In this document: positions 1-64,000 of the stretch, piece after piece
How the letters are laid out: every line of letters starts with the position of its first letter
Numbering within the stretch: the stretch's first letter is position 1
Notes under the pieces: model-generated
What the model was told of the DNA's origin: nothing
The model's database searches: none
The model's input: the letters and a program-made list of their open reading frames with translations, nothing else
Virus record (IMG/VR): IMGVR_UViG_3300005611_000007
Coordinates: 1-64,000 of that record
Origin: a virus
Taxonomy: Duplodnaviria; Caudoviricetes
Length of the DNA: 64,000 bases
Direction: 5' to 3' (one strand)
Program-made: the position numbers and the translations under genes

Positions 1-579
1 AGGGCTTGGTGGCCCAGGAAATCCTGATCCACCCGCGCCGCCTACAAGATATGCACCAGGACTTCCTGGTGTTGCTCCAGAAGATCCGGTACCACCGGCT
101 GATTGTGTACCACCTCCAGAGCCACCGGGTTGTGTTTGACCCACAGTACCACCTCCAGCGCCACCGGTGCTTGAAGTAAAAGAGGTTTCTAAACCAGATA
201 CAGTACCGCCTTCGCCACCTGAACCCCCAACAACAGCAAGAAGATTTGGTTGAAAGGTAATTGGAACTGAAGCGCCAGGTGTGGGAACTGCTGATGTAGC
301 TAATATAATACCACGACCACCAGCACCACCGGTTTTGCCCGGGGAACCCGGTCCACCCGCCGCCGCTGGTGTTGTTTTAATTGAAAGTGTTTGATCTGCA
401 ATATTTTTCAAATCCATAACATATTCTGTAGTTCCACCCTGCATATAATCTAAAGCGGGTGCTGGCGCGCCCGGCGAAAATGTTGTACTTTCTCCTAGAA
501 GAACAATTTTTACCCATCCTTGCACACCACCAACACCAGCAAATCCACCAAATTTTCCAACTAATGTATTAATAGACAT
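1..579 (-). CDS. Gly-rich tail fibre/adhesin-like virion protein (partial, runs off window start)
   Basis: Not in the ORF track. Manually translated from the ATG at 579: MSINTLVGKFGGFAGVGG...GGSGGEGG...GGAGGG; open to position 1; follows the tail operon. Confidence 0.6.
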   Translation of the reverse strand, partial: MSINTLVGKFGGFAGVGGVQGWVKIVLLGESTTFSPGAPAPALDYMQGGTTEYVMDLKNIADQTLSIKTTPAAAGGPGSPGKTGGAGGRGIILATSAVPTPGASVPITFQPNLLAVVGGSGGEGGTVSGLETSFTSSTGGAGGGTVGQTQPGGSGGGTQSAGGTGSSGATPGSPGAYLVGGAGGSGFPGPPSP

Positions 580-582
580 ATC

Positions 583-1572
583 TTATGTACTCAAGTTTCC
601 TATTAAATCCCATTCATCTGTAGCTACCTTTTTACATACCGCCGTCTGCCACTGATTTATAACACGAAGTTTACCACCATCACTATTTACAATAACACCA
701 GCAGCATTAGAAAATTGAAATGCTGAGTTAGAACCAGTCCGAACAAAAAGATATTCAGAACCAATAGGAATAGAAGTTGTAGAATTAGCAGGAATAGTTA
801 TACCAATTGTAGTAGAACCACTTGCTGTTGTATTAGCGTAGTCTAGACGATGATAAAAACCAGCATCAGCCGCAAGTAATGAATAAGAATTTGATGTAGT
901 TGTTTTTACTGGCGCACCTAATCTGAATTGATTAGTAGAAGTGAAATTATTATTAGAAGCAAGAACAGGAGCCGCGGCCGCAGTTGCTGCGATATAAGCA
1001 TTCGTATTTGCTAGTGAAGATCTTTCAGTTGCCGCAGTAGTTGCAATATAAGAATTAGTATTAGCAAGGGCAGAGTTAAATGTAGTAGTATTTACTTTAG
1101 TAGCAATATATGTGTTAGTATTTGCTAATGCAGACTGAAACGTACTATTTGATACAGCACTACCTATAGACTGAAACTGTATCCAACCACTTACAGTATA
1201 ACCCTCAAACGTAGAAGTAGATGTATTATATCTAAAATGTCCTACACTATTATGAGCGGCTCTTTGTGCGGTCGTTCCAGATGGTACTTTAACTGCACCA
1301 GTAGATGTCATCGTCAGATTACCACTAATTTTCACATTTGACGATAGTATATTTGTATTTACTACACTAGCCGCAAACGTAACAACATTTCCAGAAAATG
1401 TACTATTTCCACTTAAAGTAATAATGTTTGTGAAAGTAGCATTAGCGGATGTTACTTGCGCTACTCCAGTAGTATTCGCGAGCTGATTGATAAAATCAAC
1501 TGTATCGTTTGTACGGACTCTCCAAGCATTAAATGATTGTGTAAGTTCTACGTTTGCAAGTCTTTGTGGCAT
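583..1572 (-). CDS. Tail fibre/baseplate-associated structural protein
   Basis: N-terminus (ELTQSFNAWRVRTN) resembles T4-like fibre proteins; VPSGTTAQR...FRYNTSTSTFEGY motif; three SxLANTNxYIA repeats. Confidence 0.6.
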   Translation of the reverse strand: MPQRLANVELTQSFNAWRVRTNDTVDFINQLANTTGVAQVTSANATFTNIITLSGNSTFSGNVVTFAASVVNTNILSSNVKISGNLTMTSTGAVKVPSGTTAQRAAHNSVGHFRYNTSTSTFEGYTVSGWIQFQSIGSAVSNSTFQSALANTNTYIATKVNTTTFNSALANTNSYIATTAATERSSLANTNAYIAATAAAAPVLASNNNFTSTNQFRLGAPVKTTTSNSYSLLAADAGFYHRLDYANTTASGSTTIGITIPANSTTSIPIGSEYLFVRTGSNSAFQFSNAAGVIVNSDGGKLRVINQWQTAVCKKVATDEWDLIGNLST

Positions 1573-1787
1573 TAATTCAACTTCTCTGCTAAAGATGCTA
1601 ATAAGTTTTCAATATTTATTAGTCGTTCATCAAGGTGTTTAATCTTATCTTCCATATTATCTACTTTCTGAAACTGCTTCTTTCTCGCTTTATAAGCTGC
1701 TAATCCAGCGTCATCTATACTAAGAATAGCATTGCTTCTTGTATCTCTTACAATACCTTCATGTTCTTTTACTTTCACATAAGTCAT
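1572..1787 (-). CDS. Small conserved coiled-coil protein of T4-like aquatic phages
   Basis: VKVKEHEGIVRDTRSNAIL motif followed by a coiled coil; tightly packed with neighbours. Confidence 0.6.
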   Translation of the reverse strand: MTYVKVKEHEGIVRDTRSNAILSIDDAGLAAYKARKKQFQKVDNMEDKIKHLDERLINIENLLASLAEKLN

Positions 1788-1788
1788 C

Positions 1789-4700
1789 TTACACCTGTAA
1801 GGCTATAGCTCTTAAATCTCTCACTCTTGGTACAACATGAGAACCTACTGAAGATCTTAGAACAATCTTAATGGAAAAATGTTTGAAAGTATCAAATGCA
1901 GCACCATCATCATTATGATATCTAACAACATCATTATTACCACTATTTTTAAACGCACCCAAATTACTCGCATTAGCACTTGGGAATCCATATTCAAATT
2001 CTCTATAATCAAAAGTATTCACTCTACTAGAGATTGTATTTGCAGAAGTAATCTGAGTTAGTTTAGTATAATGTTTATCAGAGAAATCATCAGGATCTTC
2101 TGCATTTTGAATACGACAATATACATCAACTTCTGTACCAGAAGGTTTGTAAGCGGTCAAGATTACTTTAACATCTTCAGCTTCTTGGCCATCCGCAAGA
2201 ACAATCTTCTTAGAAATATATCTTGAATTAGCTAGTCCTTGATTTATAATTTCTTTTGTATTGACATTATTAATAATATTATGAGTAACAATCGCTGATC
2301 TAGAACGACCAATATCAACTACTGGTGACAATCTACTTGTTGAAGATGTTAAGGAACCAGTAATTCGTAAAGTCTTCTTAGAAGAAGTATTATTTACTTC
2401 GTTTGTTCTACTAGCAATAATCTTTTCACCCGTAATGAATTCATTGTCTATGAAAGCTTCTACACTATCTTGCGCTTGACTAATAACATATGTATTAGAA
2501 GTAACATTAGCTGTCCATACTACATCACTCTGATTGTATTTGATATAAGATATGATGGGTTTTAATGTATCATACTTATAGTCTTTTAAACCATATACTT
2601 GTGCTGAGGCGTTTGTTACTTGACCACGATAGAAACCATCATCAGCGGTTGTATTTGAACTAAATGTACCACTTGAACCATTAGCAACGATTGAATTTCT
2701 ACCCGCTGAATAATATTGTACGAAACCAGTAGCAGTATTCACTACCGAGGTATTTAATACACCAGTAAAAGATCCACTACCATTAGCAAAGGTTATTGTA
2801 GAACCATCAGCAATAGTACCTTTCATATCAACTTTAATCCATGGAGTATTATTGGCTGAAACAATCTTACGAACTTTACCAGTGTTTGCACCAAGAGTTA
2901 CTGTATCATTAACACCAATTGGAGCAGTGTTCGAAGTCATTTTTAGAATACTTTCACCACGAATTTTTTCACCAATTTGGAATCTAGTTGAAGAGAATTG
3001 TGTAGCATTCATGTATTCATCGTCTTCGTTTGTATATACGACGCTACCAGTTACGGTAGTATCAAAGTTTGCTCTCCAGATAGTGAAACAAATATCTTGA
3101 TTTTGTCTTGGTGTGTATGTTCTATCGTTAGCAGAAGTAAACATAACACCAACAGCGGGTTGTTGATCAATTAACGCACCCGTTACAGTATCAATACCAC
3201 CCAGTTCTGCGATCCAAAGACGATAACTAGGATCTGAACCTTCTGGTTTGACAACAAAACAATACTCTTTATCACCGCGTAAATATACCGGTTCATCAAA
3301 ATAGAATGGAGTTACAAGAGAACCATCATTTGAAACGTTTACATCTTCTGGATTAATTCTCTTGAAACCAAATGGTACACGAATACCAGTAGGTGATCCA
3401 TTTACAACTTCTCTAATTTCTACAGCAATGCCAGCCGTAGTACTTTTTTCAGCGAAATACAAATCTATACAAGAGACAAAGATACCATCTGCGCCATTAC
3501 CGAACTTATTGTCTGTGAAGTTTAGATTTTGGAATTCAAAATCTCCTATAGAAAACGATTGTGCTACAGGATCTCTATGTAGTTGTACGCCTTCAAATTC
3601 ACTAATTGTTACTGTATTTGTTTCGCTAGTTGTATCTGTAGTAATTCTTGCTTCTCTAGTAGTAAGTTCAATACCTCTTTCACTACTAGCAAGACCAGAA
3701 GAAATAAAGTTTTTAGTAGCACTAGTTGTTTGAGTTCCGTCTTGTGTGGTTGTATTAGCGATATCTTGTAGTTTGAATGGACGCTCACCGACTCGGAACT
3801 TTAATGTATCGTTGTTTGGAATAATAAAGACACCATATACAGCACCATTAGCGTTTGTATTCAGCGCCGCTTTAAAGGCACCAGTATTTGCATACTCTTT
3901 TGTAGTTGGTTTAACGTAATCATTCACGAGAATATTATCAAAATAAGGATATACGCGAGTATTTGGTCTTAAACCAGTTGCTGTAAATTGTACTTCACGA
4001 GATCTCATGAATGGAACAATATCTGTTCTTGTGATAAAAGCACCAGTTCTTTGTGTTCTAGTAAATGGTTCTACGTTAATTCTAGTTTTAGTTATTGTTT
4101 CTGTTTGTGTAGATGTAACCTTAACATCATCGAGTGCACTATGGGCGTCGGCGAAAGTACCAAAGCCTAACACATTAGATGGTGTAAAGTCTACATGAGC
4201 AACACCACGCACTTCTCTAGTTGTATTTACTGGACCTCTAGCAATATCGCTAACTTGAGTAAATCCATCTAGTCCTTGAAGACTACTTGCGATATCTACT
4301 TCCAACTGAACATCAGGTTCTGTAGTTGTATCAACGAAATGATCTGCTTCAGGAATAAGATTTAGATTACCAACCCAGTTAAATGTTAGTTCTCCGACTG
4401 GATTGATAAGTTTAGATGCATATGGTTGATCAATATAGATATCATTGGTATAAGGTAGGGTTAACAAAGCTCCTGGTTGTGAAGTTTGAACAGCAGAAAT
4501 AACACCAGTGTCAGCATCACCATTTCTTTTTAATGTAGAAGATACTGTAAATGTACCTGTTGTATTATGCAAGTACAATCTTACATTACTAGTATTGGAA
4601 ACTACTGATCTTACAGTACCAGTAGCAGTGGCTGAACCAAAACTACTACCTAAGTATACAACATCATCATTTTGATAAGAGTTAGTATTAGAGGAAAGAT

Positions 4701-7700
4701 CTAATCTAATCGCTTTATTTTTATTTGTAACATTCGTTGATAGTGTTGTATTATAAGCAATATCAATATTTTGTAAATCATACTTAGGTATAAGTTCACC
4801 TAGTTTAGTATTCATAGAGATAGAATAAGCGGGATCAGTAATATTAGAATTGTCTGTTCCAAAGAAGGAATCCACAAATATACCGTTCTTAAATCTATCT
4901 AGACCATTACCATCAGGAACATTTAAATCTCTTGCAGATTTTTCTAGAATATTAAGAGCAGTATAATATTCTAGTCTATCTATACGACTTTCAATTCCAG
5001 AGATATCTTGCATAGTATATCTTCTCTGGAAGAATGGTTTTACTCTTACAGCAAGATCTACTCTTGGTGAATCAGTTTGAGGATCTTTATATGTTAATGC
5101 GTTTTCATAAGATAAGGAAGGATATGCAGGAATGTTTAGTAAGGCGATAGTCATAACCTCTGCTGGTTCTGCTGGAGGATATGCTTTTACTGCTGGAATA
5201 CCTTTGACAACCTTTTTTGTACCATTTTTACCAATAACGACTCTATCAACTCTTGGAAGATAGTAAACAACATCAGATGTGAAGTTTTTATCTGGAACAG
5301 GCACATATGAACCATTTGTACCATCAATATCAAGAGTTGTTGATTCTGCTGGATTAACAGCCGAGTTTACTAATGTAGTTAAGTTAGTATTAGAAGCACT
5401 CGTTACGCGAGGACGGAAGTCTAAACTATCTCTCAAATCATAAACTTGATTTGTTGTAGTTGAAGAAAATCTTGGAATTTGAGGAGTAGTAATAGCAGTA
5501 GTATTAGCCGTAGATTCATTGGGATCTATTGAATAAGAGTCTACACTAGAAAATCCAATACCACCTGATCTGTTGTGTTCGAAATAATCAAATTCTACTA
5601 CAATTCTATCAGTCGTTTTTAGTACAACATCACTTGTTGGTTTTATCTGAAGTCTTGAAGTACCATAAATGTTGTCATTAGTGTTTCTCCAAATACGAAA
5701 TTCTTTTACTAGATTTCTATTTTGAGTGTTATAGGTTGGACCTACATATACCGCACGTAGATTAAAAGCGTCTGCAACACCTAATGACCATGGACCAGCA
5801 ATTCCTGCACTATGTGTAGATAAATCAAGTCTGATAAATCTGCTTTTTCTAACAGTTTTAGTTATACCAACAGCAGTTTCTCTTTTATTATTAAAGAAAA
5901 GAGTCATGGTTGGGTTTGTAGTAAATACTTCTTTTAAATCAAAGGTTGCTTCAGTCGTAGAAGTAACAGTTACAGTTCTTTCAGTGGGGCTACCATTATT
6001 AGTACCATTCTCTGTTAGATCAAATATATGTCCCTGTGGATAAATTCTGTATATATTCTGTGGTGTGTCGTCGTTTGTAGTACCATCAATAGTAGGATTA
6101 GTTGTAAGAGTATTAGCACTATCAATACTTACAATTCTACCATAATTATTTGCATTACCAATAGTAACAAAATCACCTACTGTAAATAATGTATTAAAGT
6201 TTGTGCCAATACCATTTAATGTATTCGCGCCATGTTGAATACTACCAGTAAATCCAGCAGTAGCATTAATAGTCGATTGAGTCATAAGAGTGAAAGTTCT
6301 CTTATTTGAATCGTTTAATGCGCCGACACCAAAAGGTAATTCTTCTGTACCGCCAGGATGCACACCACTTAATGTTAGACTAGCAATACCTGTTGCACCT
6401 GTGAAAGATAGACTTGCTTTATCTTTGAATTCATAACTAGCATTTACAGTACCTGAAGTGGTGCTCAACTGTTTTGTGGCTGTAGTGCCTAGTTTCCAAA
6501 TCCCCTTATTAAAATCAGCGTCTTTTAATACAGCAATTGTTACCGTCGCGGCGGTGCTACCACCACCTGTTGTACCAATTGAAACAGTTTCTAATACAGT
6601 ATCTGCTGAACTATCAGGACCACTAGGATTATTAATATAAAGAGATCTAACATCACCAAAAGATTTGTTAGATGCAGTCATCTTTATATCAAATAGATAT
6701 AATCTATATCTTGCTGTATAATTTCCTTGAGAACCAGATTCCCATTCAATACCGCGTACTTTTGCTGTACCAATCTCTGAACCAGCAGCCGCGGCCGCGC
6801 CAAGTGTGCCGGAAGACACTGCCGTTCCAGCAGTATCTCTAAGACTTACACTAGAATATTGTGTCATATCCCAAGGGCCACACAATTCATTTACAATAAC
6901 ATAGTTACCAAAATTAGTAGTTACGGTAAGTGATGTTTCTGTGTTTGTGGTAATAGCTTTGGTTGTTTCAATGTACTCAGTAGTTAGTGTTTCATTACGA
7001 TAACCTTGAATATATGCAATACCCGGTTCGATACCAATGGCAAGTTTATTCTTATCTCCGCCTTCACCAGAGGAAAATCTACCAAAGTTTGAACCAGTAT
7101 TTAAATGTTCTTTTACTTGAGCATTAATTTGTCTTAACTGATAGTTACCAGATTCTTCGTAAGTTCTTTTTGCTAGTTCACGAGCAATACTATTAAATTC
7201 AGTATCTTTCTTAATAATCTGGACGTTACCATTTTCCACTTTAAATAATGGTAACAGATTTTCTGTATTAGAAGTATCAGTAAGTCTTCTTTTTACTAGA
7301 TTAGGTGTTAGCTTTAAACGGTCTGCGCCTGGAGCCGTATAGTTATAAGAACCAGTGGCATTATCAAGTAATGTTGTATCTGTTACTGATGTTACGATAC
7401 TTTCGACAGTCTTAAATCCAACTTTATAAGAAGGTGTGGTAGAATATTTTTCTAAAATAATTACTTGTGAGTCTACATTAATAAAATGACCTTTTTGGAA
7501 TATGATACCGTCACCTGTATGAAAAATACTACCAAAACCAAAAGCACCAGAAGAGATAGTATTTGCTCTTTGTCCAGAACCACCATCAGCAGGTAGATAT
7601 ACTAATTCTTCATTTAAATCAAAAGTTTTATGTACTTTATCAGTACCACCGTCGAGATATTTAACTATAAATGTATTGTAGTCTGGTGCATCGACTTCTG

Positions 7701-8061
7701 CGCCAGAAGCAGTAGCAATAACTTTAGCGCGAACTCCAGAAGTTACACCTTGTATTGTAACATTAGCAAAAGTAGAAACGGTTACTGTGTTACCACCTGA
7801 GTCGTTATCTCTTAACTTTACAAAAGCGACGTTAGCATCATATTGAAAATCACAACCATCGATAACTGTTCCGTCTTTGTAAATATTATCGCCAAATCTA
7901 GCTACTTGTTCTTGTAGAATAGTTTGAAGCTGTGTAAGTTCACGAGTTTGGACAGCAAGACCAGGCTTAAATAAAATTCTATGATAGTCTTTTAATTTAG
8001 CACTAGTTTCGTAGTCATCAAAATAAGGTGAAACATTAAAGTTTGTTTCTAATTTAGCCAT
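1789..8061 (-). CDS. VrlC-like (DUF4815-type) large virion structural protein
   Basis: N-terminal NFNVSPYFDDY...RILFKPGLAVQTRELTQLQTILQ, internal DRFKNGIFVD, C-terminal PRVRDLRAIAL; 2090 aa; downstream of gp8. Confidence 0.8.
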   Translation of the reverse strand: MAKLETNFNVSPYFDDYETSAKLKDYHRILFKPGLAVQTRELTQLQTILQEQVARFGDNIYKDGTVIDGCDFQYDANVAFVKLRDNDSGGNTVTVSTFANVTIQGVTSGVRAKVIATASGAEVDAPDYNTFIVKYLDGGTDKVHKTFDLNEELVYLPADGGSGQRANTISSGAFGFGSIFHTGDGIIFQKGHFINVDSQVIILEKYSTTPSYKVGFKTVESIVTSVTDTTLLDNATGSYNYTAPGADRLKLTPNLVKRRLTDTSNTENLLPLFKVENGNVQIIKKDTEFNSIARELAKRTYEESGNYQLRQINAQVKEHLNTGSNFGRFSSGEGGDKNKLAIGIEPGIAYIQGYRNETLTTEYIETTKAITTNTETSLTVTTNFGNYVIVNELCGPWDMTQYSSVSLRDTAGTAVSSGTLGAAAAAGSEIGTAKVRGIEWESGSQGNYTARYRLYLFDIKMTASNKSFGDVRSLYINNPSGPDSSADTVLETVSIGTTGGGSTAATVTIAVLKDADFNKGIWKLGTTATKQLSTTSGTVNASYEFKDKASLSFTGATGIASLTLSGVHPGGTEELPFGVGALNDSNKRTFTLMTQSTINATAGFTGSIQHGANTLNGIGTNFNTLFTVGDFVTIGNANNYGRIVSIDSANTLTTNPTIDGTTNDDTPQNIYRIYPQGHIFDLTENGTNNGSPTERTVTVTSTTEATFDLKEVFTTNPTMTLFFNNKRETAVGITKTVRKSRFIRLDLSTHSAGIAGPWSLGVADAFNLRAVYVGPTYNTQNRNLVKEFRIWRNTNDNIYGTSRLQIKPTSDVVLKTTDRIVVEFDYFEHNRSGGIGFSSVDSYSIDPNESTANTTAITTPQIPRFSSTTTNQVYDLRDSLDFRPRVTSASNTNLTTLVNSAVNPAESTTLDIDGTNGSYVPVPDKNFTSDVVYYLPRVDRVVIGKNGTKKVVKGIPAVKAYPPAEPAEVMTIALLNIPAYPSLSYENALTYKDPQTDSPRVDLAVRVKPFFQRRYTMQDISGIESRIDRLEYYTALNILEKSARDLNVPDGNGLDRFKNGIFVDSFFGTDNSNITDPAYSISMNTKLGELIPKYDLQNIDIAYNTTLSTNVTNKNKAIRLDLSSNTNSYQNDDVVYLGSSFGSATATGTVRSVVSNTSNVRLYLHNTTGTFTVSSTLKRNGDADTGVISAVQTSQPGALLTLPYTNDIYIDQPYASKLINPVGELTFNWVGNLNLIPEADHFVDTTTEPDVQLEVDIASSLQGLDGFTQVSDIARGPVNTTREVRGVAHVDFTPSNVLGFGTFADAHSALDDVKVTSTQTETITKTRINVEPFTRTQRTGAFITRTDIVPFMRSREVQFTATGLRPNTRVYPYFDNILVNDYVKPTTKEYANTGAFKAALNTNANGAVYGVFIIPNNDTLKFRVGERPFKLQDIANTTTQDGTQTTSATKNFISSGLASSERGIELTTREARITTDTTSETNTVTISEFEGVQLHRDPVAQSFSIGDFEFQNLNFTDNKFGNGADGIFVSCIDLYFAEKSTTAGIAVEIREVVNGSPTGIRVPFGFKRINPEDVNVSNDGSLVTPFYFDEPVYLRGDKEYCFVVKPEGSDPSYRLWIAELGGIDTVTGALIDQQPAVGVMFTSANDRTYTPRQNQDICFTIWRANFDTTVTGSVVYTNEDDEYMNATQFSSTRFQIGEKIRGESILKMTSNTAPIGVNDTVTLGANTGKVRKIVSANNTPWIKVDMKGTIADGSTITFANGSGSFTGVLNTSVVNTATGFVQYYSAGRNSIVANGSSGTFSSNTTADDGFYRGQVTNASAQVYGLKDYKYDTLKPIISYIKYNQSDVVWTANVTSNTYVISQAQDSVEAFIDNEFITGEKIIASRTNEVNNTSSKKTLRITGSLTSSTSRLSPVVDIGRSRSAIVTHNIINNVNTKEIINQGLANSRYISKKIVLADGQEAEDVKVILTAYKPSGTEVDVYCRIQNAEDPDDFSDKHYTKLTQITSANTISSRVNTFDYREFEYGFPSANASNLGAFKNSGNNDVVRYHNDDGAAFDTFKHFSIKIVLRSSVGSHVVPRVRDLRAIALQV

Positions 8062-8074
8062 TTTTTACACAACC

Positions 8075-9646
8075 TTAAAATCTTACGGTAAGTTTAATAT
8101 CTTCTGATTGATCGGAAGCTCTAGAGATTGGTAGTCGATTTTCTACATATAGAATATCACCATCGAAGTCTTTTAAATCTCTTTTATTTATAGAAGATAG
8201 AGTAGCTGTTACAGAAGAAGTATTTCCTGTTAACGTTTCACCAGTACTAAATGCACCATCTAGACCAGTAACGCTTACGACACCAGCAGTTCCGGTTGCA
8301 TTAGTATTCGAGAAAGTTACAAATCTTGCTTTAGCACCACTTGTTCCACCACTAATAATTTCATCAGCGCTAAAAGATCCTGATTTACTTGTAACAGTAA
8401 GTCTTGTTGTCATATCGTATACTGTACTATTTGCCTGATTTCCGTTTGCTAGATTAGGATTTGACATCAATCCAATAATACGGAAGTCGTTGTTTGTGAA
8501 AAGTGTATTAGATTCAGAACCATCAAACTTAACAGACAACATAACATTATAAGCGCCTAATTCTTTAACAGGATCAGATCCATGTCCGCCATATGGAGCA
8601 ATATTACCATTTGCAGTAGCACCACTACCATGAGAAGTGTTAGCATCAATCACTATTTCATATTTGGAATAATTAGATCCCTTATTGATAATAACAATAC
8701 CATTGATGGAGTTTCCTGTTGTAGAAGAAGCTAATGCAGGTAGAGTTACATTAGCATAAGCTAAAGCCCCTGTCCCATCACCTACCACACTAACACGTGG
8801 ACCAATATAGTATTGTGACTCTGTATTTGGTGTTGTGGTAAAAGCGCCATTTACAGTTATTGTTTTAGTAGCGCCAACATAATTTACAATTCTTCTTAAT
8901 TGACCTGAACCCAGACCGCTCTTAATGTATAATGAAGAATAATTATATACGTCATCTGTACCACTAGAATGTGATGCTAGTTGAACTACTGTTGAATTAG
9001 TAACTGCTGCAAAAGTACCATTCGTTGATAGATATCCACTACCATTGGCAGTAAGTTTAACAAACTCTACAGCACCATTAACTGCGGCTTGTTGAACATC
9101 CCACTGAATAGAAGAATCGTCAGATGTAAGAGTTTTTACAGGAATATAAGAAGATGTGACAAACTTCAACACATCGGATGCAGTAATATTATACATAAAC
9201 TTCCAACTATAACCATCAGAAGTTTTAAAAGTTGATGTGCCAGTAGCGGTTGGTTCAACTGTAGAAGTTGCTCCATTATTATTATCAATGCATTTGTAAA
9301 CATTATAAGATGAAGTTACAACATAGAAATTACTAGAGTATAAAGAAGTATTTCTATGAGAATATGGAGTATATACTGTACCTGTAGTCCAGGTATATCT
9401 TGTAGTAACAAATCTTACATCTGTTGCTGTACATCTTTTTACAGCAAGCATATTTCGCCAGACATTAAAATCTGTGTTTTGGATAGTATCAGTAGGTGTA
9501 GGCGCAACAGTATCACTTGTTCCCCAAGGCTGCGCTCTACCCAAAAACATATAATATCTTGTGTTAATATTTGCTGCCTCAGTAAAAGACTCATATAATT
9601 GAGTCGCATTATTGAGTCTAAATTTATAAGTTACGATTCCTGGCAT
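8075..9646 (-). CDS. gp8: Baseplate wedge subunit gp8
   Basis: NVYKCIDNN...DGYSWKFMY, GGHGSDPVKELGA and C-terminal GDILYVENR...EDIKL motifs; synteny. Confidence 0.85.
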   Translation of the reverse strand: MPGIVTYKFRLNNATQLYESFTEAANINTRYYMFLGRAQPWGTSDTVAPTPTDTIQNTDFNVWRNMLAVKRCTATDVRFVTTRYTWTTGTVYTPYSHRNTSLYSSNFYVVTSSYNVYKCIDNNNGATSTVEPTATGTSTFKTSDGYSWKFMYNITASDVLKFVTSSYIPVKTLTSDDSSIQWDVQQAAVNGAVEFVKLTANGSGYLSTNGTFAAVTNSTVVQLASHSSGTDDVYNYSSLYIKSGLGSGQLRRIVNYVGATKTITVNGAFTTTPNTESQYYIGPRVSVVGDGTGALAYANVTLPALASSTTGNSINGIVIINKGSNYSKYEIVIDANTSHGSGATANGNIAPYGGHGSDPVKELGAYNVMLSVKFDGSESNTLFTNNDFRIIGLMSNPNLANGNQANSTVYDMTTRLTVTSKSGSFSADEIISGGTSGAKARFVTFSNTNATGTAGVVSVTGLDGAFSTGETLTGNTSSVTATLSSINKRDLKDFDGDILYVENRLPISRASDQSEDIKLTVRF

Positions 9647-9677
9647 GTCTCATATTCTCTATTAAGTTTGTTTTATT

Positions 9678-9685
9678 TATTTATA
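9678..9685 (-). promoter_or_regulatory. T4-type late promoter TATAAATA
   Basis: Exact TATAAATA on the minus strand between gp7 and gp8. Confidence 0.6.
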
Positions 9686-12037
9686 TTATAATTGACGACC
9701 TGATCGCGCGCCACTACTAATCCAAGAAAATACTCCTTGAGAAAGATTTGCACCTTCATAAGGCGAACTTAAAGCCATCACCACGTTTCCTGAACTAGTA
9801 GATGAAACCACGTTTATAGCATACTGTCCATCTGTATTAGCACCGGTAGAATTAAATATAATCATATCCATTTGTGAAGTAATTTGACGTGGATAATGTA
9901 GTCTTGAACCAGAAGAACTTGTAGCGGTTTGGGCAAATAATGTATTAGGATAATATGTAGTACCTATATGTATCAATGATCCATTAGTTACCATGTGTGT
10001 ATCGTTAGCAATAGATACGACCGTCACAAATACTGATTCGTCGTTAGCCTCGTTTCTAGCATATATAGCATCTCCAACATTAAACGAAGTAGTAAAGGTT
10101 GTTCCATTACCAATAATCGTATTTGGAGAAGCTGTTAATTGTCTTATATATCCTGGTGTTGCGTCGTTATTATTATCACTATTAGAACTAAAATGTGTAG
10201 TGTTACCAAAAACAAGTTTCTTACTATTTAAATCCGTAATTGAAATATTAGCAAAAGCATCTATAGTTGTAGGCACTCCTGTACCTACAGTTGGTTGATC
10301 TACAAATGGAGACAAAGTAGTATAGTTATATATGAAAAGTCTACCACTATGTCTATTGAAAGGAGGTTCAACTAGAGATGCGATTGAAGCTGAATTTGGT
10401 GTGCCTACATCATTATTGATGAATATTGTTGAATCAAAGACAATACTAGAATCTACATTTAAAACATTTGAAATTAAAACTGTACCAAATAATTTTGTTC
10501 CTGAAGGATGTAAAAGAGTATTTACAACCTGTCTGTATGTATCAACAAATTTTTGGGATCTTAATACATAACTGAATTCTTGATAGTAATCATTTTGTAA
10601 ATATTGATCCCAACTAATAAATCCTTTTGTTGATAGATATTTACCTTCTCTTACTTCTACACCACTAACAACTGGAGAAGCAAGAGCGTTTACAGTGCCT
10701 GCTCTAGTTTGGTTTACAATACCAATATTTTCAAACTTAGAATAAGAACTACCTTTATTTGTAATTCCTACGGCGGTTATTGATCCTGGTAGATATACAG
10801 CCGATAGTTCGGCGTTATCACCATATATTCCACCATCATGAGGATCTTTTAGACCTTCATTAGCTACATTTGCTAATCTAACAGAAGGTCTTGGTAAAAC
10901 ACTATAACCGGTTCCATAGTTAATCATAGATATAGTTTGAATTGTACCAGTCTCTGTATTCTGAAATAACAAACCATTAATTATAGAACTAGAAACATTA
11001 GCAGCGGCTAGATTAGCAGATACAGCGGCGGTATTAGTACCTAAACTTACAAAGGTTGGTCCGGTGTTTAAAATAACATTACTCATAGGTGATATAACGT
11101 CTTGACAAATACTTAAAATAGAAGTATTTCCAATAGAAGTAATTTTTGCTTCTGCACCACTGCCACTACCACCGGTAAATACAATTGGCAGATTATTAAT
11201 ATAACCAGAACCACCTGAAATAATAGAAACATTAATAGCAGATTTATCATTAGTAGATATTACATAACCATTTGCACCACTACCAGTATCAGACGTAAAT
11301 GTAACTACATCACTAGAACGATGAAAAACACCACCTCCAAAACCTCTAGGTCTTAAAATGGTTTTTTCTTGTATTGTAACGTCTTGTAAACTACCAGAGG
11401 TAGCATAGATAAAACCTCTTGTATTAGTAACATCTGATACTACTTCTTCACCATCCGAAAAATCTATATTGTTCCAATTAGAAACTACAAGTTCAGTAAT
11501 AGTAGAACCGAGTTCAATGGTTTGTATTTGTTCTTCTACTCTACCAGTAGCGCCAGTGCTTTGTCCTGTAATTAATTGGCCCAAAAAACTATCAAGATCG
11601 CTAGAAGATACATTAGTTAATCTGACAATAGAAGGTTGATTCCATCTACCATCAGATGTTCTCAAGATATTATCTGATGGAAAATATACTTCTAAATCTT
11701 CGTTATATAAAGCTCTGAAAAGAAACTTAAAAGATTTCTCATTACCTTTTTGATAATACATCTCGCGAATATGTTTCGCAAGAAGAGCCTTATCTACTAC
11801 GGCGTCGTCTGGAATATTTTTATATATTTCTTCGCGAAAGTATTGAAAATAATCTGTTACGGTAGTATCAACATCTGCTCGTGAAAGAAGACTTTTACTG
11901 ACTTCAATGTAGTTATTGCTTTGTTCTAAGAATTCATAATAAGCCTTAATAAAGGCTTCCAGTTTGGGACCTTCATCCCGAACAAAATCCGGTAACTGTT
12001 GACTTATAAGAGCGGATGTTTTTTTATTAATAGCCAT
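9686..12037 (-). CDS. gp7: Baseplate wedge initiator gp7-like
   Basis: QQLPDFVR...FIKAYYEFLE, KGNEKSFKFLFRALY and YYQEFSYVL...LLHPSG motifs; lies between gp6 and gp8. Confidence 0.75.
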   Translation of the reverse strand: MAINKKTSALISQQLPDFVRDEGPKLEAFIKAYYEFLEQSNNYIEVSKSLLSRADVDTTVTDYFQYFREEIYKNIPDDAVVDKALLAKHIREMYYQKGNEKSFKFLFRALYNEDLEVYFPSDNILRTSDGRWNQPSIVRLTNVSSSDLDSFLGQLITGQSTGATGRVEEQIQTIELGSTITELVVSNWNNIDFSDGEEVVSDVTNTRGFIYATSGSLQDVTIQEKTILRPRGFGGGVFHRSSDVVTFTSDTGSGANGYVISTNDKSAINVSIISGGSGYINNLPIVFTGGSGSGAEAKITSIGNTSILSICQDVISPMSNVILNTGPTFVSLGTNTAAVSANLAAANVSSSIINGLLFQNTETGTIQTISMINYGTGYSVLPRPSVRLANVANEGLKDPHDGGIYGDNAELSAVYLPGSITAVGITNKGSSYSKFENIGIVNQTRAGTVNALASPVVSGVEVREGKYLSTKGFISWDQYLQNDYYQEFSYVLRSQKFVDTYRQVVNTLLHPSGTKLFGTVLISNVLNVDSSIVFDSTIFINNDVGTPNSASIASLVEPPFNRHSGRLFIYNYTTLSPFVDQPTVGTGVPTTIDAFANISITDLNSKKLVFGNTTHFSSNSDNNNDATPGYIRQLTASPNTIIGNGTTFTTSFNVGDAIYARNEANDESVFVTVVSIANDTHMVTNGSLIHIGTTYYPNTLFAQTATSSSGSRLHYPRQITSQMDMIIFNSTGANTDGQYAINVVSSTSSGNVVMALSSPYEGANLSQGVFSWISSGARSGRQL

Positions 12038-12039
12038 TT

Positions 12040-13917
12040 TTAGACCGCAAAAGTAAATCCAGAAGAGGTAGTTGCAATAGCATTTTCTGTGTTAATAGTA
12101 GTACTAACACCAGCCGTTGCTACTGTACCTACTGTTGATGTAATATTATTTGTATTGTCATCAACTGTACTAATAGTTGCTCCAGATATTAATAGTATCT
12201 GATTACGCGAAGCAAATATGTTTTTGTTTCTTGGTTTAACTTTCACAGAAAGATATTCGCCATCATACGCTGAAATTAAAGTGTTATTAATTGTAACTAG
12301 ACCAGTGTCATAGTCTATAATACCAAAATTTCTATTTCTATATACTTTACCTGTAGGAGTCTGAGTAAAGGATCTTAAAATTCCATACCCGTTGTCATCA
12401 ATTTTTTGACCACTAATACCATCTATAGTAAACGAAGAAGTAGACACTAGACCATTGAGATGTCCTTCATGTGGATGATATATGGCTTGATTAAATACTA
12501 ATTGATATGTATTTGTTGTAGTTAGTGGAATAAATCTTTTCTCAATTGTAATATCAGCATCTACAGACACAAAACTGGAATTAACATCTTTGATTGTTTC
12601 TATCATTTTGTATAGATAGAATTTTTGATCAAAAGTTCCAAGATTATTTGATTCGTAAGAAATTAGAGAATTCTGAATAATAGTATTTAATTCACCTGCT
12701 GTCAAAGATGTTGTTTGAGGATTATATCTGACAGTAATCGTTGGATTAATGTAAAGATAAGTAGCATCGACCATTTCAACGTCTATAGAAACAGTATTTC
12801 TTGTTTTCAATGAAGTTCTAATAGCTTCTTTTCTTTGATTTGAAAGAATTGCACCAGATAGAGGTTTAGTAGCAATAAAAACTTTACCATATACAGCAGG
12901 TATATTTTCTTCGCCACCCCAAACACTAATTGATTGAATATCGCCTTGTTCAGATAAAATTATATTCTTATAATCTTGCTTTGTTACAAGTCTATCTTGT
13001 GCTTGGAATTTGAATGGTGCATTAAACTTAATAGAATCTATTGTTTCTTGTGGTGCGCCGCCTTGGGCTGATGATGTAGTTGTAATAGTAAAGCTTGAAT
13101 ATCCAGCAAGAGATTCTGGTGCGCTAAACGTATTAGCACCATTAACAGTATTACCTGATGTTATTCTATAGTCTACAATAATAATGTTACCATCTATGGG
13201 TTTATTACCAAAAATACTATCACCAAATTGAATTTCATAAAGATTGTCTTCATTCTCTTGGACAAAATATATTTTTGAAGTACTATTTACAGAAGATAAA
13301 TCACCAGCAAGATTATAAGTAGATACTGTTGTGTTAGATGATGATTCTTGTATTCTAACTGTAAAACTAGTTGTGTCAGTATTTTCGTTAGGTAGAATAT
13401 ATCTTACAGGATTAGCAGTACTTACAGTAAATCTATGTTGAAGTGGTGTGCCTTCTACGATATTAAGAGTACCAGTAAATGTACCATTATCTTGAGGAGA
13501 CATTGTTGTTGCTCCTGACGTGACAAAGGTATATTCAATACCATCTATAGTAGATGTAAATTGAGTATTAGCAGGAACAGTAACTCCGGTAGGGCTATCA
13601 TCGGGTGTTATAACAGCAGATAATGCAGCCGTAGCTCCTCTTGCAGATCTTGGTACATAGTTTAACATCTTTGCGCGAGATACAACACTATTTCTTAACT
13701 GTGCTGAATCAAGGAACATTTCATTACCAACCATATTAAGATAGAATGAATTATGATAAGTATTATAAGCTAAAACATCCAATAAAATAGACAAAGTTGA
13801 ACTGTCAAAATCGTAGTCTGAAAATTCAGTTTGGCTTCGTAGATATGTCTTTAAACTTGTTTTAATATCATCAAAGTTTAATTCAGAAACATTTAATGTT
13901 GATTTGTTGCTGGCCAT
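12040..13917 (-). CDS. gp6: Baseplate wedge subunit gp6
   Basis: LNFDDIKTSLK...LLDVLAYNTY...FLDSAQLRNSVVS and QDRLVTKQDY...WGGEE motifs. Confidence 0.92.
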   Translation of the reverse strand: MASNKSTLNVSELNFDDIKTSLKTYLRSQTEFSDYDFDSSTLSILLDVLAYNTYHNSFYLNMVGNEMFLDSAQLRNSVVSRAKMLNYVPRSARGATAALSAVITPDDSPTGVTVPANTQFTSTIDGIEYTFVTSGATTMSPQDNGTFTGTLNIVEGTPLQHRFTVSTANPVRYILPNENTDTTSFTVRIQESSSNTTVSTYNLAGDLSSVNSTSKIYFVQENEDNLYEIQFGDSIFGNKPIDGNIIIVDYRITSGNTVNGANTFSAPESLAGYSSFTITTTSSAQGGAPQETIDSIKFNAPFKFQAQDRLVTKQDYKNIILSEQGDIQSISVWGGEENIPAVYGKVFIATKPLSGAILSNQRKEAIRTSLKTRNTVSIDVEMVDATYLYINPTITVRYNPQTTSLTAGELNTIIQNSLISYESNNLGTFDQKFYLYKMIETIKDVNSSFVSVDADITIEKRFIPLTTTNTYQLVFNQAIYHPHEGHLNGLVSTSSFTIDGISGQKIDDNGYGILRSFTQTPTGKVYRNRNFGIIDYDTGLVTINNTLISAYDGEYLSVKVKPRNKNIFASRNQILLISGATISTVDDNTNNITSTVGTVATAGVSTTINTENAIATTSSGFTFAV

Positions 13918-14363
13918 TATCGGATTCTTTCAACTGTAAATTCTAGTTCTGATAATATAGGTGATTCATTGATACGAAATATTATACTAATTGTTATAGC
14001 ATTGTTGTCTATTCTGTTTGAATTAACGTCTACATCGACAACTGTTACTCTTGGTTCAAATTGTCTTACGGTATCTTTAATGTTCTCTTTAATCGTTATT
14101 TCGGTGACTCGATCTAGATTCTCAAATAATAATGCTCTGATATTACCACCGTATAGGGGTTCGAAAAACTTTTCACCACTGTCTGTTAGAATAAGATTTC
14201 TCAACGCTCTTTTAATTGCATCTTCATTCTTTAATACTGTAACTTTTTTTGTTACTGGATGAGCTATAAAATTTAATCCTAAATCAGAATAAATGACATC
14301 GTTTATAGGCGATGTCGTTCTCGAAGGATTTTTTGCTCCAGAAAAAGTTGCTATTGATACCAT
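13917..14363 (-). CDS. gp25: Baseplate wedge subunit gp25
   Basis: YSDLGLNF...AIKRALRNLILT..GE..FEP.YG...FEPRV. Confidence 0.92.
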   Translation of the reverse strand: MVSIATFSGAKNPSRTTSPINDVIYSDLGLNFIAHPVTKKVTVLKNEDAIKRALRNLILTDSGEKFFEPLYGGNIRALLFENLDRVTEITIKENIKDTVRQFEPRVTVVDVDVNSNRIDNNAITISIIFRINESPILSELEFTVERIR

Positions 14364-14394
14364 AATCTTTTCTCTTGTTTTCTTATATTTATTA

Positions 14395-14634
14395 TTAATA
14401 TTTAAAGATATCTTCTACAGACTTGTATTTGGATATTTTTTCTGTTTCTATCATCTCTATGTCTGCTATAACAGCCTCAATGTTTTCTTTCCAATAATTT
14501 AAAAACTTATTCACTCTTGGGTATTTTGGTTTTATATCCATTGTTTGCCACATGAATTCTTGTATTAGATCTCTATAATCAGGCATATAGTAATATACAC
14601 GAAGTGAAACTAATACTTTATTTCGTACAAACAT
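14395..14634 (-). CDS. Usg-family protein
   Basis: YYMPDYRDLIQEFMWQTMDIKPKYPRVNKFLNYWKENIEA matches the recalled alphaproteobacterial Usg pattern (Y.MPD...LQ.F.WQ..D..P..P.L..FL..W...IEG). Confidence 0.75.
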   Translation of the reverse strand: MFVRNKVLVSLRVYYYMPDYRDLIQEFMWQTMDIKPKYPRVNKFLNYWKENIEAVIADIEMIETEKISKYKSVEDIFKY

Positions 14635-14654
14635 TAGAATTCCTATCCTAGATT

Positions 14655-15119
14655 TTAGGGATAATTAGCCGGATCAGCTGGGCCTGCTTGATCAAGTCCA
14701 TAAGTTTCTATCTGTGTTGTATCTTCAAAATCTACTTCAACAGCAACTAAGTCTATACCATGAACTCCTGTAGTTGTTGTTATTGTAGTTACAGTATTTC
14801 CTACAGAGACCGTACCAGATCCTCCTCCATTTGCAAATATATTAGTTGATCCCGTTTGTGCTTTATTTGGAATCCATGATGAATGACCAGCAGTAGCATC
14901 ATCTTGTCTATGCCATTTTATATTATTTACAAACACGTTTGGTGATCCTTCTAAAGCAGGATCTGTACAATAAGTCTTATCTCCTATTCTAACAGCCTTT
15001 TCACTATTAGCATAAGTGTTTGGCGAACCAGTAGCATATCTAGTTTGATGAAAAGGATTTGGTGTACTACTTGGATGTCCAATATGTCTATCCAGATTTG
15101 TTCGAACTACACCGGTCAT
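14655..15119 (-). CDS. PAAR-type spike tip protein (gp5.4-like) with C-terminal extension
   Basis: D.H.GH, GSPNTYAN...AVRIGD...C and GSPNVFVN repeats; directly after gp5. Confidence 0.8.
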   Translation of the reverse strand: MTGVVRTNLDRHIGHPSSTPNPFHQTRYATGSPNTYANSEKAVRIGDKTYCTDPALEGSPNVFVNNIKWHRQDDATAGHSSWIPNKAQTGSTNIFANGGGSGTVSVGNTVTTITTTTGVHGIDLVAVEVDFEDTTQIETYGLDQAGPADPANYP

Positions 15120-16033
15120 GAATATTGACTCGTCTTATTGAGATGAATTACTTTAGCTTCAATATCAAGTTCACCATCACCATTTTCTGCTGTGATGTCC
15201 AGATCATATCTACCTTTAATAACTTCTTTTTTATTACCGTCTATTAGTATATTCCAATCACCTTTTATATACGTATTACAATCTTCGTTTATATGAAGAT
15301 TAACTTTTCCTTCAACTCTGACATAATCGTTTTTTGCTATAATAGTATAATTATCACCTACAACTCTTGTTACTGTATTACCAGAAGCAGAAATCTCTCT
15401 GAACGTTCCAGATTTATGATATTCTTGTATTCTTTCATTATTTGGTGTATCGTCAACTTCAATCACATGACCAGACTCTGTTCTCCAAACATGATTTTTT
15501 GGATATGAAGCTGTATACTTATCTGTTGGTTCGTCCCAAGTACCTTGATCATGTGGTATTATTGAACCTGTCTTTCTATTTGCATTTTTTATTGTTGGTA
15601 AATCAGGACTCTCGTTTCTAGCAAGTTTATCAACGTCAGGTTCATTAATATAGGAAGGATAAACACCGTTAGGATCATTAAATCCCTTTTCTTTATTTGG
15701 CAGTTCAGTAGGTATACCAGCAATTGAACCAATCACCATTGGTTGTTGTGATTTCTCTCCATCTAAGAAAAATCCTACTACCCACGTACCTTCAACAAGT
15801 CCAGTAGGAGATCTACCTACCCCACTAATAGCGGCAGATGTGATTGGTTGTACACATTGCGCCCATGGTAATGCTTCTGTAGGAAGTTTTTTCTTATCTT
15901 CTGTATGATAAGTATAACACCTCACTCTGACTCTACCAAGTTTTAATGGATCGTTTCGATCTTCGACAACACCAAAAAACCATATAAGATTCATACCAAA
16001 ATAACTATTTTTAACTTTATCTGAGACAGCCAT
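15116..16033 (-). CDS. gp5: Baseplate central spike gp5 (OB-fold plus beta-helix, no lysozyme domain)
   Basis: WFFGVVEDRNDPLKLGRVRVR, GTWVVGFFLDG and TESGHVIEVDDTP..ERI..YHKSGTF; only 305 aa. Confidence 0.88.
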   Translation of the reverse strand: MAVSDKVKNSYFGMNLIWFFGVVEDRNDPLKLGRVRVRCYTYHTEDKKKLPTEALPWAQCVQPITSAAISGVGRSPTGLVEGTWVVGFFLDGEKSQQPMVIGSIAGIPTELPNKEKGFNDPNGVYPSYINEPDVDKLARNESPDLPTIKNANRKTGSIIPHDQGTWDEPTDKYTASYPKNHVWRTESGHVIEVDDTPNNERIQEYHKSGTFREISASGNTVTRVVGDNYTIIAKNDYVRVEGKVNLHINEDCNTYIKGDWNILIDGNKKEVIKGRYDLDITAENGDGELDIEAKVIHLNKTSQYS

Positions 16034-16044
16034 AATAATATTCC

Positions 16045-17463
16045 TTATTTGTATCTACCGGAGTATTTTTTATTCACATCAACAAAATAACTATCTTTAG
16101 CTAATGTTAGATATGTAAAATATCTACCCTCATTGCCAATAAAGTTATGAGTTAGAGAAGTGATTAGAAATTTATTATTTTTCTTATTTCCAAATAAATG
16201 TGAATACGGATTCATTTTATCTTCTTCTAAACTAGAAGAAATTGGAATATTTACATTTACTGTTTTACCACAAAGTAGATTGCTATTTCCTGGAACTGCT
16301 ATTGTCAATGTAGTATTATCTAAAAGATTAAATTTCATTGCTTTTCGACCATAAGATTTGTAAGCGGTATCAGCATGAAAAATAAACCTGTCATTTTTTT
16401 CTGTTATTCTATTTTTAATATATTCAATTTCTTGATATGTATCGTTGAACAATCTTGCTACATGATATTGTTTGTTTGATTGGCCTGTATCTTCTTTGAA
16501 AATGGATTCATCTATAATGATATTATTTCTGTCTAGAGTCTTGAATTTATCTTTACTTTTTTGAATATTCAGATAGTTATTAACTATCGACTTAAATCTT
16601 TTTGTTATAGGATCAATTACATCAATTCGATTACCAAATTTACCACCACTAGTCCCTCTAATTACATCATTACCTCCTGTATATTCAAACTGACTTATAG
16701 TTTCATATCTGGTATTATTATCTACTTTATTTAAAGTTCTTTCTTCGATACCATGGTCACCCATTATAAAAGTTTCTACAACGTCTTGTTCTAAGAGATA
16801 GCTTATAGGTGTGAAAACAAATTCGTCTCTATCTTCATAAAAGACAAAATCCGAATCAGGATATTCTGTTGACCTAGAGTTATCAACACATCTCTGAATA
16901 AAATCAAAAGGTCTTTCACCATTTACTGTAATTGATTGCAATCCATCAGTACTATCTGCTGATAGTGTTTTTTTAAATTTAGGATAATCTATTAATCTAA
17001 CACCTCTAAATTTTATATTCGATTTTAGAACATAAGAATCAAAGATATTTTTAACGATTTCTGAATAAGTCTTGCCTACAAAATTAATGTCTATATTTGT
17101 TAAGCTATCAATCATACCTTCAATAGATATTAAACCAAGCGTATAATGTTCTAATTTATCATCAACTTTAGTTCTATTATAAACAGAATAAACAAAAAAC
17201 GTTTTCGTTATAAAAATGTTTCCAGATTCAGGAGATCTAAAACGAATCGTAAATAATTCATCTCCAATAATAGGTAACTTATCTATTAGACCAAGACCAT
17301 CCATTATGGAAACACTACCATTCATACAATAAGAAAATATATTTTCTTGTATAACTAAATCTGTGATACTATAACGAACATCTATAGATGTTCCGTTTGA
17401 ACCTAATAGACTAGCCAATTCTATTTCAATATTTTCATTTAAAAATTCTGGTTGTGCCGCCAT
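16045..17463 (-). CDS. Baseplate hub protein (gp27-like)
   Basis: Sits between gp53 and gp5; LPIIGDE, FVFYE and VPGNSNLLCG...FLITSLTH motifs typical of hub proteins. Confidence 0.6.
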   Translation of the reverse strand: MAAQPEFLNENIEIELASLLGSNGTSIDVRYSITDLVIQENIFSYCMNGSVSIMDGLGLIDKLPIIGDELFTIRFRSPESGNIFITKTFFVYSVYNRTKVDDKLEHYTLGLISIEGMIDSLTNIDINFVGKTYSEIVKNIFDSYVLKSNIKFRGVRLIDYPKFKKTLSADSTDGLQSITVNGERPFDFIQRCVDNSRSTEYPDSDFVFYEDRDEFVFTPISYLLEQDVVETFIMGDHGIEERTLNKVDNNTRYETISQFEYTGGNDVIRGTSGGKFGNRIDVIDPITKRFKSIVNNYLNIQKSKDKFKTLDRNNIIIDESIFKEDTGQSNKQYHVARLFNDTYQEIEYIKNRITEKNDRFIFHADTAYKSYGRKAMKFNLLDNTTLTIAVPGNSNLLCGKTVNVNIPISSSLEEDKMNPYSHLFGNKKNNKFLITSLTHNFIGNEGRYFTYLTLAKDSYFVDVNKKYSGRYK

Positions 17464-18029
17464 TATCTAAAAACATCCGATAATTCTGAAAGTACGCTTC
17501 CTAAAGTATTTGTATCAACATAAATTATATTTCTTTTATTATCATTTAATTCTACTTCATAATCATATTTACTAATAGATTCTTTAACTGTGGTAGATAA
17601 AGTATTATAAGTCGTTAAATCAACTTTCAATGTTCTTTTTGGTATAATTGTTCCATCAAATAGAACCTTTTGTTGATTAAGTATCTTTCTATATTCATGA
17701 ACTGTACTTTGAGCAGCAGGAACACTACCATATCTACTTTCAATATAAGATATGAAATCTCTATATCCTAAAGGCCAGTCATAGATAGGATCATGCATAT
17801 TATTAATAAGTAAAAGAAACCAACTCAAATCAGATTGTCCATATAATTCAAACGCCACATTATCCGGTCTTTGCGACTCTTCAATCGTATAAGTATAATA
17901 AAAACCACGATTCTTTTTTATCGTTTCTACTATTTTATATCGTAACATGATATTTGTTACGATTTGAGATTTGTTTTTAAACTTCAAATCGTATGAGATT
18001 TTTGGAAAGTTATTAAAATAAAAAGACAT
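17463..18029 (-). CDS. gp53: Baseplate wedge subunit gp53
   Basis: YFNNFPKISY...RPDNVAFELYG...WFLLLINNMHDP.YDWP. Confidence 0.88.
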   Translation of the reverse strand: MSFYFNNFPKISYDLKFKNKSQIVTNIMLRYKIVETIKKNRGFYYTYTIEESQRPDNVAFELYGQSDLSWFLLLINNMHDPIYDWPLGYRDFISYIESRYGSVPAAQSTVHEYRKILNQQKVLFDGTIIPKRTLKVDLTTYNTLSTTVKESISKYDYEVELNDNKRNIIYVDTNTLGSVLSELSDVFR

Positions 18030-18063
18030 TAAGTACCTGCCTAGGTTGCTTGATTATATATTT

Positions 18064-19011
18064 TTATTCTTGTGGAGCTTGAGCTTGAGTAGGTTCGGCG
18101 GGTCGTATTGAAAATTTACCCTCTTTTGGAGATTCAATATACCCATCACCACCATAATTTTCTTCGTTAGACACACGAACAACTGTTTCTAAGAATGAAG
18201 TGTTTAGTGTAACTTCTACAGGAGCGTTTGTTGGATAATGATATTGTGCCCCTTTACCATGAAAATTAACATCAAAACTTGTCAAAACAGAAGTCTTAAT
18301 ATCAAAAAGATACTTATTATCAGATAAAGTGATACCAAATTGTTTAGGATAATCATAAAAATGTTTCAATTTATTTACTCCTGGTAACATAGCATTCCTA
18401 AACGCACTAATAATACTTCTTAATGTATCACTTTCTTTTTTATTTTTTGGAACTATATTCCAAGAAAAGTTGTGTGTTTTAAAGTTTACACCTTCAAACG
18501 CGGCGGCTAGATATGGATTTCTAGCTACACCAGCACCAACAGTAACTCCTTGTACTGCTTGTCCTAAACCAGCACCCAATATACCACCGGCCACTCCACC
18601 TTTTGCTCCAAGCAATCCTCCGGCACTCGCTGTTAATTCAGAACCATAATATAAGGCAAGATTACCAGCAACTTCTTTTAGACTTGTCGAATCTAAACTT
18701 AGTCCTTCATTTCCTAATACACTTTTAAGTTTATCAATAGCACCACCAACATTTCCTTGCGCGGCTTGTTGAACCGCACCTATTAATTCTGGTGCATTTC
18801 TAGCAGCCGCCGCTCCTACTGGTCCAAGTGATTGACCATTCCAGGTCGCTTGCCAACTTGTACTTAGATTTTGAGGCAAAGGTAAGGTGACAGTACAATA
18901 AACCGACTTTTTATCAAAATCTTCTCTTTTGTATTTGTAACTTTTAGAAATACGAAACATCATAAATTGGTCGTACTCAGATACGTCTAATGGTAATCTA
19001 AGATCTGCCAT
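18064..19011 (-). CDS. gp48: Baseplate tail-tube cap gp48
   Basis: LPLPQNL, NPYLAAAFEGVNFKTHNFSWNIVPKNKKES and VLTSFDVNF motifs. Confidence 0.8.
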   Translation of the reverse strand: MADLRLPLDVSEYDQFMMFRISKSYKYKREDFDKKSVYCTVTLPLPQNLSTSWQATWNGQSLGPVGAAAARNAPELIGAVQQAAQGNVGGAIDKLKSVLGNEGLSLDSTSLKEVAGNLALYYGSELTASAGGLLGAKGGVAGGILGAGLGQAVQGVTVGAGVARNPYLAAAFEGVNFKTHNFSWNIVPKNKKESDTLRSIISAFRNAMLPGVNKLKHFYDYPKQFGITLSDNKYLFDIKTSVLTSFDVNFHGKGAQYHYPTNAPVEVTLNTSFLETVVRVSNEENYGGDGYIESPKEGKFSIRPAEPTQAQAPQE

Positions 19012-19054
19012 ATAAATAATCCTTATTATAACACTTTTTATTATTTATATGGCA
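19006..19054. promoter_or_regulatory. Face-to-face pair of late promoters forming a 15-bp inverted repeat
   Basis: TGCCATATAAATAAT (19006-19020) and ATTATTTATATGGCA (19040-19054); each arm contains TATAAATA. Confidence 0.75.
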
Positions 19055-19489
19055 TATTCAGGAAAGTTTCAACCAAGAAATCCAAAGAAGTATAAAGGCA
19101 ACCCATCGAATATAGTATACCGTTCAAGTTGGGAAGCAAGATGTATGTCTTATTTTGATAAAAATGAAAATGTAATTTGGTGGTCTTCAGAAGAAATAAT
19201 AGTACCTTATCGAAGCCCTGTCGATGGTAAAGTTCATAGATACTATCCAGACTTTATTATTAAAGTAAAACAAAAAGATGGTGGTATTAAGACGATTATG
19301 ATAGAGATAAAACCAGAGTATCAAAAAAAAGAACCAAAAGTTCAAAAAAGAAAAACAAAGAAATATATAAACGAAGTCTTTACCTATGCTGTAAATCAAG
19401 CAAAATGGAAAGCGGCGTCTAGTTTTTGTAAAGATAGACTCTGGGAGTTTTATGTGTTAACAGAAAAAGATTTGGATATAAACCAATGA
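19049..19489 (+). CDS. gp4: Head completion nuclease gp4
   Basis: MAYSGKFQPRNPKKYKG...YRSSWE...WSSEE...HRYYPDF...EIKP...NQAKW. Confidence 0.92.
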   Translation: MAYSGKFQPRNPKKYKGNPSNIVYRSSWEARCMSYFDKNENVIWWSSEEIIVPYRSPVDGKVHRYYPDFIIKVKQKDGGIKTIMIEIKPEYQKKEPKVQKRKTKKYINEVFTYAVNQAKWKAASSFCKDRLWEFYVLTEKDLDINQ

Positions 19490-19761
19490 GTTTTTTTGTA
19501 TACGCCATCGGACCAGAAAACGGTCCTGTAAAAATTGGTTTTACCAATAACTTAAAAAAAAGATTAAAAGCTATACAAACTGGTAATTCAGAAAAAATTG
19601 AAGTTTTTTATTCAGAACAATTTGATAGTAAAAAAGATATGATGGAAGCAGAACGTATATTACATCACACATTATCTCACAGAAGACTAAAAGGAGAATG
19701 GTTTGATATCTCTCCGGAAGACGCTAAATTAGAATTAATTCATATGAAAATGAAATATTAG
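19486..19761 (+). CDS. T5orf172/GIY-YIG-like nuclease domain protein
   Basis: VYAIG...VKIGFT...RL..IQTGN...E..LH......GEWF. Confidence 0.8.
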   Translation: MSFFVYAIGPENGPVKIGFTNNLKKRLKAIQTGNSEKIEVFYSEQFDSKKDMMEAERILHHTLSHRRLKGEWFDISPEDAKLELIHMKMKY

Positions 19762-19769
19762 GAATCTCT

Positions 19770-20318
19770 ATGATTGTCTTTATACACGGTGCTAATGCTA
19801 CATCAAAGTCCTGGTCATATATCCTATCAAAAATAGATGCGAATCACATTACTGTTGACTATGATAGTTCATTAGGATTCAGAAGAAATATAATATCAAT
19901 CCGAAGTCAGATTCCAACTGAAGAACCTATACAGATTGTTGGTCATAGTCTTGGTGGTATCTATGGACTATATCTAACACAAACACATAATGTCACGAAA
20001 GGATTGACACTTGCCACTCCATATGCCGGTGTCGCCGTGGCAGACTTTATGAAGATCATTTTTCCTGGCTCTCATCTATTGAAGGATATCGGAAAGTATA
20101 GTCGATTCATAACAAAATCTAGAAACATAAAAATAAAGGTACCATGGACTCAGATCATCACAACAAGAGGATCTTTACCATGGTACCTTGAGAGAAATGA
20201 CGGTATCGTTCCTATCAGTTCTATGACTTGTAGAAACGATATGAACTATCTAGAACTACCCTATAACCATTATGAAATTCTTTATTCCGATGAAGTGGTA
20301 AATTTAATTACTTGTTAA
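19770..20318 (+). CDS. Alpha/beta hydrolase (esterase/lipase-like)
   Basis: IHGAN oxyanion motif, GHSLGG nucleophile elbow, TPYAG, NDGIV and NH catalytic His. Confidence 0.85.
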   Translation: MIVFIHGANATSKSWSYILSKIDANHITVDYDSSLGFRRNIISIRSQIPTEEPIQIVGHSLGGIYGLYLTQTHNVTKGLTLATPYAGVAVADFMKIIFPGSHLLKDIGKYSRFITKSRNIKIKVPWTQIITTRGSLPWYLERNDGIVPISSMTCRNDMNYLELPYNHYEILYSDEVVNLITC

Positions 20319-20940
20319 TCAATTCACCAGTCACCACAGTGCGACCAGACACCTCAGCGTCACCATACACCCTAGCGTCACCAAACACCACAGCGTTACC
20401 AGACACCCAAACGCGACCGAACACCCTAGCGTTACCAGACACCTCAGCGTCACCATACACCCTAGCGTCACCAAACACCACAGCGTTACCAGTCACCTTA
20501 GCGTAACCAGACACCATAGCGTCACCAAACACCTTAGCGTTACCAGACACCCTAGCGTTATCATACACCCTAGCGTTATCATACACCTTAGCGTTACCAG
20601 ACACCACAGCTTCACCATCCACCACAGCGTTATCAGACACCTCAGCGTCACCAGACACCACAGCGTTATCAGACACCTTAGCGTTACCAGTCACCGCAGC
20701 GTCACCATACACCCTAGCGTTATCAGACACCTTAGCGTTACCAGTCACCGCAGCGTCACCATACACCCTAGCGTTACCAATCACCACAGCGTCACCAGAC
20801 ACCACAGCGTTATCAAACACCATAGCTTCGCGTCCAACATAGGCGGTCTCAGAAACAGTAGCGGTATCAGCAACCCATCCACCACCATTAGAATGCTTGT
20901 GAGCAGGAACTAGTCCGTTGCCAAAATCAAAAGTAGTCAT
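20308..20940 (-). CDS. Left-handed beta-helix hexapeptide-repeat protein, paralog 1
   Basis: NGGGWVADTATV followed by many V-x-(G/D)-x-A-x repeats (18-bp units); GGAG RBS before the ATG at 20940. Confidence 0.8.
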   Translation of the reverse strand: MTTFDFGNGLVPAHKHSNGGGWVADTATVSETAYVGREAMVFDNAVVSGDAVVIGNARVYGDAAVTGNAKVSDNARVYGDAAVTGNAKVSDNAVVSGDAEVSDNAVVDGEAVVSGNAKVYDNARVYDNARVSGNAKVFGDAMVSGYAKVTGNAVVFGDARVYGDAEVSGNARVFGRVWVSGNAVVFGDARVYGDAEVSGRTVVTGELINK

Positions 20941-20942
20941 AG

Positions 20943-21341
20943 TTACTCCCTCCAATCGGAAATCGTGACGATGGACTTCAACTCTTCGACAAGAGCCCGG
21001 CCCGCATCGGTAAATAGAATACCCTGATTATATACCCAATGCTCAATGTCTTGGGAATGATAGAAGGTATCCTGTCCAGTCATCCACCGAAGAGCAGTGG
21101 TACGGTCACCCGCACCTGCTTCGATAACTGAGGCAATCTCAGCCTCGAACTCACGAAGAGCGCGAGCCTCTTCCTCCGCCTCCTCTTCTTGCCGAATATC
21201 GAAAGCACGACCAACGGAATCCCAAATCTCCTGCTTGCGGGCAGGAGTGACGGTGTAGAACTCATGACCACGTGGGCGGAACCCATAGGCGTCCTTGTGG
21301 AAATCGGAGAAGATGTTTTCGTCGTAGGTGTAAACAGTCAT
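20943..21341 (-). CDS. Hypothetical early protein
   Basis: FSDFHKDAYGFRPRG motif familiar from phage proteins; AAGGAG RBS and a sigma70 promoter upstream. Confidence 0.7.
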   Translation of the reverse strand: MTVYTYDENIFSDFHKDAYGFRPRGHEFYTVTPARKQEIWDSVGRAFDIRQEEEAEEEARALREFEAEIASVIEAGAGDRTTALRWMTGQDTFYHSQDIEHWVYNQGILFTDAGRALVEELKSIVTISDWRE

Positions 21342-21371
21342 GTCATTCACTCCTTCGTTCATCATGTTTAT

Positions 21372-21400
21372 ATTATAACAAAAGAATTAATTTTTGTCAA
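21372..21400 (-). promoter_or_regulatory. Sigma70-type early promoter, class A leader
   Basis: TTGACA-17-TATAAT, then ataaacATGATGAACGAAGGAG. Confidence 0.9.
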
Positions 21401-21615
21401 CAACTTTTTTTACCAAAATCTACACGCCAAGCGAAATTTGCTTCCAGTTCACGAATCAACTCATCCCACGACCGAGGGAAGTTTGAGAACTTAGCACCAC
21501 TTACCTTAGCGATAAAACCGCCATCAGGATGCTTCCGAATGACGATCTCGTGGTCTGCACAGTTCATGGAAACCCAACGGTCAAGCGAAGGAATGGAACG
21601 AAACTTAGCAATCAT
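21397..21615 (-). CDS. Hypothetical early protein
   Basis: AGGAG RBS and its own promoter; the stop codon lies inside the next TTGACA. Confidence 0.6.
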   Translation of the reverse strand: MIAKFRSIPSLDRWVSMNCADHEIVIRKHPDGGFIAKVSGAKFSNFPRSWDELIRELEANFAWRVDFGKKSC

Positions 21616-21638
21616 GTTCTTATCTCCTGTTTTCATCA

Positions 21639-21674
21639 TATAAATAGTATATAACGTATCTTATTTTTTGTCAA
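21639..21674. promoter_or_regulatory. Minus-strand early promoter (TTGACA-17-TATACT) overlapping a plus-strand late promoter (TATAAATA, 21639-21646)
   Basis: Both motifs read directly; they point at the flanking divergent genes. Confidence 0.8.
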
Positions 21675-21687
21675 CAGAAAAACGAAC

Positions 21688-22275
21688 ATGGCATCAAAAA
21701 CTTTTGACGAAATTCTGGCTCAGGGAGTGAGGTCTGGACAATTACCAGCTAGGACACAAACGTCTAGAGATTGGTTTCGCAACGCGGCGAGAACGACTAG
21801 TGTTACGCCGGAAGCTGTTGTTAGGGGTGAGAGAGCGAAATATAAAAATAGGACCACAATAGGAAAGATGTATCTTTTCAATTATGATCCTAAAACAAAA
21901 GATACGTTACCATATTATGATAGATATCCTTTGATCTTTCCAGTAGAAGGAGCTCCAGGTGGTTTCTATGGTATCAACATGCATTATTTACCACTAACTC
22001 TTAGAGCAAAGTTAATGGATAAATTATACGAACTGTCTACGGACAGAAGATACGATGAAAAAACTAAATTGAAGATTGGTTATCAGATATTAAAAGCGGC
22101 TTCTCGTTTTGCTCCATTTAAACCAACTTTCAAAAGATATCTATCAAATCATGTTAGATCTAGATTTATTGAAATATCGTCTAGTGAATGGGATATTGCC
22201 CTATTCCTACCACTGGAAAGATTTGCGAAAGCGTCGAAGACTAAAGTCTGGGCAGACTCAAGAAGGATGATATAA
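21688..22275 (+). CDS. gp2: DNA end protector protein gp2
   Basis: GKMYLFNYDPKTKDTLPYYDRYPLIF...GINMHYLP...KRYL..HVRS. Confidence 0.92.
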   Translation: MASKTFDEILAQGVRSGQLPARTQTSRDWFRNAARTTSVTPEAVVRGERAKYKNRTTIGKMYLFNYDPKTKDTLPYYDRYPLIFPVEGAPGGFYGINMHYLPLTLRAKLMDKLYELSTDRRYDEKTKLKIGYQILKAASRFAPFKPTFKRYLSNHVRSRFIEISSSEWDIALFLPLERFAKASKTKVWADSRRMI

Positions 22276-22847
22276 TGCCTATAGATTTAAATAGATTTAC
22301 TTCTATCTTTAATAATGTTCCTCCAGCGAGAGAAAGCGACTACGAAATTATAATAAGTGGTCCAGCTGGAATTGGTGATCCAGATTTAACATATAGAGCA
22401 GACTCTGTACAATTGCCTGGAAGAAGTATTGCTACAACAGAACAGGTTTATATTGGACCTCAAAGAAAAGTAGCGTATGCAGCACTTTATCTAGAGACTA
22501 CTATAACTTTCATAGAATCAGACGATTATCGTGTTAAAGAGTATTTTGATAGATGGTTAGATAAGGTTGTAGGAACACATCGAATTAATCGTACCGTATC
22601 AGATGGTTCGAGATTTCGTTCTGGTTATTATGATGATTATATTGGAACGATAGATATTTACAATCTACGAAGAACTGGTGCCAAAGGATATAATACAAAA
22701 TTGATAGAAGCATATCCTATACAAGTCGCTCCAGTAAGTTTATCTTGGGCTTCTGATGCTATACCTAGAATTAATGTAACGTTCACTTATAGATATTATG
22801 AACAAAACGCAGCAGGATCAACAAGTACTGCTAATTTATCTACTTAA
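22275..22847 (+). CDS. Tail tube-fold protein (gp54/gp19-like)
   Basis: VQLPGRSI...YFDRW...YYDDYIG...EAYPIQV..VSLSW...VTFTYRYY. Confidence 0.75.
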   Translation: MPIDLNRFTSIFNNVPPARESDYEIIISGPAGIGDPDLTYRADSVQLPGRSIATTEQVYIGPQRKVAYAALYLETTITFIESDDYRVKEYFDRWLDKVVGTHRINRTVSDGSRFRSGYYDDYIGTIDIYNLRRTGAKGYNTKLIEAYPIQVAPVSLSWASDAIPRINVTFTYRYYEQNAAGSTSTANLST

Positions 22848-22875
22848 TAAAAATGACTGATTTGGAGAGAATAAA

Positions 22876-23580
22876 ATGGCTTTACCATCAATAGTAGCTC
22901 CACACTTTACGACTAAACTACCGTCAAATGGAGTTGATGTTAAATTTAGACCTTTTCTTGTAAAAGAGGAAAAGTTGCTTCTCATAGCTGCTGAAAGTGG
23001 TGAGAGAAAAGACATGATAGACGCTGTCTGTCAAATGTTAAAAAATTGTGTTATTGAGCCGGAGGATATTGATCCTTATAGTTTAGCTTATTTTGATTTT
23101 GAACATATATTTCTTCTTATAAGATCTAAAAGTGTAGGAGAAACGGCACAGTTTAAACTAAAACATGATGTGGAAAATTGTGGCCACATGAACGATGTAG
23201 AAGTCAAGTTAGATAATATTGTTTATAATACAAATGAAGATCATACTGATACATTTTTATTGAACGATAATATTGGTGTGAAGATGAAGTATCCTAATAT
23301 AAATTCTTTGACTGACTTTATGGATATTGATCCTACAAATGTTCTTGATATTTTTTCTACTAGTATAGAATATGTTTACGATCAAGAAACGGTTTACAAC
23401 GATTTTACAAAAAAAGATGTTTTAGAATTTTTAGAAAGTCTTTCTAAAGAGCAATTTGATAAAATTACAAGATTCTTTCAAACTATGCCTGGCAGTCGTT
23501 TAAGAGCAAAGTATAAATGTGAAAAATGTGATGAAGAGGTTGAAACAGATGTATCTGGCTTTGAAGATTTTTTTGGATAA
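22876..23580 (+). CDS. gp26: Baseplate hub assembly protein gp26
   Basis: MALP...LPS...FRPFLVKEEKLLL...IRSKSVGE...FF.TMP...CxxC...GFEDFF. Confidence 0.9.
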   Translation: MALPSIVAPHFTTKLPSNGVDVKFRPFLVKEEKLLLIAAESGERKDMIDAVCQMLKNCVIEPEDIDPYSLAYFDFEHIFLLIRSKSVGETAQFKLKHDVENCGHMNDVEVKLDNIVYNTNEDHTDTFLLNDNIGVKMKYPNINSLTDFMDIDPTNVLDIFSTSIEYVYDQETVYNDFTKKDVLEFLESLSKEQFDKITRFFQTMPGSRLRAKYKCEKCDEEVETDVSGFEDFFG

Positions 23581-23759
23581 GTCTCTGTCATACGAGTCTA
23601 GCTAGTTATTATAGACTTAACTTTTCGTTGATGCAATATCATAAATATTCTTTGACTGAATTAGATGATATGATACCGTTTGAGAGAGAAATATACATTC
23701 AGATGTTGCTAGAACATCTGAGAGAACAAGAAGAGAAGAACAGACAAAATGCTTCCTAA
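23568..23759 (+). CDS. gp51: gp51-like hub assembly chaperone, probably reached by -1 frameshift from gp26
   Basis: Not in the ORF track. The -1 frame reads FFWISLCHTSLASYYRLNFSLMQYHKYSLTELDDMIPFEREIYIQMLLEHLREQEEKNRQNAS*. The first ATG (23631) lies inside the conserved block. Confidence 0.8.
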   Translation, partial: FFWISLCHTSLASYYRLNFSLMQYHKYSLTELDDMIPFEREIYIQMLLEHLREQEEKNRQNAS

Positions 23760-25776
23760 CCCTAATCCATCTGGTGCAGCTACTTCTGATATGATGGCGT
23801 TATCATTTCAAGAAAGCACCATGTATGCTGTTCAAAGCATAGATGAGAATATCAGAGGTCTTAGAAAATTATTCGCATCTGTTTTGAAGGTAAACACTGA
23901 AAATTTAAACTTAGATAAAAAACAACAGACTACTGAGGAAATTAATCGTGCTAGAGAAAGAGCGGCGGCCGCTGAAGAAAAAAGAGAGTCTAAATTTGGT
24001 ACTACTTTAAAAAGCGCGGCGACGGACGTAAAAGATAAAGCTATAGAAGTAGGAAAGGGTATATCTCTTGGTGGTGTTTTAAGTACTCTTCTTGGTGGGG
24101 CGCTTCTAGCAGCATTTTTTGCTCCAGAAAAATTTAATAAAATTGTTCAATCTATTAAAGAAAAAGTAGAAGAATACGGACCTTCTATAATGAAAGGTAT
24201 TGGAAATTATCTTAGTCAATTAAATTTTTCTGATCTTGTTGTTACTGGTATCCTTGGTGTTAGAGGAGGTATAATATTCTCTCTATTTAAATTTGCAGGA
24301 AACTGGTTAAAAGAAAAATTAGAAGGATGGTTAGGTACATCATTTGATGGATGGTTTGGAGAAAACGCTGGTGAGATAGCTGGTGCAGTAGGATTGTTTG
24401 CTACGCTAATGCCAGGAACCACTATAAAACTTATTACAGGTTTATTTAGTTCATCGGGCAGTCTTATAAAAACAGGTCTTGAAGGTGCCCAAAAACTTCT
24501 TCCAGAAGCGTTAGGGAAAGGTCTTACACCTAAGGCTTTAGGTATTGCTGGTATTGCTGTTGCCGCTGGGATGATGGCAAAAACGGCAGTTAACGGTATA
24601 GCAGATTGGTTTACGAAAAAAGATTTTAGTGAAGAAGCTAATACTGCAATGGGAAAGGCTATGACGGGTCTTCAAGAAGCGACACCGGCATTAGCAAAAG
24701 TTGGAGGTCAAGCACTTGAGTTTGCAGCGTATGGTGCTGCATTAGGTAGTGTAATTCCAGTTATAGGTACTGCTATAGGAGCGGCTATAGGTGGACTAGT
24801 AGGAGCAGTAGTCGGTATATTTTCTCTTGATGATGCAGAAATACAAGGTTTTAAAGATGGTATGTCAAAGATATGGGATGCTATTATAGATGGATTGTTT
24901 AGTGGTGTTGCCAATCTATTAACCGGCCTTCCTTCTTGGGCGCTCCCAGATGGTGTAAAAGCGTTTATAGAAAAATATTCAGATACACAGGGAATGAAAG
25001 AACAAGAAGGAACAGAAAAAGTTGAAAAAACAGAAGCATCAAAAAATAAAAGTTTAGAAAAATATGTAACTACTGAAGAAGAAATTGCTTCCGTAATGAA
25101 CGAAAATGGTATGGTTGATGATAAGAAACTTCAAGCTCTTAATAAAGAACGTGAGGCTAAAAACCTAGATCGTATAAGCTCAGCCGATGCAGGAAGTATA
25201 TTTAGATCAACACAACAGGCTGCTAAAGCAAAACAGGACCTTGAAGAAGTAAAAGCAGCACCAGCAAAAGAACTTGAAGAAATAGATAAACAAATTTTAG
25301 AAAAACAAAACCAGATCGAGGAAGCGAAAAAGAAACAAATAGCGGACGATAAGCTAACATATGAAGGAAGGCGCGGTGAACTAATAGATAAAAGAGAACA
25401 GGAAATTGAAGAATTATCAAAACGAAGAGAAAAACTAACTAGAGGAAACGATGCATCTCCCATGGCTCCCATGGGTGATCAAGGAAACTACCCATTGTTC
25501 GAAGGCCAAGGCCAAACAATGGCACCAACATTTAGAGCTGGATCTCTTAGAATGAATGGTTTAGAAGCGGAGATGGTTTCAATGAATAACGCAATGAAAC
25601 CATCAGCTCCTATATTTATAGCGTCACCTAGTACCTCTTCACCAACTAGTGTAGATCAATCACAGACTATTATCAATAATAGTAATCGTCAAACTACTAT
25701 TTCTGGTGGTATTTCTCAATATACACAATCGCCAACAAGATCTGCTGCGTCTCGATTTTCTGTAGCTTTTACATAA
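23749..25776 (+). CDS. Tape-measure-like protein (gp29-like)
   Basis: 675 aa, helical, with Gly/Ala hydrophobic segments (GAALGSVIPVIGTAIGAAIGG) and coiled coils; follows gp26/gp51. Confidence 0.6.
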   Translation: MLPNPNPSGAATSDMMALSFQESTMYAVQSIDENIRGLRKLFASVLKVNTENLNLDKKQQTTEEINRARERAAAAEEKRESKFGTTLKSAATDVKDKAIEVGKGISLGGVLSTLLGGALLAAFFAPEKFNKIVQSIKEKVEEYGPSIMKGIGNYLSQLNFSDLVVTGILGVRGGIIFSLFKFAGNWLKEKLEGWLGTSFDGWFGENAGEIAGAVGLFATLMPGTTIKLITGLFSSSGSLIKTGLEGAQKLLPEALGKGLTPKALGIAGIAVAAGMMAKTAVNGIADWFTKKDFSEEANTAMGKAMTGLQEATPALAKVGGQALEFAAYGAALGSVIPVIGTAIGAAIGGLVGAVVGIFSLDDAEIQGFKDGMSKIWDAIIDGLFSGVANLLTGLPSWALPDGVKAFIEKYSDTQGMKEQEGTEKVEKTEASKNKSLEKYVTTEEEIASVMNENGMVDDKKLQALNKEREAKNLDRISSADAGSIFRSTQQAAKAKQDLEEVKAAPAKELEEIDKQILEKQNQIEEAKKKQIADDKLTYEGRRGELIDKREQEIEELSKRREKLTRGNDASPMAPMGDQGNYPLFEGQGQTMAPTFRAGSLRMNGLEAEMVSMNNAMKPSAPIFIASPSTSSPTSVDQSQTIINNSNRQTTISGGISQYTQSPTRSAASRFSVAFT

Positions 25777-25803
25777 AAAAAAGAGGGGACCGAAGTCCCC
25801 CCC
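25775..25803 (-). terminator. Intrinsic terminator with cUUCGg tetraloop
   Basis: Minus strand GGGGAC-TTCG-GTCCCC-TCTTTTTTTT; lies between the convergent pstS and tape-measure-like genes. Confidence 0.85.
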
Positions 25804-25819
25804 TAGTATATTTCATAGT

Positions 25820-26779
25820 TTATTTTAAAGAGATTAATCCTTTATCCTCAAGTGGGCCATCTGCCATTTGCATACGTTGAAATAGATTGACAAATTCCTG
25901 AATACCAGGAATTTTTGCGATATGTTCTTTCTTCACATAGTATTGAAGAGACCGAGAGATTTTATACTTACCGTCTGCAATGTTTTTAAATGTAGGTTCG
26001 AAACCTTCAACAATTGAACCCTGGATAACATCAGAGTTTTGGTCCAAGAATGAGTATCCAAAAATGCCGAGAGAATTTGGATCTGATTGGAGCTTCTGAA
26101 CAATTAGATTATCGTTCTCACCTGCTTCAACATAAACACCATCTTCACGGATGTGGTGAACAATATTCTTAAACTTCTTCTTGTCCTTTTTACGAAGAGC
26201 TTTTAGTTCTGAAATTTGTTTAGCTCCACCTTCCATAGCGAGTTCTAGAAAAGCGTCACGCGTACCAGATGTTGGAGGAGGACCAAGTACCCTTATCTTT
26301 ACATTAGGAAGAGATGGGTCTACATCAGACCAATACACATATGGATTTGGTACTAACTTACCATCTACTGGAACCTTAGCGGCAAGAGCTAAAAAAATGT
26401 GTTTCAATTGAAAATTATATTGAGTTGCTGATTTATCGTTAGCAATTACAATACCATCAAAACCAATCTCGTATTCGATTGGTGTTACACCATTCTTTGC
26501 ACAACGCTCTACTTCCGATTTCTTAATTTTGCGTGAAGCATTTGTGATGTCTGGGTGTTTTTCTCCGACTCCAGCGCAGAACAATTTGAATCCACCACCT
26601 GAACCAGTTGATTCTACAACAGGCGTTTTAAATCCGCTAGTCCTACCAAACTCTTCAGCAACTGTGGTGGAAAATGGATATACTGTTGAAGAACCAACGA
26701 TACGAATCTGCTCCCTTGCAGATGCAGATGTTACAATAAGTACCGATGTTAAGGCAGCGAGTGTTAATGTTTTAATCAA
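25820..26779 (-). CDS. pstS: Phosphate ABC transporter substrate-binding protein PstS
   Basis: Signal peptide; GSSTVYPF, ESTGSGGG, NASRKIK and GPPPTSGTRDAF motifs (alphaproteobacterial type); TTG start with AAGGAG RBS. Confidence 0.93.
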   Translation of the reverse strand: MIKTLTLAALTSVLIVTSASAREQIRIVGSSTVYPFSTTVAEEFGRTSGFKTPVVESTGSGGGFKLFCAGVGEKHPDITNASRKIKKSEVERCAKNGVTPIEYEIGFDGIVIANDKSATQYNFQLKHIFLALAAKVPVDGKLVPNPYVYWSDVDPSLPNVKIRVLGPPPTSGTRDAFLELAMEGGAKQISELKALRKKDKKKFKNIVHHIREDGVYVEAGENDNLIVQKLQSDPNSLGIFGYSFLDQNSDVIQGSIVEGFEPTFKNIADGKYKISRSLQYYVKKEHIAKIPGIQEFVNLFQRMQMADGPLEDKGLISLK

Positions 26780-26834
26780 AGCTTTGATCTCCTTTCGAAC
26801 TTGTAACCGTATGTTACATTCATATTTAACAAAA

Positions 26835-26867
26835 TTTTGTTACAGACGTGTTATCCTTTTATTAATC
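26835..26867 (-). promoter_or_regulatory. Candidate Pho box upstream of pstS
   Basis: Minus strand GATTAAT-aaaa-GGATAAC-acgt-CTGTAAC-aaaa: three heptads at 11-nt period, the last close to consensus CTGTCA(T/C). Confidence 0.45.
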
Positions 26868-26899
26868 TTTTATTATATTTTATACAGACAAAAAAGAGG

Positions 26900-26925
26900 A
26901 AAAAGAGGGGACCGAAGTCCCCTCT
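26900..26925 (-). terminator. Intrinsic terminator after gp32 (same core as 25775-25803)
   Basis: Minus strand AGAGGGGAC-TTCG-GTCCCCTCT-TTTT. Confidence 0.85.
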
Positions 26926-26934
26926 GATATTTTA

Positions 26935-27825
26935 TCAATCCTCCTCTGCCAATTTCTTGAAGAATGATAGACTATCGTCATCTTCTTCATCATCATTACT
27001 CCAAGGAACACTATTTTCTTCCTTAGCTGCCGCAACACGAGGTTGAGGTGCTGGAGCAACTTCACTTAGTTCAGGACCACCATCAAGACCAAGAACACGA
27101 TTGAGTCGAGTCTTTTGTTCTTCATATGACTTGAACTCAGATACATCAAGAAACTTAGATAGTGGATGTTGAGAGTTCCAAATCTCTTCAATCCTTGCAT
27201 CATCGTCAGATACAGCAGAACTCTTATCAAACTCTGATAGGTCATAGTTCTGATAACCTTCATATCGACGAATCTTCAACTTGAAATTAGCACCCTCCCA
27301 GAAATCGAAAGGATTCATTGGATCTTCATCTTCAAATTGAGGTTGCATTGCATTCTGCATCTTTTCGAAGATCTTTGCGCCATACCGATAAAGAAACACT
27401 TGACCCTCATTCTGAGGATTTGCCTTATCTGATACGACTAAAACATTGGAATAATAGTTTAATCGACGCTTCTGCTTACGAACAATATCCTTGTTGGACT
27501 CTACACCTGAGTTCCAAAGCATAGAGTTGTGTTCGCAAACTGGACACTTTTCGCCAATTGTGGTTCGACATTCGTCAATCCACCAACCACCAGGACCCTG
27601 GAATCCATGATTGTATACCTTGACCCATGGAAGTTCTTCACCAGGGGCTGCTGGTAGGAATCGAATGACTGAGTATCCGTTTCCTGCCTTGTCTACTTCA
27701 GGCTTCCAGATATTTTCGTTTGTGTTGAGTTCGTCTCGTGCCGTAATCTTTTCGGCTGCTGTTACTAGGTCACTAAGTGATGACTTACTTGACTTCTTGA
27801 GTGCGGCAAAAGATGTTGCTGCCAT
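26935..27825 (-). CDS. gp32: Single-stranded DNA-binding protein gp32
   Basis: WKPEVDKAGNGYSVIRFLP, HGFQGPGGWWI, NPFDFWEGANFKLK and an acidic tail ending SFFKKLAEED. Confidence 0.95.
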   Translation of the reverse strand: MAATSFAALKKSSKSSLSDLVTAAEKITARDELNTNENIWKPEVDKAGNGYSVIRFLPAAPGEELPWVKVYNHGFQGPGGWWIDECRTTIGEKCPVCEHNSMLWNSGVESNKDIVRKQKRRLNYYSNVLVVSDKANPQNEGQVFLYRYGAKIFEKMQNAMQPQFEDEDPMNPFDFWEGANFKLKIRRYEGYQNYDLSEFDKSSAVSDDDARIEEIWNSQHPLSKFLDVSEFKSYEEQKTRLNRVLGLDGGPELSEVAPAPQPRVAAAKEENSVPWSNDDEEDDDSLSFFKKLAEED

Positions 27826-27867
27826 TTTTGATTCTCCTTAAAACTACTTAATACGACTTTATACGAC

Positions 27868-28485
27868 TTAAACAAATATAGATTTTACGACATGACGATA
27901 CTCCTTTGGATCAATTTCAATAAATGACGAATACTTTACTATCTTCTTATTATACTCGATCCAAATGAAATCGTCAACGTATTTATTGATCTTTTTCACG
28001 AATCCTAGCACTTTGTCTAGTATAATAAAAGACTCGATTGATATATCTTCAGAGATGAGAAGTTTCAGAATTATTGGATGTTGTCCATCATCACACTGAA
28101 ACACCTCATCAAACTGAAGATCATTCCGATCCATATAATCACGAAGTTTACTCATATCTTCACGGAATGAATATTTAAGTGACTGGAACTTTCTCTTCCA
28201 TTCGTTAAAGACTTGTTCAGCCTTGTCAGAAACAAGACCTCCACTCCAATTATTATCCTCCTTGATTAGATTTGAAACGAAGAATGGAACAAGTTCCTTC
28301 TTATGCCTCCTTTCTATCTTCTCGAAGAAAAACTTGTCTTTACGTCTTAAAAAAGATTCCTCCTTTACTCTCAGTTTACCATTATATTTAAAGTAATCAT
28401 AATCAGTCGTAAAATGACTTCTCAGCGCAAGATAAGTTTTATACGCATTGAAACCAGGAAACGACATCACATGGGCAATCTGCAT
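27868..28485 (-). CDS. gp59: Helicase loader gp59
   Basis: AYKTYLALRSHF...YDYFKYNGK...F..RKDKFFFEK; synteny gp33-gp59-gp32. Confidence 0.88.
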   Translation of the reverse strand: MQIAHVMSFPGFNAYKTYLALRSHFTTDYDYFKYNGKLRVKEESFLRRKDKFFFEKIERRHKKELVPFFVSNLIKEDNNWSGGLVSDKAEQVFNEWKRKFQSLKYSFREDMSKLRDYMDRNDLQFDEVFQCDDGQHPIILKLLISEDISIESFIILDKVLGFVKKINKYVDDFIWIEYNKKIVKYSSFIEIDPKEYRHVVKSIFV

Positions 28486-28682
28486 AATTTCTCTGTTAGT
28501 AAATTTAAATCACTAGCCTCTGATTCAATCTTCGCCTTGATAACTTTATTAATCATTTTAGCAACAGATTCAATCTCTACATTATTCTTTTCACAAAAAT
28601 TGATAATTGCGTCAATATAAGATTCACCAGTTTCATACACAAAATCTTCAATTTCTTGATTGAACTTATTCTTATCAATCAT
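28467..28682 (-). CDS. gp33: Late transcription coactivator gp33
   Basis: F..EIE...SYIDAI...CEKNNVEIESVAKMI...K.KIE.EA..LNLL. Confidence 0.88.
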   Translation of the reverse strand: MIDKNKFNQEIEDFVYETGESYIDAIINFCEKNNVEIESVAKMINKVIKAKIESEASDLNLLTEKLCRLPM

Positions 28683-29029
28683 TTCGAAATAATTCCTCCA
28701 GTATTCTTTCTTACAATATCTTCTGAGATTGCTTCAGCGTAATAGATTTCTAGTACCTCAGCATCTTCTACACATTCAAACCAATGATATTCACCCGGCT
28801 TCACTGTAGTGAAATTTCCTGGTCTTAGTTCTGTCTTATCTGTATGATCATAATCATTCTTACGTACAAAAATATTCATTTTACCGCTAATACAATAGAA
28901 TCCGTTCCACTTGTGTTTATGTAAATGTTCTGAACATTTATAACCAGACTTTGTAATGATTCTGTGAACTTCAATCATGGGAGTCACTAAAAGAGATTCT
29001 GTCTGACCCCAAACTTTACCATAAATCAT
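28679..29029 (-). CDS. Cupin-domain protein
   Basis: K.WG, CSEHLHKHKWNGF and VKPGEYHWF cupin motifs. Confidence 0.75.
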   Translation of the reverse strand: MIYGKVWGQTESLLVTPMIEVHRIITKSGYKCSEHLHKHKWNGFYCISGKMNIFVRKNDYDHTDKTELRPGNFTTVKPGEYHWFECVEDAEVLEIYYAEAISEDIVRKNTGGIISK

Positions 29030-29820
29030 TTTTTAACCACTCCATCAATTTCTAAAATTTTTTCTATTATTTCTGGAAAATCTTTTAATTTAATCATATT
29101 AGGACCATCACTCGGTGCATTATCAGGATCTGGATGGACTTCCATAAAGAGTCCTGCTATTGATACAGCGGTAGCTGCATAAGCAATAACAGAAGCAAAA
29201 CGTCTATCACCCCCACTTGAACCTCCCTGACCTCCTGGATATTGTACGGCATGTGTGCAATCCATAATGACAGGTGCATATTCTTTCATCACTTCTAATG
29301 AACGCATATCAACAACGAGATTGTTATATCCAAATGTTGTACCTCGTTCAGTTAACATTACTTCATTATAACCAAAGGATTTTATCTTGTCAACTATATT
29401 TTTCGTTTCCCATGGAGATAAAAATTGTCCTTTTTTTACATTCACAGGTTTACCAGTTTCGGCAGCTGATTTTAGAAGATCGGTTTGCCTACAGAGAAAT
29501 GCTGGTATTTGAAGAATATCAGCATTAGTTACGGCACATTGCCAAGATTCATGTACATCTGTTAATGTAGGTATACCTCTATTTCTTATTGAATCAAATG
29601 CATAATACGCACCATCAAAGTCTCCTCTGTATGAAGAGGATGATGTTCTATTTGCTTTATCAAAACTCATTTTAAAACAAAAGTTGACAGATAAATCGTC
29701 ACAAATCTCTTTTAGAGTCTCTGCGATTTCCACTGCCAACTCTTGATTTTCAAAAACGCACGGTCCAGCAATAATCGATAGTTTCTTATCGTTAGCGAGA
29801 CTATTATAAAAATTATTCAT
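29026..29820 (-). CDS. kdsA: KDO 8-phosphate synthase
   Basis: IAGPC, SFDKANRTS, QIPAFLCRQTDLL, NVKKGQFLSP, ERGTTFGYNNLVVD and EVHPDPDNAPSDG motifs. Confidence 0.95.
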   Translation of the reverse strand: MNNFYNSLANDKKLSIIAGPCVFENQELAVEIAETLKEICDDLSVNFCFKMSFDKANRTSSSSYRGDFDGAYYAFDSIRNRGIPTLTDVHESWQCAVTNADILQIPAFLCRQTDLLKSAAETGKPVNVKKGQFLSPWETKNIVDKIKSFGYNEVMLTERGTTFGYNNLVVDMRSLEVMKEYAPVIMDCTHAVQYPGGQGGSSGGDRRFASVIAYAATAVSIAGLFMEVHPDPDNAPSDGPNMIKLKDFPEIIEKILEIDGVVKK

Positions 29821-30331
29821 AAAAAATATGCTTTCCTATTCTAATTAATACCTTTTTATTTTTGCTCCATTTAGGTACGACATAATCCGCATGATAAAAT
29901 CTAGAACCTCTTGTGAAGTCTTCTACATTAAAGTGTAGTAATGTATCTGCTATATTAATAGCTTTATACCAAGTTTGTAAATCTTTTGGTGTATCTGATT
30001 TACCGTCACAATACCAAGAAAATTGACACTTATATTTTACTATTTTGTTGTTTATCTTTATTGCCTGATATACAACGTCGCAGATGTTATTAGGGAAATC
30101 TTTGTCTTTTACACGATTTAGAGTTACGAGACCAATAGCATATTGACCAATGATTTCTTCTCCTCTAGCTTCAAAGTATATGTTTTTAGCTAAACAGTTC
30201 AGACTATCTTTATCTACTTCGTGACTGTCAGCATTACCCGGCAATGTTGCCATAGATACAACAATAAGAATTAAGTAGACAAAACAAAAAATGATAAACT
30301 TTGCGATTCCCTCTTCGGAGAATTTAAACAA
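29813..30331 (-). CDS. SleB-family cell wall hydrolase with N-terminal TM/signal segment
   Basis: CLAKNIYFEARGE, VTLNRV...FPNNICDVVYQ, CQFSWYCDG and IGKHIFY motifs. Confidence 0.9.
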   Translation of the reverse strand: MFKFSEEGIAKFIIFCFVYLILIVVSMATLPGNADSHEVDKDSLNCLAKNIYFEARGEEIIGQYAIGLVTLNRVKDKDFPNNICDVVYQAIKINNKIVKYKCQFSWYCDGKSDTPKDLQTWYKAINIADTLLHFNVEDFTRGSRFYHADYVVPKWSKNKKVLIRIGKHIFYE

Positions 30332-30360
30332 TGTTATATCCTTTGATTGTTATAAGTGAT

Positions 30361-30690
30361 TGGGCCCGTTATATGACAGGGTGGAACCCATACCCCGTGA
30401 CTACAAGTCGATTAAGCCGCTAGGCGGATATCCTCGAAGTGATTGTCATTTGCAACATTAAAGTTAGCATTTATAGTTTTGGTCCGATACGCTGGTACCA
30501 TGGCGTCTACCTCGATTTGATCTTTACTACGTCAGTCGAACCTAATATCACCCCCCGCATAAGCATACCACAACAAACTCTTTCGTGTCTAGCAAGGTCT
30601 CATTACTAGAGACGGTGATATGCTTATGGTGGAGGTGACGGGTACTGCCCCCGTGTCCTGAACGTTTATTCTATCTCCTCTCAGACGGTA
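30361..30690 (-). ncRNA. ssrA: Two-piece (circularly permuted) tmRNA, alphaproteobacterial type
   Basis: On the minus strand the acceptor piece ends GACACGGGGGCAGTACCCGTCACCTCCACCA (3' end at 30627). A self-pairing intervening segment (TAAGCATATCAC...GTGGTATGCTTA) follows, then the coding piece starts GGGGGTGA (~30555). Tag frame (ANFNV)ANDNHFEDIRLAA* at 30412-30468; TATAAATA upstream at 30698-30705. Outer ends approximate. Confidence 0.92.
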
Positions 30691-30830
30691 GATTTAATAT
30701 TTATATTATTCATCTCTAGACTCTTGACATAATCAAATTCATCTGCAAGCCGGTCCAGATATTCTTCGTATTCCTCACGAATCTTAGGATATCGAAACGC
30801 TTCTTCATACAACTCAATAAGTTCAAACAT
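30681..30830 (-). CDS. Small hypothetical early protein (49 aa)
   Basis: MFELIELYEEAFRYPKIREEYEEYLDRLADEFDYVKSLE..., directly behind the promoter at 30861-30889. Confidence 0.55.
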   Translation of the reverse strand: MFELIELYEEAFRYPKIREEYEEYLDRLADEFDYVKSLEMNNINIKSTV

Positions 30831-30860
30831 CACATTCACTCACTGTTTCATCATTTTTAT

Positions 30861-30889
30861 ATAATACAACAGAAATGAATTAATGTCAA
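30861..30889 (-). promoter_or_regulatory. Sigma70-type early promoter, class A-like leader
   Basis: TTGACA-17-TATTAT, then ataaaaATGATGAAAC. Confidence 0.8.
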
Positions 30890-31039
30890 CAAAAAAGTTG
30901 AAGAATTTGCCTCATCAACTAGAACATCCTTTCTATAAAAAAATGATGGCCACGATTTTTCCCCTCTTTCAGTACTCCATCTGCCATCCCTGCCGTACCT
31001 CACATAAATGAGCCTCAGCAGCACGGTGTTATTTATATT

Positions 31040-31135
31040 TGGTACGCCCACCAGGATTCGAACCTGGACCGCTCCCTAATCTGGGGACCATATGCCGGAT
31101 ATAAGCCGGGTGTTCTACCGTTAAACTATGGGCGC
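31040..31135 (-). tRNA. Atypical tRNA, anticodon UAU (Ile), with long variable arm
   Basis: GCGCCCA/TGGGCGT acceptor stem plus ACCA; D-arm; CCGG-CTTATAT-CCGG anticodon arm; ~26-nt variable region; CCAGG-TTCGAAT-CCTGG T-arm. Confidence 0.75.
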
Positions 31136-31140
31136 ATATT

Positions 31141-31217
31141 TGGCGATCTCGGCAGGACTCGAACCTGCAACCTAGAGCTTAGAAGGCTCTTGCTCTATCC
31201 AATTGAGCTACGAGACC
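31141..31217 (-). tRNA. tRNA-Arg(UCU)
   Basis: GGTCTCG...AGAGC-CTTCTAA-GCTCT...GGTTCGAGTCC...GCCA; canonical cloverleaf. Confidence 0.95.
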
Positions 31218-31302
31218 AATTAACAGTTCCAACACAATTTCGAAATTGCGTATGCAAAGGGTAAAAATGATAACAAAACTAATATTACCATATACCAATT
31301 AA

Positions 31303-31446
31303 TCAAGGCAATACTCTCTTTACGACTACATGTCCCATCTCAAATGGTAGAGTTACCATATCATAAGCAATACCAATAGGTGTCAATGGTGTTACAGCAC
31401 AAGCTGAAACCAAAAGACCAAGACTGATAACGATTACCTTTTTCAT
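31303..31446 (-). CDS. Small lipoprotein (47 aa)
   Basis: MKKVIVISLGLLVSAC lipobox; start overlaps the purS stop (ATGA). Confidence 0.6.
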   Translation of the reverse strand: MKKVIVISLGLLVSACAVTPLTPIGIAYDMVTLPFEMGHVVVKRVLP

Positions 31447-31664
31447 AGTTCCTCAATCACATAATTTTCCATTACTTCATTATATACAGACTTAGCAATG
31501 TCGTCAACTAAATTTTCATCACATTCAATATGGATAGTCTTACCGATTCTAACATTTTCAACCATATCATATCCCATAGATCGTAAAGCATTTGCTACTG
31601 CATCGCCTTGCATATCTTTGATACCGGGGCGAAGAGTTGTGGTGATCCTATATTTCTTTATCAT
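31443..31664 (-). CDS. purS: Phosphoribosylformylglycinamidine synthase subunit PurS
   Basis: LRPGIKDMQGDAV..AL..MGY..VENVRIGK.I...N.VMENY pattern. Confidence 0.85.
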   Translation of the reverse strand: MIKKYRITTTLRPGIKDMQGDAVANALRSMGYDMVENVRIGKTIHIECDENLVDDIAKSVYNEVMENYVIEEL

Positions 31665-31962
31665 TTAGTTTTTCTCTAACCCAGTTAATCTTATAGTCAG
31701 TGGACCACTCGCTAAGATAAGCATTGTCTTTGTCGAACAGATCCAACATTTCTTCTTCAGTGACAAGAGTGCTGTCTACAATATATTCGCCCATATATTT
31801 TTGAGAAAACTCTTCACATTCTTCCATACTCACTGTATCTTTTGCCCATTCTTCCGGCCAACAAGGTTCATCAGGATTCAATTTCTGCAAATCATCTTTA
31901 TGCATCACATAACGCATACGATGAGATGAAATACAGGTTACGACAACATAATCTTTACTCAT
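31648..31962 (-). CDS. Hypothetical protein
   Basis: Packed ORF; VTCISSHRMRYV...EEFSQKYMGE motif familiar from phages. Confidence 0.6.
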   Translation of the reverse strand: MSKDYVVVTCISSHRMRYVMHKDDLQKLNPDEPCWPEEWAKDTVSMEECEEFSQKYMGEYIVDSTLVTEEEMLDLFDKDNAYLSEWSTDYKINWVREKLNDKEI

Positions 31963-32004
31963 TTAATAATCCATTCCTAACCAGTCTGTTTCTTCTGGCA
32001 TCAT

Positions 32005-32457
32005 TTAAACATCTTTCTTCTCCACCATTTCACCGTTACGAACAACGTAGTGTTTAACTTCACACATACTTGACTTAATATAAGCACGACCTCCGTCTAT
32101 CATATTGCCGTTCTCAAACCGTTTATAATCATGGCGATGTGCGCTGTACTGTAGATTGCCATCACCATCTTCAACAAGCCCAAACTCTACAGATTCAATT
32201 CGATCTGCATTGGTAATCATAATTTGTGGCTTTTGTGTTACTCGTGTATCAACCATATTGTAATATAATCCAAAGTAATGGTTACCAAACTCAGGATGTG
32301 GAGTCTCTCTGTAAAAGATATCCATTGCCCATGCCTCATAGCCCAGAGCACTTGTACACACATAGGTAACAGGAACACCATCTTTCTTAGTATAGTGTTC
32401 ACAAATCTTGTCAGTATCAAATAGTGGTTCGTGTTTAATCATCTTCTCCTCACTCAT
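32005..32457 (-). CDS. Hypothetical protein
   Basis: Packed ORF; HPEFGNHYFG and YSAHRHDY...IDGGRAY motifs. Confidence 0.65.
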   Translation of the reverse strand: MSEEKMIKHEPLFDTDKICEHYTKKDGVPVTYVCTSALGYEAWAMDIFYRETPHPEFGNHYFGLYYNMVDTRVTQKPQIMITNADRIESVEFGLVEDGDGNLQYSAHRHDYKRFENGNMIDGGRAYIKSSMCEVKHYVVRNGEMVEKKDV

Positions 32458-32665
32458 CTACTACCCACGCATAATTGGTTGTAATCCAGTCCTCTAGGCA
32501 GTCTTCAAACGACCAGTTTTTGTCCACTTCTTCTTTACCAAACTTTTTACACATCTTCTCATACCACCAAGGATAGTATTCTTTTCTGATATCATCCTCT
32601 GATACTGTTACAATAGACGTTCCTTCTCCTGGGTATGCCAGTTCATCATAAGAAAAATATCTCAT
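32450..32665 (-). CDS. Hypothetical protein
   Basis: Overlapping start/stop with neighbours. Confidence 0.6.
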   Translation of the reverse strand: MRYFSYDELAYPGEGTSIVTVSEDDIRKEYYPWWYEKMCKKFGKEEVDKNWSFEDCLEDWITTNYAWVVDE

Positions 32666-33051
32666 CCTCGCCTCTTTCCAGTGGTTGGATCATTAGCGTC
32701 TTCTTTAGATAGTACCTGTAGACCACCTTTGTTATACGCTTGACCGACAACATATTGAGAACTATACATCAGTTTTGTCTCTCTGTCAACTGATTTATTC
32801 GTTTGAATCGGTACAATTTTGTTACTGAGAGGAATTTGGTCGGGGATGCTGGATTCGAACCAACGACCTGACGCTCCCAAAGCGCCCGCTCTACCAGACT
32901 GAGCCAATCCCCGTTTATCTGCATGAACACCCATCTTACGAAGCCATTTATCATGTTCGATATCGGCTTGTAATTGACGTTTGGTCTTTTTAGATTTACG
33001 TTTACGAGTGGATGTTGTTGTCATCCACGGTCCCACAAGATGCATACTCAT
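32662..33051 (-). CDS. Hypothetical basic protein whose reading frame runs through tRNA-Pro
   Basis: GGAG RBS upstream; MSMHLVGPWMTT...EHDKWLRKMGV and QAYNKGGLQVL motifs flank the tRNA; stop overlaps the next ATG. Confidence 0.7.
   Translation of the reverse strand: MSMHLVGPWMTTTSTRKRKSKKTKRQLQADIEHDKWLRKMGVHADKRGLAQSGRAGALGASGRWFESSIPDQIPLSNKIVPIQTNKSVDRETKLMYSSQYVVGQAYNKGGLQVLSKEDANDPTTGKRRG
32837..32913 (-). tRNA. tRNA-Pro(UGG), nested in a CDS
   Basis: CGGGGATTGGCTCAGTCTGGTAGAGCGGGCGC-TTTGGGA-GCGTCAGGTCGTTGGTTCGAATCCAGCATCCCCGACCA; C1:G72 and A73 as in bacterial tRNA-Pro. Confidence 0.92.
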
Positions 33052-33065
33052 ATCATCTCCAAAAA

Positions 33066-33139
33066 TGGTGCTCCCACACAGAATCGAACTGCGAATTGAT
33101 GATTACAAATCAACTGTTATACCGTTTAACTATAGGAGC
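33066..33139 (-). tRNA. tRNA-Thr(UGU)
   Basis: GCTCCTA/TGGGAGC acceptor stem, TTTGTAA loop, TTCGA T-loop, encoded CCA. Confidence 0.88.
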
Positions 33140-33143
33140 GTAT

Positions 33144-33218
33144 TGGCTCCTGGAGAGGGATTCGAACCCCCGACCGGGCGGTTAACAGCCGCCAGCTCTA
33201 CCACTGAGCTATCCAGGA
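33144..33218 (-). tRNA. tRNA-Asn(GUU)
   Basis: TCCTGGA/TCCAGGA stem, GGCGG-CTGTTAA-CCGCC anticodon arm, GCCA end. Confidence 0.95.
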
Positions 33219-33227
33219 ATAAATTCA

Positions 33228-33317
33228 TTAAGAGAACGCTACCATGTACATTAGGATAAGTGCCATCAGACAAGAGAAAGCAGTAAACTCGACCAACATC
33301 TTCAGAGCATTCAACAT
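33228..33317 (-). CDS. 29-aa hydrophobic membrane peptide
   Basis: MLNALKMLVEFTAFSCLMALILMYMVAFS*; AAGGAG RBS and its own promoter. Confidence 0.55.
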   Translation of the reverse strand: MLNALKMLVEFTAFSCLMALILMYMVAFS

Positions 33318-33346
33318 CGTTTCTCTCCTTCGTTCATCATGTTTAT

Positions 33347-33375
33347 ATCATACCAAAAGAATTAATTTTTGTCAA
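33347..33375 (-). promoter_or_regulatory. Sigma70-type early promoter, class A leader
   Basis: TTGACA-17-TATGAT; spacer and leader nearly identical to 21372-21400. Confidence 0.88.
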
Positions 33376-33592
33376 CCAATATCTCAAAATCTGGATCATT
33401 TTTTAAAGCGATCCAACGATGGTCACCCGTGGGGCTAAACACCATTGCAAAAGGTCCTGGCAGCGAACGGTGTTTGGTTGTTTGAATACGGTCGCGAATC
33501 TCGCTGATCCAAAACTCCGTACCAAATTGCTGGATGCGATTCTTACCGTGTTTGCTCTTACCTTTGAGCTGGATTTGATCACCTATTTGCAT
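33362..33592 (-). CDS. Hypothetical early protein
   Basis: AAGGAG RBS before the ATG at 33592; LKGKSKHGKNRI...RWI...DPDF motif. Confidence 0.65.
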   Translation of the reverse strand: MQIGDQIQLKGKSKHGKNRIQQFGTEFWISEIRDRIQTTKHRSLPGPFAMVFSPTGDHRWIALKNDPDFEILVDKN

Positions 33593-33636
33593 AGTATCTC
33601 TCCTTTGCTTGTTCCGTTGTCTCACTCACTATAATC

Positions 33637-33665
33637 ATTATCTTACAGTGGAGATTAAATGTCAA
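33637..33665 (-). promoter_or_regulatory. Sigma70-type early promoter, class B leader
   Basis: TTGACA-tttaatctcc...-GATAAT (17-nt spacer), then gattatAGTGAGTGAGACA. Confidence 0.8.
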
Positions 33666-33671
33666 GCAAAA

Positions 33672-33950
33672 TTATTCATATTCCCGAAAATTTTTGATAG
33701 ACCATTTTTGAACGACCGGCGATCCATCGGCGCCTTCATCTACGACCACATACGCTACAGTCTTCTTAACAAGACCAATACGAGTTTCATCGTTACCAAC
33801 GAAAATCTTGTGGGGATATTCATCAGCAAACCAATCATCATTCTCAGCAAACTCAAACAAGTGATCATACTCCTTTTCTCGGAACTGACCCAGAACTTTG
33901 GAGTCAATTCCAATCGTGCGACGGTCGTTGGTATAAGGAGCAAACGCCAT
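33672..33950 (-). CDS. Hypothetical early protein
   Basis: GGAGG RBS before the ATG at 33950. Confidence 0.65.
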   Translation of the reverse strand: MAFAPYTNDRRTIGIDSKVLGQFREKEYDHLFEFAENDDWFADEYPHKIFVGNDETRIGLVKKTVAYVVVDEGADGSPVVQKWSIKNFREYE

Positions 33951-33951
33951 A

Positions 33952-34167
33952 TCAATCCTCCCACTTGACAGTGAAACCAACCTTCGCCTCAGCATTCCGC
34001 TTGGCGATGTCGAAGGTTTCGTACATCTCTACGAAATTTTTGCCAATCCAAAGTTCGTATTCATCATTAATATTTTCAATGATGTCAACTTCACTTACGG
34101 CATTGGTAGCCATCCAAGCGGTCTTGATATCGATGGCTTTGGTGTCGTATTTGGCAAACTTCATCAT
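33952..34167 (-). CDS. Hypothetical early protein
   Basis: First gene behind the class B promoter at 34202-34229. Confidence 0.6.
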   Translation of the reverse strand: MMKFAKYDTKAIDIKTAWMATNAVSEVDIIENINDEYELWIGKNFVEMYETFDIAKRNAEAKVGFTVKWED

Positions 34168-34201
34168 GTTTCTGTCTCTCTCTGTCTCACTCACTATAAT
34201 C

Positions 34202-34229
34202 ATTATACTCGATGGAGATTAAAAGTCAA
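34202..34229 (-). promoter_or_regulatory. Sigma70-type early promoter, class B leader
   Basis: TTGACT-16-TATAAT, then gattatAGTGAGTGAGACAGAGAGAGACAGAAACATG. Confidence 0.8.
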
Positions 34230-34237
34230 CAGTTTTT

Positions 34238-34618
34238 TTATGCAATCTTCAAATTAAGTTCGTCCACCTCATCAAAACCAAAACTTGCAACCATGTGGTA
34301 CATGCCGTTCTCATCCATGATCACATCACCAACACTCAGGCTGTGCATGGGAAGAAACCGTTCGATGTTCTCTTCTGGACCCATATTACCAACATGGAAC
34401 ACACCATCAAGGCTATTAGCGGTGATGTTGCTGACATGCTCATAGTAACCTTTCTCAAAGGCTTCCTTGACCAGATGTCCAACAGGTTTACCAAACGACA
34501 TATCAATCTTCATACGCAGCACGTTCTTAGGAACAGCGCCGTGATCACCGGCGGCGTTGATGGTGTCAACTTCTGCATCGGTGAGGTTGATCTGGAAAAC
34601 TTTGTAAATGCCTGTCAT
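34238..34618 (-). CDS. YodL-like domain protein, paralog 1
   Basis: YKVFQI...LDGVF..GN...MHSLSVGDVI...MVASFGF. Confidence 0.65.
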   Translation of the reverse strand: MTGIYKVFQINLTDAEVDTINAAGDHGAVPKNVLRMKIDMSFGKPVGHLVKEAFEKGYYEHVSNITANSLDGVFHVGNMGPEENIERFLPMHSLSVGDVIMDENGMYHMVASFGFDEVDELNLKIA

Positions 34619-34652
34619 GTTTCTGTCTCTCTCTGTCTCATTCACTATAATC

Positions 34653-34680
34653 ATTATATACGGTAGAGATTAAATGTCAA
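34653..34680 (-). promoter_or_regulatory. Sigma70-type early promoter, class B leader
   Basis: TTGACA-16-TATAAT, then gattatAGTGAATGAGACAGAGAGAGACAGAAACATG. Confidence 0.82.
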
Positions 34681-34688
34681 CAGTTTTT

Positions 34689-35015
34689 TTACGATTTTGG
34701 AGATTTTTTTTCGGGCTTGGGCTGTACTGTTACCTCATGGAACCCTTCACCAGCAATCGTGGCACAAATCGTTTTTTGCCCTTCTATATAACCAATACGA
34801 ACAATGGTAAATGAACCCGTTTCAACATTTGCCCATATTTCCACCATAAATCTGCTATTGTCCGTAATTCCTCTATATAAAACTTTTTCTTCATATGTCT
34901 CAATAAGAGGTGTGATACCATCATCATAAGGAATACAGGTAACTCGTTGAGCGTCAGCGGTATTACTGAAACCTACCGAAAAGAGCAGGGTTAGGATGAA
35001 CAAGATTCTTTTCAT
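34689..35015 (-). CDS. Hypothetical exported protein
   Basis: MKRILFILTLLFSVGFSNTADA signal peptide; two Cys; ETGSFTIV motif. Confidence 0.6.
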   Translation of the reverse strand: MKRILFILTLLFSVGFSNTADAQRVTCIPYDDGITPLIETYEEKVLYRGITDNSRFMVEIWANVETGSFTIVRIGYIEGQKTICATIAGEGFHEVTVQPKPEKKSPKS

Positions 35016-35661
35016 CGTAGAATCCTCTAATAGCATCGACCAGCGGAGAGATATAATCGTCTCTCTTGCCGAGAAAAATTTGTGGTTCCGATTCCTGATC
35101 TACTGCTATTAAAACGACAAATCGGTCCACTGGCGTACCTGTTAGTTCTTCAAACATCACACAATATGCGGTACATTGCATAAAATAATTATCGATCCAA
35201 TCACGTTTCTTTAATTTACGAGAAGTCTTGAAATCAACGATTGACGCTTTACCATTCCATTTACAGACAAGATCTACTCTACCCGCTATACCAAGATACT
35301 CAGAATATAACGGAACCTCTTGCCCATAAACCTCTTCTATCATACTATCTAGTGTATTTTGAACACTTAAAAACATCTCCTTATCTAAAGGAGACTTGAA
35401 AACAGGTTCAACATTATTTATATAGTCTTCACAAATTTTATGAAGCCTAGTACCTCTGGAAGATGCTTGTCCTGAAATTCGATTTGCCTCTTCTTCACCA
35501 ACTTTTTTTCGCCATGCCATAATACCGTCACGAGACAACCGACCAAGAACAGTGGTGATAGAAGGTAAGTCACCGGCAGGAGTATGATACATCCTGCCGG
35601 TTTCCTTATTCGTTGTTGCCTTGATATCAGGTAAACTTATTTGGCGATGTTGAAAAATCAT
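34963..35661 (-). CDS. PD-(D/E)XK exonuclease (RecB-like)
   Basis: PSITTVL, RGTRLH..CE and AGRVDL...IVDFKTS...YFMQCTAY motifs. Confidence 0.88.
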   Translation of the reverse strand: MIFQHRQISLPDIKATTNKETGRMYHTPAGDLPSITTVLGRLSRDGIMAWRKKVGEEEANRISGQASSRGTRLHKICEDYINNVEPVFKSPLDKEMFLSVQNTLDSMIEEVYGQEVPLYSEYLGIAGRVDLVCKWNGKASIVDFKTSRKLKKRDWIDNYFMQCTAYCVMFEELTGTPVDRFVVLIAVDQESEPQIFLGKRDDYISPLVDAIRGFYDEKNLVHPNPALFGRFQ

Positions 35662-35971
35662 CTAATCCACTCACAATCATGTCTTCTGCTTCATATCCAG
35701 CAACATTGTCTGGAGCACCAATATCAGGAAACAAAGGGTCTACATCGCCGTAACCATATAAAAAATCATTATTCATTAGATGAACTCCGACCTTTTCTCG
35801 CCAACGAGTACCGTGAACTACATTCATATAACAATCTAATTGTTTTTCAATCAGTTCCAATAGATACTCATTTGTATACTTTCGAAGTTCATCTGCTTTA
35901 TATGGAATGTCCCAATCTTCTTCATTACGTACACAGTAATCTAAAACAAGTTCAATCAACTTTTCGCGCAT
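35627..35971 (-). CDS. Hypothetical protein
   Basis: Packed ORF between phoH and the exonuclease. Confidence 0.5.
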   Translation of the reverse strand: MREKLIELVLDYCVRNEEDWDIPYKADELRKYTNEYLLELIEKQLDCYMNVVHGTRWREKVGVHLMNNDFLYGYGDVDPLFPDIGAPDNVAGYEAEDMIVSGLDDFSTSPNKFT

Positions 35972-35973
35972 AT

Positions 35974-36714
35974 CTACAAAACTCCATGCTTTGCTTTTGA
36001 GATTATATAATCTTTCACGATACTGCTTCGCACAATATCGTCTTCCTCAAACTCTACTGTTTGAAACTCTTCTATTGTATCAAGAATTTTCATAAATGTC
36101 AATAATCCTTTTCTTTCTTCATCTCTAATAAGATCACTCTGTCTAAAGTCACCACAGAACATAATACGACTATTTTCACCAAGTCTGGTAATGATAGAAT
36201 CCAACTCATGGAAGTTTAAATTTTGAGCCTCATCAACTATTACAATCGTATCATCTAATGTTAGTCCACGAATATAAGATGTTGTAACAAAGTTGATAAG
36301 ATTCTTTGTTTTCAGAATCTCGTATGCATCGCCTCTTCCAAATAATTCACTACAGATGCTAGAGTATGGCGCTTCGTATACTTTGGATTTTTCTTTTTCG
36401 CTTCCTGGTAGAAATCCCATATCTCTTGTTGGGACTACCGAGCGAACAATGGTAACATTATGTTGGTCGCAGTCTTGGCTTAAAACGTCAGACAGTGCTA
36501 AGTAGAGTGATATGAAGGTCTTTCCTGTTCCTGCAAGACCATGCAGTAGAAGATTATATTCTTCGTCATAGTGATCAAAGGCTCGTTTTTGATTTTGTGT
36601 TTTCGGTTGAATAGATCGTATTCTAAGCGAATTACTCTGTTGTTTTCTCAGTTCTCTTTTTTGCCTTTTTGTAAGTTTACCTACGCCATAATCTTCTAGG
36701 TTAATAAGGGACAT
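35974..36714 (-). CDS. phoH: PhoH-family ATPase
   Basis: PKTQNQ, GLAGTGKT, RDMGFLPG, IRGLTL, DEAQN and GDFRQSDL motifs. Confidence 0.93.
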   Translation of the reverse strand: MSLINLEDYGVGKLTKRQKRELRKQQSNSLRIRSIQPKTQNQKRAFDHYDEEYNLLLHGLAGTGKTFISLYLALSDVLSQDCDQHNVTIVRSVVPTRDMGFLPGSEKEKSKVYEAPYSSICSELFGRGDAYEILKTKNLINFVTTSYIRGLTLDDTIVIVDEAQNLNFHELDSIITRLGENSRIMFCGDFRQSDLIRDEERKGLLTFMKILDTIEEFQTVEFEEDDIVRSSIVKDYIISKAKHGVL

Positions 36715-36735
36715 TTATTAGTTCCTTTGTGCGAG

Positions 36736-37059
36736 TTAAAGTTTTACAGAATCTCCACGTATAGCTCGCTGTTTTCTCCACTTCTCTACGGCTTGTCTTG
36801 TTTTAACCTCCTTTGTTGACTTTGTTGACCCTCTAGAAGCGGCCAGTTCGCTGGTTGGATGAGCATCAGAGATTTTACTCATTATATCATTCCAACCACC
36901 ATCATTACGCAAACCTCCAACTCCAGAAACAATGTTCATAGAGTTAAAGACTTGTTTAATTTGAGGATTTTTTTTAAGGTAACTTTCTTTTTCTGAGATT
37001 GACATAATGTCATCCCATTCCATGCCTGATTGTTCATTAAAAAATGTATAAGTTGGCAT
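36736..37059 (-). CDS. FmdB-like conserved phage protein
   Basis: MPTYTF.N..SG...MSISE...YLKKNP...GWNDIMSKI...HP. Confidence 0.65.
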   Translation of the reverse strand: MPTYTFFNEQSGMEWDDIMSISEKESYLKKNPQIKQVFNSMNIVSGVGGLRNDGGWNDIMSKISDAHPTSELAASRGSTKSTKEVKTRQAVEKWRKQRAIRGDSVKL

Positions 37060-37081
37060 TAGTCCTCCTTATCTCTATTTA

Positions 37082-37903
37082 TCAAATAGTGTCTTTTGTT
37101 TCATCAAAATCTCTAGAAAACACGCTTTTGAAATTTTCTTTCCAAAGATCAGAATATTCGCTATCCTGATATAATCTAAAAACAGGTGAACCTAAAGTAT
37201 GATGAATGTTAGATGGAAGTTCATCTTTTTCTAATCCGTAATAATCTCGATCCATTGGTTCGTCTACTAGATAATTCCATTTTAAAGGAAGTTCTCCAAT
37301 ATCATTATCATCGAACCCTTGAAATCTATGAAGATATGCCGGATCTTTTGTATCAGCTAATTTAAAGGTCATCTGTTTGCTTTTATCATGAAGACAATTC
37401 CACAGTGTAACAGAAGACCAGTTCTTTCTAGGATAATTCTCTTGGGGAGTACCATGCATCTTATAACGAGATGCAGAAGAATAATCGTGTTTACAAACAG
37501 AAACTGGTTTGGACAAGTCCGCCACTTTTAATAAATTCCAAACAGATTCAGTAAACATCATATCACAATCTAAAAATAAAGAATATCTTTCTAATAAACC
37601 TTTATATTTATTTTCTATACTTTCAGGATATTGCATATGTAATCTTGTGATAGGAACACAAAGAAATCTAGTCATAGAAAATTCTGTAGATCCTCTTTTA
37701 TCTAATTTTCTTGATGTATATTCATTGGCATAAAGTTGATTGTAGATCAAAGGAATAATTACAAAATCTTTTCTATGATTACTATATTTTCTAATTGTAT
37801 GCGCTAGTATTTTAGCGCAGAAATCTTCTTTAGAATCATATCCTATGAATATGGTTAAAGTAGTGCTTCCTGCTTTTTCTAGTGGATCAAAAAGAAATGT
37901 CAT
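37082..37903 (-). CDS. Glycosyltransferase (GT-A fold)
   Basis: IFIGYDS.E, STEFSMTRFL, FLDCDM, YPRKNWSS, LHRF and WNYLV motifs. Confidence 0.85.
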   Translation of the reverse strand: MTFLFDPLEKAGSTTLTIFIGYDSKEDFCAKILAHTIRKYSNHRKDFVIIPLIYNQLYANEYTSRKLDKRGSTEFSMTRFLCVPITRLHMQYPESIENKYKGLLERYSLFLDCDMMFTESVWNLLKVADLSKPVSVCKHDYSSASRYKMHGTPQENYPRKNWSSVTLWNCLHDKSKQMTFKLADTKDPAYLHRFQGFDDNDIGELPLKWNYLVDEPMDRDYYGLEKDELPSNIHHTLGSPVFRLYQDSEYSDLWKENFKSVFSRDFDETKDTI

Positions 37904-38525
37904 CTGTTAACATCTGCTCAAACATTGAATAAGACAAACCATGCATATTATTGGATTGACATCTGTAAAACTCATATTGTTTATCAAAAACAAATATAAA
38001 GTCTACAAGATGATTATGCGACATAAACCAATCTAGATATCTAATTCTATTTGGATTATCCGCAGCTCTTGTTCTTGTTTCAGCCTTTCCTTTAAACATA
38101 TTGCTGATAGATTGAGTCTCGTCGTTTTTAATTAAAGAGTCGAATCCTAATATATATAACACCGAACAACCTGTTCTTATAGCACATTTCATAGCAAACA
38201 TACCAGTATTAGAACGAGGACGAGGACCAGCGTGTCCATGATAAAACATAGACTCTACATGGTCCTCAATATCTTCTGGATAAATTATAGGGGACTGGTC
38301 TTCTTTTTCTAACTGGTCTCTCCTATACTCTTCAATGGTAACATGATAATCTACTTTATTAGGATCGTCAAATCCTTTGTAAGCAACGCCACACGAGTAG
38401 ATTAAAAGATTTTCTTTATTAACAAGATTATTTAAATTGAAATTTTGTCTTGTAGTACCATTACCTATAATAACAGCCGATTTACGATTTATGAATGGTA
38501 TCTTCTGAAACATCTTCACCTTCAT
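37887..38525 (-). CDS. Hypothetical protein, Maf/sialyltransferase-like Rossmann pattern
   Basis: AVIIGNGTTR...SNTG..A...A...G...LYILGFD. Confidence 0.5.
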   Translation of the reverse strand: MKVKMFQKIPFINRKSAVIIGNGTTRQNFNLNNLVNKENLLIYSCGVAYKGFDDPNKVDYHVTIEEYRRDQLEKEDQSPIIYPEDIEDHVESMFYHGHAGPRPRSNTGMFAMKCAIRTGCSVLYILGFDSLIKNDETQSISNMFKGKAETRTRAADNPNRIRYLDWFMSHNHLVDFIFVFDKQYEFYRCQSNNMHGLSYSMFEQMLTDDISF

Positions 38526-38673
38526 TTAAATTAAATTTATTTTTTAAAGATTCTTGGCGTTCTTCTCTCATTTTTCGAAATTTTTTTACTCGTCGTGGAT
38601 TATCATAATCATCGTAATCTTCATCCCACTTGTTACGGCGAGCCCGAAAAGTCTTAGACATAACTATTACCAA
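38482..38673 (-). CDS. Small charged hypothetical protein
   Basis: Packed ORF; probable start at MSKTFR. Confidence 0.5.
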   Translation of the reverse strand: MVIVMSKTFRARRNKWDEDYDDYDNPRRVKKFRKMREERQESLKNKFNLNEGEDVSEDTIHKS

Positions 38674-39092
38674 TCCTTTGCTTCTGTGAAAGTTTTCTTA
38701 ATAAGCGCCTTAGTGATTCCTTTATAAGGACTCTTTTTATTTTTGATGGACAACATCATTAGAGCATCGTCTGGATCCATAGATTCCAGAAATTCGATAA
38801 ACATCGTTTCCCGTTTAATCGGTTTGATGTTTTCATACTGACCTTTAATAAAATACTTTATTCTACGAAAATCGTGATATAGGTAATTTTGTAAATCAGA
38901 CTCTTTTGGTTGTGGTTTGTATGGTGGATCACCCTCTGGGAGATCAAATAATACTTTCGGATCAAACATTAGTCTGAACATAAGTATCAATGGTATACAG
39001 GTCTTTGACGATTCTTGTAAATACGCAATTTTCTCATTTTCTGTCTTTAACTTAGACGCCTTTTCAATAATTTCAGCAATACCATCTTTCAT
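38667..39092 (-). CDS. Conserved T4-like phage hypothetical protein
   Basis: FD....LPEGDPPYKP...KRE.MFI..LE...P.DA...K.K..PYKGIT. Confidence 0.7.
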   Translation of the reverse strand: MKDGIAEIIEKASKLKTENEKIAYLQESSKTCIPLILMFRLMFDPKVLFDLPEGDPPYKPQPKESDLQNYLYHDFRRIKYFIKGQYENIKPIKRETMFIEFLESMDPDDALMMLSIKNKKSPYKGITKALIKKTFTEAKDW

Positions 39093-39935
39093 TTAAAACT
39101 CCTGAATATCAGACATTAGATTTTTCAACCTCTTCTTAATAAAATAGTTCAACAACTTTGATTTATCCTTTTTTTCATAGTTCTTATATGTATCTATAAC
39201 TTGTGTACGGATTGTTTCTGGTATACGAGATAGATCAATCAACTGAATGTTTCTCATATAGTTTCGATGTACTTCACCATCAAAAGGAGTGATACCACGA
39301 TTCATATCATCAATCATTGCAGCAACCTTTTTCTTTGTTAATGGCCGCTGTCTAGCACCAACGACGAAAACATCATCACGAGAAAGAATATTAGGTACTC
39401 CGTCGCCGGCATCGCCCCTGATAACATGTTCGTAAAGGTAAGCCATAGGATCTTCAACTCTAATAAACTTCTTCGTAATAGGGGAATACTGTTCAACATT
39501 CTTATACCTTTGCAATTGTGAAAAGTCTTTATCGCCAGAGACAATCATGATCTTTTCACCATTACCACCAAATCGTTCGACCATTGTAGCAATGATGTCA
39601 TCAGCCTCGGCAGATTCGATTTGAATTACGACATATGGAAAATTATCTCGAATCTCTTCTTTGATTGAATTCAGCGTATCAAAGATAAGATTCCAGTCGA
39701 GTGGTGATTCTTCTCGACTCTTCTTACGATTTGCCTTATAGTAAGGAAAGATTTGACGACGCCAATAGTTCTTGTCATCGCAACAGAGTATCATTTCTCC
39801 GTATTCAGAGAACCGTGTCTTAAAGCTACGGATTGAGTTTAGTACCATGTGACGAATAAGATCTTCACTAAAATCTTTATTGCCACTCGCCAGAATGCCT
39901 GATAGACATACCTGTGAAAAATCTAACAAAATCAT
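39093..39935 (-). CDS. rnh: RNase H / 5'-3' exonuclease (T4 rnh)
   Basis: MILLDFSQ, YWRRQIFPYYKANRK, EADDIIA, SGDKDF.QLQ and GDAGDGVPN motifs. Confidence 0.93.
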   Translation of the reverse strand: MILLDFSQVCLSGILASGNKDFSEDLIRHMVLNSIRSFKTRFSEYGEMILCCDDKNYWRRQIFPYYKANRKKSREESPLDWNLIFDTLNSIKEEIRDNFPYVVIQIESAEADDIIATMVERFGGNGEKIMIVSGDKDFSQLQRYKNVEQYSPITKKFIRVEDPMAYLYEHVIRGDAGDGVPNILSRDDVFVVGARQRPLTKKKVAAMIDDMNRGITPFDGEVHRNYMRNIQLIDLSRIPETIRTQVIDTYKNYEKKDKSKLLNYFIKKRLKNLMSDIQEF

Positions 39936-39943
39936 ATCACACC

Positions 39944-40321
39944 TTATTCTTCGTCATCTTCCTCTTCGTCACCAAATACAATATCGCCATTCTCAATCAT
40001 CTTCTTGAGACGGTCACGATTGTTTAAGATGACATCATATAAAGGATGTTCGATATCCACACTATTATATAGTATGGCTCTCATCATCTCTCCAACAAGA
40101 ATATAATCCTTGAAGAATCCAGAATCTTCTATAGGAAACCCTTGCATCATCATTTTCGTAGCAAGACGGCTAAATTCTGTGTTGACTACTTCGTCTACCA
40201 ACATCATTCGATTGATTGTGATAGCCTTTATTGTCTCTTCTTCAGATTGTGGAAGATTCCTTTCTTTTACAATGGGCGATACACCCATTCGTTCCAAAGG
40301 AAACTGAATCACATTGCTCAT
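39944..40321 (-). CDS. Hypothetical protein
   Basis: MSNVIQFP start, acidic tail, packed ORF. Confidence 0.6.
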   Translation of the reverse strand: MSNVIQFPLERMGVSPIVKERNLPQSEEETIKAITINRMMLVDEVVNTEFSRLATKMMMQGFPIEDSGFFKDYILVGEMMRAILYNSVDIEHPLYDVILNNRDRLKKMIENGDIVFGDEEEDDEE

Positions 40322-41355
40322 AATACTCTCACTAATAGTGTATCTTTATTGATACGACCTGTAAACGTTGATGGTTTGGTTGTTAGTTTATCCATGAAAG
40401 TCCTGAGTTTGACCTTTCCCGATTTTAGCAACTCACCTAGTTGCTCTTGAGGTTTACGTAATGTCTTACACATACTTGTTTCCATATCAAAGTTTTGAAG
40501 TGTGGTTCCTTTCATCTTAAAACCACCCTCCAAAGAGTTATAACAAGTCAATTTCTTATACTTGACATTATATACCCACAATTGTTTCATGTCAACAATT
40601 GTTTCTGGACTTATCGACACAACTTTCAACTCATTCGATTCTTTGAGATATTGAATATTTTTTACGAGTTGTGCGGCAGACTTTACCTTTGGTTTACGTG
40701 GACGACGTATTACCTTTCTATTATTTATATGCTTGTCTAGTTCAGTCAATAGACGTTCAAAAAATGCAATACGATTTGTCAAACCTTTACGTTTTAGATA
40801 TCCCCAGGCTTCTTTAAGATCCTCATTCTTACCTTTCTTTGCTTCCAAGAGTTCTTCATATTCTCTTTTATAATATTGAGTAATTTTCTCAATTTGTGTT
40901 TTGTTCATATTTTTGATTCTAGCAAACTGATAGAAGTCAAACTTGTCATCTTGTCGGTCTACTACCTCTTCTAATTCGCCAATCCATTCTTTTACTGGAT
41001 CAATCTTATCTTTTTGTGTCGTATTCTTATTAGGGGATTTTACGACTTTCACTTCTTCCTCTGCCAGTTGAGAAATTCTATTTCGAAGATAGTCCATACG
41101 AGAGGAATCGTTTGTGTGAATAATACATGCCCAGTGTGGAAACATAAATTTCCAGTCTGGTTGTTTTAGAATAGATGTGGCAATTTTCTTAGGAAACTCA
41201 GTACGAATCCAAGATTTGACCAATTCTATAATCTGCTTATTCTCAACTTCGTATTGAAAATAAAAATCAGCCGCCCGTCCAGGAGTCTTAGGGGCACCAC
41301 TAAGACCTGTTACTCGGTGAGCACGTACACGTTTCTTACGAGGTTTAAGAGACAT
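40318..41355 (-). CDS. Conserved T4-like aquatic phage hypothetical protein
   Basis: RRPRKPK...LWVYNVKYKKL..Y...KGTTLQNFD...KTLRKP...GRINKDTLL. Confidence 0.7.
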   Translation of the reverse strand: MSLKPRKKRVRAHRVTGLSGAPKTPGRAADFYFQYEVENKQIIELVKSWIRTEFPKKIATSILKQPDWKFMFPHWACIIHTNDSSRMDYLRNRISQLAEEEVKVVKSPNKNTTQKDKIDPVKEWIGELEEVVDRQDDKFDFYQFARIKNMNKTQIEKITQYYKREYEELLEAKKGKNEDLKEAWGYLKRKGLTNRIAFFERLLTELDKHINNRKVIRRPRKPKVKSAAQLVKNIQYLKESNELKVVSISPETIVDMKQLWVYNVKYKKLTCYNSLEGGFKMKGTTLQNFDMETSMCKTLRKPQEQLGELLKSGKVKLRTFMDKLTTKPSTFTGRINKDTLLVRVL

Positions 41356-41368
41356 TTAGACTTTTCCT

Positions 41369-41830
41369 TCATTCATTACCAGACACCATAGCGTTACCAG
41401 ACACCTCAGCGTCACCAGTCACCACGGCGTCATTAGACACCATAGCGTTACCAGACACCACAGCGTAACCAGTCACCACAGCGTAACCAGACACCCGAGC
41501 GTTACCAGACACCATAGCGCGACCAGACACCACAGCGCGACCAGACACCACAGCGCGACCAGACACCACAGCATTATCAGACACCATAGCGTAACCAGTC
41601 ACCCGAGCGTTATCATACACCCGAGCGTTATCAAACACCCTAGCGTTATCATACACCACAGCGCGACCAGATACCACAGCGCGACCATACACCCTAGCGT
41701 TACCAGTCACCCGAGCGTTAGGCCCAACATAGGCGGTCTCAAAAACAGTAGCGGTATCAGCAACCCATCCACCACCATTAGGATGTTGGTGAGCAGGAAC
41801 TGGATCAGTACCAAAATCAAAAGTAGTCAT
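41369..41830 (-). CDS. Left-handed beta-helix hexapeptide-repeat protein, paralog 2
   Basis: Same N-terminus (TTFDFG..VPAH.H.NGGGWVADTATV) and 18-bp repeats as 20308-20940. Confidence 0.8.
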   Translation of the reverse strand: MTTFDFGTDPVPAHQHPNGGGWVADTATVFETAYVGPNARVTGNARVYGRAVVSGRAVVYDNARVFDNARVYDNARVTGYAMVSDNAVVSGRAVVSGRAVVSGRAMVSGNARVSGYAVVTGYAVVSGNAMVSNDAVVTGDAEVSGNAMVSGNE

Positions 41831-41860
41831 CTTGTTCACTCCTTCATTCATCATAGGTAT

Positions 41861-41889
41861 ATCCTACCAGGAATTTTATTTTTTGTCAA
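41861..41889 (-). promoter_or_regulatory. Sigma70-type early promoter, class A leader
   Basis: TTGACA-17-TAGGAT, then atacctATGATGAATGAAGGAG. Confidence 0.8.
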
Positions 41890-42112
41890 CAACTTTTTTT
41901 GTTGTGATATAAAATTTTTGGTCTTTGTCAAAATCGTAGGTCCATCTCAATCCGGGCCCCCATGGTGTATCTGTTCCCTTCCAATCCATATCTTTGAGAA
42001 ACTGCTGTAACTCAACACGACCACCATATCTCGTATCGATATAATCTATAAACTCATCACACCAGGGATCGTCTGGTTTAACGTATCCTGCATGGTCAGG
42101 TGGTTTTCTCAT
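41876..42112 (-). CDS. Hypothetical protein
   Basis: Probable start at the ATGA overlap with the upstream stop (MRKPPDHAGY...). Confidence 0.5.
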   Translation of the reverse strand: MRKPPDHAGYVKPDDPWCDEFIDYIDTRYGGRVELQQFLKDMDWKGTDTPWGPGLRWTYDFDKDQKFYITTKKVVDKK

Positions 42113-42561
42113 CGTGCTCGGCCATCTCCCATCAATCCAGGACAACTCATTGCCCCAAGAACCCACAATGGACTTAAATATTCCCAGATATTTTTGTCTT
42201 GTTGATCCAGCCACTCTTTCTGAATCATTATAGCATGATATTCTCTTCGTTGTGGACATTCGTATAAATCCTCAATGTCATTATATTCTTGATAATGATG
42301 AATGAGTTCGTGTAATAAAATGCTTTGATCCCATATATCATTCACATCAAAATCATTTGGTAGATATATCGTATCAGATACATACACTCCCATCACATTT
42401 ACTGATTTCTCAGGACCTTCATATTTCACTCCTGGATAAACCATATGAAATAACTGTTCTTTATCTTTTAACATTATATCTGGTAAATGAGGTATTGTCA
42501 ACCCTGTATGAACATTCATCCATATCATAAAAGATGCTAATAAAGTTTTTATTGTGAGCAT
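42109..42561 (-). CDS. Hypothetical protein with zincin-like HExxH motif
   Basis: IYLP...SILLHELIHHYQ...CP...E..A...Q..W. Confidence 0.65.
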   Translation of the reverse strand: MLTIKTLLASFMIWMNVHTGLTIPHLPDIMLKDKEQLFHMVYPGVKYEGPEKSVNVMGVYVSDTIYLPNDFDVNDIWDQSILLHELIHHYQEYNDIEDLYECPQRREYHAIMIQKEWLDQQDKNIWEYLSPLWVLGAMSCPGLMGDGRAR

Positions 42562-42577
42562 TTTAAATATCCTTAAA

Positions 42578-42585
42578 TATAAATA
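42578..42585 (+). promoter_or_regulatory. T4-type late promoter for the plus-strand three-gene cassette
   Basis: TATAAATA followed by an AAGGAGG RBS (~42605). Confidence 0.7.
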
Positions 42586-42622
42586 AACCGTATAGACAAT
42601 AATAAGGAGGTGTAAGGCAAAA

Positions 42623-43222
42623 ATGAAAACCGCAATACCGTTTTTGGTATTTATCGTGGTTTTTATGTTTTCATCTTCTGTGTTTGCTCAAAGCACTATT
42701 ACTACAAATAACAATAACAATAACAATAATGTGAATACGAGTAATAGTAGCAGTACTAGTAATGTCGTTACTGACACTGATACAAAAACGATAGTGATTA
42801 ATCCACCACCCAGCGCTATTTCTCCAAGTATTAATAGTAATAATATGGATCTTTGCACTACGGGTGCGAGTACTGCTGTACAAACACAGATTTTGGGTCT
42901 CAGTAAAGGGACCACTGTTCGTGACCCAAATTGTGAGAGATTGAAGTTGAGTAAAACTCTTTATGATATGGGCATGAAAGTCGCCGCTGTTAGTGTTCTC
43001 TGTCAAGATAGAAGAGTGTTTGATGCCATGAAAATGGCAGGTACACCCTGTCCTTATCTTGGTCAAATTGGACAACCAGCCGCTGACCAGTGGGATGCAA
43101 ACCCCGAAATGGTTCCAGATGCAGAATCAAAAGATCTAGATGGAGACAAAGTAGATGACGATGAAGCTAAAGTATTTGGCGTCGGCATTCTTGGCATTCT
43201 TGGTTTGCTTTTGCTCCTATAA
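42623..43222 (+). CDS. Exported Cys-containing protein with C-terminal membrane anchor
   Basis: Signal peptide; Asn/Ser/Thr linker; PPPSAISP...DLC...NCERLKL...LCQD...GTPCP; terminal hydrophobic helix. Confidence 0.75.
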   Translation: MKTAIPFLVFIVVFMFSSSVFAQSTITTNNNNNNNNVNTSNSSSTSNVVTDTDTKTIVINPPPSAISPSINSNNMDLCTTGASTAVQTQILGLSKGTTVRDPNCERLKLSKTLYDMGMKVAAVSVLCQDRRVFDAMKMAGTPCPYLGQIGQPAADQWDANPEMVPDAESKDLDGDKVDDDEAKVFGVGILGILGLLLLL

Positions 43223-45302
43223 CGCTAGTGCTCAAACATTTGACACCTCTACCGGTGCACCTACAATCGTTGAACATAATATCAGCGACGATGGTTACAC
43301 ACAGGTAAATCTAGGATTTTCATTTCCTTTCTATGGAAATACTTATACCACGTCCTATATGCATAGCAATGGTGTTGTTCAATTTGTAAACCCAACGACG
43401 AGTTGGTGTTGTAGTGGTATTAATTTAGACACCAATTCAACTCTTAGTTCGTCTTATAACTATGCAATTGCTGTATTATGGACAGACTTGATAGACAATT
43501 CAACAGAAGGAAGATTTTACACACAGGGTAATGAAAATTACCAAAGATATCAATGGAATAATATAAGTGAATATTATAACAGCAATCGAAATACAGTAGG
43601 TCTAGAAATTCGTCCAGATGGTAGTTTTGATATGTATCATCAAATGATCAACATACAAAACCATGCTTTCACTATTGGTGTTATAGGCGATGCTACACAA
43701 GGCGAATGGACACAATATCAATATACAAATCCAGGTGGTACATTATATAATTTTGGATCTTCTACAGCCGATGATAGAGTAACTGGTTGGTCAGCGACAA
43801 ATAACGTGTATAGTTATAGTGATGGAACTGCTGGTACTGCATCTGCTTCTGATCCTTGTGATAGTGATCCATTATACTCAGAGAATTGTTCTGGTTACGC
43901 TCAAGCATACTATAATCAACAGTGTGAACTAGACGCTCTGTATGATAGTGGATGTTCAGGATATGCTGATGCCTACTTTAGTCAACAGTGTTCTTTAGAC
44001 CCTTTATATGATATTGAATGTACTGGTTATGCAGAAGCTTATTTCGATCAACAATGTTCTTTAGACCCTTTATATGATACTGACTGCACTGATTATAATG
44101 AAACATATTTCAACCAACAGTGTTCTTTAGATCCTCTTTATAATAGTGAATGTCCTGGATACACACAGGCATACTACGATCAACAATGTTCTTTAGACCC
44201 TTTATATGATTCTAGTTGTTCGGGATATAAGACCGCTTATTATAATCAGCAATGTAGTCTTGACGCTCTCTATGATACAGAATGCCCAGGTTACGCAACT
44301 GCTTACTACAATCAACAGTGTTCTTTAGATCCATTATATGATACAAGATGTCCGGGTTACGAACAGGCGGTTATCGCTAGAAACTGTAATATAGATCCTT
44401 TGTTTAGTCCTACATGTGATGGATATTCAGCAGCACTAGCAGCGCAACAAGAGAAACAAGCAGAAGAAACAAAAACCACTGAAGACGAACAACAAGTAGA
44501 GACAGTAGCAGAAGCAAATCCAACAGAAGAGACTATAGTTGTTGCAGTCACAGAAACAAATAAAGAAGAGATTACAACATCAGTAGTTGAAGTTGAAGGT
44601 ATTCCTAATGTAACTGTAGTTATACCAGAAGTATCACAACTAGATACAGCAACAGCGGCGTTTACCGCACGAGTAGAAACTTTACAAGCAGAAACTAGAC
44701 AAGAGGTTCAACAAGCTGTAGCAGCAGAACAACAAGCGGTAGTCGCAGAGATTGAGTCTGAGGTAGAACAAGAAATTGAACAACAGATAGCAGCAGAAGT
44801 AGAGACTAATACTGAAGAAGTCAAAGAAGAAACTAAGGAAGAAACAAAAGAAGAAATTAAAGTTGCCGCTGTAGAAGAAAAGAAAGAAGAGAAGAAGGAG
44901 GAAAAGAAAGAGGAGACTAAAGAAGAAGTAAAAGAAGAGAAAAAAGAAGAACCCAAAAAGAAAGAAGCAAAGAAGGAAAAAGAAAAACCTTCTAAAGAAG
45001 TACGAATTAAACAAGCTATACAGGAACGTATTGAGTCATTAGCAGAAAAGATGGGTGAGTCAGCAGCACTTGAAACACAAGTAGCAGCACAGGCATCAAT
45101 CGTCGCTATGATGGGATATGTTCCGGGATTTAAAGATTATACTGGCGTGCAGTTACAGGATAAACCTTTTTATGAACAAACACAGATTCCTAGTGGAAGT
45201 ATACAGGATAACAGATTTATTAGTCGATTCTTGATGAATGATCAGAAGTTTAATGAGTTAGAAAGATCACAATTCAATAATAGGGTAATAGGTACAAGGT
45301 AA
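43155..45302 (+). CDS. Large exported protein: NIDO-like domain, nine Cys-pair repeats, Glu/Lys-rich stalk
   Basis: Signal peptide; DDG...LGFSFPFYG..Y....SNG...IAVLWTDL; QQCSLDPLYDxxCxGY repeats; EEKKEE tract; C-terminal MGYVPGF. Confidence 0.75.
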   Translation: MTMKLKYLASAFLAFLVCFCSYNASAQTFDTSTGAPTIVEHNISDDGYTQVNLGFSFPFYGNTYTTSYMHSNGVVQFVNPTTSWCCSGINLDTNSTLSSSYNYAIAVLWTDLIDNSTEGRFYTQGNENYQRYQWNNISEYYNSNRNTVGLEIRPDGSFDMYHQMINIQNHAFTIGVIGDATQGEWTQYQYTNPGGTLYNFGSSTADDRVTGWSATNNVYSYSDGTAGTASASDPCDSDPLYSENCSGYAQAYYNQQCELDALYDSGCSGYADAYFSQQCSLDPLYDIECTGYAEAYFDQQCSLDPLYDTDCTDYNETYFNQQCSLDPLYNSECPGYTQAYYDQQCSLDPLYDSSCSGYKTAYYNQQCSLDALYDTECPGYATAYYNQQCSLDPLYDTRCPGYEQAVIARNCNIDPLFSPTCDGYSAALAAQQEKQAEETKTTEDEQQVETVAEANPTEETIVVAVTETNKEEITTSVVEVEGIPNVTVVIPEVSQLDTATAAFTARVETLQAETRQEVQQAVAAEQQAVVAEIESEVEQEIEQQIAAEVETNTEEVKEETKEETKEEIKVAAVEEKKEEKKEEKKEETKEEVKEEKKEEPKKKEAKKEKEKPSKEVRIKQAIQERIESLAEKMGESAALETQVAAQASIVAMMGYVPGFKDYTGVQLQDKPFYEQTQIPSGSIQDNRFISRFLMNDQKFNELERSQFNNRVIGTR
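43852..44435 (+). repeat. Nine tandem 66-bp (22-aa) coding repeats
   Basis: CAACA(A/G)TGTTCTTTAGA(C/T)CC recurs every 66 bp; boundaries approximate. Confidence 0.9.
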
Positions 45303-45303
45303 A

Positions 45304-45816
45304 ATGGCAGAGATAGAATTTGCTGGAGTTAAATTCAAGGGTGGCAAGATGGTTGCTGTCGCAATGGCGCTATCCACTTTAATTGGTGGTTTGTACGGCA
45401 CCTTTGAGGTCTATAAAGATTATACGACAATGAAACAAAAGATTACAACATATGTTGCTCCTGATCTTTCTGGCTTCGATAAAAGAGTAGAATTATTGAA
45501 ACAGAAGGTCGAAGAGTCATATGTACTAGTAGGTGAGGCTCAAGAAACCGCGCGAGATATGCGTACCGATCTAAAGAACGATATGAATCAATTATCAGAC
45601 ACGATATACGAACTAGAGAAAAAGAATACTGCTACAGAACGCGAAATCAGAGAACTTATGAGATCTACTGAAAAAGATATGAGAGAGATGATTAACTCTG
45701 CGGATGATAGAATGGATGCATCGCGAAGAAAAGTGGAATCTGATATTCGCGAACTAGAAGATAGGGTAAACAAGACTATAGAAAAAGCCTTGAATAACCC
45801 TCTAAACAAACTATAA
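45304..45816 (+). CDS. N-terminal TM plus long coiled-coil protein
   Basis: MAEIEFAGVKFKGGK, hydrophobic helix, APDLSGFD, heptad-rich body, C-terminal ALNNPL. Confidence 0.7.
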   Translation: MAEIEFAGVKFKGGKMVAVAMALSTLIGGLYGTFEVYKDYTTMKQKITTYVAPDLSGFDKRVELLKQKVEESYVLVGEAQETARDMRTDLKNDMNQLSDTIYELEKKNTATEREIRELMRSTEKDMREMINSADDRMDASRRKVESDIRELEDRVNKTIEKALNNPLNKL

Positions 45817-46806
45817 TTACTTTTCGTGATCTAATAGGGATTTTAATAATCCCTCCCATTCTTGTGCTCGTAGATCCCAGCTATAGAATGTGTTTGTGTA
45901 GAGTTTCTGAAACTGCAATTTTGTTTGCATGTCTTCTTCCCAATATGATTCTATAGCCGCATTTAGAACTTGGTAGAACATATGAGCGTGTTGATTCTTA
46001 TCCTCATCAAATGGATACATAAGAGAAAAGTTAGAAGTAGTTTCTGGAAGTGCCGCTAGAGATGGACAAACTACGCAACAACCAGCACTCATCGCTTCAA
46101 TCGCAGCAATACAAGAAGTTTCTTGCCATGTGCTGGGGTATGCAAAAATATGTGCTTTTTGTAATGCTTCTCTTACTTCTTGATTGGATACAGTTCCATG
46201 GTATGTGATATGTTCATGATCACGACAAATTTGAAATAATTGTTCAAATGGTTCATCTCTCTGTGGCCATCCATAGATATTAAAAGATGAATATACATCT
46301 AGATGAACTCTATCGCCCCATTTTTCAGATAGTTTCTGATAAACAGCTAACAACACATCAAGACCACGGTGTGGTGTAGTGTGATAGATAAGTCTCAATG
46401 GACCTTCTTTTGATTTTTCGTGAGTAGGAATAGGTTCAATAGCGTTTCTAATAACAATAGAATCGCTGTAGGGGACACCTAAAACTTTATGATAAGTTGT
46501 AAATTGCCAGTGGGATACAAAAACAAGTCGTCTGAATCTGCTCCGATTTCCACTATCACTGAGGTGCCTGGATTCAGGGTCTTCCGCCAAATCGTGCAAC
46601 CAGAGAATAGGAAGACGATTAGGATCAATATTCCTAACTCTAGATGGAATAATTTGGAATCTATCTAACAACTCCTTTGATAACTTTGAATATAATGCAT
46701 GTTGCATCATCTCTGTGCCACCCATAGCATTTCTATTCAATTCGTTTGTCTCAATACCAATAGAATTGTTTAACTCGTTTTCATTCATAACTACTTTCAA
46801 CGACAT
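45817..46806 (-). CDS. Glycosyltransferase (GT-B, GT4-like)
   Basis: GGTE, WLHD, FVSHWQ, TPHRGL and YPSTWQETSCIAAIEAMSAG motifs. Confidence 0.88.
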   Translation of the reverse strand: MSLKVVMNENELNNSIGIETNELNRNAMGGTEMMQHALYSKLSKELLDRFQIIPSRVRNIDPNRLPILWLHDLAEDPESRHLSDSGNRSRFRRLVFVSHWQFTTYHKVLGVPYSDSIVIRNAIEPIPTHEKSKEGPLRLIYHTTPHRGLDVLLAVYQKLSEKWGDRVHLDVYSSFNIYGWPQRDEPFEQLFQICRDHEHITYHGTVSNQEVREALQKAHIFAYPSTWQETSCIAAIEAMSAGCCVVCPSLAALPETTSNFSLMYPFDEDKNQHAHMFYQVLNAAIESYWEEDMQTKLQFQKLYTNTFYSWDLRAQEWEGLLKSLLDHEK

Positions 46807-46818
46807 TCTTAAAAACCT

Positions 46819-46980
46819 TTAATCAGTATAATAATCTTTGTTATATGGACAATTTAATCTATGACAATTATCTAATGTAGATGTAATAGCAGGTCTTTGA
46901 CATTCTTCACAGATTTCGTTTTTTCTTGGTACATAAATTTCATCTATAAAATCTGGGTAATCATCTTTTCTATGCGACAT
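46819..46980 (-). CDS. Small Cys-rich (Zn-binding?) protein, 53 aa
   Basis: GGAGG RBS; MSHRKDDY...CEEC...CHRLNCPY. Confidence 0.55.
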   Translation of the reverse strand: MSHRKDDYPDFIDEIYVPRKNEICEECQRPAITSTLDNCHRLNCPYNKDYYTD

Positions 46981-46996
46981 AATATCCTCCATTATG

Positions 46997-47025
46997 ATTA
47001 TAGGGGGAATTTCACCCCCTATAAT
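46997..47025. terminator. Strong hairpin, probable terminator
   Basis: ATTATAGGGGG-aatttca-CCCCCTATAAT; no long U-tract. Confidence 0.65.
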
Positions 47026-47028
47026 ATA

Positions 47029-47421
47029 TTAAAACCTTTTTGAGATTTTAACACCAACTGTTGTTTCTTGATGTTCTAAATTTCTGTCCATGATAACGTC
47101 TGCGTGTGGAGATAGTTGAAACCATTCGGCATCAAGATCCCAAGTAATCTCTGCTTTGTATTCAGATGCATCTTGTGAATCCCAATGTACTAAAGGATAC
47201 AATCCCACGAGAATACCTAAATTAGTAGCTTCCGCTTCTATACCAAATTCAGTCTTAAAATTTGCTGATTCAACAGAATACATATTGTCTGCGCTAATAA
47301 TAAAATCAAGACCAGGAACAAGTTCTGGCGCCTTTGTCGTTGATTCTTCCGCCTTTGCTACCGAAACTGTTGTTAAAAATAACAAAGTAACTACAGGTAG
47401 ATATTTAATATATTTAAACAT
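47029..47421 (-). CDS. Small outer-membrane beta-barrel-like protein
   Basis: Signal peptide ending AKA; alternating beta strands; C-terminal Phe (VGVKISKRF). Confidence 0.55.
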   Translation of the reverse strand: MFKYIKYLPVVTLLFLTTVSVAKAEESTTKAPELVPGLDFIISADNMYSVESANFKTEFGIEAEATNLGILVGLYPLVHWDSQDASEYKAEITWDLDAEWFQLSPHADVIMDRNLEHQETTVGVKISKRF

Positions 47422-47472
47422 AGTTTTACCTTTTTGTTGTTAATAATATCTCCTTCAAAATTATCATATTAT

Positions 47473-47745
47473 TTATACTTCAAATTTCTCCCAATCCGCC
47501 CAACTTTTTAGACTATCCCAACGAAAGGATCGCCAACCCATATTATCTAGGTCATATACAGGGCGTACTTCTGCTGTCTTTAAAACACCTTCGCCTGAAG
47601 GTTGATGTTCTGATGGAATCATATCTTCCTTTAGAGTAGCCTTCATTACACGATATTCACCACTCTTCTTAGTAAACTCAAGACGAACTACACTTGTACG
47701 TAAAGCATGAACCAACAAATCACGATCAAATTCTTGCATTCTCAA
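47473..47745 (-). CDS. SH3/WYL-like beta-barrel protein conserved in T4-like phages
   Basis: FTKKSGEYRVMKATL...VYDLD..GWRSFR.DS. Confidence 0.75.
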   Translation of the reverse strand: MRMQEFDRDLLVHALRTSVVRLEFTKKSGEYRVMKATLKEDMIPSEHQPSGEGVLKTAEVRPVYDLDNMGWRSFRWDSLKSWADWEKFEV

Positions 47746-47996
47746 CTCCCACTATAATGATTATCAATCCAATCACAGAACTCATCATATCCGCCAATAT
47801 GTTTATCGTTAATGAAGATCTGTGGAACAGTTTTTACATCTGGCACTCTATTTTTCAATCCGTTTTTCCAAACCTCGCTTTCAGAAATATTATACTCAAC
47901 ATATTCAGGAAACATTTCCTGTTTACTTAGATAAAGAGTTTTTGCTCTTGTACAATAAGAACATCCATTTTGTGTATATATTTCTAGCTTTGTCAT
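47742..47996 (-). CDS. nrdC: Glutaredoxin
   Basis: CSYC active site; TVPQIF and IGGYDE motifs. Confidence 0.88.
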   Translation of the reverse strand: MTKLEIYTQNGCSYCTRAKTLYLSKQEMFPEYVEYNISESEVWKNGLKNRVPDVKTVPQIFINDKHIGGYDEFCDWIDNHYSGS

Positions 47997-48265
47997 GTCG
48001 TACTAACCGCCATTCGAAACTCTCCCTTTGGATCTCCAAACAAGTCATTAGTGCGAACACGAATATGGCGTTTGTTTGTTTCCTTCGTATTTGGATTAGG
48101 AATCGTAATCCAAGGATTCTCTAAACGTCGCCACGCCTTCATAATATCATCCAATCGGTCCACTCGCGTAATATTACGTCTGACCGACTTTACAGTAGAC
48201 CTGTTAACGTTTGGACGTTCACCATTAGATACGTAATGTTTGCCTGAAGCCTTCTTCTTACCCAA
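47993..48265 (-). CDS. Conserved basic hypothetical protein
   Basis: YVSNGERPNV...AW....NPWITIPNPN..ETNK. Confidence 0.6.
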   Translation of the reverse strand: MGKKKASGKHYVSNGERPNVNRSTVKSVRRNITRVDRLDDIMKAWRRLENPWITIPNPNTKETNKRHIRVRTNDLFGDPKGEFRMAVSTT

Positions 48266-48449
48266 CTCAGTTTCCTTTCATAAATGATTTAGTTGTCGTA
48301 AAATGAGTTCTTTGTTTAGTACTCTTAGTTTCTCTTCCCACTTTGCTGCTTGTTCTCTGTAGTATATATGGGCGTATCTCCATGAAGAGTTTGGAGCTTC
48401 TAACAGACATTTAGCTTGCATTGGTTCAAGCCATTGTACGTCTGTTTCA

Positions 48450-49004
48450 TCATGATTTATAAGAGGGATCGTTCCACCATTGAGGTACGGATCTGTTTGT
48501 CCACTTTGCGAAACTTGCTTTTTCACCGACATAATAACTCCTATAGGCGTCTACGAAATGAGAACTTTTGTATTTATCTGGCATTGCTTGTGGAATGGGT
48601 GTAAACTTGGCTCGTTGAATATTATTTGGTACATGAGACAGTATATCAACAAGTTTCTCTTCTGTCAAATGTTTTTTGTGATATCGATATGTATATTCAC
48701 TACACAAGGCTTCAAAATGACATTGTAACCAAATGTAATTATTGTTACATTCCCGCGCCCATACCGCAGAAGGATGATTGACATGTGATGCTTTGTAGAG
48801 ACTAGATTCTAAATTATGATTAGGATGTCGCCATCGTTTGATAGACCTACCGTTAGCAGTCTTATCGGTATATTGTTCGCCATCTAGAATACGATGTGCT
48901 GTTGATAGAAGTTGTGCAGTTTCCACAATCATCTTGACAACATGTTTATCACACATCATCTGTGCAGATTCTTCTGGACACGTTGATAGAGCAAAAATAT
49001 TCAT
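48450..49004 (-). CDS. Pyrimidine-dimer DNA glycosylase (DenV-like family)
   Basis: MNIFAL...A..MCDKHVVKM..E.AQLLSTAH...HVNHPSAVW...EYTYRY.K.H. Confidence 0.8.
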   Translation of the reverse strand: MNIFALSTCPEESAQMMCDKHVVKMIVETAQLLSTAHRILDGEQYTDKTANGRSIKRWRHPNHNLESSLYKASHVNHPSAVWARECNNNYIWLQCHFEALCSEYTYRYHKKHLTEEKLVDILSHVPNNIQRAKFTPIPQAMPDKYKSSHFVDAYRSYYVGEKASFAKWTNRSVPQWWNDPSYKS

Positions 49005-49192
49005 CGGTATTCACACCATGCATCAATATGGTTATAGGTATACTCTTCAAGATTACGATAGAACTTACCGGGATTGTTCTTGATAGATTCAGCAGCAATA
49101 GCACAATCTCGGTAAGAAGATGTTTCTTGTTCGTATCTAATATCACCGGCAAGACCGCCAAATGAGGTTAGAATGATCAGAAAAACTTTCAT
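49001..49192 (-). CDS. Small exported hypothetical protein
   Basis: AGGAG RBS, hydrophobic N-terminus, two Cys. Confidence 0.5.
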   Translation of the reverse strand: MKVFLIILTSFGGLAGDIRYEQETSSYRDCAIAAESIKNNPGKFYRNLEEYTYNHIDAWCEYR

Positions 49193-49207
49193 TGGTCAAC
49201 TCCTTTA

Positions 49208-49459
49208 CTAATGTAACGTTTTGTTAGTTGTAGTAGGAACATTGAACTTCTTTACATGACGTTTGCTTGCCACGATACCTTCTACTATATCATCAAATCC
49301 GTCTTCTGTCAACATTGTTTTGTATATACTCAATGCTTGAGCCAACAATACACCTGCAACTATAAGACCATTACCATTACAATTATCAATGTGTTTTACT
49401 GTATTATCAAGTACCTCGTCGTATATTTGTTTCAGTAATTTTTCATCAATATCAGTCAT
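49208..49459 (-). CDS. Hypothetical protein
   Basis: Probable start MTDIDEK after GGAG; C-terminal TLH. Confidence 0.55.
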   Translation of the reverse strand: MTDIDEKLLKQIYDEVLDNTVKHIDNCNGNGLIVAGVLLAQALSIYKTMLTEDGFDDIVEGIVASKRHVKKFNVPTTTNKTLH

Positions 49460-50048
49460 ATGATAAACTCCACACCCTTTCATAAATTTCTTTCCAGTTT
49501 TTGACGATTGGATATGAAAGATTCTCTTCATTCATATTGAAACCGTGTTCTACTAGAAGAGGTTTCATACCAACAGCTAGACCATCGTCTGCATTCTCTA
49601 CCTTATCTTCAATCCAGATGTATCCTGAATCTTCGTAGTGTTCTTTAAGATACTTATCTTTTCGAGCACCAGTAGCAAGACAGATGATATTACGAAAAGT
49701 GTTCTCGCCGAAAACCTTCTTAAGATTCCGTTCACGTAGCATTGCAGCATGTTTATCAGTAGAGAGACTGGTTACAACATCAAAGACATATCCATGTTCT
49801 TCATGGAGTCGCTTGACGTACCAAACGGCATCTCGGAGGGCTGGTAGAAAACCAATTGCAGCAGATTGATTGAATTCTGCTATAAAACTCTTACCTTGTT
49901 GTTTTGTGAGACCATATCGAGATCCAATCTCATAATAGAGATCAGACTCTGGACCTTTGAAGAATCCACGTTCATTCATCCAACAATCAAAAGCGTACTC
50001 CCAATTCAGAAGTACACCGTCGCAATCAGCGACAATTATCTTTTCCAT
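49452..50048 (-). CDS. HAD-family phosphatase/5'-nucleotidase (T4 gp30.2-like)
   Basis: DCDGVLLNW and WIEDK..NA..G motifs. Confidence 0.8.
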   Translation of the reverse strand: MEKIIVADCDGVLLNWEYAFDCWMNERGFFKGPESDLYYEIGSRYGLTKQQGKSFIAEFNQSAAIGFLPALRDAVWYVKRLHEEHGYVFDVVTSLSTDKHAAMLRERNLKKVFGENTFRNIICLATGARKDKYLKEHYEDSGYIWIEDKVENADDGLAVGMKPLLVEHGFNMNEENLSYPIVKNWKEIYERVWSLSYD

Positions 50049-50410
50049 TATACTACCTTTATATATTTCCCAAACAGTCGTTTCATAAGACATAGGTCTC
50101 CATAGAAACTGAACTCATTTACATTAATACAAGGATTTGCCAAATATTCGTAAGAACCTTTGAAATCCCAGATTCCAATCTCATACATATCACATTTAAA
50201 CCCCCAAGACTTTACATAACTATTGCCCGGTGCTGCTGGGCGATAATCGATATTAGGTTCTAAACCAAGAATCTCAGTAATCTTTTCAATCGTGATATCA
50301 CGAAGAATACCTGAAACCCCTTGTTTCATCATTTTTAAACCAAGACAATTTAGACTTGATTTGTCTATCGATTTAATCCTCACTACCAAACCTCTTCGAA
50401 TATCGCCCAA
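50048..50410 (-). CDS. Hypothetical protein
   Basis: Packed ORF; start uncertain. Confidence 0.45.
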   Translation of the reverse strand: MGDIRRGLVVRIKSIDKSSLNCLGLKMMKQGVSGILRDITIEKITEILGLEPNIDYRPAAPGNSYVKSWGFKCDMYEIGIWDFKGSYEYLANPCINVNEFSFYGDLCLMKRLFGKYIKVV

Positions 50411-50733
50411 CCGAACGAGGCGACATAGTATTCCTTACCATCTTCAGTGACAACAATATCACCAACACTCACACTGTGCATTGGTGCGAGGCGCGTAATC
50501 GCAGTTTTATCGCCCATACCGTTTCCAATCTTAAACACCTCTTCAAGATCGTATGCATCAATCTTAGCGACAACTTTATAATCATCATACGCGGCTTGAA
50601 TCACTTTCGCAGACTTCGGAAACATTGTAGCGTCAAGATAACGTTTATAGAAATCGGGAATCACATCAGGATTCGTGTTGACCTGATTGATTTGATCGTC
50701 GGTCAAATGGATTTGTTTCACGGTGTATTGCAT
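50383..50733 (-). CDS. YodL-like domain protein, paralog 2
   Basis: YTVKQIHLTD...LEEVFKIGN...MHSVSVGDIV...VASFGW; clearly homologous to 34238-34618. Confidence 0.65.
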   Translation of the reverse strand: MQYTVKQIHLTDDQINQVNTNPDVIPDFYKRYLDATMFPKSAKVIQAAYDDYKVVAKIDAYDLEEVFKIGNGMGDKTAITRLAPMHSVSVGDIVVTEDGKEYYVASFGWAIFEEVW

Positions 50734-50767
50734 TTCAAAAACCCTCTTTGTCTCACTCACTTTAATC

Positions 50768-50796
50768 ATTATAGTACCATGCTGATTAAATGTCAA
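50768..50796 (-). promoter_or_regulatory. Sigma70-type early promoter, class B leader
   Basis: TTGACA-17-TATAAT, then gattaaAGTGAGTGAGACA. Confidence 0.85.
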
Positions 50797-51761
50797 CAGA
50801 AATTTTTTAATTTTTTAAAACTTTCTGGATTGGTATAATCGTAATGAGTCTCATACCAAGTGTGAATGAATTTATTGTATCTTTCAAAATTAATCCAATC
50901 AGTGTTATAAGCATTAGATAAAGAATCACGATATTCTTTAGGATATATCTTCCATGTGACGGTATCATAATCTGCCCTACCAAATGTGACAACTTTCTTG
51001 CCGGCTAAGATAGATTCTAACCCCACACCACTGTTTACAGTCACAACCATCTCACTATTTTTTATCAAATCAAAGATGTTGAAATTATCTACCCAAACGC
51101 AATTATAACGATTAGCAACTTTTTTTATAGATTCCATAGAACCTGGATTGACAGGATGACCTTTGATAACAACCTTCTTAGCAGTTGTTGAAGCCCAATC
51201 TAGGGTCATCTCCAAAGCTTCTTCTACTTTCACGTCACTATGATATATGATAGTCTCATCGTGTGGTATCTGACAAGGAAAAAACACATATGGTTTGAAA
51301 GATAAAGCTGTATCGTTTGAACTAGGTTGATCAAACTTTGTCTCACCAGAATCAACTCTATCAAATAGATGGTGTCTTTCAGTATTCTTACTAAGATTTT
51401 CCATAGGATAAGATGAAGCAGTAGCGCACCAACCTTTACTATCAATAGAAAAGATATGTGGTATAACCATCTGCATATAATATCTAACACGATTATCTAA
51501 CCACCAAGTTTGTTCCATCTTGTGTGGTATATAATAAACATCAGCGTCTTTGCTGTGTTCTTTTACAAATTCAGTCGTAATCTGCCACAAAGGAACTTCA
51601 ATGACTCTTACGTCGTCTTTTAAAACGTCATGAGCATTATATAGTTGTTCAATAAACTTTATCCAATGGACTCGTATTGGAGCGATTGGTCCTCTTTGTT
51701 CTGGAACAGGGCCTTCTTTAAACATAACGTCTAGTCTAGGCATGTATATATCAACTTGCAC
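50793..51761 (-). CDS. Capsule polysaccharide synthesis protein (KpsS/KpsC-like)
   Basis: FFPCQIPHD, IKGHP and VTVNSGVGLESIL.GK.V..FG...Y motifs. Confidence 0.75.
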   Translation of the reverse strand: MQVDIYMPRLDVMFKEGPVPEQRGPIAPIRVHWIKFIEQLYNAHDVLKDDVRVIEVPLWQITTEFVKEHSKDADVYYIPHKMEQTWWLDNRVRYYMQMVIPHIFSIDSKGWCATASSYPMENLSKNTERHHLFDRVDSGETKFDQPSSNDTALSFKPYVFFPCQIPHDETIIYHSDVKVEEALEMTLDWASTTAKKVVIKGHPVNPGSMESIKKVANRYNCVWVDNFNIFDLIKNSEMVVTVNSGVGLESILAGKKVVTFGRADYDTVTWKIYPKEYRDSLSNAYNTDWINFERYNKFIHTWYETHYDYTNPESFKKLKNFC

Positions 51762-52434
51762 TTTTGCGTTCCTCTAGATAGTTTTTTTGATTTTTTCGAT
51801 TACCTTTGCCAGTCCAGATGATACTGTCTTCATTAAACTCCCAATCAATATACTTAGAGGGCATCTGAACAAACTTCAAGTCTTTTATATTTTGATGAAC
51901 TTTCCACAAAATGACTTGATCCATAAACCAAATACAGCCATGTTTTTTGATATTTTCCATGAGATTATGTGCCACGGTATCAATGAAACTATAACCCGAC
52001 TTTCTCAGATACATAGCACCAGCAGCTACATGGGTTCCTTCATTTTCCCATCCTACTGTTCCTGGTAACGGATCTCTTGTGAAAATTGAATAATCACAAT
52101 TTTTAAAATCGTCCCAATCAATAGGTTTTCTTAGAAATCCATCAATATCAACAATCAACATTTCAGAAACATTGTCTTGTCTAATTATATCAGAAGCAAC
52201 TATAAATCTAGAACAAGCATACATCATGCGATCTTTTGGTTCAATGTCACTAAAACTAAAATGACATCCGATATGCCAATCAAAAGAATTCTGATTCAGA
52301 ATCTCTTGTTTCGTTTCTTCGTCACAAAGAATATGAATCCAAGGTGTTTCGCCATTCTTTATCGCACTCTTAGCAAACGCCTCTCCGTGTTCTTTTAAAT
52401 AGATGGGATCACAACAGGCGAAAACAATTTTCAT
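51751..52434 (-). CDS. Nucleotide-diphospho-sugar transferase-like protein
   Basis: YACSRF, DxD (VDID), AAG, WFMDQ and IWTGKG motifs. Confidence 0.65.
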   Translation of the reverse strand: MKIVFACCDPIYLKEHGEAFAKSAIKNGETPWIHILCDEETKQEILNQNSFDWHIGCHFSFSDIEPKDRMMYACSRFIVASDIIRQDNVSEMLIVDIDGFLRKPIDWDDFKNCDYSIFTRDPLPGTVGWENEGTHVAAGAMYLRKSGYSFIDTVAHNLMENIKKHGCIWFMDQVILWKVHQNIKDLKFVQMPSKYIDWEFNEDSIIWTGKGNRKNQKNYLEERKSAS

Positions 52435-53396
52435 GTTTTACCCATCCAATATTCTATCATCTCTTCTAACATCAACTCAAAAGTATAGTTAGGTTTCCAA
52501 TTTAGTATCTTTCTAGTTTTTTCTGAATCACCACAGAGATATTTCAATTCTTCTGGTCTCATATACTTTGGATTTTGTACTACAAAGTCTTCATAATTTA
52601 AATCTAGTCGGCCAAAGACATATTCACACATTTGTCGGACAGTATAGGATTTACCAGTTGCTACAATCCAATCGTCTGGATCACTATGATTAATAATTTT
52701 GTGCATTGCTCTAACATAATCAGAACTATGACCCCAATCACGACTGCTATCCATATTACCCATCTCAAGTTTATTGAGTTTGTTTTTCTTGATTAGAACA
52801 GCGTTCTTCACAACTTTATTCGTTACAAAGTTTGTTCCACGTCTAGGAGATTCGTGATTGAATAAAATTCCGTTACAAGCAAGCATATTATATCCGTGTC
52901 TATAATGTCTTACAAGATTATAACCAAGAACTTTAGAACAGCCGTATGGACTGACAGGATTCATTGGTGTTGTTAGTCTTTGAAATCCGTCTTCATCTAC
53001 ACTGTTACCAAACATTTCACTAGAAGATGCTTGATAAAACTTTGCTTCTGGACAGAGTTTACTAGTAATCTCTAGCATATTTAAAACACCTAGAGAATTT
53101 GTTTTAATAGTAAAAGAGGGGATGTCAGAAGAAATTCTAACTTGACTCATAGCAGCCAAATTATAGATTTCATCTGGTTTAACTTTATTAATGATATCAT
53201 ATAATGAGTGTACATCTAATAGATCGCCGTAATGAAGACCGGCAATATTATCAGAGAATTTTTCTAATCTTGCACTTTGATTTTCTGCTACACTATGTCT
53301 ACGGACAATACCATGTACTTCGTAATCAAGACTTAAAAGATATTCTGTAAGATAAGAACCATCTTGTCCACTAATACCTGTAATTAACGCTTTCAT
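52431..53396 (-). CDS. gmd: GDP-mannose 4,6-dehydratase
   Basis: ALITGISGQDGSYL, YQASSSEMFG, PVSPYGCSK, ILFNHESPRRG and RDWGH motifs. Confidence 0.95.
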   Translation of the reverse strand: MKALITGISGQDGSYLTEYLLSLDYEVHGIVRRHSVAENQSARLEKFSDNIAGLHYGDLLDVHSLYDIINKVKPDEIYNLAAMSQVRISSDIPSFTIKTNSLGVLNMLEITSKLCPEAKFYQASSSEMFGNSVDEDGFQRLTTPMNPVSPYGCSKVLGYNLVRHYRHGYNMLACNGILFNHESPRRGTNFVTNKVVKNAVLIKKNKLNKLEMGNMDSSRDWGHSSDYVRAMHKIINHSDPDDWIVATGKSYTVRQMCEYVFGRLDLNYEDFVVQNPKYMRPEELKYLCGDSEKTRKILNWKPNYTFELMLEEMIEYWMGKT

Positions 53397-54093
53397 TAAA
53401 AAACCTCGCTTTTGATAAATCAGGATAATTCTTCCAATCACCACTATCGTCATTATATTCAGGAATCTGGTCCATAATAATGATACCACGAGCGGCGTCT
53501 TCTGGTGTCATATAATAATGCCATCCCAAGTATTCAAAGGAATCTTCATCATATTTACCATCTAAATCTCTACCATCGTATCTAATCTTTTTAAGATACT
53601 CGTATTCGTTCTTATTGTCAAGTAAAATCATACCACCTCTACCAATAGGTACTCGTTTCTTTAATTGAAAAGAAACGATATGAAATCCACCCATATACAT
53701 ATCTCTTTGCCAACGAGTAGCTCCATCCCATATCCTATAAGGTTTTAACTGATATATACCTGACCATTCTCTATCTTCTAATTTTACTTTAAATCCAGCA
53801 TGTATTATCTGTTGAGGTACTGAAACATATGTGTGTTTAGGAATAGTAATAGTTGATATATTTTTTCTGTGTCTTTTTATACATTGTAATGCTAGAAAGA
53901 TACCGTGCGAACAGCAGTCTACAGAAACCGCGTACTTTGATCCTGCGTATTTGGCAACTTTTTTTTCAAACATATCTACTACATCGCGTGGATCTTTCCA
54001 ATCGTAACCGAGTTCTCTAATTTGGTCTAGCTCTGGTCTTTGTAAATGTTTAGGTAGTTGTCCTATTGGCCATGCGTTATATTCTACCATCAA
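53371..54093 (-). CDS. DegT/DnrJ/EryC1/StrS sugar aminotransferase (short form)
   Basis: FEKKVAKYAG.KYAVSVD, SFQLKK (PLP Lys), GRGGMI and G..YYM motifs. Confidence 0.8.
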   Translation of the reverse strand: MMVEYNAWPIGQLPKHLQRPELDQIRELGYDWKDPRDVVDMFEKKVAKYAGSKYAVSVDCCSHGIFLALQCIKRHRKNISTITIPKHTYVSVPQQIIHAGFKVKLEDREWSGIYQLKPYRIWDGATRWQRDMYMGGFHIVSFQLKKRVPIGRGGMILLDNKNEYEYLKKIRYDGRDLDGKYDEDSFEYLGWHYYMTPEDAARGIIIMDQIPEYNDDSGDWKNYPDLSKARFFNESVNYRY

Positions 54094-54877
54094 TATCCTC
54101 CAGATATGTTCTTATATTATTATTCTCGTTACACCATTTTTTAGCATACTTACCTTCGCTAGGTCTAGAGAACATTGGATGATAGTACTCAGAACACCCC
54201 TCAAAGAAGTAGTGTATCGCCTGTGCTTTTCTTGTTTTATCTTTGTGTGGCGTAAATGTACCGCCATGTAGAAGATTTGCTTCCCATATAATCGCTTCAC
54301 CTTTTTTCACGGGAACAGGAGTTCTCTTTCCTTTTTTTATCAAAACAAGATGCTCTATAAACTTCTCATATTCTCTATAGTTTATCTCTTCACCATTCTC
54401 TATATCGTCTGGATGTGGAAGACCTAGAGATTCATAGTTATATATATCCCAGTCGTGACTACCTGGAACTACAGACAAAGCACCATTCTCTATAGTCGCA
54501 TCTTCTAAAGCAACCCATACACCAATCATCATTCTCTCTGGTATGGTATGAAAATGAATACAATCGCTATGTAGGGGTTGATTAGATGGACCTGTAAAAT
54601 TGATTGTAGAAAACGGAAATGCCTTCTTCATATACCAATTTTCTAGATGACGAAGTATTTTTTCATTCATACAGAGATTGGCGATATTTCTACTCTTTTT
54701 CCACGCTTCAAATAATCTAGGCCACTGTGTATATTGATAATGATCAGCTTGAATCGTCTTATTCTCTAGTGCTAGAATGTTTGTCACATCATCATTTATA
54801 CCATTAATTTCGGCATCAGTCAACTCCAAATCAATGATATCATAACCTTCACTATTCCAGAATTTATTAAAAGTCAT
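54077..54877 (-). CDS. PhyH-family Fe(II)/2OG dioxygenase
   Basis: LHSD, GVWVALED...NGAL..VPGSH and LLHGG motifs. Confidence 0.88.
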   Translation of the reverse strand: MTFNKFWNSEGYDIIDLELTDAEINGINDDVTNILALENKTIQADHYQYTQWPRLFEAWKKSRNIANLCMNEKILRHLENWYMKKAFPFSTINFTGPSNQPLHSDCIHFHTIPERMMIGVWVALEDATIENGALSVVPGSHDWDIYNYESLGLPHPDDIENGEEINYREYEKFIEHLVLIKKGKRTPVPVKKGEAIIWEANLLHGGTFTPHKDKTRKAQAIHYFFEGCSEYYHPMFSRPSEGKYAKKWCNENNNIRTYLEDIDGRI

Positions 54878-55379
54878 AACCTAACTCCCTAGCATACTTA
54901 TAAGCAAGTTCGTTTGGTCTTTTCTTTATAGGTCTTGCAGGACTGCCTACATAGATTGTCCATGGTTCGGCATCTTTAGTAAGAGTCGAGTTTGAACCTA
55001 CTACTGCTCCTTCACCTAGAGTAATTCCAGGCATAACAACACTATTAACACCAATACAAGAAAATGGCTCGAATGTTACTGTAGTTATATTTGAAATTCG
55101 GTACTTACTAGGTACTTGTGGATTCATAAGAGAGCCAGAAGCAAAATCATCTCCACCACAAATAACTTTGCCGCCAGCACTGATACCACTAAAATGACCC
55201 ATAACAAGCTTGGAAGTCCTGCCACCGATAATAGCAACCTGTGGAGCAATATGAACCCAGTCACCAATATCCATAATAACAGAAGAAAATACGTTATAAT
55301 CTAGAACAACGTAATCTCCAAACGTTGATTCTGTTTTATACTTACAAAATGAACCATGATCTACTAATTCAGGATTCAT
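54867..55379 (-). CDS. Hexapeptide-repeat sugar acyltransferase
   Basis: IGDWVHIAP and IGVNSVVMPGITLGEGAVVGSNS...YVGSPAR motifs. Confidence 0.85.
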   Translation of the reverse strand: MNPELVDHGSFCKYKTESTFGDYVVLDYNVFSSVIMDIGDWVHIAPQVAIIGGRTSKLVMGHFSGISAGGKVICGGDDFASGSLMNPQVPSKYRISNITTVTFEPFSCIGVNSVVMPGITLGEGAVVGSNSTLTKDAEPWTIYVGSPARPIKKRPNELAYKYARELGYDF

Positions 55380-56014
55380 AACAGACCGCCATTAATGCGA
55401 AGTGTTTGACCAGAAACATAACTAGTATTTAATATATATTCAATTGTGTTGTACACTTCTTCAATTCTACCCCATCGTCTGGCGGGAATATTCTTCATTA
55501 TCTCTTGTTGAATATCTTCACTAATAGTTTCTGTTAGACCTTTTTCAAAGTATCCCAACTGAATAGCGTTTATATAAACATTCTTATTAAAATTTTCTGC
55601 GGCAACGGTACGAACATATGATTCTATAAATCCCTTTGTTGCTGAATATATAGAAGTTCCTACTTGAGCTTTATCCGCTAGAATAGAAGAGGCGAGAATA
55701 ATATTACCACCACGTTCTCTCATAAAATGTTTCAAACAAAGTTGAACTACATTTAGAGTACCCCAAACGTTTGTATCTACTTGATTGGCAGTATCAATGT
55801 AACCAATGCTATGTGTAAAACCATTAGCATTATACGCTGCCAAGTTTACTACAATATCAAAATGATTTGTTTTAAAATATATATCACATTCTTTACGATT
55901 TCTTACATCTAAATTTTTAGATGATAAAGATGTAACATTATATTTATCCTTCATAATTTTTGTTAAAACTTTACCGATACCACCACTGCCACCGAGTATC
56001 AAAACAGTTTTCAT
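55376..56014 (-). CDS. Short-chain dehydrogenase/reductase (FabG-like)
   Basis: GGSGGIG, YSATK and IPARRWG...GQTLRINGG motifs. Confidence 0.88.
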   Translation of the reverse strand: MKTVLILGGSGGIGKVLTKIMKDKYNVTSLSSKNLDVRNRKECDIYFKTNHFDIVVNLAAYNANGFTHSIGYIDTANQVDTNVWGTLNVVQLCLKHFMRERGGNIILASSILADKAQVGTSIYSATKGFIESYVRTVAAENFNKNVYINAIQLGYFEKGLTETISEDIQQEIMKNIPARRWGRIEEVYNTIEYILNTSYVSGQTLRINGGLL

Positions 56015-56032
56015 TTTTAAGACTCCATTATA

Positions 56033-56722
56033 TTATGTCCAATTAATGTTAGGGAATTTTTCTACAAATTTATGTATAATATTCCAGACATCGAATGATA
56101 CATTTGGATTTGCCAAAAGTTTATTAAAGAAATAAACATTTAGACTTGGGTTCCACATACCAGCAAGTAATGCAAAAGAAGAAAATCCTCCAATAACAGT
56201 ATGCGCTTGATATATAGTCATCCAATCTTTTATAGTATCGTTTGTTGGTGTAATACCATATCTTTTATGTACAGATTTGTCTTCAGATAATATAATAGGA
56301 TTTTTATGATATCTAATTTCTTCATCATATACTTCAATTGGTATCAAAGGTCTATCTGATTGTCTGACATGAATCACAGTTTTACCAGAATTAACATAAT
56401 CACAACCGTTCAAATTTAAACTAACTTCAGATTCATTAATATTTTCCCACCATTTAAGTAAGAGAGAAACATTAGGTTCTTTGAAAGGATTGGTTTTATT
56501 AGTACCAATCACCGTAGTAATTTCTGGTCTTTTTTTGAACGTCAAAAAGTCGTCGAAAAAGATACGATCTTCATCCATTATAATATCTGAATTTTGCCAA
56601 TAACCACCAGTGTTAAACAATATTTTATTTACTGTTGTATTATTTTCTTTAGCTATGGCATAACATGTATAAAGTGATAGTATTTGAGTGCCTAGTCCAC
56701 CACGAACGTTATACGTCCCCAT
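56033..56722 (-). CDS. GT11-like (alpha-1,2-fucosyltransferase-type) glycosyltransferase
   Basis: RGGLGTQ, IHVRQSD and SSFA motifs resemble GT11 GGLGNQ/HVRRGD/SSFS. Confidence 0.55.
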   Translation of the reverse strand: MGTYNVRGGLGTQILSLYTCYAIAKENNTTVNKILFNTGGYWQNSDIIMDEDRIFFDDFLTFKKRPEITTVIGTNKTNPFKEPNVSLLLKWWENINESEVSLNLNGCDYVNSGKTVIHVRQSDRPLIPIEVYDEEIRYHKNPIILSEDKSVHKRYGITPTNDTIKDWMTIYQAHTVIGGFSSFALLAGMWNPSLNVYFFNKLLANPNVSFDVWNIIHKFVEKFPNINWT

Positions 56723-57131
56723 TTAAAAATACCTTGTCCTTTTCTACACCTTCATATGGACCAGTTTTGTATTCATAAACTTTAGCGTTTTCTAAAATTG
56801 TGTATGTGTGACCACCTTCAAACGTAAGTGAAATATCTCCTGAATTTAAAACAATTTCTTCTAAAATAGTATCATCCACGTCATAGAAATGTGCTTTTAC
56901 TTTACCTTCCATAACACACCAAGATTCTTGAGCGACAACTTGTTTTCTAGGGGCATTTTTCCAAATGTGTCTATGTGGTCGAAACGTCTTTCCTGTTTCT
57001 AATTTTAAAGCCGAGACTTGAATAAATTGATCTTCTGGTGCAACATCTTCTCTATTCTCTGATAAATCGTCAGAACGATATACCATATGACATAACTTAT
57101 CTGGATAAACTTTTGAGTATATCTTTAACAT
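56709..57131 (-). CDS. WbuC-like cupin-fold protein
   Basis: PHRH...QESW...G.V...YD...GGH...E.KTGPY. Confidence 0.7.
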   Translation of the reverse strand: MLKIYSKVYPDKLCHMVYRSDDLSENREDVAPEDQFIQVSALKLETGKTFRPHRHIWKNAPRKQVVAQESWCVMEGKVKAHFYDVDDTILEEIVLNSGDISLTFEGGHTYTILENAKVYEYKTGPYEGVEKDKVFLNGDV

Positions 57132-57969
57132 ATATTGTATCTCCCAATGGATTATCTAATCTTACACTGCCATGAATAGCAAATCTTCTATTCAATTCTT
57201 TTGTATTACCTCTGGAATGAAAACCACCAACATTAGCAATAACTAATGTATCTTCGTTTACGTAGATGGGTTCCATTTCATAACCCATCTCTTGTAATTC
57301 TTCTTCACTTACTCTAAACGATCCTTCATAATGATCTTTTGCTCTCCACTCTTCGTATTCTTTTTTACACGCTTTTACACTTTGTTGATAATACCACATC
57401 TGCATTTTTTCGTTTGATTTTGTACTACCCTTAGCAAACATTAATGGACCATCATCGACTTTCTTTGGAAACCACCAAAACTTGATTGCAGGAAAGTATG
57501 TATCTAGATGCATTAATTTTTGATGATCGTCATCTCCTGGTCTATTTCTTACGATTTGAGCAAATGTGTTATTTCTGAACTTGGTTTCTACTTCTCGCTC
57601 ATCTCCTCCAATAAGTTTATAAATGTGGGGATAGATTAGTAATGATATATTATATAATAATCTAGACTTATCTCTATTCATTGAAAGAATATTGTTAGAA
57701 TTTTTAGATACCGCTACCTCGAAATTTTCGAATTCTTTTAAAGCCCTTTCAACGTCAACACTAGAACCAACAAATCCTTTATGAACTATTAATCCTACAT
57801 TATAATAGTCTAAGTTCTCTTTGTCAACTTGTTTTAATCTTTGAAAGTGTTTAATTTCTGCCTGAAGTTTTCTATATAGATGAATACCTTTCTCAGTTAA
57901 ATCTACATCATTTAGAGGATACCTATCAAGAGTTTTATGAGAACTTTTATATACATCATTATACAACAT
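57097..57969 (-). CDS. PhyH-like Fe(II)/2OG dioxygenase
   Basis: QKLMHLDTYFP..K.W, DGP..F..GS and ANVGGFHSRG motifs. Confidence 0.75.
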   Translation of the reverse strand: MLYNDVYKSSHKTLDRYPLNDVDLTEKGIHLYRKLQAEIKHFQRLKQVDKENLDYYNVGLIVHKGFVGSSVDVERALKEFENFEVAVSKNSNNILSMNRDKSRLLYNISLLIYPHIYKLIGGDEREVETKFRNNTFAQIVRNRPGDDDHQKLMHLDTYFPAIKFWWFPKKVDDGPLMFAKGSTKSNEKMQMWYYQQSVKACKKEYEEWRAKDHYEGSFRVSEEELQEMGYEMEPIYVNEDTLVIANVGGFHSRGNTKELNRRFAIHGSVRLDNPLGDTIYVKDILKSLSR

Positions 57970-57971
57970 TA

Positions 57972-58532
57972 TTAACTCCTCTTAAATACTAATCCTGTTC
58001 TGGCAACAAAAGGTTTTTTCATAGTAGATTCTTCTCGAATTTGTTTAGTAAGTGTTTCATCATATTCAAATCCATATCTTTTGAAAGCATCTAGCCAGTA
58101 ATCTTCCTCTTGACAGTTAACATGGTGATGACCGGCTTGTCCTGGTACAGCATGGGTGACGATAAGATATTTTGCTTTACTATCTTGAAATGTAGACATA
58201 TAGTTGTCCATATACTTTTCTTCTACATGTTCTAAAAATTCTACACACCAAATTAAATCAACTTCATAAGTTAAAGTAGGACTTCCTTTTGTATAATCAT
58301 TTAAATGAAAATTGGATTCTTTAGGAAGGACTGTCCAATCACCATCAACGCCATAAGATTCCCATCCAAGAGATTCTGCTAATTTAACTTGACCTCCAAA
58401 TCCGCAGCCGACATCAAGCATCTTTCGGCAACCAAGATTCCACATAATATTAAGCGATCCATCATCCGTCCAACTCCTACCATTTTGACCACCCAAATGA
58501 TCTGGCAATTCATTTTGCATATTCAGCTCCAT
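57972..58532 (-). CDS. SAM-dependent methyltransferase
   Basis: LDVGCGFG, EFLEH and PGQAGHHHVNCQ...YW motifs. Confidence 0.85.
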   Translation of the reverse strand: MELNMQNELPDHLGGQNGRSWTDDGSLNIMWNLGCRKMLDVGCGFGGQVKLAESLGWESYGVDGDWTVLPKESNFHLNDYTKGSPTLTYEVDLIWCVEFLEHVEEKYMDNYMSTFQDSKAKYLIVTHAVPGQAGHHHVNCQEEDYWLDAFKRYGFEYDETLTKQIREESTMKKPFVARTGLVFKRS

Positions 58533-58542
58533 TTCATCATCA

Positions 58543-58950
58543 TTATTCTAACCATTTCTCCACTCTCGACTTAAAATACCGGCCATTGATGTTATCATTG
58601 AGATATTCCGACGATTCTAAAACATTTCTCTGAAACTGCTCTTTAACTTCAGTATAGTTCATTTCACCTTTAGTCTTATGTAATGATAGTATCTCTCTTT
58701 GAAAATTACTTGTCTCAGATTGATTTATAAGATCTTTCACAACATCACTGGAACCATAATAATCACGCCAATCACTTTCGATACGACTACGCCGCTTCGC
58801 CCCACGAGTTTTTCTCATGAACCAAAATGTCTTTCTACCAATATATTTTCTACCATCGGGGCAAGTAATACAATAAACGAAACCATGATACCTGTCAACT
58901 AAATTCTCATCAAATACTTCTCCTTGGTACATCCAAGGATTATCATACAT
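58543..58950 (-). CDS. GIY-YIG endonuclease
   Basis: GFVYCIT...KYIGRK...ESDWRDYYGSS...REIL...E..EQF...YLNDNI. Confidence 0.8.
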   Translation of the reverse strand: MYDNPWMYQGEVFDENLVDRYHGFVYCITCPDGRKYIGRKTFWFMRKTRGAKRRSRIESDWRDYYGSSDVVKDLINQSETSNFQREILSLHKTKGEMNYTEVKEQFQRNVLESSEYLNDNINGRYFKSRVEKWLE

Positions 58951-59114
58951 TATTCGTCTTCTTCATCCCAAAATTCTTGGTCTTCTGTCCATTCATCAAA
59001 ATCTTCATTTTGTTGTATGACTTCTCCGCAGAATGGGCAGTATACGACCTTATTCATTTCATTATGTTGTATATCAAATTCTGCTCCGCACTCCTCACAT
59101 GTTATCGTTTCCAT
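58950..59114 (-). CDS. Small Zn-ribbon protein with acidic tail (54 aa)
   Basis: Not in the ORF track: METITCEECGAEF...YCPFCGE...FWDEEDE*; GGAG RBS. Confidence 0.7.
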   Translation of the reverse strand: METITCEECGAEFDIQHNEMNKVVYCPFCGEVIQQNEDFDEWTEDQEFWDEEDE

Positions 59115-59141
59115 TTGATACTCCGAGTTACTTTTAATCTT

Positions 59142-61070
59142 TTAAATAATTTCACATCCTCCAGCGGCGCAAGCCATTTCCTGCGCTCCAAGTGTTAGAT
59201 CAGTTGTCTCATAATTCTGTAGAAGAGCCCAATCCACATTCTTTGGCATCTTCTCTAGTAGTTGTTGATATTCGTTTTCAGTACAATCTTGATATGGTGC
59301 TTGACGATATGTGTGATCAGAAAATGGTAAGAATGATACACCGGACATATAATCAAAATTTTCATAACACCACGCACCAACCTCTAACCACTCATGTTCT
59401 TTGACAGAAATAGTTACAGAAGGTTTATGTTCACACCAAGCGTCTTGATAAGTCTTCCATAGTTCCAACTGTTCAATTGCAGACATATCAGTTCGAAACA
59501 CAGAACTATCCGGTGACTTCATTGGAAATGAAAACACATAAGTATGTTCTGGTTTCATTACATCATCTTCAACAGGAAAACCAACATCTCTCATCATGAT
59601 CGCCAGAGGGTCTTTTTTATCGCCACGCACCGTCCGTATATAGTAAGGATTATGTCGTGCATGAATGCCACTGGCAGCATCAACAAGTTGACTAACAGTG
59701 CCGCTAGGCTTAACACAAGTAACCGAAACTGACTGTGGGATACCAATTTTCTTAGACCACTCTTTGTTTGTTTCGATTGCGACGGTTTTAAGTTCCTGTA
59801 GAACTTGATGAGTCTTAATGTTGCCTTTCTTCTCACTCTTTCCATTTGTAAGATCATTGTCCATAATCCCTGTTAATGAAACACCCAAAAGACGTTCTTC
59901 TTCACAATTCTCTTTCCACTTCTTTGATAGATATCTAAAGTTTGTCAATGTTGACTGAAACGTTCCAAGAATAGTAGCAAGACGTACCTTTTCCTTTAGT
60001 GTTTCTAGACTATCTGTAGAACGAATCACAACTTCTGAAAGATTACAAAACTCACGGTCTCTCAGAATAATCTCTGAACATGGATTAGTACCAAACTCAT
60101 GATCTACATCTCTACGACCTGTCTTTGCTACCTGCTTCTTTGCAGATTCACGATTGAATAGTCCACGTTCACCAGACTTAGAATTATATAGGGATAACCA
60201 TTCTTCCATAAAGATACCGATATCAGGCTTCTCTGTATAACATGCTGAGTTATTTGAAAGTGCTCTTTGTGGATTTTGTTCCCACCACTGACCGGCTTTT
60301 GCGTGTCTCATACGATCATCAGATAGATTAGATAGTGAGATAAGAGCACTACGACGAACACCGCCTACAACTACAATCTCAGCAATCTTACATACGATAT
60401 CATGACATTCAAGCGAAGATAAACGACGACCAGCAGCTCCACGGAAAATTGAGGTTACAAACTTGAAAAGATCTTCAAGTGGTTCTGGACCAGATGCGCG
60501 CCCACCAAAAGTCTTTAATGGTGCTCCAGCCGGACGTATCTTAGAGGTATCCCAAGAAGGTACTTGACCCTGATAGAGAAGAGCAATAAGTTCCTTGAGT
60601 GCCTTTGCCCAACCAATCTTAGAATCTGCTACTGTGATTACTACATCCGAATCAAAGAAATCTTCGGCAACAATGGGGAGTTTAGTAACAAACTGACGTT
60701 CTACTGAGAATCCTACACCAGTACCATTCATAAGAATATACAATAATTCATCAAACGCTTGAACACGGTCAATCGCAAGATATGAACAGTTATAACCGGC
60801 AACATTCTCTTTCTTCAATGCTGGTCCAGCAGTCATAAGGCATCGCATAGAGGGCATTACCTTTTGATCTAATACAGCATCTTCTAGTTCGTCTCTATCC
60901 TTCTTACTTAACTTAAAATTATGTTTGTCTTGTAGATCTTCTTCAAAGAAATCAAAATAACGACCTACTGTCTCGGTCCAACTCTCACGTCTACCCTGAT
61001 CCCACATAAAACGTGAATAACGTGATAGATGAATAAACTGTTGATATTCGGTTGGAAGATGATTTTGCAT
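59142..61070 (-). CDS. nrdJ: Class II (adenosylcobalamin-dependent) ribonucleotide reductase
   Basis: MPSMR, GGRASGP, VVGGVRRSALI, GTNPCSEI, CNLSE and VKPSGT motifs; C-terminal CAAGGC; no nrdB adjacent. Confidence 0.92.
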   Translation of the reverse strand: MQNHLPTEYQQFIHLSRYSRFMWDQGRRESWTETVGRYFDFFEEDLQDKHNFKLSKKDRDELEDAVLDQKVMPSMRCLMTAGPALKKENVAGYNCSYLAIDRVQAFDELLYILMNGTGVGFSVERQFVTKLPIVAEDFFDSDVVITVADSKIGWAKALKELIALLYQGQVPSWDTSKIRPAGAPLKTFGGRASGPEPLEDLFKFVTSIFRGAAGRRLSSLECHDIVCKIAEIVVVGGVRRSALISLSNLSDDRMRHAKAGQWWEQNPQRALSNNSACYTEKPDIGIFMEEWLSLYNSKSGERGLFNRESAKKQVAKTGRRDVDHEFGTNPCSEIILRDREFCNLSEVVIRSTDSLETLKEKVRLATILGTFQSTLTNFRYLSKKWKENCEEERLLGVSLTGIMDNDLTNGKSEKKGNIKTHQVLQELKTVAIETNKEWSKKIGIPQSVSVTCVKPSGTVSQLVDAASGIHARHNPYYIRTVRGDKKDPLAIMMRDVGFPVEDDVMKPEHTYVFSFPMKSPDSSVFRTDMSAIEQLELWKTYQDAWCEHKPSVTISVKEHEWLEVGAWCYENFDYMSGVSFLPFSDHTYRQAPYQDCTENEYQQLLEKMPKNVDWALLQNYETTDLTLGAQEMACAAGGCEII

Positions 61071-61730
61071 TTAATTTCCCTCTAAAAATACGGTTGGAAA
61101 CTTCTCGGATAGTAGTTGCCAACAACTTTCTGCGATTAATCTGTGTTCTTTTTGGGTTCCATTACCCATACGAAGATCACAATAATGAATCCATGAACGC
61201 AATGAACCTTTCATATACATCGTAGACATTGTAAGACCTTCTGGTAAAATAGACCTTGCTACTTCTTTAGCAATACCCATATTCAATGCCCATTGATAAT
61301 CTTTCTTGGCCTGAACTAAGGCATTTGTCTGTATCAATTGCCATGCATCTCTAGTGTCTTTGTCTACACCTTCTATACTATTCTGTCTATTTTTATTATC
61401 TTGTAGTCTTGGTTCTCTCCATGTAAACTCCTGTGCTTGTGCGTATCTTTGACTAAACTCTTGAAAACTAAACGATCTATGACGAAGGATTTGTCTACCA
61501 ATATCTCTTGTACATTTAATCTCAATAGTCGCATCTACCATTTCAAATACTGACCAATGCGAATTTTTCTTACAATATTGTAAAAGTTTATTCGCAGTCT
61601 CATTATTCATCTGATTTTCGGGATTTGATACTCTAGCGCAATAAGCGATTAGTTCTTCTGAAGTCTCACATTGTTCAATCACTGGTTTTGTAATAGATAC
61701 CAATTTTGTACTATAATCAAAATATTTCAT
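61071..61730 (-). CDS. thyX: Flavin-dependent thymidylate synthase
   Basis: HWSVFE, RHRSFSFQEFSQRY and AKEVAR..LP...R...TQ.EH motifs. Confidence 0.95.
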   Translation of the reverse strand: MKYFDYSTKLVSITKPVIEQCETSEELIAYCARVSNPENQMNNETANKLLQYCKKNSHWSVFEMVDATIEIKCTRDIGRQILRHRSFSFQEFSQRYAQAQEFTWREPRLQDNKNRQNSIEGVDKDTRDAWQLIQTNALVQAKKDYQWALNMGIAKEVARSILPEGLTMSTMYMKGSLRSWIHYCDLRMGNGTQKEHRLIAESCWQLLSEKFPTVFLEGN

Positions 61731-61736
61731 AAAACC

Positions 61737-62225
61737 TCACTTAATAAATGTTAATGTTTTATATTGTCCATTGTACCAGAAAGTGATTTCGCTATGACTA
61801 TATATTTCTTCATTTACATAATCATACCTCGTATGAGGAGTGCATTGTTGTACATTCTGATATCCAACAACATCATTACTACTACCCATGTTTTTACCAA
61901 CTTGATTACCAGCTAAAGCACCAGCAACAGCACCACCACCTATAGCAACACTCTTTCCTGTACCCTTACCTACTGTAGATCCAAGTAATCCACCTGTTAC
62001 ACCACCAATGATAGTTCCTAAAATTGAAGAACCATCAGATGATTGTTGATTATTATATATCGGAACCTGCCTATCTGTACATACAGTTTCTACTTTAGGT
62101 ATCTCTCTTTGTTGGGTTTTATATATATCTTTAATTTTGATTTCTTCTGCGTTAACATTCATAGGAATAAGAATAGCCATAATTATGGCTATTGTAGCTA
62201 TAATTATATGTTTTTCGTTAAACAT
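61737..62225 (-). CDS. Glycine-zipper 2TM domain protein
   Basis: GTIIGGVTGGLLGSTVGKGTGK...GAVAGALAGNQVG; signal peptide. Confidence 0.8.
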   Translation of the reverse strand: MFNEKHIIIATIAIIMAILIPMNVNAEEIKIKDIYKTQQREIPKVETVCTDRQVPIYNNQQSSDGSSILGTIIGGVTGGLLGSTVGKGTGKSVAIGGGAVAGALAGNQVGKNMGSSNDVVGYQNVQQCTPHTRYDYVNEEIYSHSEITFWYNGQYKTLTFIK

Positions 62226-62320
62226 TATTTCCTCTTACGGTTTTTACTGGCATTCTTACGTTTGGTTGATCCAATTTTTCTACGACCTTTTCTTGGTCTA
62301 TTCTTATGTGGCCATGACAT
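62225..62320 (-). CDS. 31-aa highly basic peptide
   Basis: Not in the ORF track: MSWPHKNRPRKGRRKIGSTKRKNASKNRKRK*; TAATG overlaps at both ends. Confidence 0.7.
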   Translation of the reverse strand: MSWPHKNRPRKGRRKIGSTKRKNASKNRKRK

Positions 62321-63312
62321 TACACTTTTCTCCATTCATTAAATTTTAACATAGCACTTAGATCTGAATATGAGTTATTATATATAATTTTCTCGACACT
62401 GTATCCAGTCAAAACCATATCATTGATATCTTTACCATAGAGATTATTCGGCCAGATACAAACAGTATAATTGTTTCTTATCATTCTGTCAAGTAAATTA
62501 CAAATAGTTTTATTTCTAGGTTGATTATCAAAAACGTAAATAGTGTTTTTTGGTAAAATCTCCGTGGCTTTCTTCATGTCAGCACCACTGACAGCAACTG
62601 CATTAGACAAAAATAAACTATCAATAGGACCTTCTACACATACAACTTTTTTCTTTAAATTAATCCGTTCCAATCCATATATCATAGGTTCATCTTCACG
62701 AAGTCGAATAGTTATATATCTAAGAGGATTTTTATCAATCGCTCTCATAGTAAATCCTACTATATCATTATTTTTTGAATAAAATGGTAATACGATCCTA
62801 CCTTCGTTAGTCTTAATTCGATTCTTATATTTCTCTACTACCTCTGTAATTCTTGAGACATCATCAATATAGTAGATGTATTTTAATTTATAATCTGGTA
62901 GTTTTCTACTTTTACAATATAGTACTGCCGGATGATTTACATCTAGATTTGTGATATTTTCGATAAAATCTGGAAGGTCTTCGATACTTTTTGTTTCAAA
63001 TTTAGGTTTAAAATCGAAAGATTTTTTCTCAAATTTTTTTCCAAATTTTTCTAATTTATATTGTTGATATAGAGAAGAATCAAGTTTTTCTATCAACTTA
63101 TCTAATCCCATAGAAATTCCACAGTTATGACACTTCAACATCATACTGTTTTTATGTTGAAGAAGATAACCACGGGCTTTATTAGGATTAGAAGCCGAAT
63201 CACCACAAATAGGACAACGAAAATTAGCGACAAAGGGATTTGTCTGCTTAACTTTCCATTTATCTAATTTTGGCGAAATAAGACCTGCGTATTTTGTGTC
63301 AATCCAAATCAT
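62320..63312 (-). CDS. gp61: DNA primase gp61
   Basis: NFRCPICGDS...KARG...CHNCG zinc domain; VEGPIDS, FDNQPRN and KDINDM TOPRIM motifs; GGAGG RBS before the ATG at 63312. Confidence 0.93.
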   Translation of the reverse strand: MIWIDTKYAGLISPKLDKWKVKQTNPFVANFRCPICGDSASNPNKARGYLLQHKNSMMLKCHNCGISMGLDKLIEKLDSSLYQQYKLEKFGKKFEKKSFDFKPKFETKSIEDLPDFIENITNLDVNHPAVLYCKSRKLPDYKLKYIYYIDDVSRITEVVEKYKNRIKTNEGRIVLPFYSKNNDIVGFTMRAIDKNPLRYITIRLREDEPMIYGLERINLKKKVVCVEGPIDSLFLSNAVAVSGADMKKATEILPKNTIYVFDNQPRNKTICNLLDRMIRNNYTVCIWPNNLYGKDINDMVLTGYSVEKIIYNNSYSDLSAMLKFNEWRKV

Positions 63313-63333
63313 TCGTACCTCCAATATGATAGA

Positions 63334-63404
63334 AGTATACATGATAAAATTATTACTGTCAACTACATTTTTTAGTTGACAAAACGGTTGACAGACTGTA
63401 GAAT
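63334..63404. promoter_or_regulatory. Back-to-back sigma70 promoters
   Basis: Minus: TTGACA(63357-62)-17-TATACT, toward primase. Plus: TTGACA(63376-81)-17-TAGAAT(63399-404). Confidence 0.7.
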
Positions 63405-63416
63405 TATATTGTTAGC

Positions 63417-63824
63417 CTAGAATAATGAATCAATGATATTTACTTTGCTGAGTAAGAAACCAAGAGCAACAGCACCACCCATAACAATATATCTCCATTT
63501 CTCTAGTGCATCAACTCTTTTAGACATTTCATCAGCATGTATCTTTTGTTCTACTTGTAACTCTTTAATCTTTTCCAGAATAACTTGATAATGATCTGAA
63601 AGTTCTTCGTGTATTTCGTCTTTCATATCGGTTATTCTCTTGTGTACTATTTCTATTGCTTTTTCTTGTGTATCGATACGAGAGTCTTGTACAGCAATAA
63701 CTTTATTTAAATTATTACTAACCTCAGTAAGTTTATTGATAGTAATATCAAATCTATCTAAGATATTTTGAAATGTTACTAAATCTTTTTGAAGAATTTT
63801 TACTTCTGTTTCTAGGTTTGACAT
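63417..63824 (-). CDS. Coiled-coil protein with C-terminal TM helix
   Basis: Heptad repeats ending RVDALEKWRYIVMGGAVALGFLL. Confidence 0.65.
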   Translation of the reverse strand: MSNLETEVKILQKDLVTFQNILDRFDITINKLTEVSNNLNKVIAVQDSRIDTQEKAIEIVHKRITDMKDEIHEELSDHYQVILEKIKELQVEQKIHADEMSKRVDALEKWRYIVMGGAVALGFLLSKVNIIDSLF

Positions 63825-63946
63825 TATTTAATACCGAGATTCATGCTAATAAATGCTCTGGGAAATAAACGCCAACGACTGAAATACTCAGGAGCAGACC
63901 ATAACCAATCAATTTTAGTCTTTGGTTTCTCCTGATTCTCTTCCAT
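63824..63946 (-). CDS. Short (40 aa), possibly truncated membrane protein
   Basis: AGGAGG RBS; MEENQEKPKTKIDWLWSAPEYFSRWRLFPRAFISMNLGIK*. Confidence 0.45.
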   Translation of the reverse strand: MEENQEKPKTKIDWLWSAPEYFSRWRLFPRAFISMNLGIK

Positions 63947-64000
63947 GGTGTCCTCCTAAACAGTTGCATACTCCGCAACCGCATTTTTCTGATTTATCTT

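Follow-up and report, generated by a model that had tools for sequence, protein, structure and literature searches.

A probable programmed -1 ribosomal frameshift joining gp26 to a gp51-like module in T4-like phages

The stretch of DNA analysed here (the window; 64,000 nucleotides) comprises positions 1 to 64,000 of IMG/VR record IMGVR_UViG_3300005611_000007, from an uncultured marine T4-like phage. On the + strand lies a T4-like block of tail and baseplate genes, recognised from the open reading frame (ORF) list and from Pfam and PHROG profile matches (Table 1). A tube-fold protein gene lies directly upstream of a gp26-like gene, and its syntenic counterparts in ValKK3 and Ci1 are annotated as 'baseplate-tail tube initiator' or 'T4-like gp54'. 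The gp26-like gene is followed by a gp51-like module in the -1 frame and then by a gene for a tape-measure-like protein, the start of which overlaps the end of the module by 11 nt. A preliminary description of the sequence had given the same gene order. Genes for gp48, gp53, gp5, PAAR, gp25, gp6, gp7 and gp8 are located upstream on the opposite strand. With a score of 187 bits against PF12322 (cut-off 24.5), the gp26-like gene is the single member of this Pfam family in the whole 127-kb record, which is estimated to be 70% complete. A megablast search of the isolate phage collection found no match to the nucleotide sequence of the window.

Table 1. Coordinates of the genes and junction features in the window.
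Feature	Position	Strand	Basis
DNA end protector gp2 gene	21688..22275	+	profile matches
Tube-fold protein gene, gp54-like baseplate-tail tube initiator	22275..22847	+	PF23849 Phage_TTP_2 2e-7; phrog_45 tail tube 2e-27
gp26-like gene, 234 aa, 0 frame	22876..23580	+	PF12322 4.4e-55; phrog_150 2e-59
TGA closing the -1 frame, one codon 5' of the slip site	23562..23564	+	sequence
Slippery heptamer T_TTT_TTT (U_UUU_UUU), in phase with gp26 codons Phe232-Phe233	23568..23574	+	sequence
0-frame stop TAA, one codon 3' of the heptamer	23578..23580	+	sequence
-1 frame extension, 'gp51' module, 61 codons + TAA	23574..23759	+	phrog_634 3.4e-25
Tape-measure-like protein gene, 675 aa, gp29 position	23749..25776	+	position, size, composition; weak matches

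At the end of gp26, the 0-frame codons read GGC TTT GAA GAT TTT TTT GGA TAA, and the seven T's stand in the X_XXY_YYZ phase that tandem tRNA slippage requires. One codon ahead of the T-run the -1 frame becomes open, and it continues to the TAA at 23757-59, with a translation that begins FFWISLCHTSLASYYRLNFSLMQYHKYSLTELDDMIPFEREIY... The first start candidates in this frame, a TTG at 23628 and an ATG at 23631, correspond to module codons 21-22, and no GGAG, AGGA or GAGG occurs in the 20 nt before the ATG. The heptamer and the nearby stop are the only recognisable recoding signals in the window. From these features, the preliminary description had proposed a programmed -1 frameshift that fuses gp26 to gp51. 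The coordinates and phase it gave for the heptamer were correct, as was its account of a -1 frame that is closed by a TGA, reopens just before the T-run and encodes a gp51-like sequence. The sequence also bears out its claim that no start codon or SD precedes the conserved block of the module.

A profile match at 3e-25 links the 64-residue -1 peptide to phrog_634, the 'baseplate hub assembly catalyst' (gp51). On the 282-position profile of phrog_150, the gp26 ORF occupies positions 5-232 and the -1 peptide positions 231-279. The two frames thus adjoin as parts of one family profile. Both gp26 (208 aa) and gp51 (249 aa) of T4 belong to PF12322, the family of the window gene, with scores of 216 and 178 bits, respectively. 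T4 gp51 spans phrog_150 positions 13-280, and its residues 147-246 also match phrog_634. Its residues 211-244 align with the -1 peptide of the window (BLASTP, E 3e-5), and its 'DVF' aligns with the 'DFF' of the junction. No significant pairwise BLASTP match was obtained between the window gp26 and T4 gp51, the kinship of which is visible through profiles only. Judged by its sequence, T4 gp51 unites a gp26 paralog and the -1 module of the window in a single chain, which is colinear with the predicted fusion. The short/long pair gp26/gp51 of T4 thus corresponds to the short/long pair predicted for the window. The arrangement of the genes differs, however: in T4, genes 26 and 51 have diverged and are divergently transcribed, and genes 27 and 28 separate gene 51 from the tape-measure gene 29, whereas the window has a single gene.

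The junction was compared by a scripted analysis of 85 loci, namely the window, 4 isolate genomes and 80 IMG/VR loci, the last mostly 34-42% identical to the window in gp26, with 30 single-linkage clusters at 50% identity. An in-phase T_TTT_TTN heptamer is present in 85/85 (T_TTT_TTC in 45, T_TTT_TTT in 37 and T_TTT_TTA in 3). In every case, a gp51-like module follows in the -1 frame, and its homology begins exactly at the heptamer. The constant -1 offset suggested in the preliminary description is kept throughout, as is the T_TTT_TT(T/C) site apart from the three T_TTT_TTA loci. Variable frame offsets and non-slippery Phe codons, which had been named beforehand as signs against a frameshift, do not occur among these junctions. 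Between the heptamer and the 0-frame stop there is 0-1 codon in 78 of the 85, and there are at most 8 in the others. In the other direction, a stop closes the -1 frame after 0-1 codons upstream in 22/85, and its open stretch there never exceeds 29 codons.

Codon choice at the junction is similarly constrained. Immediately before the run stands the wobble base of a Ser, Asp, Asn, Ala or Gly codon, a T in 85/85 loci, compared with a background of 0.60 elsewhere in these genes. TTT is likewise used for the first Phe codon in 85/85, compared with a background of 0.70. Counting just the 30 clusters, the joint probability of these two fixed synonymous positions is ~1e-11, and the junction pattern is far beyond chance. 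In addition, three loci encode Phe-Leu instead of Phe-Phe in the 0 frame (TTT TTA) and retain the heptamer. The same is seen in Rhizobium phage RHph_I1_9, with 0-frame TTT TTG and the heptamer T_TTT_TTG. Given the fixed synonymous positions and the heptamer in these Phe-Leu variants, conservation of the protein is no sufficient explanation of the pattern.

Besides the 85 junctions, five further families were inspected by hand. The in-phase heptamer was also found in Otagovirus, in two Straboviridae lineages and in Pootjesviridae (T_TTT_TTG), but not in Vibrio phage D509. T_TTT_TTC together with a -1 module is present in Pseudomonas phage Astolliot, Citrobacter phage Ci1 and Aeromonas phage P19, the last with a module that lacks any annotation.

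The preliminary description had also suggested that the terminal 'DFF' of gp26 homologs reflects the slip site. This holds for the choice of codons, but not for the residues themselves, as FF is also kept in T4 gp26, which has no slip site. The terminal FF is a protein motif in its own right as well. T4 gene 26 ends GAG TTC TTT, whereas gp26 of the window has the slippery TTT TTT before its last codon. As its 'FF' is coded by the non-slippery TTC TTT, T4 gene 26 serves as a natural negative control.

The conserved junction could instead separate two independent proteins, with the module translated alone by re-initiation or coupling and the T-run merely encoding Phe-Phe. Such an arrangement would agree with database records, which treat gp26 and gp51 as separate genes, as the preliminary description had said they usually do. 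It would also agree with the conservation of FF in T4 gp26, which is made without a frameshift, and with Vibrio phage D509, a distant relative in which the heptamer is absent and TAATG stands in its place. An ATG is found 3-6 codons past the heptamer in 25/85 loci, often overlapping the gp26 stop (TAATG or TGATG), and a GTG or TTG within 6 codons in 9 more. However, between the upstream -1 stop and the sixth codon past the heptamer, 51/85 lack any ATG, GTG or TTG, one of the loci (L065) has no start codon within 40 codons, and the window has neither a start before module codon 21 nor an SD there. A proper SD/ATG start for gp51, the third sign against a frameshift named beforehand, is thus missing near the junction in most relatives, although ~30% do have an ATG.

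The residues upstream of any possible start also speak against separate synthesis, as they are nearly invariant. Conservation begins at FF, and across 70 sequences the mean column identity is 59% for the module, compared with 44% for gp26. Module residues F1, F2, L11, N18 and F19, all of which precede the ATG of the window, are invariant or nearly so. In a predicted structure of the module (pLDDT 81), three helices are formed by residues 11-24, 29-32 and 37-62. As helix 1 comprises residues 11-24, a start at M22 would delete most of it. The fixed synonymous positions, the Phe-Leu variants that keep the heptamer, the TTC TTT of T4 and the single chain of T4 gp51, colinear with the fusion, argue in the same direction. 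Two separately translated proteins are hence an unlikely explanation of the junction. Nevertheless, some lineages with a nearby ATG may, to judge from their sequences, additionally make a free gp51 peptide by coupling.

A candidate stimulatory element for a ribosomal frameshift was identified in many of the relatives. In 57/85, an SD-like GGAGG or GAGG lies 14-15 nt upstream of the heptamer, where the codons for a conserved L-E-G motif create it. Glu is specified at this element by GAG in 43/62 compared with a background of 24% (p = 3e-14), and the codon before that for Glu ends in G in 36/62 compared with ~21%. The -1 frameshift in dnaX of E. coli likewise has an SD-like stimulator upstream of its slip site. 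Most relatives resemble dnaX in having an SD-like element at a fixed spacing, with codon choice biased to create it. Unlike dnaX, the window and its nearest clade (L005, L006 and L007) have no SD-like element and no conserved downstream hairpin. A host that does not use SD was considered as the reason for the missing element and ruled out, as about half of the genes in the window carry SD-like motifs.

Downstream of the heptamer, the RNA of the window has no convincing structure (60-nt fold, z = +0.25). No general conserved downstream structure was found across the 85 loci, where folds have a mean z of -0.6; z is below -2 in 17 loci, and some have a hairpin over the H-N-S / N-Y-Y codons. With no SD-like element and no convincing downstream structure, the efficiency of frameshifting in the window could be low.

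A fusion protein identical to the frameshift product would also be obtained by transcriptional slippage, in which RNA polymerase adds one U at the T-run. Polymerase slippage is known at runs of 8-9 T, and runs of this length are present in 17/85 relatives. However, the run has only six T's in 47/85, it always stands in the ribosomal X_XXY_YYZ phase, and an SD-like stimulator at a fixed spacing is a ribosomal feature. A weaker argument is that contigs assembled in different studies from three metatranscriptome libraries, as well as one DNA contig, cross the T-run without an indel; library contigs reflect the majority form only, and RNA libraries may contain DNA, so these contigs are no proof of transcription. 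Transcriptional slippage is considered very unlikely to be the source of the fusion.

Homopolymer runs are error-prone, and the frame break could in principle be a sequencing error within one open frame, or the mark of a pseudogene. One metagenome protein, P0003, carries both parts in one frame. However, P0003 is a singleton, and its junction region reads like an upstream indel. It was one of only three proteins, all metagenome singletons, that a search with the module gave as potential natural in-frame fusions near the window; the other two are read-throughs into the next gene, and none of the three is convincing. The same break is found at the same base in 85 independent assemblies, including isolate genomes of several families, which excludes sequencing error, and it is present in the one DNA contig and the three RNA-library contigs of the window. 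Both frames are also under strong purifying selection. The probability of an artefact or of decay is close to negligible.

The fold of gp26 was addressed by modelling its 234 residues in AlphaFold from a 70-sequence alignment (pLDDT 89) and comparing the model with 48,161 representative PDB chains without a prefilter. In the model, a TAC-fold domain at the N terminus (~residues 1-95) is followed by a beta-rich domain that contains Cys and His. Three chains, 3FGX, 2OB9 and 3KLU, share the highest structural score, a Z of 7.6 that is middling by the calibration of the tool; the next match has a Z of 4.5. Superposition on these three chains involves model residues 1-97, with 86-87 residues at an rmsd of 4.1-4.4 A and 7-9% sequence identity, and covers the N-terminal 40% of gp26 only. 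2OB9 (HK97 gp13), 3KLU (YqbN) and 3FGX (Rbstp2171) have been described as phage tail assembly chaperones (PMC9603447). A Foldseek search against the PDB returned nothing at E <= 0.001, and its top probability was 0.75, for 2OB9, at E 0.3. Because the top three matches cohere and a gap separates them from those below, the moderate match of the model suggests a tail-assembly-chaperone fold for the N-terminal domain.

The 675-aa protein encoded downstream of the module has glycine-zipper and coiled-coil features. Its family matches are weak, comprising a glycine zipper and the tape measure family phrog_33360 (E 0.04), and its C-terminal part weakly matches T4 gp29 (E 0.04). Sequence profiles of the gp26 alignment and of this protein were searched against the PDB and gave no match. 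In Cr30, the gene two positions downstream of the module, past one small hypothetical ORF, is annotated as a tail tape measure protein. The preliminary description had called the downstream gene tape-measure-like, and this is supported by position, size, composition and one syntenic annotation, but not by significant homology.

The junction very probably directs a programmed -1 ribosomal frameshift, predicted to yield gp26 (234 aa) and gp26-51 (294 aa) as a pair of the lambda G/GT type. The preliminary description had put forward the same reading. It is supported by the heptamer and offset in 85/85 loci and by the lack of a module start in most relatives. The colinearity of T4 gp51, the non-slippery end of T4 gene 26, the chaperone fold of the gp26 model and the Phe-Leu variants also support it.

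Under this frameshift, most ribosomes would translate GAU UUU UUU GGA UAA and release the 234-residue protein. A fraction would slip back one base on U_UUU_UUU, with both Phe-tRNAs re-pairing with UUU in the -1 frame. These ribosomes would then read UGG and carry on for 61 codons, giving a product of 294 residues (1-233 and the module; ...GFEDFF-WISLCHTSLASYYR...). The predicted junction peptide of this trans-frame product is ...GFEDFFWISLCHTSLASYYR. The long form would be 60 residues longer and equivalent to T4 gp51, and the short form would be equivalent to T4 gp26.

By analogy with lambda gpG/gpGT, the N-terminal chaperone-fold domain shared by both forms may hold the putative tape-measure protein encoded just downstream. 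The helical C-terminal domain of the rare long form could couple this complex to a hub or tube component as tail and hub assembly starts, and neither form would be expected to stay in the virion. A complex prediction for the -1 extension with the upstream tube-fold protein scored 0.00, which has no bearing on binding either way. A G/GT-like division of labour is a reasoned analogy, backed by the fold, the position of the gene and T4 genetics.

In the myovirus P2, a -1 slip takes place on the U-run T_TTT_TTG, just upstream of the tape-measure gene. This heptamer is exactly that of Rhizobium phage RHph_I1_9. The P2 E/E+E' pair differs in belonging to an unrelated sequence family and a different tail lineage, and its chaperone is much smaller. 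Lambda gpG/gpGT is the reference case of a conserved -1 frameshift in tail assembly chaperone genes (Levin 1993; Xu, Hendrix and Duda 2004, 2013, 2014; summarised in Atkins et al. 2016, PMC5009743), and the P2 E/E+E' tail chaperone frameshift is mentioned in the same summary. As in lambda, the heptamer of the window lies close to the chaperone gene's 3' end, the -1 extension has no start of its own, and the gene is located just upstream of a tape-measure-like gene. The modelled N-terminal domain would also share the fold of solved tail assembly chaperones. Unlike lambda G, to which it has no detectable sequence similarity, the window protein is about twice as long and has the extra Cys/His-containing beta domain. 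The slip sites differ too, being G_GGA_AAG in lambda and of the type U_UUU_UUY here, where the extension is a helical module of ~60 residues.

Frameshifting of the G-T kind has been described as general in long-tailed phages 'except T4' (Atkins et al. 2016, PMC5009743). In T4, gp26 and gp51 are listed as hub assembly chaperones, and gp51 is recorded as an essential protein whose function is unknown and which does not occur in the particle (Leiman et al. 2010, PMC3004832). The gp51 of cyanophages and marine vibriophages has been noted to lack the first ~200 residues, and gp51 has been reported as 'missing' in Aeh1, in both cases with no explanation given (Sullivan et al. 2010, PMC3037559). A frameshift from gp26 would account for both observations. 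No report of a gp26-gp51 frameshift was found in the literature searched, in which subscription journals were partly covered. The gp26/gp26-51 pair is best explained as a known kind of recoding system, one that fills a gap named in the literature and casts two classic T4 genes in a new light.

A broader possibility, towards which the evidence leans slightly, is that gp26/gp51 represent, for all T4-like phages, the tail assembly chaperone pair that had long been missing. The single-gene frameshift would then be ancestral, with its form found in Kyanoviridae, Pootjesviridae, Otagovirus, Cr30 and several Straboviridae lineages, and the T4 subfamily would have replaced the frameshift by gene duplication. 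Of the two T4 copies, one would have been fixed in the short form, as gp26, and the other in the long form, as gp51. If so, the 'hub assembly catalyst' of T4 would gain a mechanistic role. The T4 subfamily would also constitute a natural experiment, in which selection preserves the stoichiometry of the two forms rather than the frameshift itself.

If the frameshift is confirmed, the large T4 group, including the abundant cyanophages of the ocean and the marine phage analysed here, would no longer be an exception to tail-chaperone frameshifting. The marine 'gp51' genes, which appear as 20% stubs of the T4 gene (PMC3037559), would be explained. T4 gp26 and gp51, for decades described as essential proteins of unknown function (PMC3004832), would gain a testable role. 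Hundreds of deposited genomes have the junction as two genes or miss the module, as in Aeromonas phage P19, and a ribosomal-slippage CDS would be warranted in these records. In one GenBank record, MN709128, the T4-type gp51 is already labelled 'tape measure protein assembly chaperone'.

Among the related gp26-gp51 junction loci (L001-L084), an SD-like GGAGG or GAGG lies 14-15 nt 5' of the slippery T_TTT_TTN heptamers and is formed by the codons of an L-E-G motif. Glu in this motif is encoded by GAG in 43 cases vs GAA in 19, against a GAG background of 24%, indicating a strong codon bias. The upstream element is probably a frameshift stimulator of the dnaX type. At the same upstream position, GGAGG/GAGG is absent from the window's own clade.

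The full heptamer is not present at the gp26 end of a distant relative, Vibrio phage D509 (L090, OZ195733), where the 3' end of the gp26 relative reads TCA CTT TTC AAG TAA (at ~1782) and the gp51-like -1 ORF starts at TAATG. Coupling may have replaced frameshifting in this lineage, or U_UUC may suffice for slippage. A search for natural in-frame fusions returned P0003, a 190-aa metagenome protein (a single ENA entry) in which the C-terminal part of gp26 and the gp51 module share one frame. Its junction is scrambled (…VIWGTIGFRIGTVHMDL…), and P0003 is probably an assembly indel, not a natural fusion.

The chaperone assignment of the two-gene form has already been made by at least one annotator (MN709128.1). 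The Aeromonas phage P19 record carries no annotation whatever on its -1 gp51 module. Similarly, gp51 of Aeh1 was given as 'missing' by Sullivan et al. 2010 (PMC3037559). Both absences probably represent annotation gaps rather than loss.

Coordinates of gp51-type features and neighbouring window genes
Feature	Record	Position	Strand	Remark
T4-type gp51, Acinetobacter phage vB_AbaM_Berthold	MN709128.1	119798-120547		annotated 'tape measure protein assembly chaperone'
-1 gp51 module, Aeromonas phage P19 (L089)	OM339718	1905-2073		3' of T_TTT_TTC
215-aa ORF	window	20308-20955	-	between head-completion and tail genes
pstS-like phosphate-binding protein gene	window	25820-26779	-	directly after tape-measure-like gene, opposite strand
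gp32-type ssDNA-binding protein gene	window	26935-27825	-	CPVCEH zinc motif; adjoins pstS-like gene

The second domain of the window's gp26 (gene at 22876-23580) carries H..C.H and CxxC motifs at residues ~96-103 and ~214-217; the corresponding consensus motifs of the family are C...C and CPKC. Zinc-ribbon matches of T4 gp51 are weak. To our knowledge, lambda-type tail assembly chaperones have no counterpart of a zinc ribbon within the chaperone.

Elsewhere in the window, short V-S/T-G-N/D-A-x-V repeats (GDAxVxGNAKV...) make up nearly the whole of the 215-aa ORF, whose product resembles repeat proteins of the beta-helix or bactofilin-like kind.

Follow-up and report, generated by a model that had tools for sequence, protein, structure and literature searches.

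A phage-borne two-piece alpha-type tmRNA gene with two in-frame resume-like sites and a conserved structured spacer

We describe a complete phage-borne, circularly permuted (two-piece) ssrA gene of the alpha type, situated on the minus strand at about 30359-30692 of the window, i.e. the whole 64,000-nt stretch of DNA analysed here. Read directly in the sequence, its elements follow the permuted order, with the CCA end of the acceptor piece at 30627, then a 71-nt spacer and then G1 of the coding piece at 30555. We consider it probable that the gene yields a functional tmRNA, which resumes translation at GCU 30466-30468 and appends an extended tag. The spacer is the most strongly conserved part of the gene among divergent phages and forms a structured element of its own.

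Gene identity and genomic setting

Searches with Rfam cmscan returned, on the minus strand, the tmRNA_permuted model RF04321 at 30412-30692 (111.3 bits; gathering score 47) and the alpha_tmRNA model RF01849 at 30359-30741 (100.9 bits; gathering score 50). Both matches were full length and untruncated (model positions 1-213 of 213 and 1-355 of 355, correspondingly), and a repeat of the run on the whole record gave the same tmRNA match. The covariance-model check proposed with an earlier, sequence-only reading of this DNA thus came out in favour of the gene, above the gathering score of both families. ARAGORN, the other program proposed there, made no tmRNA call in the window at either the default or a lowered threshold; it does call tmRNAs in the sister lineages L117, L050 and L251, and its failure at the window gene is treated here as a detector miss.

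The elements that the sequence-only reading had named for a permuted ssrA, i.e. the G3:U70 pair, the T loop, the encoded CCA and the hairpin spacer, were all found on the minus strand by Rfam and by direct reading (Table 1). GGGGGUG and CACCUCC pair into a 7-bp acceptor stem with G3:U70, and together with the discriminator A and the encoded CCA they provide the alanine identity elements. The P2 helix joining the two pieces contains few non-canonical pairs in the covariance-model alignment. Its duplex architecture recurs in divergent sister lineages, the strands of which are 31-47% identical to those of the window, and this recurrence points to selection on the mature RNA; the duplex energies were clearly above those of shuffled controls in some sister lineages only. 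Furthermore, the T-arm/acceptor motif was detected by a motif scan in at least 119 IMG/VR viral contigs and in at least 120 genome records, almost all of them from Alphaproteobacteria.

Table 1. Features of the tmRNA locus and copies of its spacer; coordinates refer to the window unless a contig is named
Feature	Coordinates	Strand	Description
Acceptor piece	30627..30692	minus	P2 5' strands, T arm (GGCAGUAC loop), CACCUCC, discriminator A, CCA
Intervening segment (spacer), 71 nt	30556..30626	minus	long hairpin
Coding piece	30359..30555	minus	GGGGGUG (G1 = 30555), D-loop analogue, P2 3' strands
PK1	about 30484-30506	minus	within coding piece, followed by single-stranded leader, tag frame and 3' pseudoknot
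Tag frame, 18 codons	30412..30468	minus	ANFNVANDNHFEDIRLAA + UAA stop (30412-30414), C-terminal LAA
Site 1 GCU	30466..30468	minus	offset 87 from G1; context ACUAUAAAU, U-5 at 30473, A-4 at 30472
Site 2 GCA	30451..30453	minus	offset 102; context UUUAAUGUU, A-5/U-4; starts ANDNHFEDIRLAA core
3'-terminal pseudoknot region	30359..30397	minus	aligned to alpha_tmRNA 3' end
TATAAATA box (T4-late-type / -10-like)	30698..30705	minus	5-6 nt before first paired base of acceptor piece
Strong sigma70-like promoter	30861..30889	minus	TTGACA, 17 nt, TATTAT (11/12); upstream of small ORF and tmRNA, 170 nt upstream
Putative 52-aa ORF	30681..30839	minus	3' end overlaps tmRNA start
Five tRNA genes	31040..33218	minus	Ile-UAU, Arg-UCU, Pro-UGG, Thr-UGU, Asn-GUU; about 350 nt upstream of tmRNA
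Spacer copies	L117:178-249; L281:1826-1897; L268:52-193; L273:392-526		phage/metagenome contigs

The gene could instead be a passenger, that is, a host-derived ssrA copy playing no part in ribosome rescue, or a decoy that inhibits trans-translation of the host, as the tag-less tmRNA of mycobacteriophage DS6A inhibits host tmRNA (PMC11915505); the absence of SmpB from the contig would agree with either. We regard this as very improbable in view of the intact functional elements and full-length Rfam match, the recurrence of the P2 architecture over many divergent phage lineages, a tag frame that is open with a C-terminal LAA in all lineages, and the presence of the tmRNA region in RNA libraries.

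The source record is linear, 126,920 bp long and estimated to be 70% complete, with a GC content of about 36%; the window represents its first 64 kb. Its genes include those for T4-type baseplate wedge proteins and for a ribonucleotide reductase, and its gp6-like protein is 41% identical to that of the OM43 phage Melnitz, 39% to that of HTVC008M (Pelagibacter), 37% to that of Cr30 (Caulobacter) and 36% to that of Mosig (Pelagibacter). No nucleotide-level relatives were found among 50,697 phage records, the sole match being a 44-nt stretch of tRNA-Pro. The phage is an uncultured T4-like myophage of salt-marsh, estuarine or marine water, distantly akin to Melnitz and the pelagimyophages. A search of the 127-kb contig, itself about 70% complete, gave no SmpB gene, and it is fair to infer from this that the phage tmRNA depends on SmpB of the host.

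Two-piece tmRNAs of phages are an already known kind of gene. Melnitz has a two-piece alpha-type ssrA (Buchholz et al. 2022, PMC9004378), permuted tmRNAs occur in 17 of 47 Melnitz-related contigs, 53 two-piece tmRNAs, mostly aquatic, were reported from a phage genome database (PMC9004378), and the 2025 tmRNA database lists 79 phage tmRNAs (PMC11915505). As in Melnitz and pelagimyophage-like contigs, an alpha-type permuted ssrA is here carried by a T4-like aquatic myophage, with tRNA genes on the same contig and no phage SmpB. Unlike in the Melnitz group, the window gives no nucleotide match, the promoter of its tmRNA gene lacks a -35 element, and there is no match to the glutamine riboswitch reported for Melnitz (Rfam, tmRNA 3' domain, E up to 1); moreover, its 18-codon tag frame has an internal second ANDN and its spacer is a conserved structured module. 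The permuted form had been called characteristic of Alphaproteobacteria, but it does not fix the host, as Melnitz with its alpha-type tmRNA infects OM43 (PMC9004378).

The order of acceptor piece, spacer and coding piece is that of Caulobacter ssrA (RF01849; Keiler, Shapiro and Williams 2000, as far as it is described in PMC9004378). Shared with alphaproteobacterial two-piece tmRNAs are G3:U70, the GGCAGUAC T loop, CCA, PK1, the 3' pseudoknot, the AUAAAU context followed by GCN and the ANDN...LAA tag. The window gene differs from that of Caulobacter by its location in a lytic-type phage, by the likely five-residue N-terminal extension of the tag and by a spacer that is strongly conserved among phages.

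The surroundings of the gene are mosaic. Between the upstream ORF and the end of PK1, with acceptor piece, spacer and P2 included, lineage L272 shows an identity of at least 98% with the window. At the PK1/leader boundary (about 30480) the likeness breaks off sharply, a sign of a recombination junction, and leader, tag, 3' pseudoknot and downstream gene all differ beyond it. A further boundary was observed at about 30725, upstream of which the flank is replaced in L246 and L248 and is therefore not kept in all window-type copies. Recombination seems to have a hotspot at the tmRNA gene. It should be added that the tRNA-Ile (UAU) gene (31040-31135, minus strand) is 96 nt long according to ARAGORN, about 20 nt above a normal tRNA, which an insertion or intron may explain, and that a 129-aa ORF (32662-33051, minus strand) reads through the tRNA-Pro gene (32837-32913), its protein being 85% conserved in L241 and L250.

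Promoter context and RNA-library evidence

The gene had been placed behind a late promoter by the sequence-only reading. An exact TATAAATA box does stand at a suitable distance, and two structural genes carry the same box about 30-40 nt before their start codons; late-only expression of the tmRNA is possible. Against this, the window contains the word 12 times, which is no enrichment over the 9.9 copies expected, and most sister lineages have a full sigma70-type promoter at the homologous spot (TTGACN, 17 nt, then TATAAA, TAATAT, TATATA or TAGAAT), in which the box serves as the -10 element. Its position is common to L259, L262, L268, L272 and L273, most of which have a -35 element too, and the window type has kept the perfect TATAAATA and lost just the -35 element, with GTCAAG at that position (2/6). 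Contigs from RNA libraries reach 30807-30824, i.e. upstream of the box and downstream of the strong sigma70-like promoter listed in Table 1. The assignment of the box as a late promoter is partly supported. The ssrA of Melnitz was reported behind an early promoter (PMC9004378).

In fourteen metatranscriptome runs from salt-marsh and marine samples of several studies, 26-51% of the words sampled from an 801-nt query were present. In the four runs examined the spacer was bridged by contigs on the locus (X1, 30388-30824; X2, 30317-30807; X3, 30391-30679), and a contig in X9 ran on into the coding piece of a sister lineage. Such bridging is compatible with a single precursor transcript, the contigs being of a kind that shows no ends and may derive from contaminating DNA. 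Contig ends near 30388-30391 in two runs were considered as the 3' end of the tmRNA and dismissed, as X2 reads through.

Resume codon and encoded tag

The tag frame reads GCU AAC UUU AAU GUU GCA AAU GAC AAU ... GCG GCU UAA. The two in-frame resume-like sites pointed out by the sequence-only reading, starting ANFNV... (30468) and ANDNHFEDIRLAA (30453), do share one frame to the stop at 30412-30414. Resumption of translation is most likely at site 1, GCU 30466-30468, and the appended peptide is likely A-ANFNVANDNHFEDIRLAA, in which a five-residue N-terminal extension would precede the canonical ANDN...LAA core; the extended tag, suggested earlier, is hence the favoured reading.

This preference rests on the homologous position of site 1 and on its U-5/A-4 context. 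In the alignments to both Rfam models, consensus context and resume codon fall on site 1, where ACUAUAAAU with A at -4 directly precedes GCU, and the frame closes with the hydrophobic A-A end (LAA, then UAA) of such tags. The unambiguous resume codon of L272, GCC (tag ANDNVASKEYALAA, ANDNV...), aligns column for column with GCU of the window, and the tags of L117 (ANDNVAYEDYALAA), L050 (ANDNIAPMALAA) and L251 (ANDNFVASEEYALAA) begin with ANDN at the same column, in agreement with the tags called by ARAGORN. Compared with L117, the window has an identical ACUAUAAAU context, matches at 15 of the first 18 tag bases, and differs by a change of codon 3 from GAU to UUU and by a 12-nt in-frame insertion after the common GUU-GCA.

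The two sites were further compared with a set of 158 unique alpha-type tmRNAs from elsewhere, of which 71 are viral and 87 bacterial; the resume positions in this set are themselves inferred. Offsets from G1 in this set range between 62 and 97 (n=158), so that site 1 at 87 falls inside the range, and site 2 at 102 falls outside it, sitting 15 nt past the normal range. A at -4 is present in 150 of the 158, and U-5 together with A-4 in 116; site 1 has both bases and site 2 has neither (A-5/U-4). The few surveyed cases with U at -4 were mis-parses of the AANDN type, and after their correction essentially none of the 158 remained. Encoded tags were 9-15 residues long with two exceptions, compared with 18 residues from site 1 and 13 from site 2.

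Studies of E. coli tmRNA showed that the five bases before the resume codon set the frame, with A86 (-4) as the main determinant, that A86U and A86C abolish activity and that U85A shifts the frame (PMC2481249). The site 2 context corresponds to the U85A + A86U double mutant; alpha-type tmRNA with its SmpB may not follow these rules to the letter.

Resumption at site 2 (GCA 30451-30453) would produce the 13-residue tag ANDNHFEDIRLAA and turn the first 15 nt (GCU AAC UUU AAU GUU) into an untranslated relic that lengthens the leader. This tag has canonical length and composition, much like other phage tags. Position 3 after site 1 has drifted from the near-universal D to F, as expected of a codon that is not read (F at this position is unique among roughly 200 tags surveyed), and E. 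coli tolerates changes of leader length upstream of the UAGUC element (PMC2481249). We nevertheless judge site 2 an unlikely start: A-5/U-4 is the combination inactive in E. coli, U at -4 and an offset of 102 lie outside what was seen in the survey, the perfect ACUAUAAAU context shared with L117 would have to be ignored, and comparable extensions in other lineages are all in frame.

Such extensions between context and NDN core measure 3, 6, 12, 15 and 15 nt and are stop-free throughout. They occur in L105 (ART-ASNDN...), L112 (GMLK-ASNDN...), L106 (AKYE-ASNDN...), L059, L273, L005 and L046 (VA-xNDN...) and in the AANDN class. Their lengths fit translation starting directly after the context. 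This test is no more than suggestive, given that the frame-blind PWM scan was made noisy by the 3' strand of PK1, which mimics the resume context; for this reason the scan itself was set aside as a discriminator. Local folding of leader and tag (z = 0.4) did not tell the sites apart either.

Mixed starts, with both sites in use or with resumption at GUU 30454-30456 after the fashion of lineages having GUC after UAAAU, would give tags of differing length. A Val codon following the UAAAU context is apparently used in L113, L045, L059 and L273, and the two GC(N) codons of the window can pair together in a weak local hairpin. We give this reading very little weight, as GUU too has U at -4 (context CUUUAAU), dual resume points are without precedent and site 1 alone fits the conserved determinant.

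We return to resumption at site 1 and to the fate of the tag. The site 2 core is a textbook 13-residue alpha tag (cf. ANDNFAIEDMRLAA in L037), so that the second ANDN has clearly been maintained by selection; the encoded tag of Caulobacter, ANDNFAEEFAVAA, has 13 residues as well. Judged from the sequence, the five extra residues would be a tolerated N-terminal linker that probably leaves proteolytic targeting unaltered: the ANDN...LAA core keeps its canonical 13-residue length to the C terminus, which makes a neutral extension more likely, and the D-to-F drift in the first copy fits this as well. Altered binding of the adaptor SspB, as had been proposed, finds no support in a 13-residue core that is unchanged to the C terminus. 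A comparable arrangement occurs in L131, an alphaproteobacterial MAG (JBKDKX010000002.1), the tag of which, ANDNVAFVAANDNAVVAVRAAA, has a second in-frame ANDN after the canonical site at offset 84; unlike the window, it is bacterial, has 22 residues and has kept D at position 3 of the first copy.

Two side observations were made among the surveyed lineages. GUC (Val) in place of GCN directly follows a UAAAU-type context in L113, L045, L011, L063, L059, L273, L005 and L046, which suggests Val resume codons (VNDN..., VAANDN...) in several phage alpha-type tmRNAs. In the coding piece of L010, three tandem repeats of about 23 nt (GGATTGGGAATTTTCTCGATC) lie between PK1 and the tag, at offsets of about 60-130, so that the tag begins as far out as offset 136-148, approximately.

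The spacer RNA and its implications

The spacers of bacterial permuted tmRNAs are variable and are generally taken as discarded sequence. In contrast, the 71-nt spacer of the window is 91-96% identical across four lineages, with identities to the other three of only 34-57% in the P2, PK1, tag and 3' regions that flank it in the window, and of only 32-59% in neighbouring proteins. With motif scans the spacer core was located in 16 viral loci and in 24 loci from metagenomes; among the latter, L263 is a chance 20-mer match inside a protein-coding gene. A loops-only scan added three further viral loci with the spacer. These loci represent at least ten tmRNA lineages with differing tags. Among 185,579 bacterial and archaeal species, no genome contained the exact 29-mer or the loops-only pattern. 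No Rfam family corresponds to the spacer, which gave only generic hairpin or partial tmRNA matches, and in the phage's own genome there was no second copy of it and no excess of antisense targets over shuffled controls.

Spacer and acceptor stem together fold with -46 kcal/mol (z = -7.5). The consensus structure of the spacer consists of a 13-bp outer stem and a 3+8-bp inner stem, with two invariant loops, the apical UGAGACC and the 12-nt internal AAAGAGUUUGUU. When L281 is counted in, compensatory changes are seen at 7 of 24 pairs and 98.3% of cells are paired, values reached by 0 of 500 shuffles. L268 and L273 contain two tandem spacer units. L006 and L071 have only the outer stem in common with the others, their interior being different, and the interior thus behaves like an exchangeable insert within a shared processing stem.

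Two other explanations of the spacer were tried. A promoter inside it (TAGACA, 18 nt, TGgTATGCT, ending 6 nt before G1) was weakened by L281 and L283, in which the -10 region is swapped by compensatory stem changes, and a protein-coding cargo was rejected, since the only frame is one of 7 codons starting with GUG and is unconserved in L281. Intervening sequences of tmRNAs are known to hold cargo occasionally, for instance a tRNA-Ala in a permuted tmRNA spacer (PMC11915505), and the excised spacer of the window is similar in holding a conserved, functional-looking element, which in this case is a non-coding hairpin of about 70 nt and not a small ORF, an AbiF-antitoxin-like RNA or a tRNA.

Tentatively, and with more doubt than confidence, we propose that processing of the precursor would release the spacer as a phage small RNA of about 70 nt, the invariant loops of which bind a specific protein or RNA partner. 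It could act, for example, as a decoy against an RNA-targeting defence of the host or as a regulator, and the tmRNA gene would then double as an expression and processing cassette. Tandem doubling in two lineages would represent an increase in dosage. Repeat expansion is known to let a phage escape ToxIN abortive infection, of which such doubling would be reminiscent. A role of the phage tmRNA itself as a backup against RNA-cleaving host defences, as the sequence-only reading had envisaged, is not supported by what is found at the locus.

The elements present suggest the following course of events. One precursor is probably transcribed, comprising acceptor piece, 71-nt hairpin spacer and coding piece, and RNase P together with 3'-end trimming would convert it into two RNAs that stay joined through the acceptor stem and the P2 helix. 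The tmRNA, having G3:U70 and A73, would be charged with alanine and would work with host SmpB; translation would resume most likely at site 1, with A-ANFNVANDNHFEDIRLAA appended to the nascent protein. The extension of the tag would have arisen in the lineage of the window by the change of D3 to F and the 12-nt in-frame insertion, and it probably leaves proteolytic targeting as it was.

Two-piece tmRNAs of phages are known, yet have been without functional study, and the present locus offers a natural test of the choice of resume codon, as a perfect canonical start of the tag comes 15 nt after a perfect upstream determinant. The question it poses is what defines the start in alpha-type tmRNA, the position with its context or the sequence of the tag. 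The extended tag is a modest curiosity, and the conserved spacer RNA is the part most deserving attention: a supposedly discarded spacer is the best-conserved part of the tmRNA gene across divergent phages, and its covarying stems, invariant loops and tandem duplication point to an unclassified phage RNA motif inside the precursor of a stable RNA, which supports the idea that spacers of permuted tmRNAs are sites for cargo.

Follow-up and report, generated by a model that had tools for sequence, protein, structure and literature searches.

The tRNA gene and its surroundings

The window, a 64,000-nt stretch of an IMG/VR virus record (IMGVR_UViG_3300005611_000007), carries on its minus strand a gene for a tRNA with the anticodon UAU, which is called by ARAGORN as tRNA-Ile(tat) and matches the Rfam tRNA family over the full model (RF00005, model positions 1-71) with 57.4 bits against a gathering score of 29 (Table 1). 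ARAGORN, Rfam and a reading of the sequence agree with the initial annotation that the acceptor, D and T arms and the CCA end are intact. The variable region is 26 nt long, of which 23 nt are an insertion in the RF00005 alignment, and it contains, as that annotation also recorded, the hairpin TCCC-CAGATTA-GGGA, with a 4-bp stem and a 7-nt loop. The hairpin with the decoding anticodon is referred to here as arm 1 and the extra hairpin as arm 2, with primed numbers for the loop positions of the latter. The minimum free-energy structure of the window tRNA alone is a cloverleaf with an extra hairpin that is not better than those of shuffled sequences (z = -0.59); the case for the extra arm therefore rests on comparison.

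A gene for tRNA-Arg(UCU) lies 5 nt upstream of the tRNA-Ile(UAU) gene on the same strand; the two are probably co-transcribed, and a promoter-like sequence (TTGACG-17-TATAAT) assigned to the pair is a consensus match only. Directly downstream of the pair is a permuted two-piece tmRNA of alpha-proteobacterial type (Rfam RF04321, 111 bits; RF01849, 101 bits), which is uncalled by ARAGORN and has a promoter-like site of its own; its type may hint at an alphaproteobacterial host. The interval between the tRNA-Ile and tmRNA genes is covered by RNA-library contigs of one study. A gene of the DAHP_synth_1 family (KdsA-like, 1.2e-57) and a cell-wall hydrolase gene sit between gp32/gp59 and the tmRNA/tRNA genes.

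Table 1. Features of the tRNA-Ile(UAU) locus in the window, and long suppressor tRNAs with matching arms at other loci.
Feature	Position	Strand	Remarks
Whole tRNA-Ile(UAU) gene	31040..31135	-	96 nt, UAU, CCA encoded; ARAGORN, Rfam
Acceptor GCGCCCA/UGGGCGU, G1:U72, then UA		-	sequence read of window tRNA
D arm GUUU-AACGGUA-GAAC, then A26		-	4-bp stem, 7-nt loop
Arm 1 (decoding anticodon arm) CCCGG-CUUAUAU-CCGGC	31094..31110	-	one nt (A26) after D stem
Anticodon UAU of arm 1	31101-31103	-	canonical Y32-U33-UAU-A37-Y38 loop
C27:C43 mismatch	base of arm-1 stem	-	27:43 mostly non-Watson-Crick in family
Linker AUAUGG between hairpins	31088..31093	-	sequence read of window tRNA
Arm 2 (extra "pseudo-anticodon" arm) UCCC-CAGAUUA-GGGA	31073..31087	-	covarying stem, conserved loop
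GAU in arm-2 loop	31079-31081	-	G invariant in 91 aligned rows
GCGGU, 5 nt, like an ordinary variable loop (positions 44-48)	31068..31072	-	length, Y48 behaviour
T arm CCAGG-UUCGAAU-CCUGG, A73, encoded CCA		-	sequence read of window tRNA
tRNA-Arg(UCU)	31141..31217	-	ARAGORN; Rfam 70.9 bits
Promoter-like site, tRNA-Arg/tRNA-Ile pair	31507-31479	-	TTGACG-17-TATAAT
Interval between tRNA-Ile and tmRNA	30937-31037	-	RNA-library contigs, one study
Promoter-like site, tmRNA	30889-30861	-	
Permuted tmRNA	30359-30741	-	RF04321, RF01849
Cell-wall hydrolase gene	29813-30331	-	
DAHP_synth_1-family gene	29026-29820	-	KdsA-like
Long UCA tRNAs, 93-100 nt	L720:~12407, L646, L656, L650, L658, L623, L667, L634		ARAGORN label SeC
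Long CUA tRNAs with YUGA	L596, L581, L547, L531, L601; additional L326:2338-2427		ARAGORN label Pyl

The whole record (126.9 kb, 36% G+C, estimated 70% complete) holds a T4-like myovirus gene set, including baseplate wedge proteins, gp32, gp59, ribonucleotide reductase and primase. Its closest cultured relatives, judged by a baseplate protein that is about 40% identical, are Methylophilales phage Melnitz and Pelagibacter phage HTVC008M, and the phage sequence is present in marine, estuary and freshwater metagenomes. Five tRNAs are encoded in the record, Ile(UAU), Arg(UCU), Pro(UGG), Thr(UGU) and Asn(GUU), and three of the four that accompany tRNA-Ile(UAU) are directed at A-ending codons (AGA, CCA and ACA). 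AUA itself is used at 16.9 per 1000 codons, a share of 25% among the Ile codons of 132 ORFs of this phage; given this usage and this tRNA set, an AUA decoder makes sense here.

A covarying tRNA family with two hairpins in tandem

A search for homologues, suggested in the initial annotation as a check on the arm, was carried out as pattern scans of IMG/VR and recovered 154 distinct tRNAs from 214 loci that combine a UAU anticodon with a GAU-bearing arm, with a covarying arm-2 stem and an invariant GAU. Direct blastn of the window region against phage records returned generic tRNA matches except in the Lactobacillus phages LpeD and Lpa804. These two and the Synechococcus phages S-SRM01 and S-SKS1 are cultured carriers in which the gene is unannotated; in the Lactobacillus phages 3-521 and ENFP1 it is annotated as tRNA-Ile.

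In a MAFFT alignment of 91 diverse members, 98.9% of the cells in the arm-2 stem are paired and double-sided changes occur in all four of its pairs, so that its covariation matches that of the acceptor (7 bp) and T (5 bp) stems; the arm-1 stem covaries across the family as well. Over all stems, 94.8% of the cells are paired and 24 of the 25 pairs show compensatory change, and covariation of the whole structure reaches 0.76, as against 0.20 for shuffled alignments (0 of 500 attain the observed value) and 0.11-0.16 for slid controls. Arm 2 is predicted unaided by RNAalifold from the family alignment. The C:C mismatch in the anticodon stem pointed out in the initial annotation is present (C27:C43) and proves to be a family trait: of 86 rows that allow the comparison, 68 have either G:U or a mismatch at position 27:43.

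The linker between the hairpins measures 3-6 nt in 58 of 60 parsed members, mostly with A as its first base and G as its last, and the segment after arm 2 is 5 nt long in 53 of the 60. Within this segment Y48 tracks D-loop base 15 (A15 with U, G15 with C) in the sequences inspected by eye; this is the behaviour expected of the Levitt pair, so the 5 nt behave as an ordinary variable loop. Arm 1 is placed as an anticodon arm relative to the D arm, and arm 2 is so placed relative to the variable loop and T arm, so that the two are anticodon-type hairpins in tandem. The window tRNA has A73 as its discriminator, as do 59 of the 60 parsed members.

Among related strains represented in RNA-library contigs, no position varies inside the tRNA gene, whereas the flanks do vary. 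A pseudogene, which the initial annotation expected to show random decay among its homologues, is excluded by the pairing, the compensatory changes and this absence of variants. The gene encodes a genuine and conserved variant of tRNA that is unannotated. In two studies it is spanned by RNA-library contigs that pass through the arm with neither joint nor gap; such contigs are blind to ends, levels and rare forms, may derive from DNA carry-over, and are proof of neither expression nor arm retention.

Ordinary tRNA-Ile(UAU) genes with a short variable loop are common in phages (at least 92 distinct), which shows that the extra arm is not universally required. When arm 2 was removed and the anticodon masked, CAU tRNAs made up 11 of the 29 top labelled matches to the remaining body, compared with 9% of the database, a suggestive but weak sign that the body may be of tRNA-Ile2/Met-type origin. 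Extra variable arms with GAAA-type or other loops that are not anticodon-like occur in phage tRNAs for Trp(CCA), Thr(UGU) and Gly(UCC) (loci L009:307-394, L048:6470-6554, L112:5801-5889, L306:4584-4668 and L010:5623-5707).

A second subfamily with UAU and a GAU arm was found in cyanophage-like contigs (L124:12097-12184, L106, L201, L207 and others) and, unannotated, in GenBank entries of Synechococcus phages S-SRM01 and S-SKS1 (MW015081:32953-33033 and HQ633071:178505-178588); its D arm is reduced (GACU-UGGU-AGUC), its arm-1 stem is longer, its hairpins are joined by 2 nt (UU), and its tail is CUUUGA. The tRNA with UAU and a GAU arm also occurs in dense arrays (10-27 tRNAs per 8 kb), mostly in assemblies of Pyrinomonadaceae, Blastocatellia and other Acidobacteriota (L451, L465, L474, L452, L419 and about 30 other loci), some of them on contigs of 0.5-3.4 Mb. 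A bacterial lineage that uses this tRNA instead of TilS was considered and rejected, a TilS-domain match being present in four of the five such genomes tested; the tRNA is therefore accessory there.

The GAU loop and matching triplets in suppressor tRNAs

The conservation of the arm-2 loop was assessed with scans that differed in what was held fixed. With arm 1 and the T loop fixed and nothing fixed in arm 2 (scan A), the arm-2 loops recovered were CAGAUUA, UAGAUUA, UAGAUGA, UAGAUGG, UAGAUAA, UAGAUUG, UAGAUUUUU and CUGAUAA, the last of which, present in one member, is the exact loop of tRNA-Ile(GAU). With only CUUAUA, the spacing and the T loop fixed (scan B), 111 of 112 distinct long tRNAs had an arm-2 loop of the form Y-[A, rarely U/C]-G-A-U-N-N, in which 33' is A in about 107 of the 111, while 37' (mostly U or G) and 38' vary. 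The sole exception, a long UAU tRNA with an unusual D arm (L337:7871-7962), has the loop UGGACGA, with GAC for GAU. In the reverse scan, which fixed only CAGAUUA and the T loop, 73 of 75 distinct tRNAs carried a UAU anticodon, on many different covarying arm-1 stems, and the arm-1 loop of the family reads Y-U-UAU-A-N. GAU in arm 2 is the most conserved feature of the family and is tied to the UAU anticodon. The initial annotation had allowed that the triplet may be there by chance, which these counts contradict; its remark that the loop lacks U33 and a purine at 37 holds for the window tRNA (A33' and U37' in CAGAUUA). Inspection by eye of the UAU loop, T loop, D loop and linker found no conserved complement to the GAU loop.

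If the arm supplies identity, other phage decoders whose anticodon breaks identity should carry a matching triplet, and tRNAs with the anticodons UCA and CUA do. For the opal anticodon UCA, all 8 distinct long tRNAs among the matches listed have UCCAAA, as in the anticodon loop of tRNA-Trp, in the loop of the extra arm, and one of them (L720) has an arm 2 that is canonical throughout as an anticodon arm (ACGGU-CUCCAAA-GCCGU). Trp identity follows the rules G73 and A1:U72. Among the matches listed, G73 is present in 8 of 8 long UCA tRNAs and A1:U72, as in E. coli tRNA-Trp, in 5 of 8; L623 and L667 have G1:U72, and the 1:72 pair of L656 is ambiguous. For the amber anticodon CUA, 5 of 6 distinct long tRNAs among the matches listed have CUGA or UUGA, the Gln anticodon followed by A37, in the loop of the extra arm (for example CACGG-CUCUGAC-CCGUG in L596), the exception (L545) having the arm loop UAAC. 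Three of them (L531, L596 and L581) combine the Gln-like pairs U1:A72, G2:C71 and G3:C70 with G73, and the fold of L547, L531 and L326 is ambiguous. Both suppressor samples are small, are drawn from the matches listed and include related sequences, with roughly four independent Gln lineages. It is difficult to account for the agreement between arm triplet and acceptor-end identity, seen for three amino acids, without invoking recognition by a synthetase.

Proposed charging through the second hairpin, its rivals and known systems

The reading preferred here, to which we give a probability of about 0.65, is that the window tRNA is a functional phage decoder of AUA, which would read its codon through the UAU of arm 1, take its Ile identity from the GAU of the second hairpin and be charged by the host IleRS. 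GAU is the anticodon of the major tRNA-Ile and the one to which IleRS normally responds. Arm 2 would present G34-A35-U36 to the anticodon-binding site of IleRS, the enzyme would charge the tRNA with Ile despite its UAU decoding anticodon, and the phage would gain a decoder of AUA that is independent of lysidine modification by TilS. Bacterial IleRS recognises anticodon bases 34-36 and copes badly with U34. The anticodon and A73 form the centre of the Ile identity set (PMC9976931), specific IleRS residues read G34, A35 and U36 as judged by mutagenesis (bioRxiv 10.64898/2026.02.03.703510), and with UAU in place of LAU the kcat/Km of E. coli IleRS falls about 360-fold (PMC3575796); a UAU decoder is thus an inefficient substrate for the IleRS of ordinary hosts, and the element it lacks is GAU. 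The TilS-independent AUA decoder proposed in the initial annotation fits U33 and A37 in arm 1, the conserved A73, the 25% share of AUA and the tRNA set for A-ending codons, and the interpretation in that annotation as a whole is supported in part.

When the 2798 ORFs within 4 kb of the tRNA were clustered, no phage protein was common to more than 24 of the 214 loci, with RNaseH-like proteins and HNH endonucleases forming the largest clusters; this suggests that the partner belongs to the host. The hosts of arm carriers are Cyanobacteria and Firmicutes, for the cultured phages, and probably Proteobacteria, for this phage; with two phyla and a probable third, the partner should be a universal host factor. 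That IleRS binds arm 2, and the manner in which it does so, we infer. In the favoured model, arm 2 would occupy the anticodon-arm slot during charging and arm 1 would occupy it on the ribosome, with the weak 27:43 pair of arm 1 and a G-purine juxtaposition at the base of arm 2 as putative hinges; alternatively, the flexible C-terminal domain of IleRS may reach arm 2. The swap is favoured because IleRS, TrpRS and GlnRS differ in architecture. Class I synthetases bind tRNA with the variable region facing away from the enzyme, so the geometry needs rearrangement, a point against charging through arm 2; archaeal LeuRS reads the tips of variable arms via a flexible C-terminal domain.

Several observations weigh against charging through arm 2. 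Its loop is an imperfect copy of that of tRNA-Ile, with A at 33' where the latter has U, and with U or G at 37' in most members, its stem consists of four Watson-Crick pairs only, and its 32':38' combinations (C-A, U-A, U-G, C-G and U-U) allow the loop to be read as one of 5 nt, a pentaloop. Since 37' is mostly a non-purine, arm 2 cannot carry t6A37, a determinant for bacterial-type IleRS (PMC9976931), and Lactobacillus hosts, to judge from titles cited in the same source, own a tRNA-Ile(UAU) and an IleRS that recognises UAU. Under the preferred reading, A33' and the non-purine 37' would prevent arm 2 from acting as a second decoding anticodon.

It is unlikely that the arm serves, instead of charging, as a handle, decoy or shield for a factor that binds a GAU-type loop, such as a tRNA-Ile anticodon nuclease, the ileS T-box leader in Firmicutes or an enzyme of tRNA modification. 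In favour of this, phages are known to use tRNAs against defences that target tRNA, and the loop is conserved in sequence, with A33' kept beyond the identity needs of IleRS. Any RNA could bear a decoy, yet the GAU arm sits on UAU tRNAs in all but two of 75 cases; the triplet in Trp- and Gln-type arms matches the identity implied by the discriminator and first pairs, which is what a synthetase would read; and the host range demands a universal partner, which T-boxes are not. The anticodon-nuclease decoy put forward in the initial annotation is weakened accordingly, as it leaves the match between arm triplet and acceptor identity in the Ile, Trp and Gln types unexplained.

An element of structure or processing (for folding, stability or an RNase site), with GAU conserved for a reason other than identity, is a rather improbable account. 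AGAUU fits the RNase E motif RN↓WUU, the 32':38' combinations permit a pentaloop, and other phage tRNAs, for example Trp(CCA) with a GAAA loop and Thr(UGU), bear arms that are not anticodon-like. This account explains neither the exclusive link to UAU nor the CCA and YUG arms that match UCA and CUA tRNAs. An RNase site in particular is at odds with Lactobacillus, which to our knowledge is without RNase E and whose phages carry the arm, and, more weakly, with the uninterrupted arm in the RNA-library contigs.

A switch in the style of class II tRNAs, by which LeuRS or SerRS would charge the tRNA and AUA would be read as Leu or Ser, in the manner of nev-tRNA-Ile(UAU) and allo-tRNAs, is very unlikely. 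The variable arm is long, and A73 is also the Leu discriminator in bacteria. A nematode class II tRNA with UAU takes Leu in vitro (PMC3333845; PMC4300185). SerRS and LeuRS, however, are generally held to ignore the sequence of the variable loop, as titles cited in PMC7609411 also indicate, so that this switch leaves the invariant GAU unexplained. The 4-6 unpaired nt before the arm and 5 after it are unlike the arms of Ser, Leu and Tyr tRNAs, the discriminator is A73 where bacterial tRNA-Ser has G73, the D arm consists of a 4-bp stem with a 7-nt loop, and the acceptor/T-stem frame is 7/5 and not 8/4 or 9/3. Charging with an amino acid other than Ile through a class II arm, as entertained in the initial annotation, has lost ground to the same two observations, the unexplained GAU and the absence of class II geometry. 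Least probable of all is a two-headed decoder in which either hairpin could take the ribosomal anticodon position, AUA being read via UAU and AUU/AUC via GAU, for although each hairpin resembles an anticodon arm in its placement (arm 1 following the D arm, arm 2 preceding a normal 5-nt variable loop) and arm 2 of the Trp-type suppressors is a fully canonical one, arm 2 of the Ile family is without U33 and usually without a purine at 37, both near-universal requirements for decoding, the other tRNAs of this phage target rare A-ending codons and not common ones, and a CCA arm would add nothing to decoding because UCA already wobble-reads UGG.

The window tRNA seems to exemplify a phage design of wider scope. 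On balance, and narrowly, we favour the view that phages and some Acidobacteriota arrays share a general, undescribed architecture of two anticodon arms in tandem, in which arm 1 would decode codons for which the host has a poor reader or none (AUA, UGA and UAG) and arm 2 would display the anticodon that the host synthetase needs (GAU, CCA or YUG), uncoupling amino-acid identity from codon reading with no change in host enzymes. With most amino acids it is the anticodon itself that the synthetase recognises, and a tRNA with an altered anticodon loses its amino acid. An identity anticodon on a spare arm would bypass this classic obstacle to changing the meaning of a codon; it would explain phage AUA decoders that lack lysidine, as well as the Trp and Gln stop-codon suppressors of phages whose hosts have standard synthetases. 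If this is true, the architecture would be a natural route to codon reassignment and to TilS-independent decoding, and a ready design for genetic-code engineering that offers synthetic biology evolution-tested scaffolds for orthogonal or reassigned tRNAs. Inventories of phage tRNAs and predictions of recoding may be affected by the lack of annotation in GenBank and by the SeC and Pyl labels given by ARAGORN.

By RF00005 and ARAGORN the molecule is a tRNA, and it has the marks of an AUA-decoding tRNA-Ile, namely UAU in a 7-nt CUUAUAU loop with U33 and A37, and A73. It shares with class II tRNAs (Leu/Ser/Tyr/Sec) a stem-loop variable arm longer than about 10 nt. Class II arms are preceded by about two unpaired bases and followed by one to three, and their loop sequence is not conserved, whereas here the anticodon is UAU, 6 nt precede the arm and 5 follow it, and the loop holds an invariant GAU; a class II Leu, Ser or Tyr tRNA is thus excluded by anticodon, discriminator, arm geometry and conserved loop. 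With GAU on the arm and UAU decoding, the tRNA has the defining trait of pseudo-anticodon display on a variable arm, so far a class of engineered molecules only; other phage tRNAs share this trait, with CCA displayed where UCA decodes and YUG where CUA decodes. No description of a natural tRNA of this kind was found in the full-text literature, which leaves subscription journals largely outside, and a prior description is possible.

No report known to us describes a conserved anticodon-like loop for the variable arm of nematode nev-tRNA-Ile(UAU). That tRNA resembles the phage family in its long variable arm and UAU anticodon but is eukaryotic and nuclear, with a class II arm that makes it a substrate of LeuRS (PMC3333845; PMC4300185). 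Allo-tRNAs are likewise known from metagenomes, including Acidobacteria, and have a long variable arm, with UAU among their commonest anticodons; they are defined, however, by an 8/4 or 9/3 acceptor/T-stem and are SerRS substrates (PMC7609411), whereas the phage family has a 7/5 frame, A73 and a sequence-conserved arm loop, and an allo-tRNA is excluded for the window tRNA by its 7-bp acceptor and 5-bp T stem. The tRNA-Ile(UAU) of bacteria without tilS, such as Mycoplasma mobile, also reads AUA with a lysidine-free UAU and has A73 but keeps an ordinary short variable loop; there the solution lies on the protein side, Arg865 of IleRS accepting U34 and the ribosome separating AUA from AUG (PMC3575796), whereas the solution proposed for the phage tRNA lies on the tRNA itself. 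Hairpins that recruit a synthetase through its anticodon-binding site by means of a cognate anticodon are found in the thrS operator and the TYMV TLS (PMC9976931), although these belong to mRNAs or viral genomes, where they serve regulation or 3'-end aminoacylation, and not to a decoding tRNA. The closest design is an engineered one, an amber suppressor in which a hairpin on the variable arm mimics the cognate anticodon arm (GUG, for His); such pseudo-anticodons raised the aminoacylation of amber suppressors in E. coli, and a change of GUG to GAG abolished His insertion in one chassis (Mukai 2020; PMC7590224). Those tRNAs are synthetic, were built on a 9/3 allo-tRNA chassis and depended for part of their effect on a HisRS with an extra anticodon-binding domain, whereas the present tRNAs occur naturally and widely among phages, with a 7/5 frame, and would rely on the synthetases of the host as they are.

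What the first reader, a model, noticed from the sequence alone, without database searches (positions are those of the whole stretch)
32662..33051. Intact tRNA-Pro nested inside an uninterrupted protein-coding gene on the same strand
Seen: the 129-aa ORF has an RBS and a stop coupled to the next gene, and reads without stops through the whole 77-nt tRNA-Pro(UGG) at 32837-32913 (peptide RGLAQSGRAGALGASGRWFESSIPD). I recall the flanks (MSMHL..PWMTT, EHDKWLRKMGV, AYNKGGLQV) as parts of one aquatic-phage protein family, so both halves look genuinely coding. Inference: dual-coding DNA. RNase P and 3' processing would cut the mRNA and leave a non-stop 5' fragment, which is a tmRNA substrate, and this phage encodes tmRNA 2 kb away. 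Translation and tRNA maturation would compete, a possible regulatory coupling.
Basis: partly seen in the sequence, partly recalled or inferred. Interest (0 to 1): 0.85.

Follow-up and report, generated by a model that had tools for sequence, protein, structure and literature searches.

The report
tRNA gene nested inside phage gene
A working-looking proline tRNA gene lies in frame inside the flexible middle of a small conserved marine-phage protein gene, and relatives carry seven kinds of swappable tRNAs at the same spot with the reading frame almost never broken, so selection keeps this DNA as both tRNA and protein code.

Summary
ORF 33051-32662 (- strand, 129 aa) has an RBS, an ATGA overlap with the next gene, and reads through a complete tRNA-Pro(UGG) at 32913-32837 that encodes its own CCA.

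It is not a chance ORF.
- Across 315 related loci (214 distinct ORF DNAs), ascertained separately by the N end and by the C end, 75 distinct ORFs hold 90 nested tRNAs. All are on the sense strand. They are Pro, Trp, Arg, Ala, Ile, Met or Thr, singly or in pairs.
- 74 of those 75 ORFs are intact.
- 139 relatives have no tRNA and are contiguous.
- Both flanks evolve as protein (dN/dS 0.16-0.24). The tRNA segment evolves as RNA (14 of 23 pairs compensatory, no third-position bias).

Cassettes are swapped between divergent host genes, and one tRNA-less linker is a decayed tRNA-Trp.

The protein has a basic N-terminal helix, a disordered linker and a C-terminal hairpin. It is related to PHROG 27048, and its function is unknown.

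Expression could not be tested.

This scan reported nested tRNAs in marine-phage genes before on other genomes; at least e1-5876011 is this same gene family. In print I found only selC nested in selB (Mukai 2021).

The parts
33347..33375 (-). sigma-70-like promoter match (TTGACA-17-TATGAT, TG-extended) upstream of tRNA-Asn; likely start of the transcript that carries tRNA-Asn, tRNA-Thr and the ORF
   Evidence: consensus scan only; function not shown
33144..33218 (-). free-standing tRNA-Asn(GTT)
33066..33139 (-). free-standing tRNA-Thr(TGT); its 3' end lies 14 nt before the ORF start codon
33057..33060 (-). Shine-Dalgarno GGAG, 5 nt before the ATG
   Evidence: read from the sequence
32662..33051 (-). 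host ORF, 129 aa plus stop; small phage protein family related to PHROG 27048
32914..33051 (-). conserved N-terminal domain (aa 1-46): MHLxGP..TTT, a basic KRK stretch, and the helix EHxKWLRKMG (pLDDT about 95)
   Evidence: (dN/dS 0.16-0.24)
32837..32913 (-). tRNA-Pro(UGG), 77 nt with encoded CCA; read in frame as RGLAQSGRAGALGASGRWFESSIPD(Q)
   Evidence: cloverleaf, 14 of 23 pairs with compensatory changes
32758..32836 (-). variable linker after the tRNA (aa 72-98), predicted disordered
32761..32789 (-). promoter-like TTGACA-17-TATAGT inside the ORF, just downstream of the tRNA
   Evidence: consensus match only
32665..32757 (-). conserved C-terminal domain (aa 99-129): YVVGQAYNKGGLQVLS..DPxTGKRR, predicted beta hairpin plus short helix. 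The last codons contain the Shine-Dalgarno sequence (AAGAGG) of the next gene
   Evidence: (dN/dS 0.16)
32662..32665 (-). ATGA stop/start overlap with the downstream 71-aa ORF (32450-32665)
   Evidence: The next gene overlaps the stop or lies within 15 nt in 127 of 158 relatives

Best explanation
This is one real, translated phage gene whose disordered middle serves as the housing for a real tRNA gene.

Shown:
- The protein has a basic N-terminal helix domain and a C-terminal hairpin domain, both under purifying selection.
- Between them lies a hypervariable, unstructured linker.
- In the window, 77 nt of that linker are a complete sense-strand tRNA-Pro(UGG) with encoded CCA.
- In relatives the same position holds Trp, Arg, Ala, Ile, Met, Thr or Pro tRNAs, singly or in pairs, or none.
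- The ORF always uses a stop-free frame of the tRNA.

Inferred: one early transcript (tRNA-Asn, tRNA-Thr, ORF with tRNA-Pro, downstream genes) serves as both mRNA and pre-tRNA. While ribosomes cross it, it yields the full-length protein with a tRNA-encoded, functionless linker peptide. Once free of ribosomes, the tRNA folds and is cut out by RNase P and 3' processing, which ends that mRNA.

Inferred reason for the arrangement: these genomes are very tightly packed, with stop/start overlaps. A tolerant linker is therefore the cheapest place to put 75-160 nt of RNA gene without losing the C-terminal domain or the translation that runs on to the next gene. Only in-frame, stop-free insertions survive. 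Cassettes are gained, exchanged and lost by recombination, and unused ones decay in place into ordinary linker.
For: - Homologues: 224 homologues of similar length, and 1547 clusters at 50% identity in a profile search.
- Frame kept: 80 of 80 IMG/VR loci found by N-terminal patterns. All 157 untruncated loci found by C-terminal patterns. 75 of 76 untruncated metagenome loci found by the N-domain alone.
- Totals: 214 distinct ORF DNAs. 75 hold 90 nested tRNAs, all sense strand; 74 are intact.
- Frame choice: 48 of 69 distinct nested tRNAs have a single stop-free frame, and the ORF uses an open one every time. One tRNA-Trp variant switches to its only open frame. Free-standing tRNAs in the same loci lack any open frame in 12 of 37 cases, against 0 of 69 nested.
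- Flanks evolve as protein: dN/dS 0.16 (C), 0.24 and 0.16 (N). Third-position excess in the C flank is 0.21/0.13/0.49, against a flat 0.18/0.17/0.23 in the tRNA segment.
- tRNA constraint: cloverleaf with 14 of 23 pairs compensatory and CCA in all 14 Pro alleles.
- Exchange: the window tRNA-Pro is 96% identical to that of L020, whose flanks are 63%/22% identical. It is 69% identical to that of L008, whose flanks are 95%/100% identical. The tRNA complement changes at least 25 times on a 68-row flank tree.
- Decay: the tRNA-less L035 keeps 15 nt of the tRNA-Trp anticodon arm at the same place.
- Structure: the linker is predicted disordered (pLDDT 52-64) between a confident helix and a hairpin.
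- Cultured example: Methylophilales phage Melnitz gene 124 holds tRNA-Trp (gene 125).
- Tight packing: the next gene overlaps the stop or lies within 15 nt in 127 of 158 relatives. Pelagimyophage mean intergenic spacing is about 21-25 bp (PMC7029224).
Against: - No expression data. Neither the mature tRNA nor the full-length protein has been observed.
- One locus (L279) has lost the C-domain: the N-domain plus tRNA-Ile ends in a stop and is followed by free tRNA-Arg and tRNA-Gly.
- 34 of the best 150 cluster representatives in the protein library match only the N part. Some are contig ends or adapter read-through. Several are frameshifts in or after the tRNA (for example P0226 and P0112) that I could not check at the DNA level.
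- The packing argument does not explain why this gene in particular is the recurrent host.
- The function of the protein is unknown. There is no Pfam or PDB match, and the BFVD matches are uncharacterised proteins only.
Confidence: 0.8

Rival explanations
1. Regulatory coupling through tmRNA. tRNA excision leaves a non-stop 5' mRNA fragment. The phage's own tmRNA exists to rescue ribosomes from it, and the competition between translation and processing tunes the protein level.
For: The tmRNA is real and lies 1.9 kb downstream. Melnitz also has both features. Mukai proposed the same non-stop mRNA logic for selC in selB. Processing of a mid-ORF tRNA must create non-stop fragments if it happens at all.
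Against: Alpha-type tmRNA is present in 4 of 5 large related contigs whose homologue has no nested tRNA, and in 3 of 5 with one. So it is not associated with nesting. The identity and number of tRNAs change at least 25 times on the tree, which fits poorly with a tuned regulatory switch. The host's own tmRNA would serve equally well.
Confidence: 0.12
2. The protein is a passenger. The ORF is kept open only so that ribosomes cover the transcript (against Rho polarity and decay) and reach the next gene. The polypeptide itself has no function.
For: ATGA overlap with the next gene, and tight spacing in 127 of 158 relatives. The last codons double as the next gene's Shine-Dalgarno sequence.
Against: Both domains are conserved at the amino-acid level with dN/dS 0.16-0.24. 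The family has 139 distinct tRNA-less members and reaches distant phages such as Delftia phage PhiW-14 and Acidovorax phage ACP17.
Confidence: 0.04
3. The tRNA is a dead relic or a mimic. Only the protein matters, and the tRNA-like sequence is merely linker.
For: Linkers tolerate any sequence. A decayed tRNA-Trp remnant does serve as linker in L035.
Against: Rfam score 61.9 bits. The cloverleaf is kept by compensatory changes in 14 of 23 pairs with only one broken cell, and CCA and the anticodon are invariant. Variation shows no codon-position bias. When a tRNA is not maintained it decays quickly.
Confidence: 0.03
4. Chance or annotation artefact: two unrelated short ORFs, or none, happen to join across a tRNA.
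For: Gene callers often call ORFs over tRNAs.
Against: 74 of 75 distinct tRNA-bearing relatives are intact, across 12 different tRNA complements and three ascertainment schemes. There is no conserved internal start for the C part.
Confidence: 0.01

Closest known systems
selC (tRNA-Sec) nested in the selB ORF of Alphaproteobacteria (Mukai 2021, Int J Mol Sci 22:4605, PMC8124441)
   Same: A complete sense-strand tRNA gene lies inside a protein ORF. The ORF stop overlaps the next gene's start. A remnant tRNA is found in relatives that lost it. The proposed model is that tRNA processing and full-length translation are alternatives.
   Different: There it is one fixed tRNA in a C-terminal extension of the very factor that binds that tRNA. 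Here there are seven isotypes, one or two at a time, exchangeable, placed in mid-gene between two conserved domains of a phage protein with no known tie to tRNA. Neither case is backed by experiments.
Phage tRNA gene clusters with interspersed small ORFs (T4 tRNA region; SegB homing, PMC2330249)
   Same: Phage tRNAs are co-transcribed with small early ORFs and released by host RNases. The tRNA regions are recombination-prone.
   Different: In T4 the tRNAs lie between ORFs, not inside a reading frame. No homing endonuclease was seen next to this gene (I did not search for one systematically).
PHROG phrog_27048 (phage protein family, unknown function)
   Same: Relatives with the MHKSN-type C-terminus match it over its full length at E of 1e-12 to 1e-23. 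They share the N-terminal domain with the window protein.
   Different: The window protein itself gives no PHROG or Pfam hit. Its C-terminus is the AYNKGG variant, and its linker is tRNA-encoded.
Methylophilales phage Melnitz genes 124/125 (MZ577097; Buchholz et al. 2022, PMC9004378)
   Same: Same gene family, with a tRNA-Trp nested in frame. It is a cultured phage-host pair.
   Different: The paper lists the tRNA as gene 125 and does not mention that it lies inside gene 124. The isotype and the reading phase differ from the window's.

Membership tests
tRNA (Rfam RF00005) | Covariance-model score above the gathering threshold over the full model | tested here: met
   61.9 bits against 29, model positions 1-71. 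ARAGORN calls Pro(tgg).
tRNA (Rfam RF00005) | Cloverleaf maintained by compensatory substitutions among homologues | tested here: met
   14 of 23 pairs show double changes, with one broken cell among 14 nested tRNA-Pro alleles.
tRNA (Rfam RF00005) | Processed, CCA-ended, aminoacylated RNA is made | not testable with these tools
   CCA is encoded. No RNA data could be obtained.
Nested tRNA in an ORF (selC-in-selB type, Mukai 2021) | Whole tRNA on the sense strand inside an uninterrupted ORF that is conserved in relatives | tested here: met
Nested tRNA in an ORF (selC-in-selB type, Mukai 2021) | tRNA remnant in relatives that lack the tRNA | tested here: met
   L035 keeps AGTGATTCCAAACCA of the tRNA-Trp anticodon arm.
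Nested tRNA in an ORF (selC-in-selB type, Mukai 2021) | The host protein is the dedicated partner of the nested tRNA, which sits in a C-terminal extension | tested here: not met
   Seven different isotypes occupy the site. The site lies between two conserved domains. No tRNA-related domain was found.
PHROG phrog_27048 | Significant HMM match of the protein itself | tested here: not met
   No family at E up to 0.1 for the window protein.
PHROG phrog_27048 | Homology through intermediates | tested here: met
   L063 and other MHKSN-type members hit phrog_27048 over its full length. They align with the window protein along the N-domain and the C-motif. The profile of A2 recovers 1547 clusters.
Two-piece alpha-type tmRNA (RF01849 / RF04321) | Score above the gathering threshold | tested here: met
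   100.9 and 111.3 bits.

The most novel reading that the evidence does not exclude
The linker of this gene family is a dedicated docking site for tRNA cassettes in streamlined marine myophages. Phages acquire, swap, stack and shed tRNAs there. Translation through the cassette orders the two uses of the transcript: protein first, then tRNA released from the spent mRNA. This would be a general rule for how very compact phage genomes carry RNA genes inside coding sequence.
Probability: 0.3. Interest if true: 0.85.

Novelty: new variant of a known kind. Interest (0 to 1): 0.78.

Why it matters
A tRNA gene and a protein-coding frame are not normally expected to share the same nucleotides on the same strand. 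The only published bacterial precedent I found is a bioinformatic report of a single case type (selC in selB). Here a whole family shows it: 74 intact distinct examples, seven isotypes and 12 tRNA complements (singles and pairs). There is clear evidence of double selection and of cassette exchange and decay.

- It shows that disordered protein linkers can absorb entire RNA genes.
- It affects annotation, because pipelines either drop the ORF or ignore the overlap.
- It offers a tractable system, phage Melnitz on OM43 strain H5P1, to ask how ribosomes and RNase P share one transcript.
- It also bears on how abundant ocean phages tune translation in hosts with minimal genomes.

Tried and rejected
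The apparently frameshifted database proteins (P0112, P0107, P0226 and others) could not be inspected as DNA.
- Function: no hit in Pfam, in PHROGs for the window protein or in a PDB profile search. The BFVD fold search returned only uncharacterised relatives, and the ESM Atlas only unnamed viral clusters below 0.9.
- tRNA as an intron-like element that is cut out and the halves rejoined: rejected. Excising 77, 76 or 74 nt would shift the frame, and the frame through the tRNA is always open.
- Separate translation of the C-domain from an internal start: rejected, because no conserved Met or Shine-Dalgarno sequence follows the tRNA.
- A combined C-terminal alignment was too diverse for locus search. 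I split it into two subfamilies.
- My first motif script missed the AYNKG form; I corrected it.
- tmRNA near the gene by nhmmer: found only in L008, L012 and L013 within 2.5 kb. I replaced this with whole-contig searches.

Full report
OBSERVATION

The window holds a 129-aa ORF at 33051-32662 on the - strand. A complete tRNA-Pro(UGG) lies on the same strand at 32913-32837 (ARAGORN; Rfam 61.9 bits against a gathering score of 29). The tRNA begins at ORF nucleotide 139, which is the first base of codon 47. It is 77 nt long and ends in an encoded ACCA.

A GGAG sits 5 nt before the ATG, in a 14-nt leader that follows tRNA-Thr directly. The TGA stop overlaps the ATG of the next ORF as ATGA. A two-piece alpha-type tmRNA lies at 30359-30741. 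The record is a 126,920-base virus contig with five tRNAs, all in this window, and one of them is nested.

IS THE ORF REAL?

A word-indexed protein search returned 224 relatives of 70-226 aa, down to about 42% identity, and most were full length. Their alignment shows two conserved ends:
- N end: MHLxGP..TTT, a KRK-rich stretch, and EHxKWLRKMG.
- C end: YVVGQAYNKGGLQVLS..DPxTGKRR, or in a second subfamily GIATMHKSNxVPV..AxEIAKMRRG.

The middle is hypervariable. In many members it reads like the translation of a different tRNA, of two tRNAs, or of none.

To avoid the bias of looking only at called proteins, I fetched DNA loci in three ways and scored them by script.
- (a) IMG/VR loci found by N-terminal peptide patterns: 80 of 80 have one open frame from the N-domain to the C-motif. 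55 of them hold one or two tRNAs inside it.
- (b) IMG/VR loci found by C-terminal patterns only: every one of the 157 loci not cut by a contig end has a full-length in-frame ORF. 45 hold nested tRNAs.
- (c) Metagenome contigs found with the first 45 residues only: 75 intact, 4 running off the contig, and 1 broken.

After removing duplicates there are 214 distinct ORF DNAs. 75 of them carry 90 nested tRNAs, all on the sense strand, and 74 of the 75 are intact. The other 139 are tRNA-less and contiguous.

The tRNA complements among the 75 are: Trp 18, Pro 17, Arg 8, Ala 7, Arg+Pro 7, Ile 6, Met 4, Arg+Ala 3, Ala+Thr 2, and one each of Pro+Thr, Trp+Ile and Met+Trp.

DOUBLE SELECTION

Flanks. Nei-Gojobori dN/dS is 0.16 for the C flank and 0.24 and 0.16 for two N-flank blocks, at pS of about 0.6. 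Pairwise differences by codon position are 0.21/0.13/0.49 in the C flank. In the tRNA-Pro segment they are a flat 0.18/0.17/0.23. So the flanks evolve as protein and the insert evolves as RNA.

tRNA. The 14 distinct nested tRNA-Pro alleles fold into one cloverleaf. 14 of 23 pairs show compensatory double changes, one cell is broken, and the anticodon loop and CCA are invariant.

Frame choice.
- 48 of 69 distinct nested tRNAs have only one stop-free sense frame, 20 have two and 1 has three.
- The ORF always uses an open frame.
- Each isotype keeps its own phase.
- One tRNA-Trp variant whose usual frame is closed is read in its only open frame.
- Among 37 distinct free-standing tRNAs in the same loci, 12 have no open frame at all, against 0 of 69 nested ones.

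TURNOVER

The window's tRNA-Pro is 96% identical to that of L020, whose flanks are only 63% (N) and 22% (C) identical to the window's. It is only 69% identical to that of L008, whose flanks are 95% and 100% identical. The cassette has therefore been exchanged independently of its host gene.

On a tree of 68 flank-only sequences the tRNA complement needs at least 25 changes, and presence/absence at least 8. The alignment has only 78 columns, so many forks are unresolved. Even so, well-supported small clades mix Arg, Arg+Pro and Ala.

The tRNA-less linker of L035 retains AGTGATTCCAAACCA, the anticodon arm of the tRNA-Trp of its sister loci, at the homologous position. The 5' part is deleted and the frame is kept. 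So tRNAs are also lost by decay in place.

EXCEPTIONS

L279 has the N-domain plus tRNA-Ile, then a stop. Free tRNA-Arg and tRNA-Gly follow, and there is no C-domain in any frame.

A profile search of 1.84 billion cluster representatives found 1547 clusters at E of 0.001 or better. 34 of the best 150 match only the N part. These fall into three groups:
- some end at contig ends;
- two end in adapter-like read-through (for example ..LSLIHI, recognised from memory);
- several are frameshifts inside or just after the tRNA (P0226 is the +1 frame of the Trp form; P0112 departs at the CCA).

I therefore cannot say whether they are assembly errors at a repeated tRNA or real variants. The honest statement is that the frame is almost always kept, not that it is never broken.

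THE PROTEIN

Pfam and PHROGs give nothing for the window protein. MHKSN-type relatives match phrog_27048 (unknown function) over its full length.

AlphaFold2 with a 117-sequence alignment gives:
- a confident helix at residues 24-40 (pLDDT about 95);
- a C-terminal hairpin plus short helix at residues 100-128 (pLDDT 74-81);
- a low-confidence linker at residues 45-99 (pLDDT 52-64), which includes the tRNA-encoded residues.

There is no PDB sequence match. BFVD returns only uncharacterised relatives.

Cultured phages with the family are Methylophilales phage Melnitz, Delftia phage PhiW-14, Acidovorax phage ACP17, phage C48C1 and Synechococcus phage BUCT-ZZ01. In Melnitz, gene 124 (148 aa) contains tRNA-Trp. 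The paper lists that tRNA as gene 125 without mentioning the nesting.

THE tmRNA IDEA

Alpha-type tmRNA is found in 4 of 5 large related contigs whose homologue has no nested tRNA. It is found in 3 of 5 smaller fragments whose homologue has one. It is a feature of this phage group and is not specifically coupled to nesting. Non-stop fragments would still arise if the tRNA is excised, and any tmRNA would handle them. Nothing singles this out as the reason for the arrangement.

HOW IT MOST LIKELY WORKS

Shown: dual constraint, a tolerant disordered site, sense orientation, tight coupling to the next gene (overlap or a gap of 15 nt or less in 127 of 158 loci), and cassette exchange and decay.

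Inferred:
- One early transcript is both mRNA and pre-tRNA. A promoter-like site lies at 33375-33347, upstream of tRNA-Asn.
- Ribosomes unfold and read the tRNA as linker.
- When the message is no longer covered by ribosomes, the tRNA folds and host RNases release it, which ends the message.
- The in-frame rule follows from the need for the C-domain and for uninterrupted translation in a genome with about 20-bp intergenic spacers (PMC7029224).

Excision and rejoining of the halves is excluded, because 77, 76 and 74 nt are not multiples of three.

COMPARISON AND NOVELTY

The closest published case is selC nested in selB (Mukai 2021). [quoted passage not shown] Full-text searches for nested or embedded tRNA genes, and the pelagimyophage and Melnitz papers I read, turned up no phage case.

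The present case differs in four ways: it sits in mid-gene between two conserved domains, it involves seven isotypes, the cassettes are exchangeable and stackable, and there is no evident tie between the protein and the tRNA.

This scan has reported the same phenomenon on other genomes (for example e1-5876011, e1-5379051 and e1-5337812). Those notes gave me the Mukai reference, which I then read. I redid every count here myself.

I class it as a new variant of a known kind. The evidence for selection is strong, and there is no expression evidence.

Noticed in passing
window 31040-31135 (-); also L064, L065, L068, L279: tRNA-Ile(UAU) of 92-96 nt with an insertion of about 23 nt in the variable region (a long extra arm). 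This is unusual for an isoleucine tRNA. The same long tRNA-Ile is one of the cassettes nested in this gene family.
   Followed up: partly
window 32761-32789 (-): A near-consensus sigma-70-like site (TTGACA-17-TATAGT) lies inside the ORF just after the tRNA. It could drive the downstream genes independently of the ORF transcript.
   Followed up: no
window 30861-34680 (-): A string of 11-12 of 12 matches to TTGACA/TATAAT on the - strand, at 34680, 34229, 33665, 33375, 31507 and 30889. It looks like an early-gene region with a promoter before almost every small gene.
   Followed up: no
window 33952-34203 and 34238-34654 (-): Two neighbouring ORFs share the N-terminus MIIV(S/N)ETERDRNM. Each sits just behind a consensus promoter-like site. 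This may be a repeated promoter-plus-leader module.
   Followed up: no
window 30359-30741 (-): A two-piece (permuted) alpha-type tmRNA in a phage. The same family is found in 7 of 10 related contigs searched, whether or not their homologue holds a tRNA.
   Followed up: partly
L279:1001-1629: The one broken member. The N-domain plus tRNA-Ile ends in a stop, followed by free tRNA-Arg(TCT) and tRNA-Gly(TCC). The C-domain is absent, as if a tRNA array had replaced the 3' half of the gene.
   Followed up: partly
window 32662-32680 (-): The conserved last codons GKRRG (GGAAAGAGGCGAGGATGA) contain the Shine-Dalgarno sequence and start codon of the next gene. Part of the C-terminal conservation may therefore be a second overlapping constraint.
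   Followed up: no
L001-L007 downstream of the ORF: Seven IMG/VR contigs with an ORF 100% identical to the window's show no tmRNA within 2.5 kb downstream, where the window has it. The region just downstream seems to be mosaic among very close relatives.
   Followed up: no
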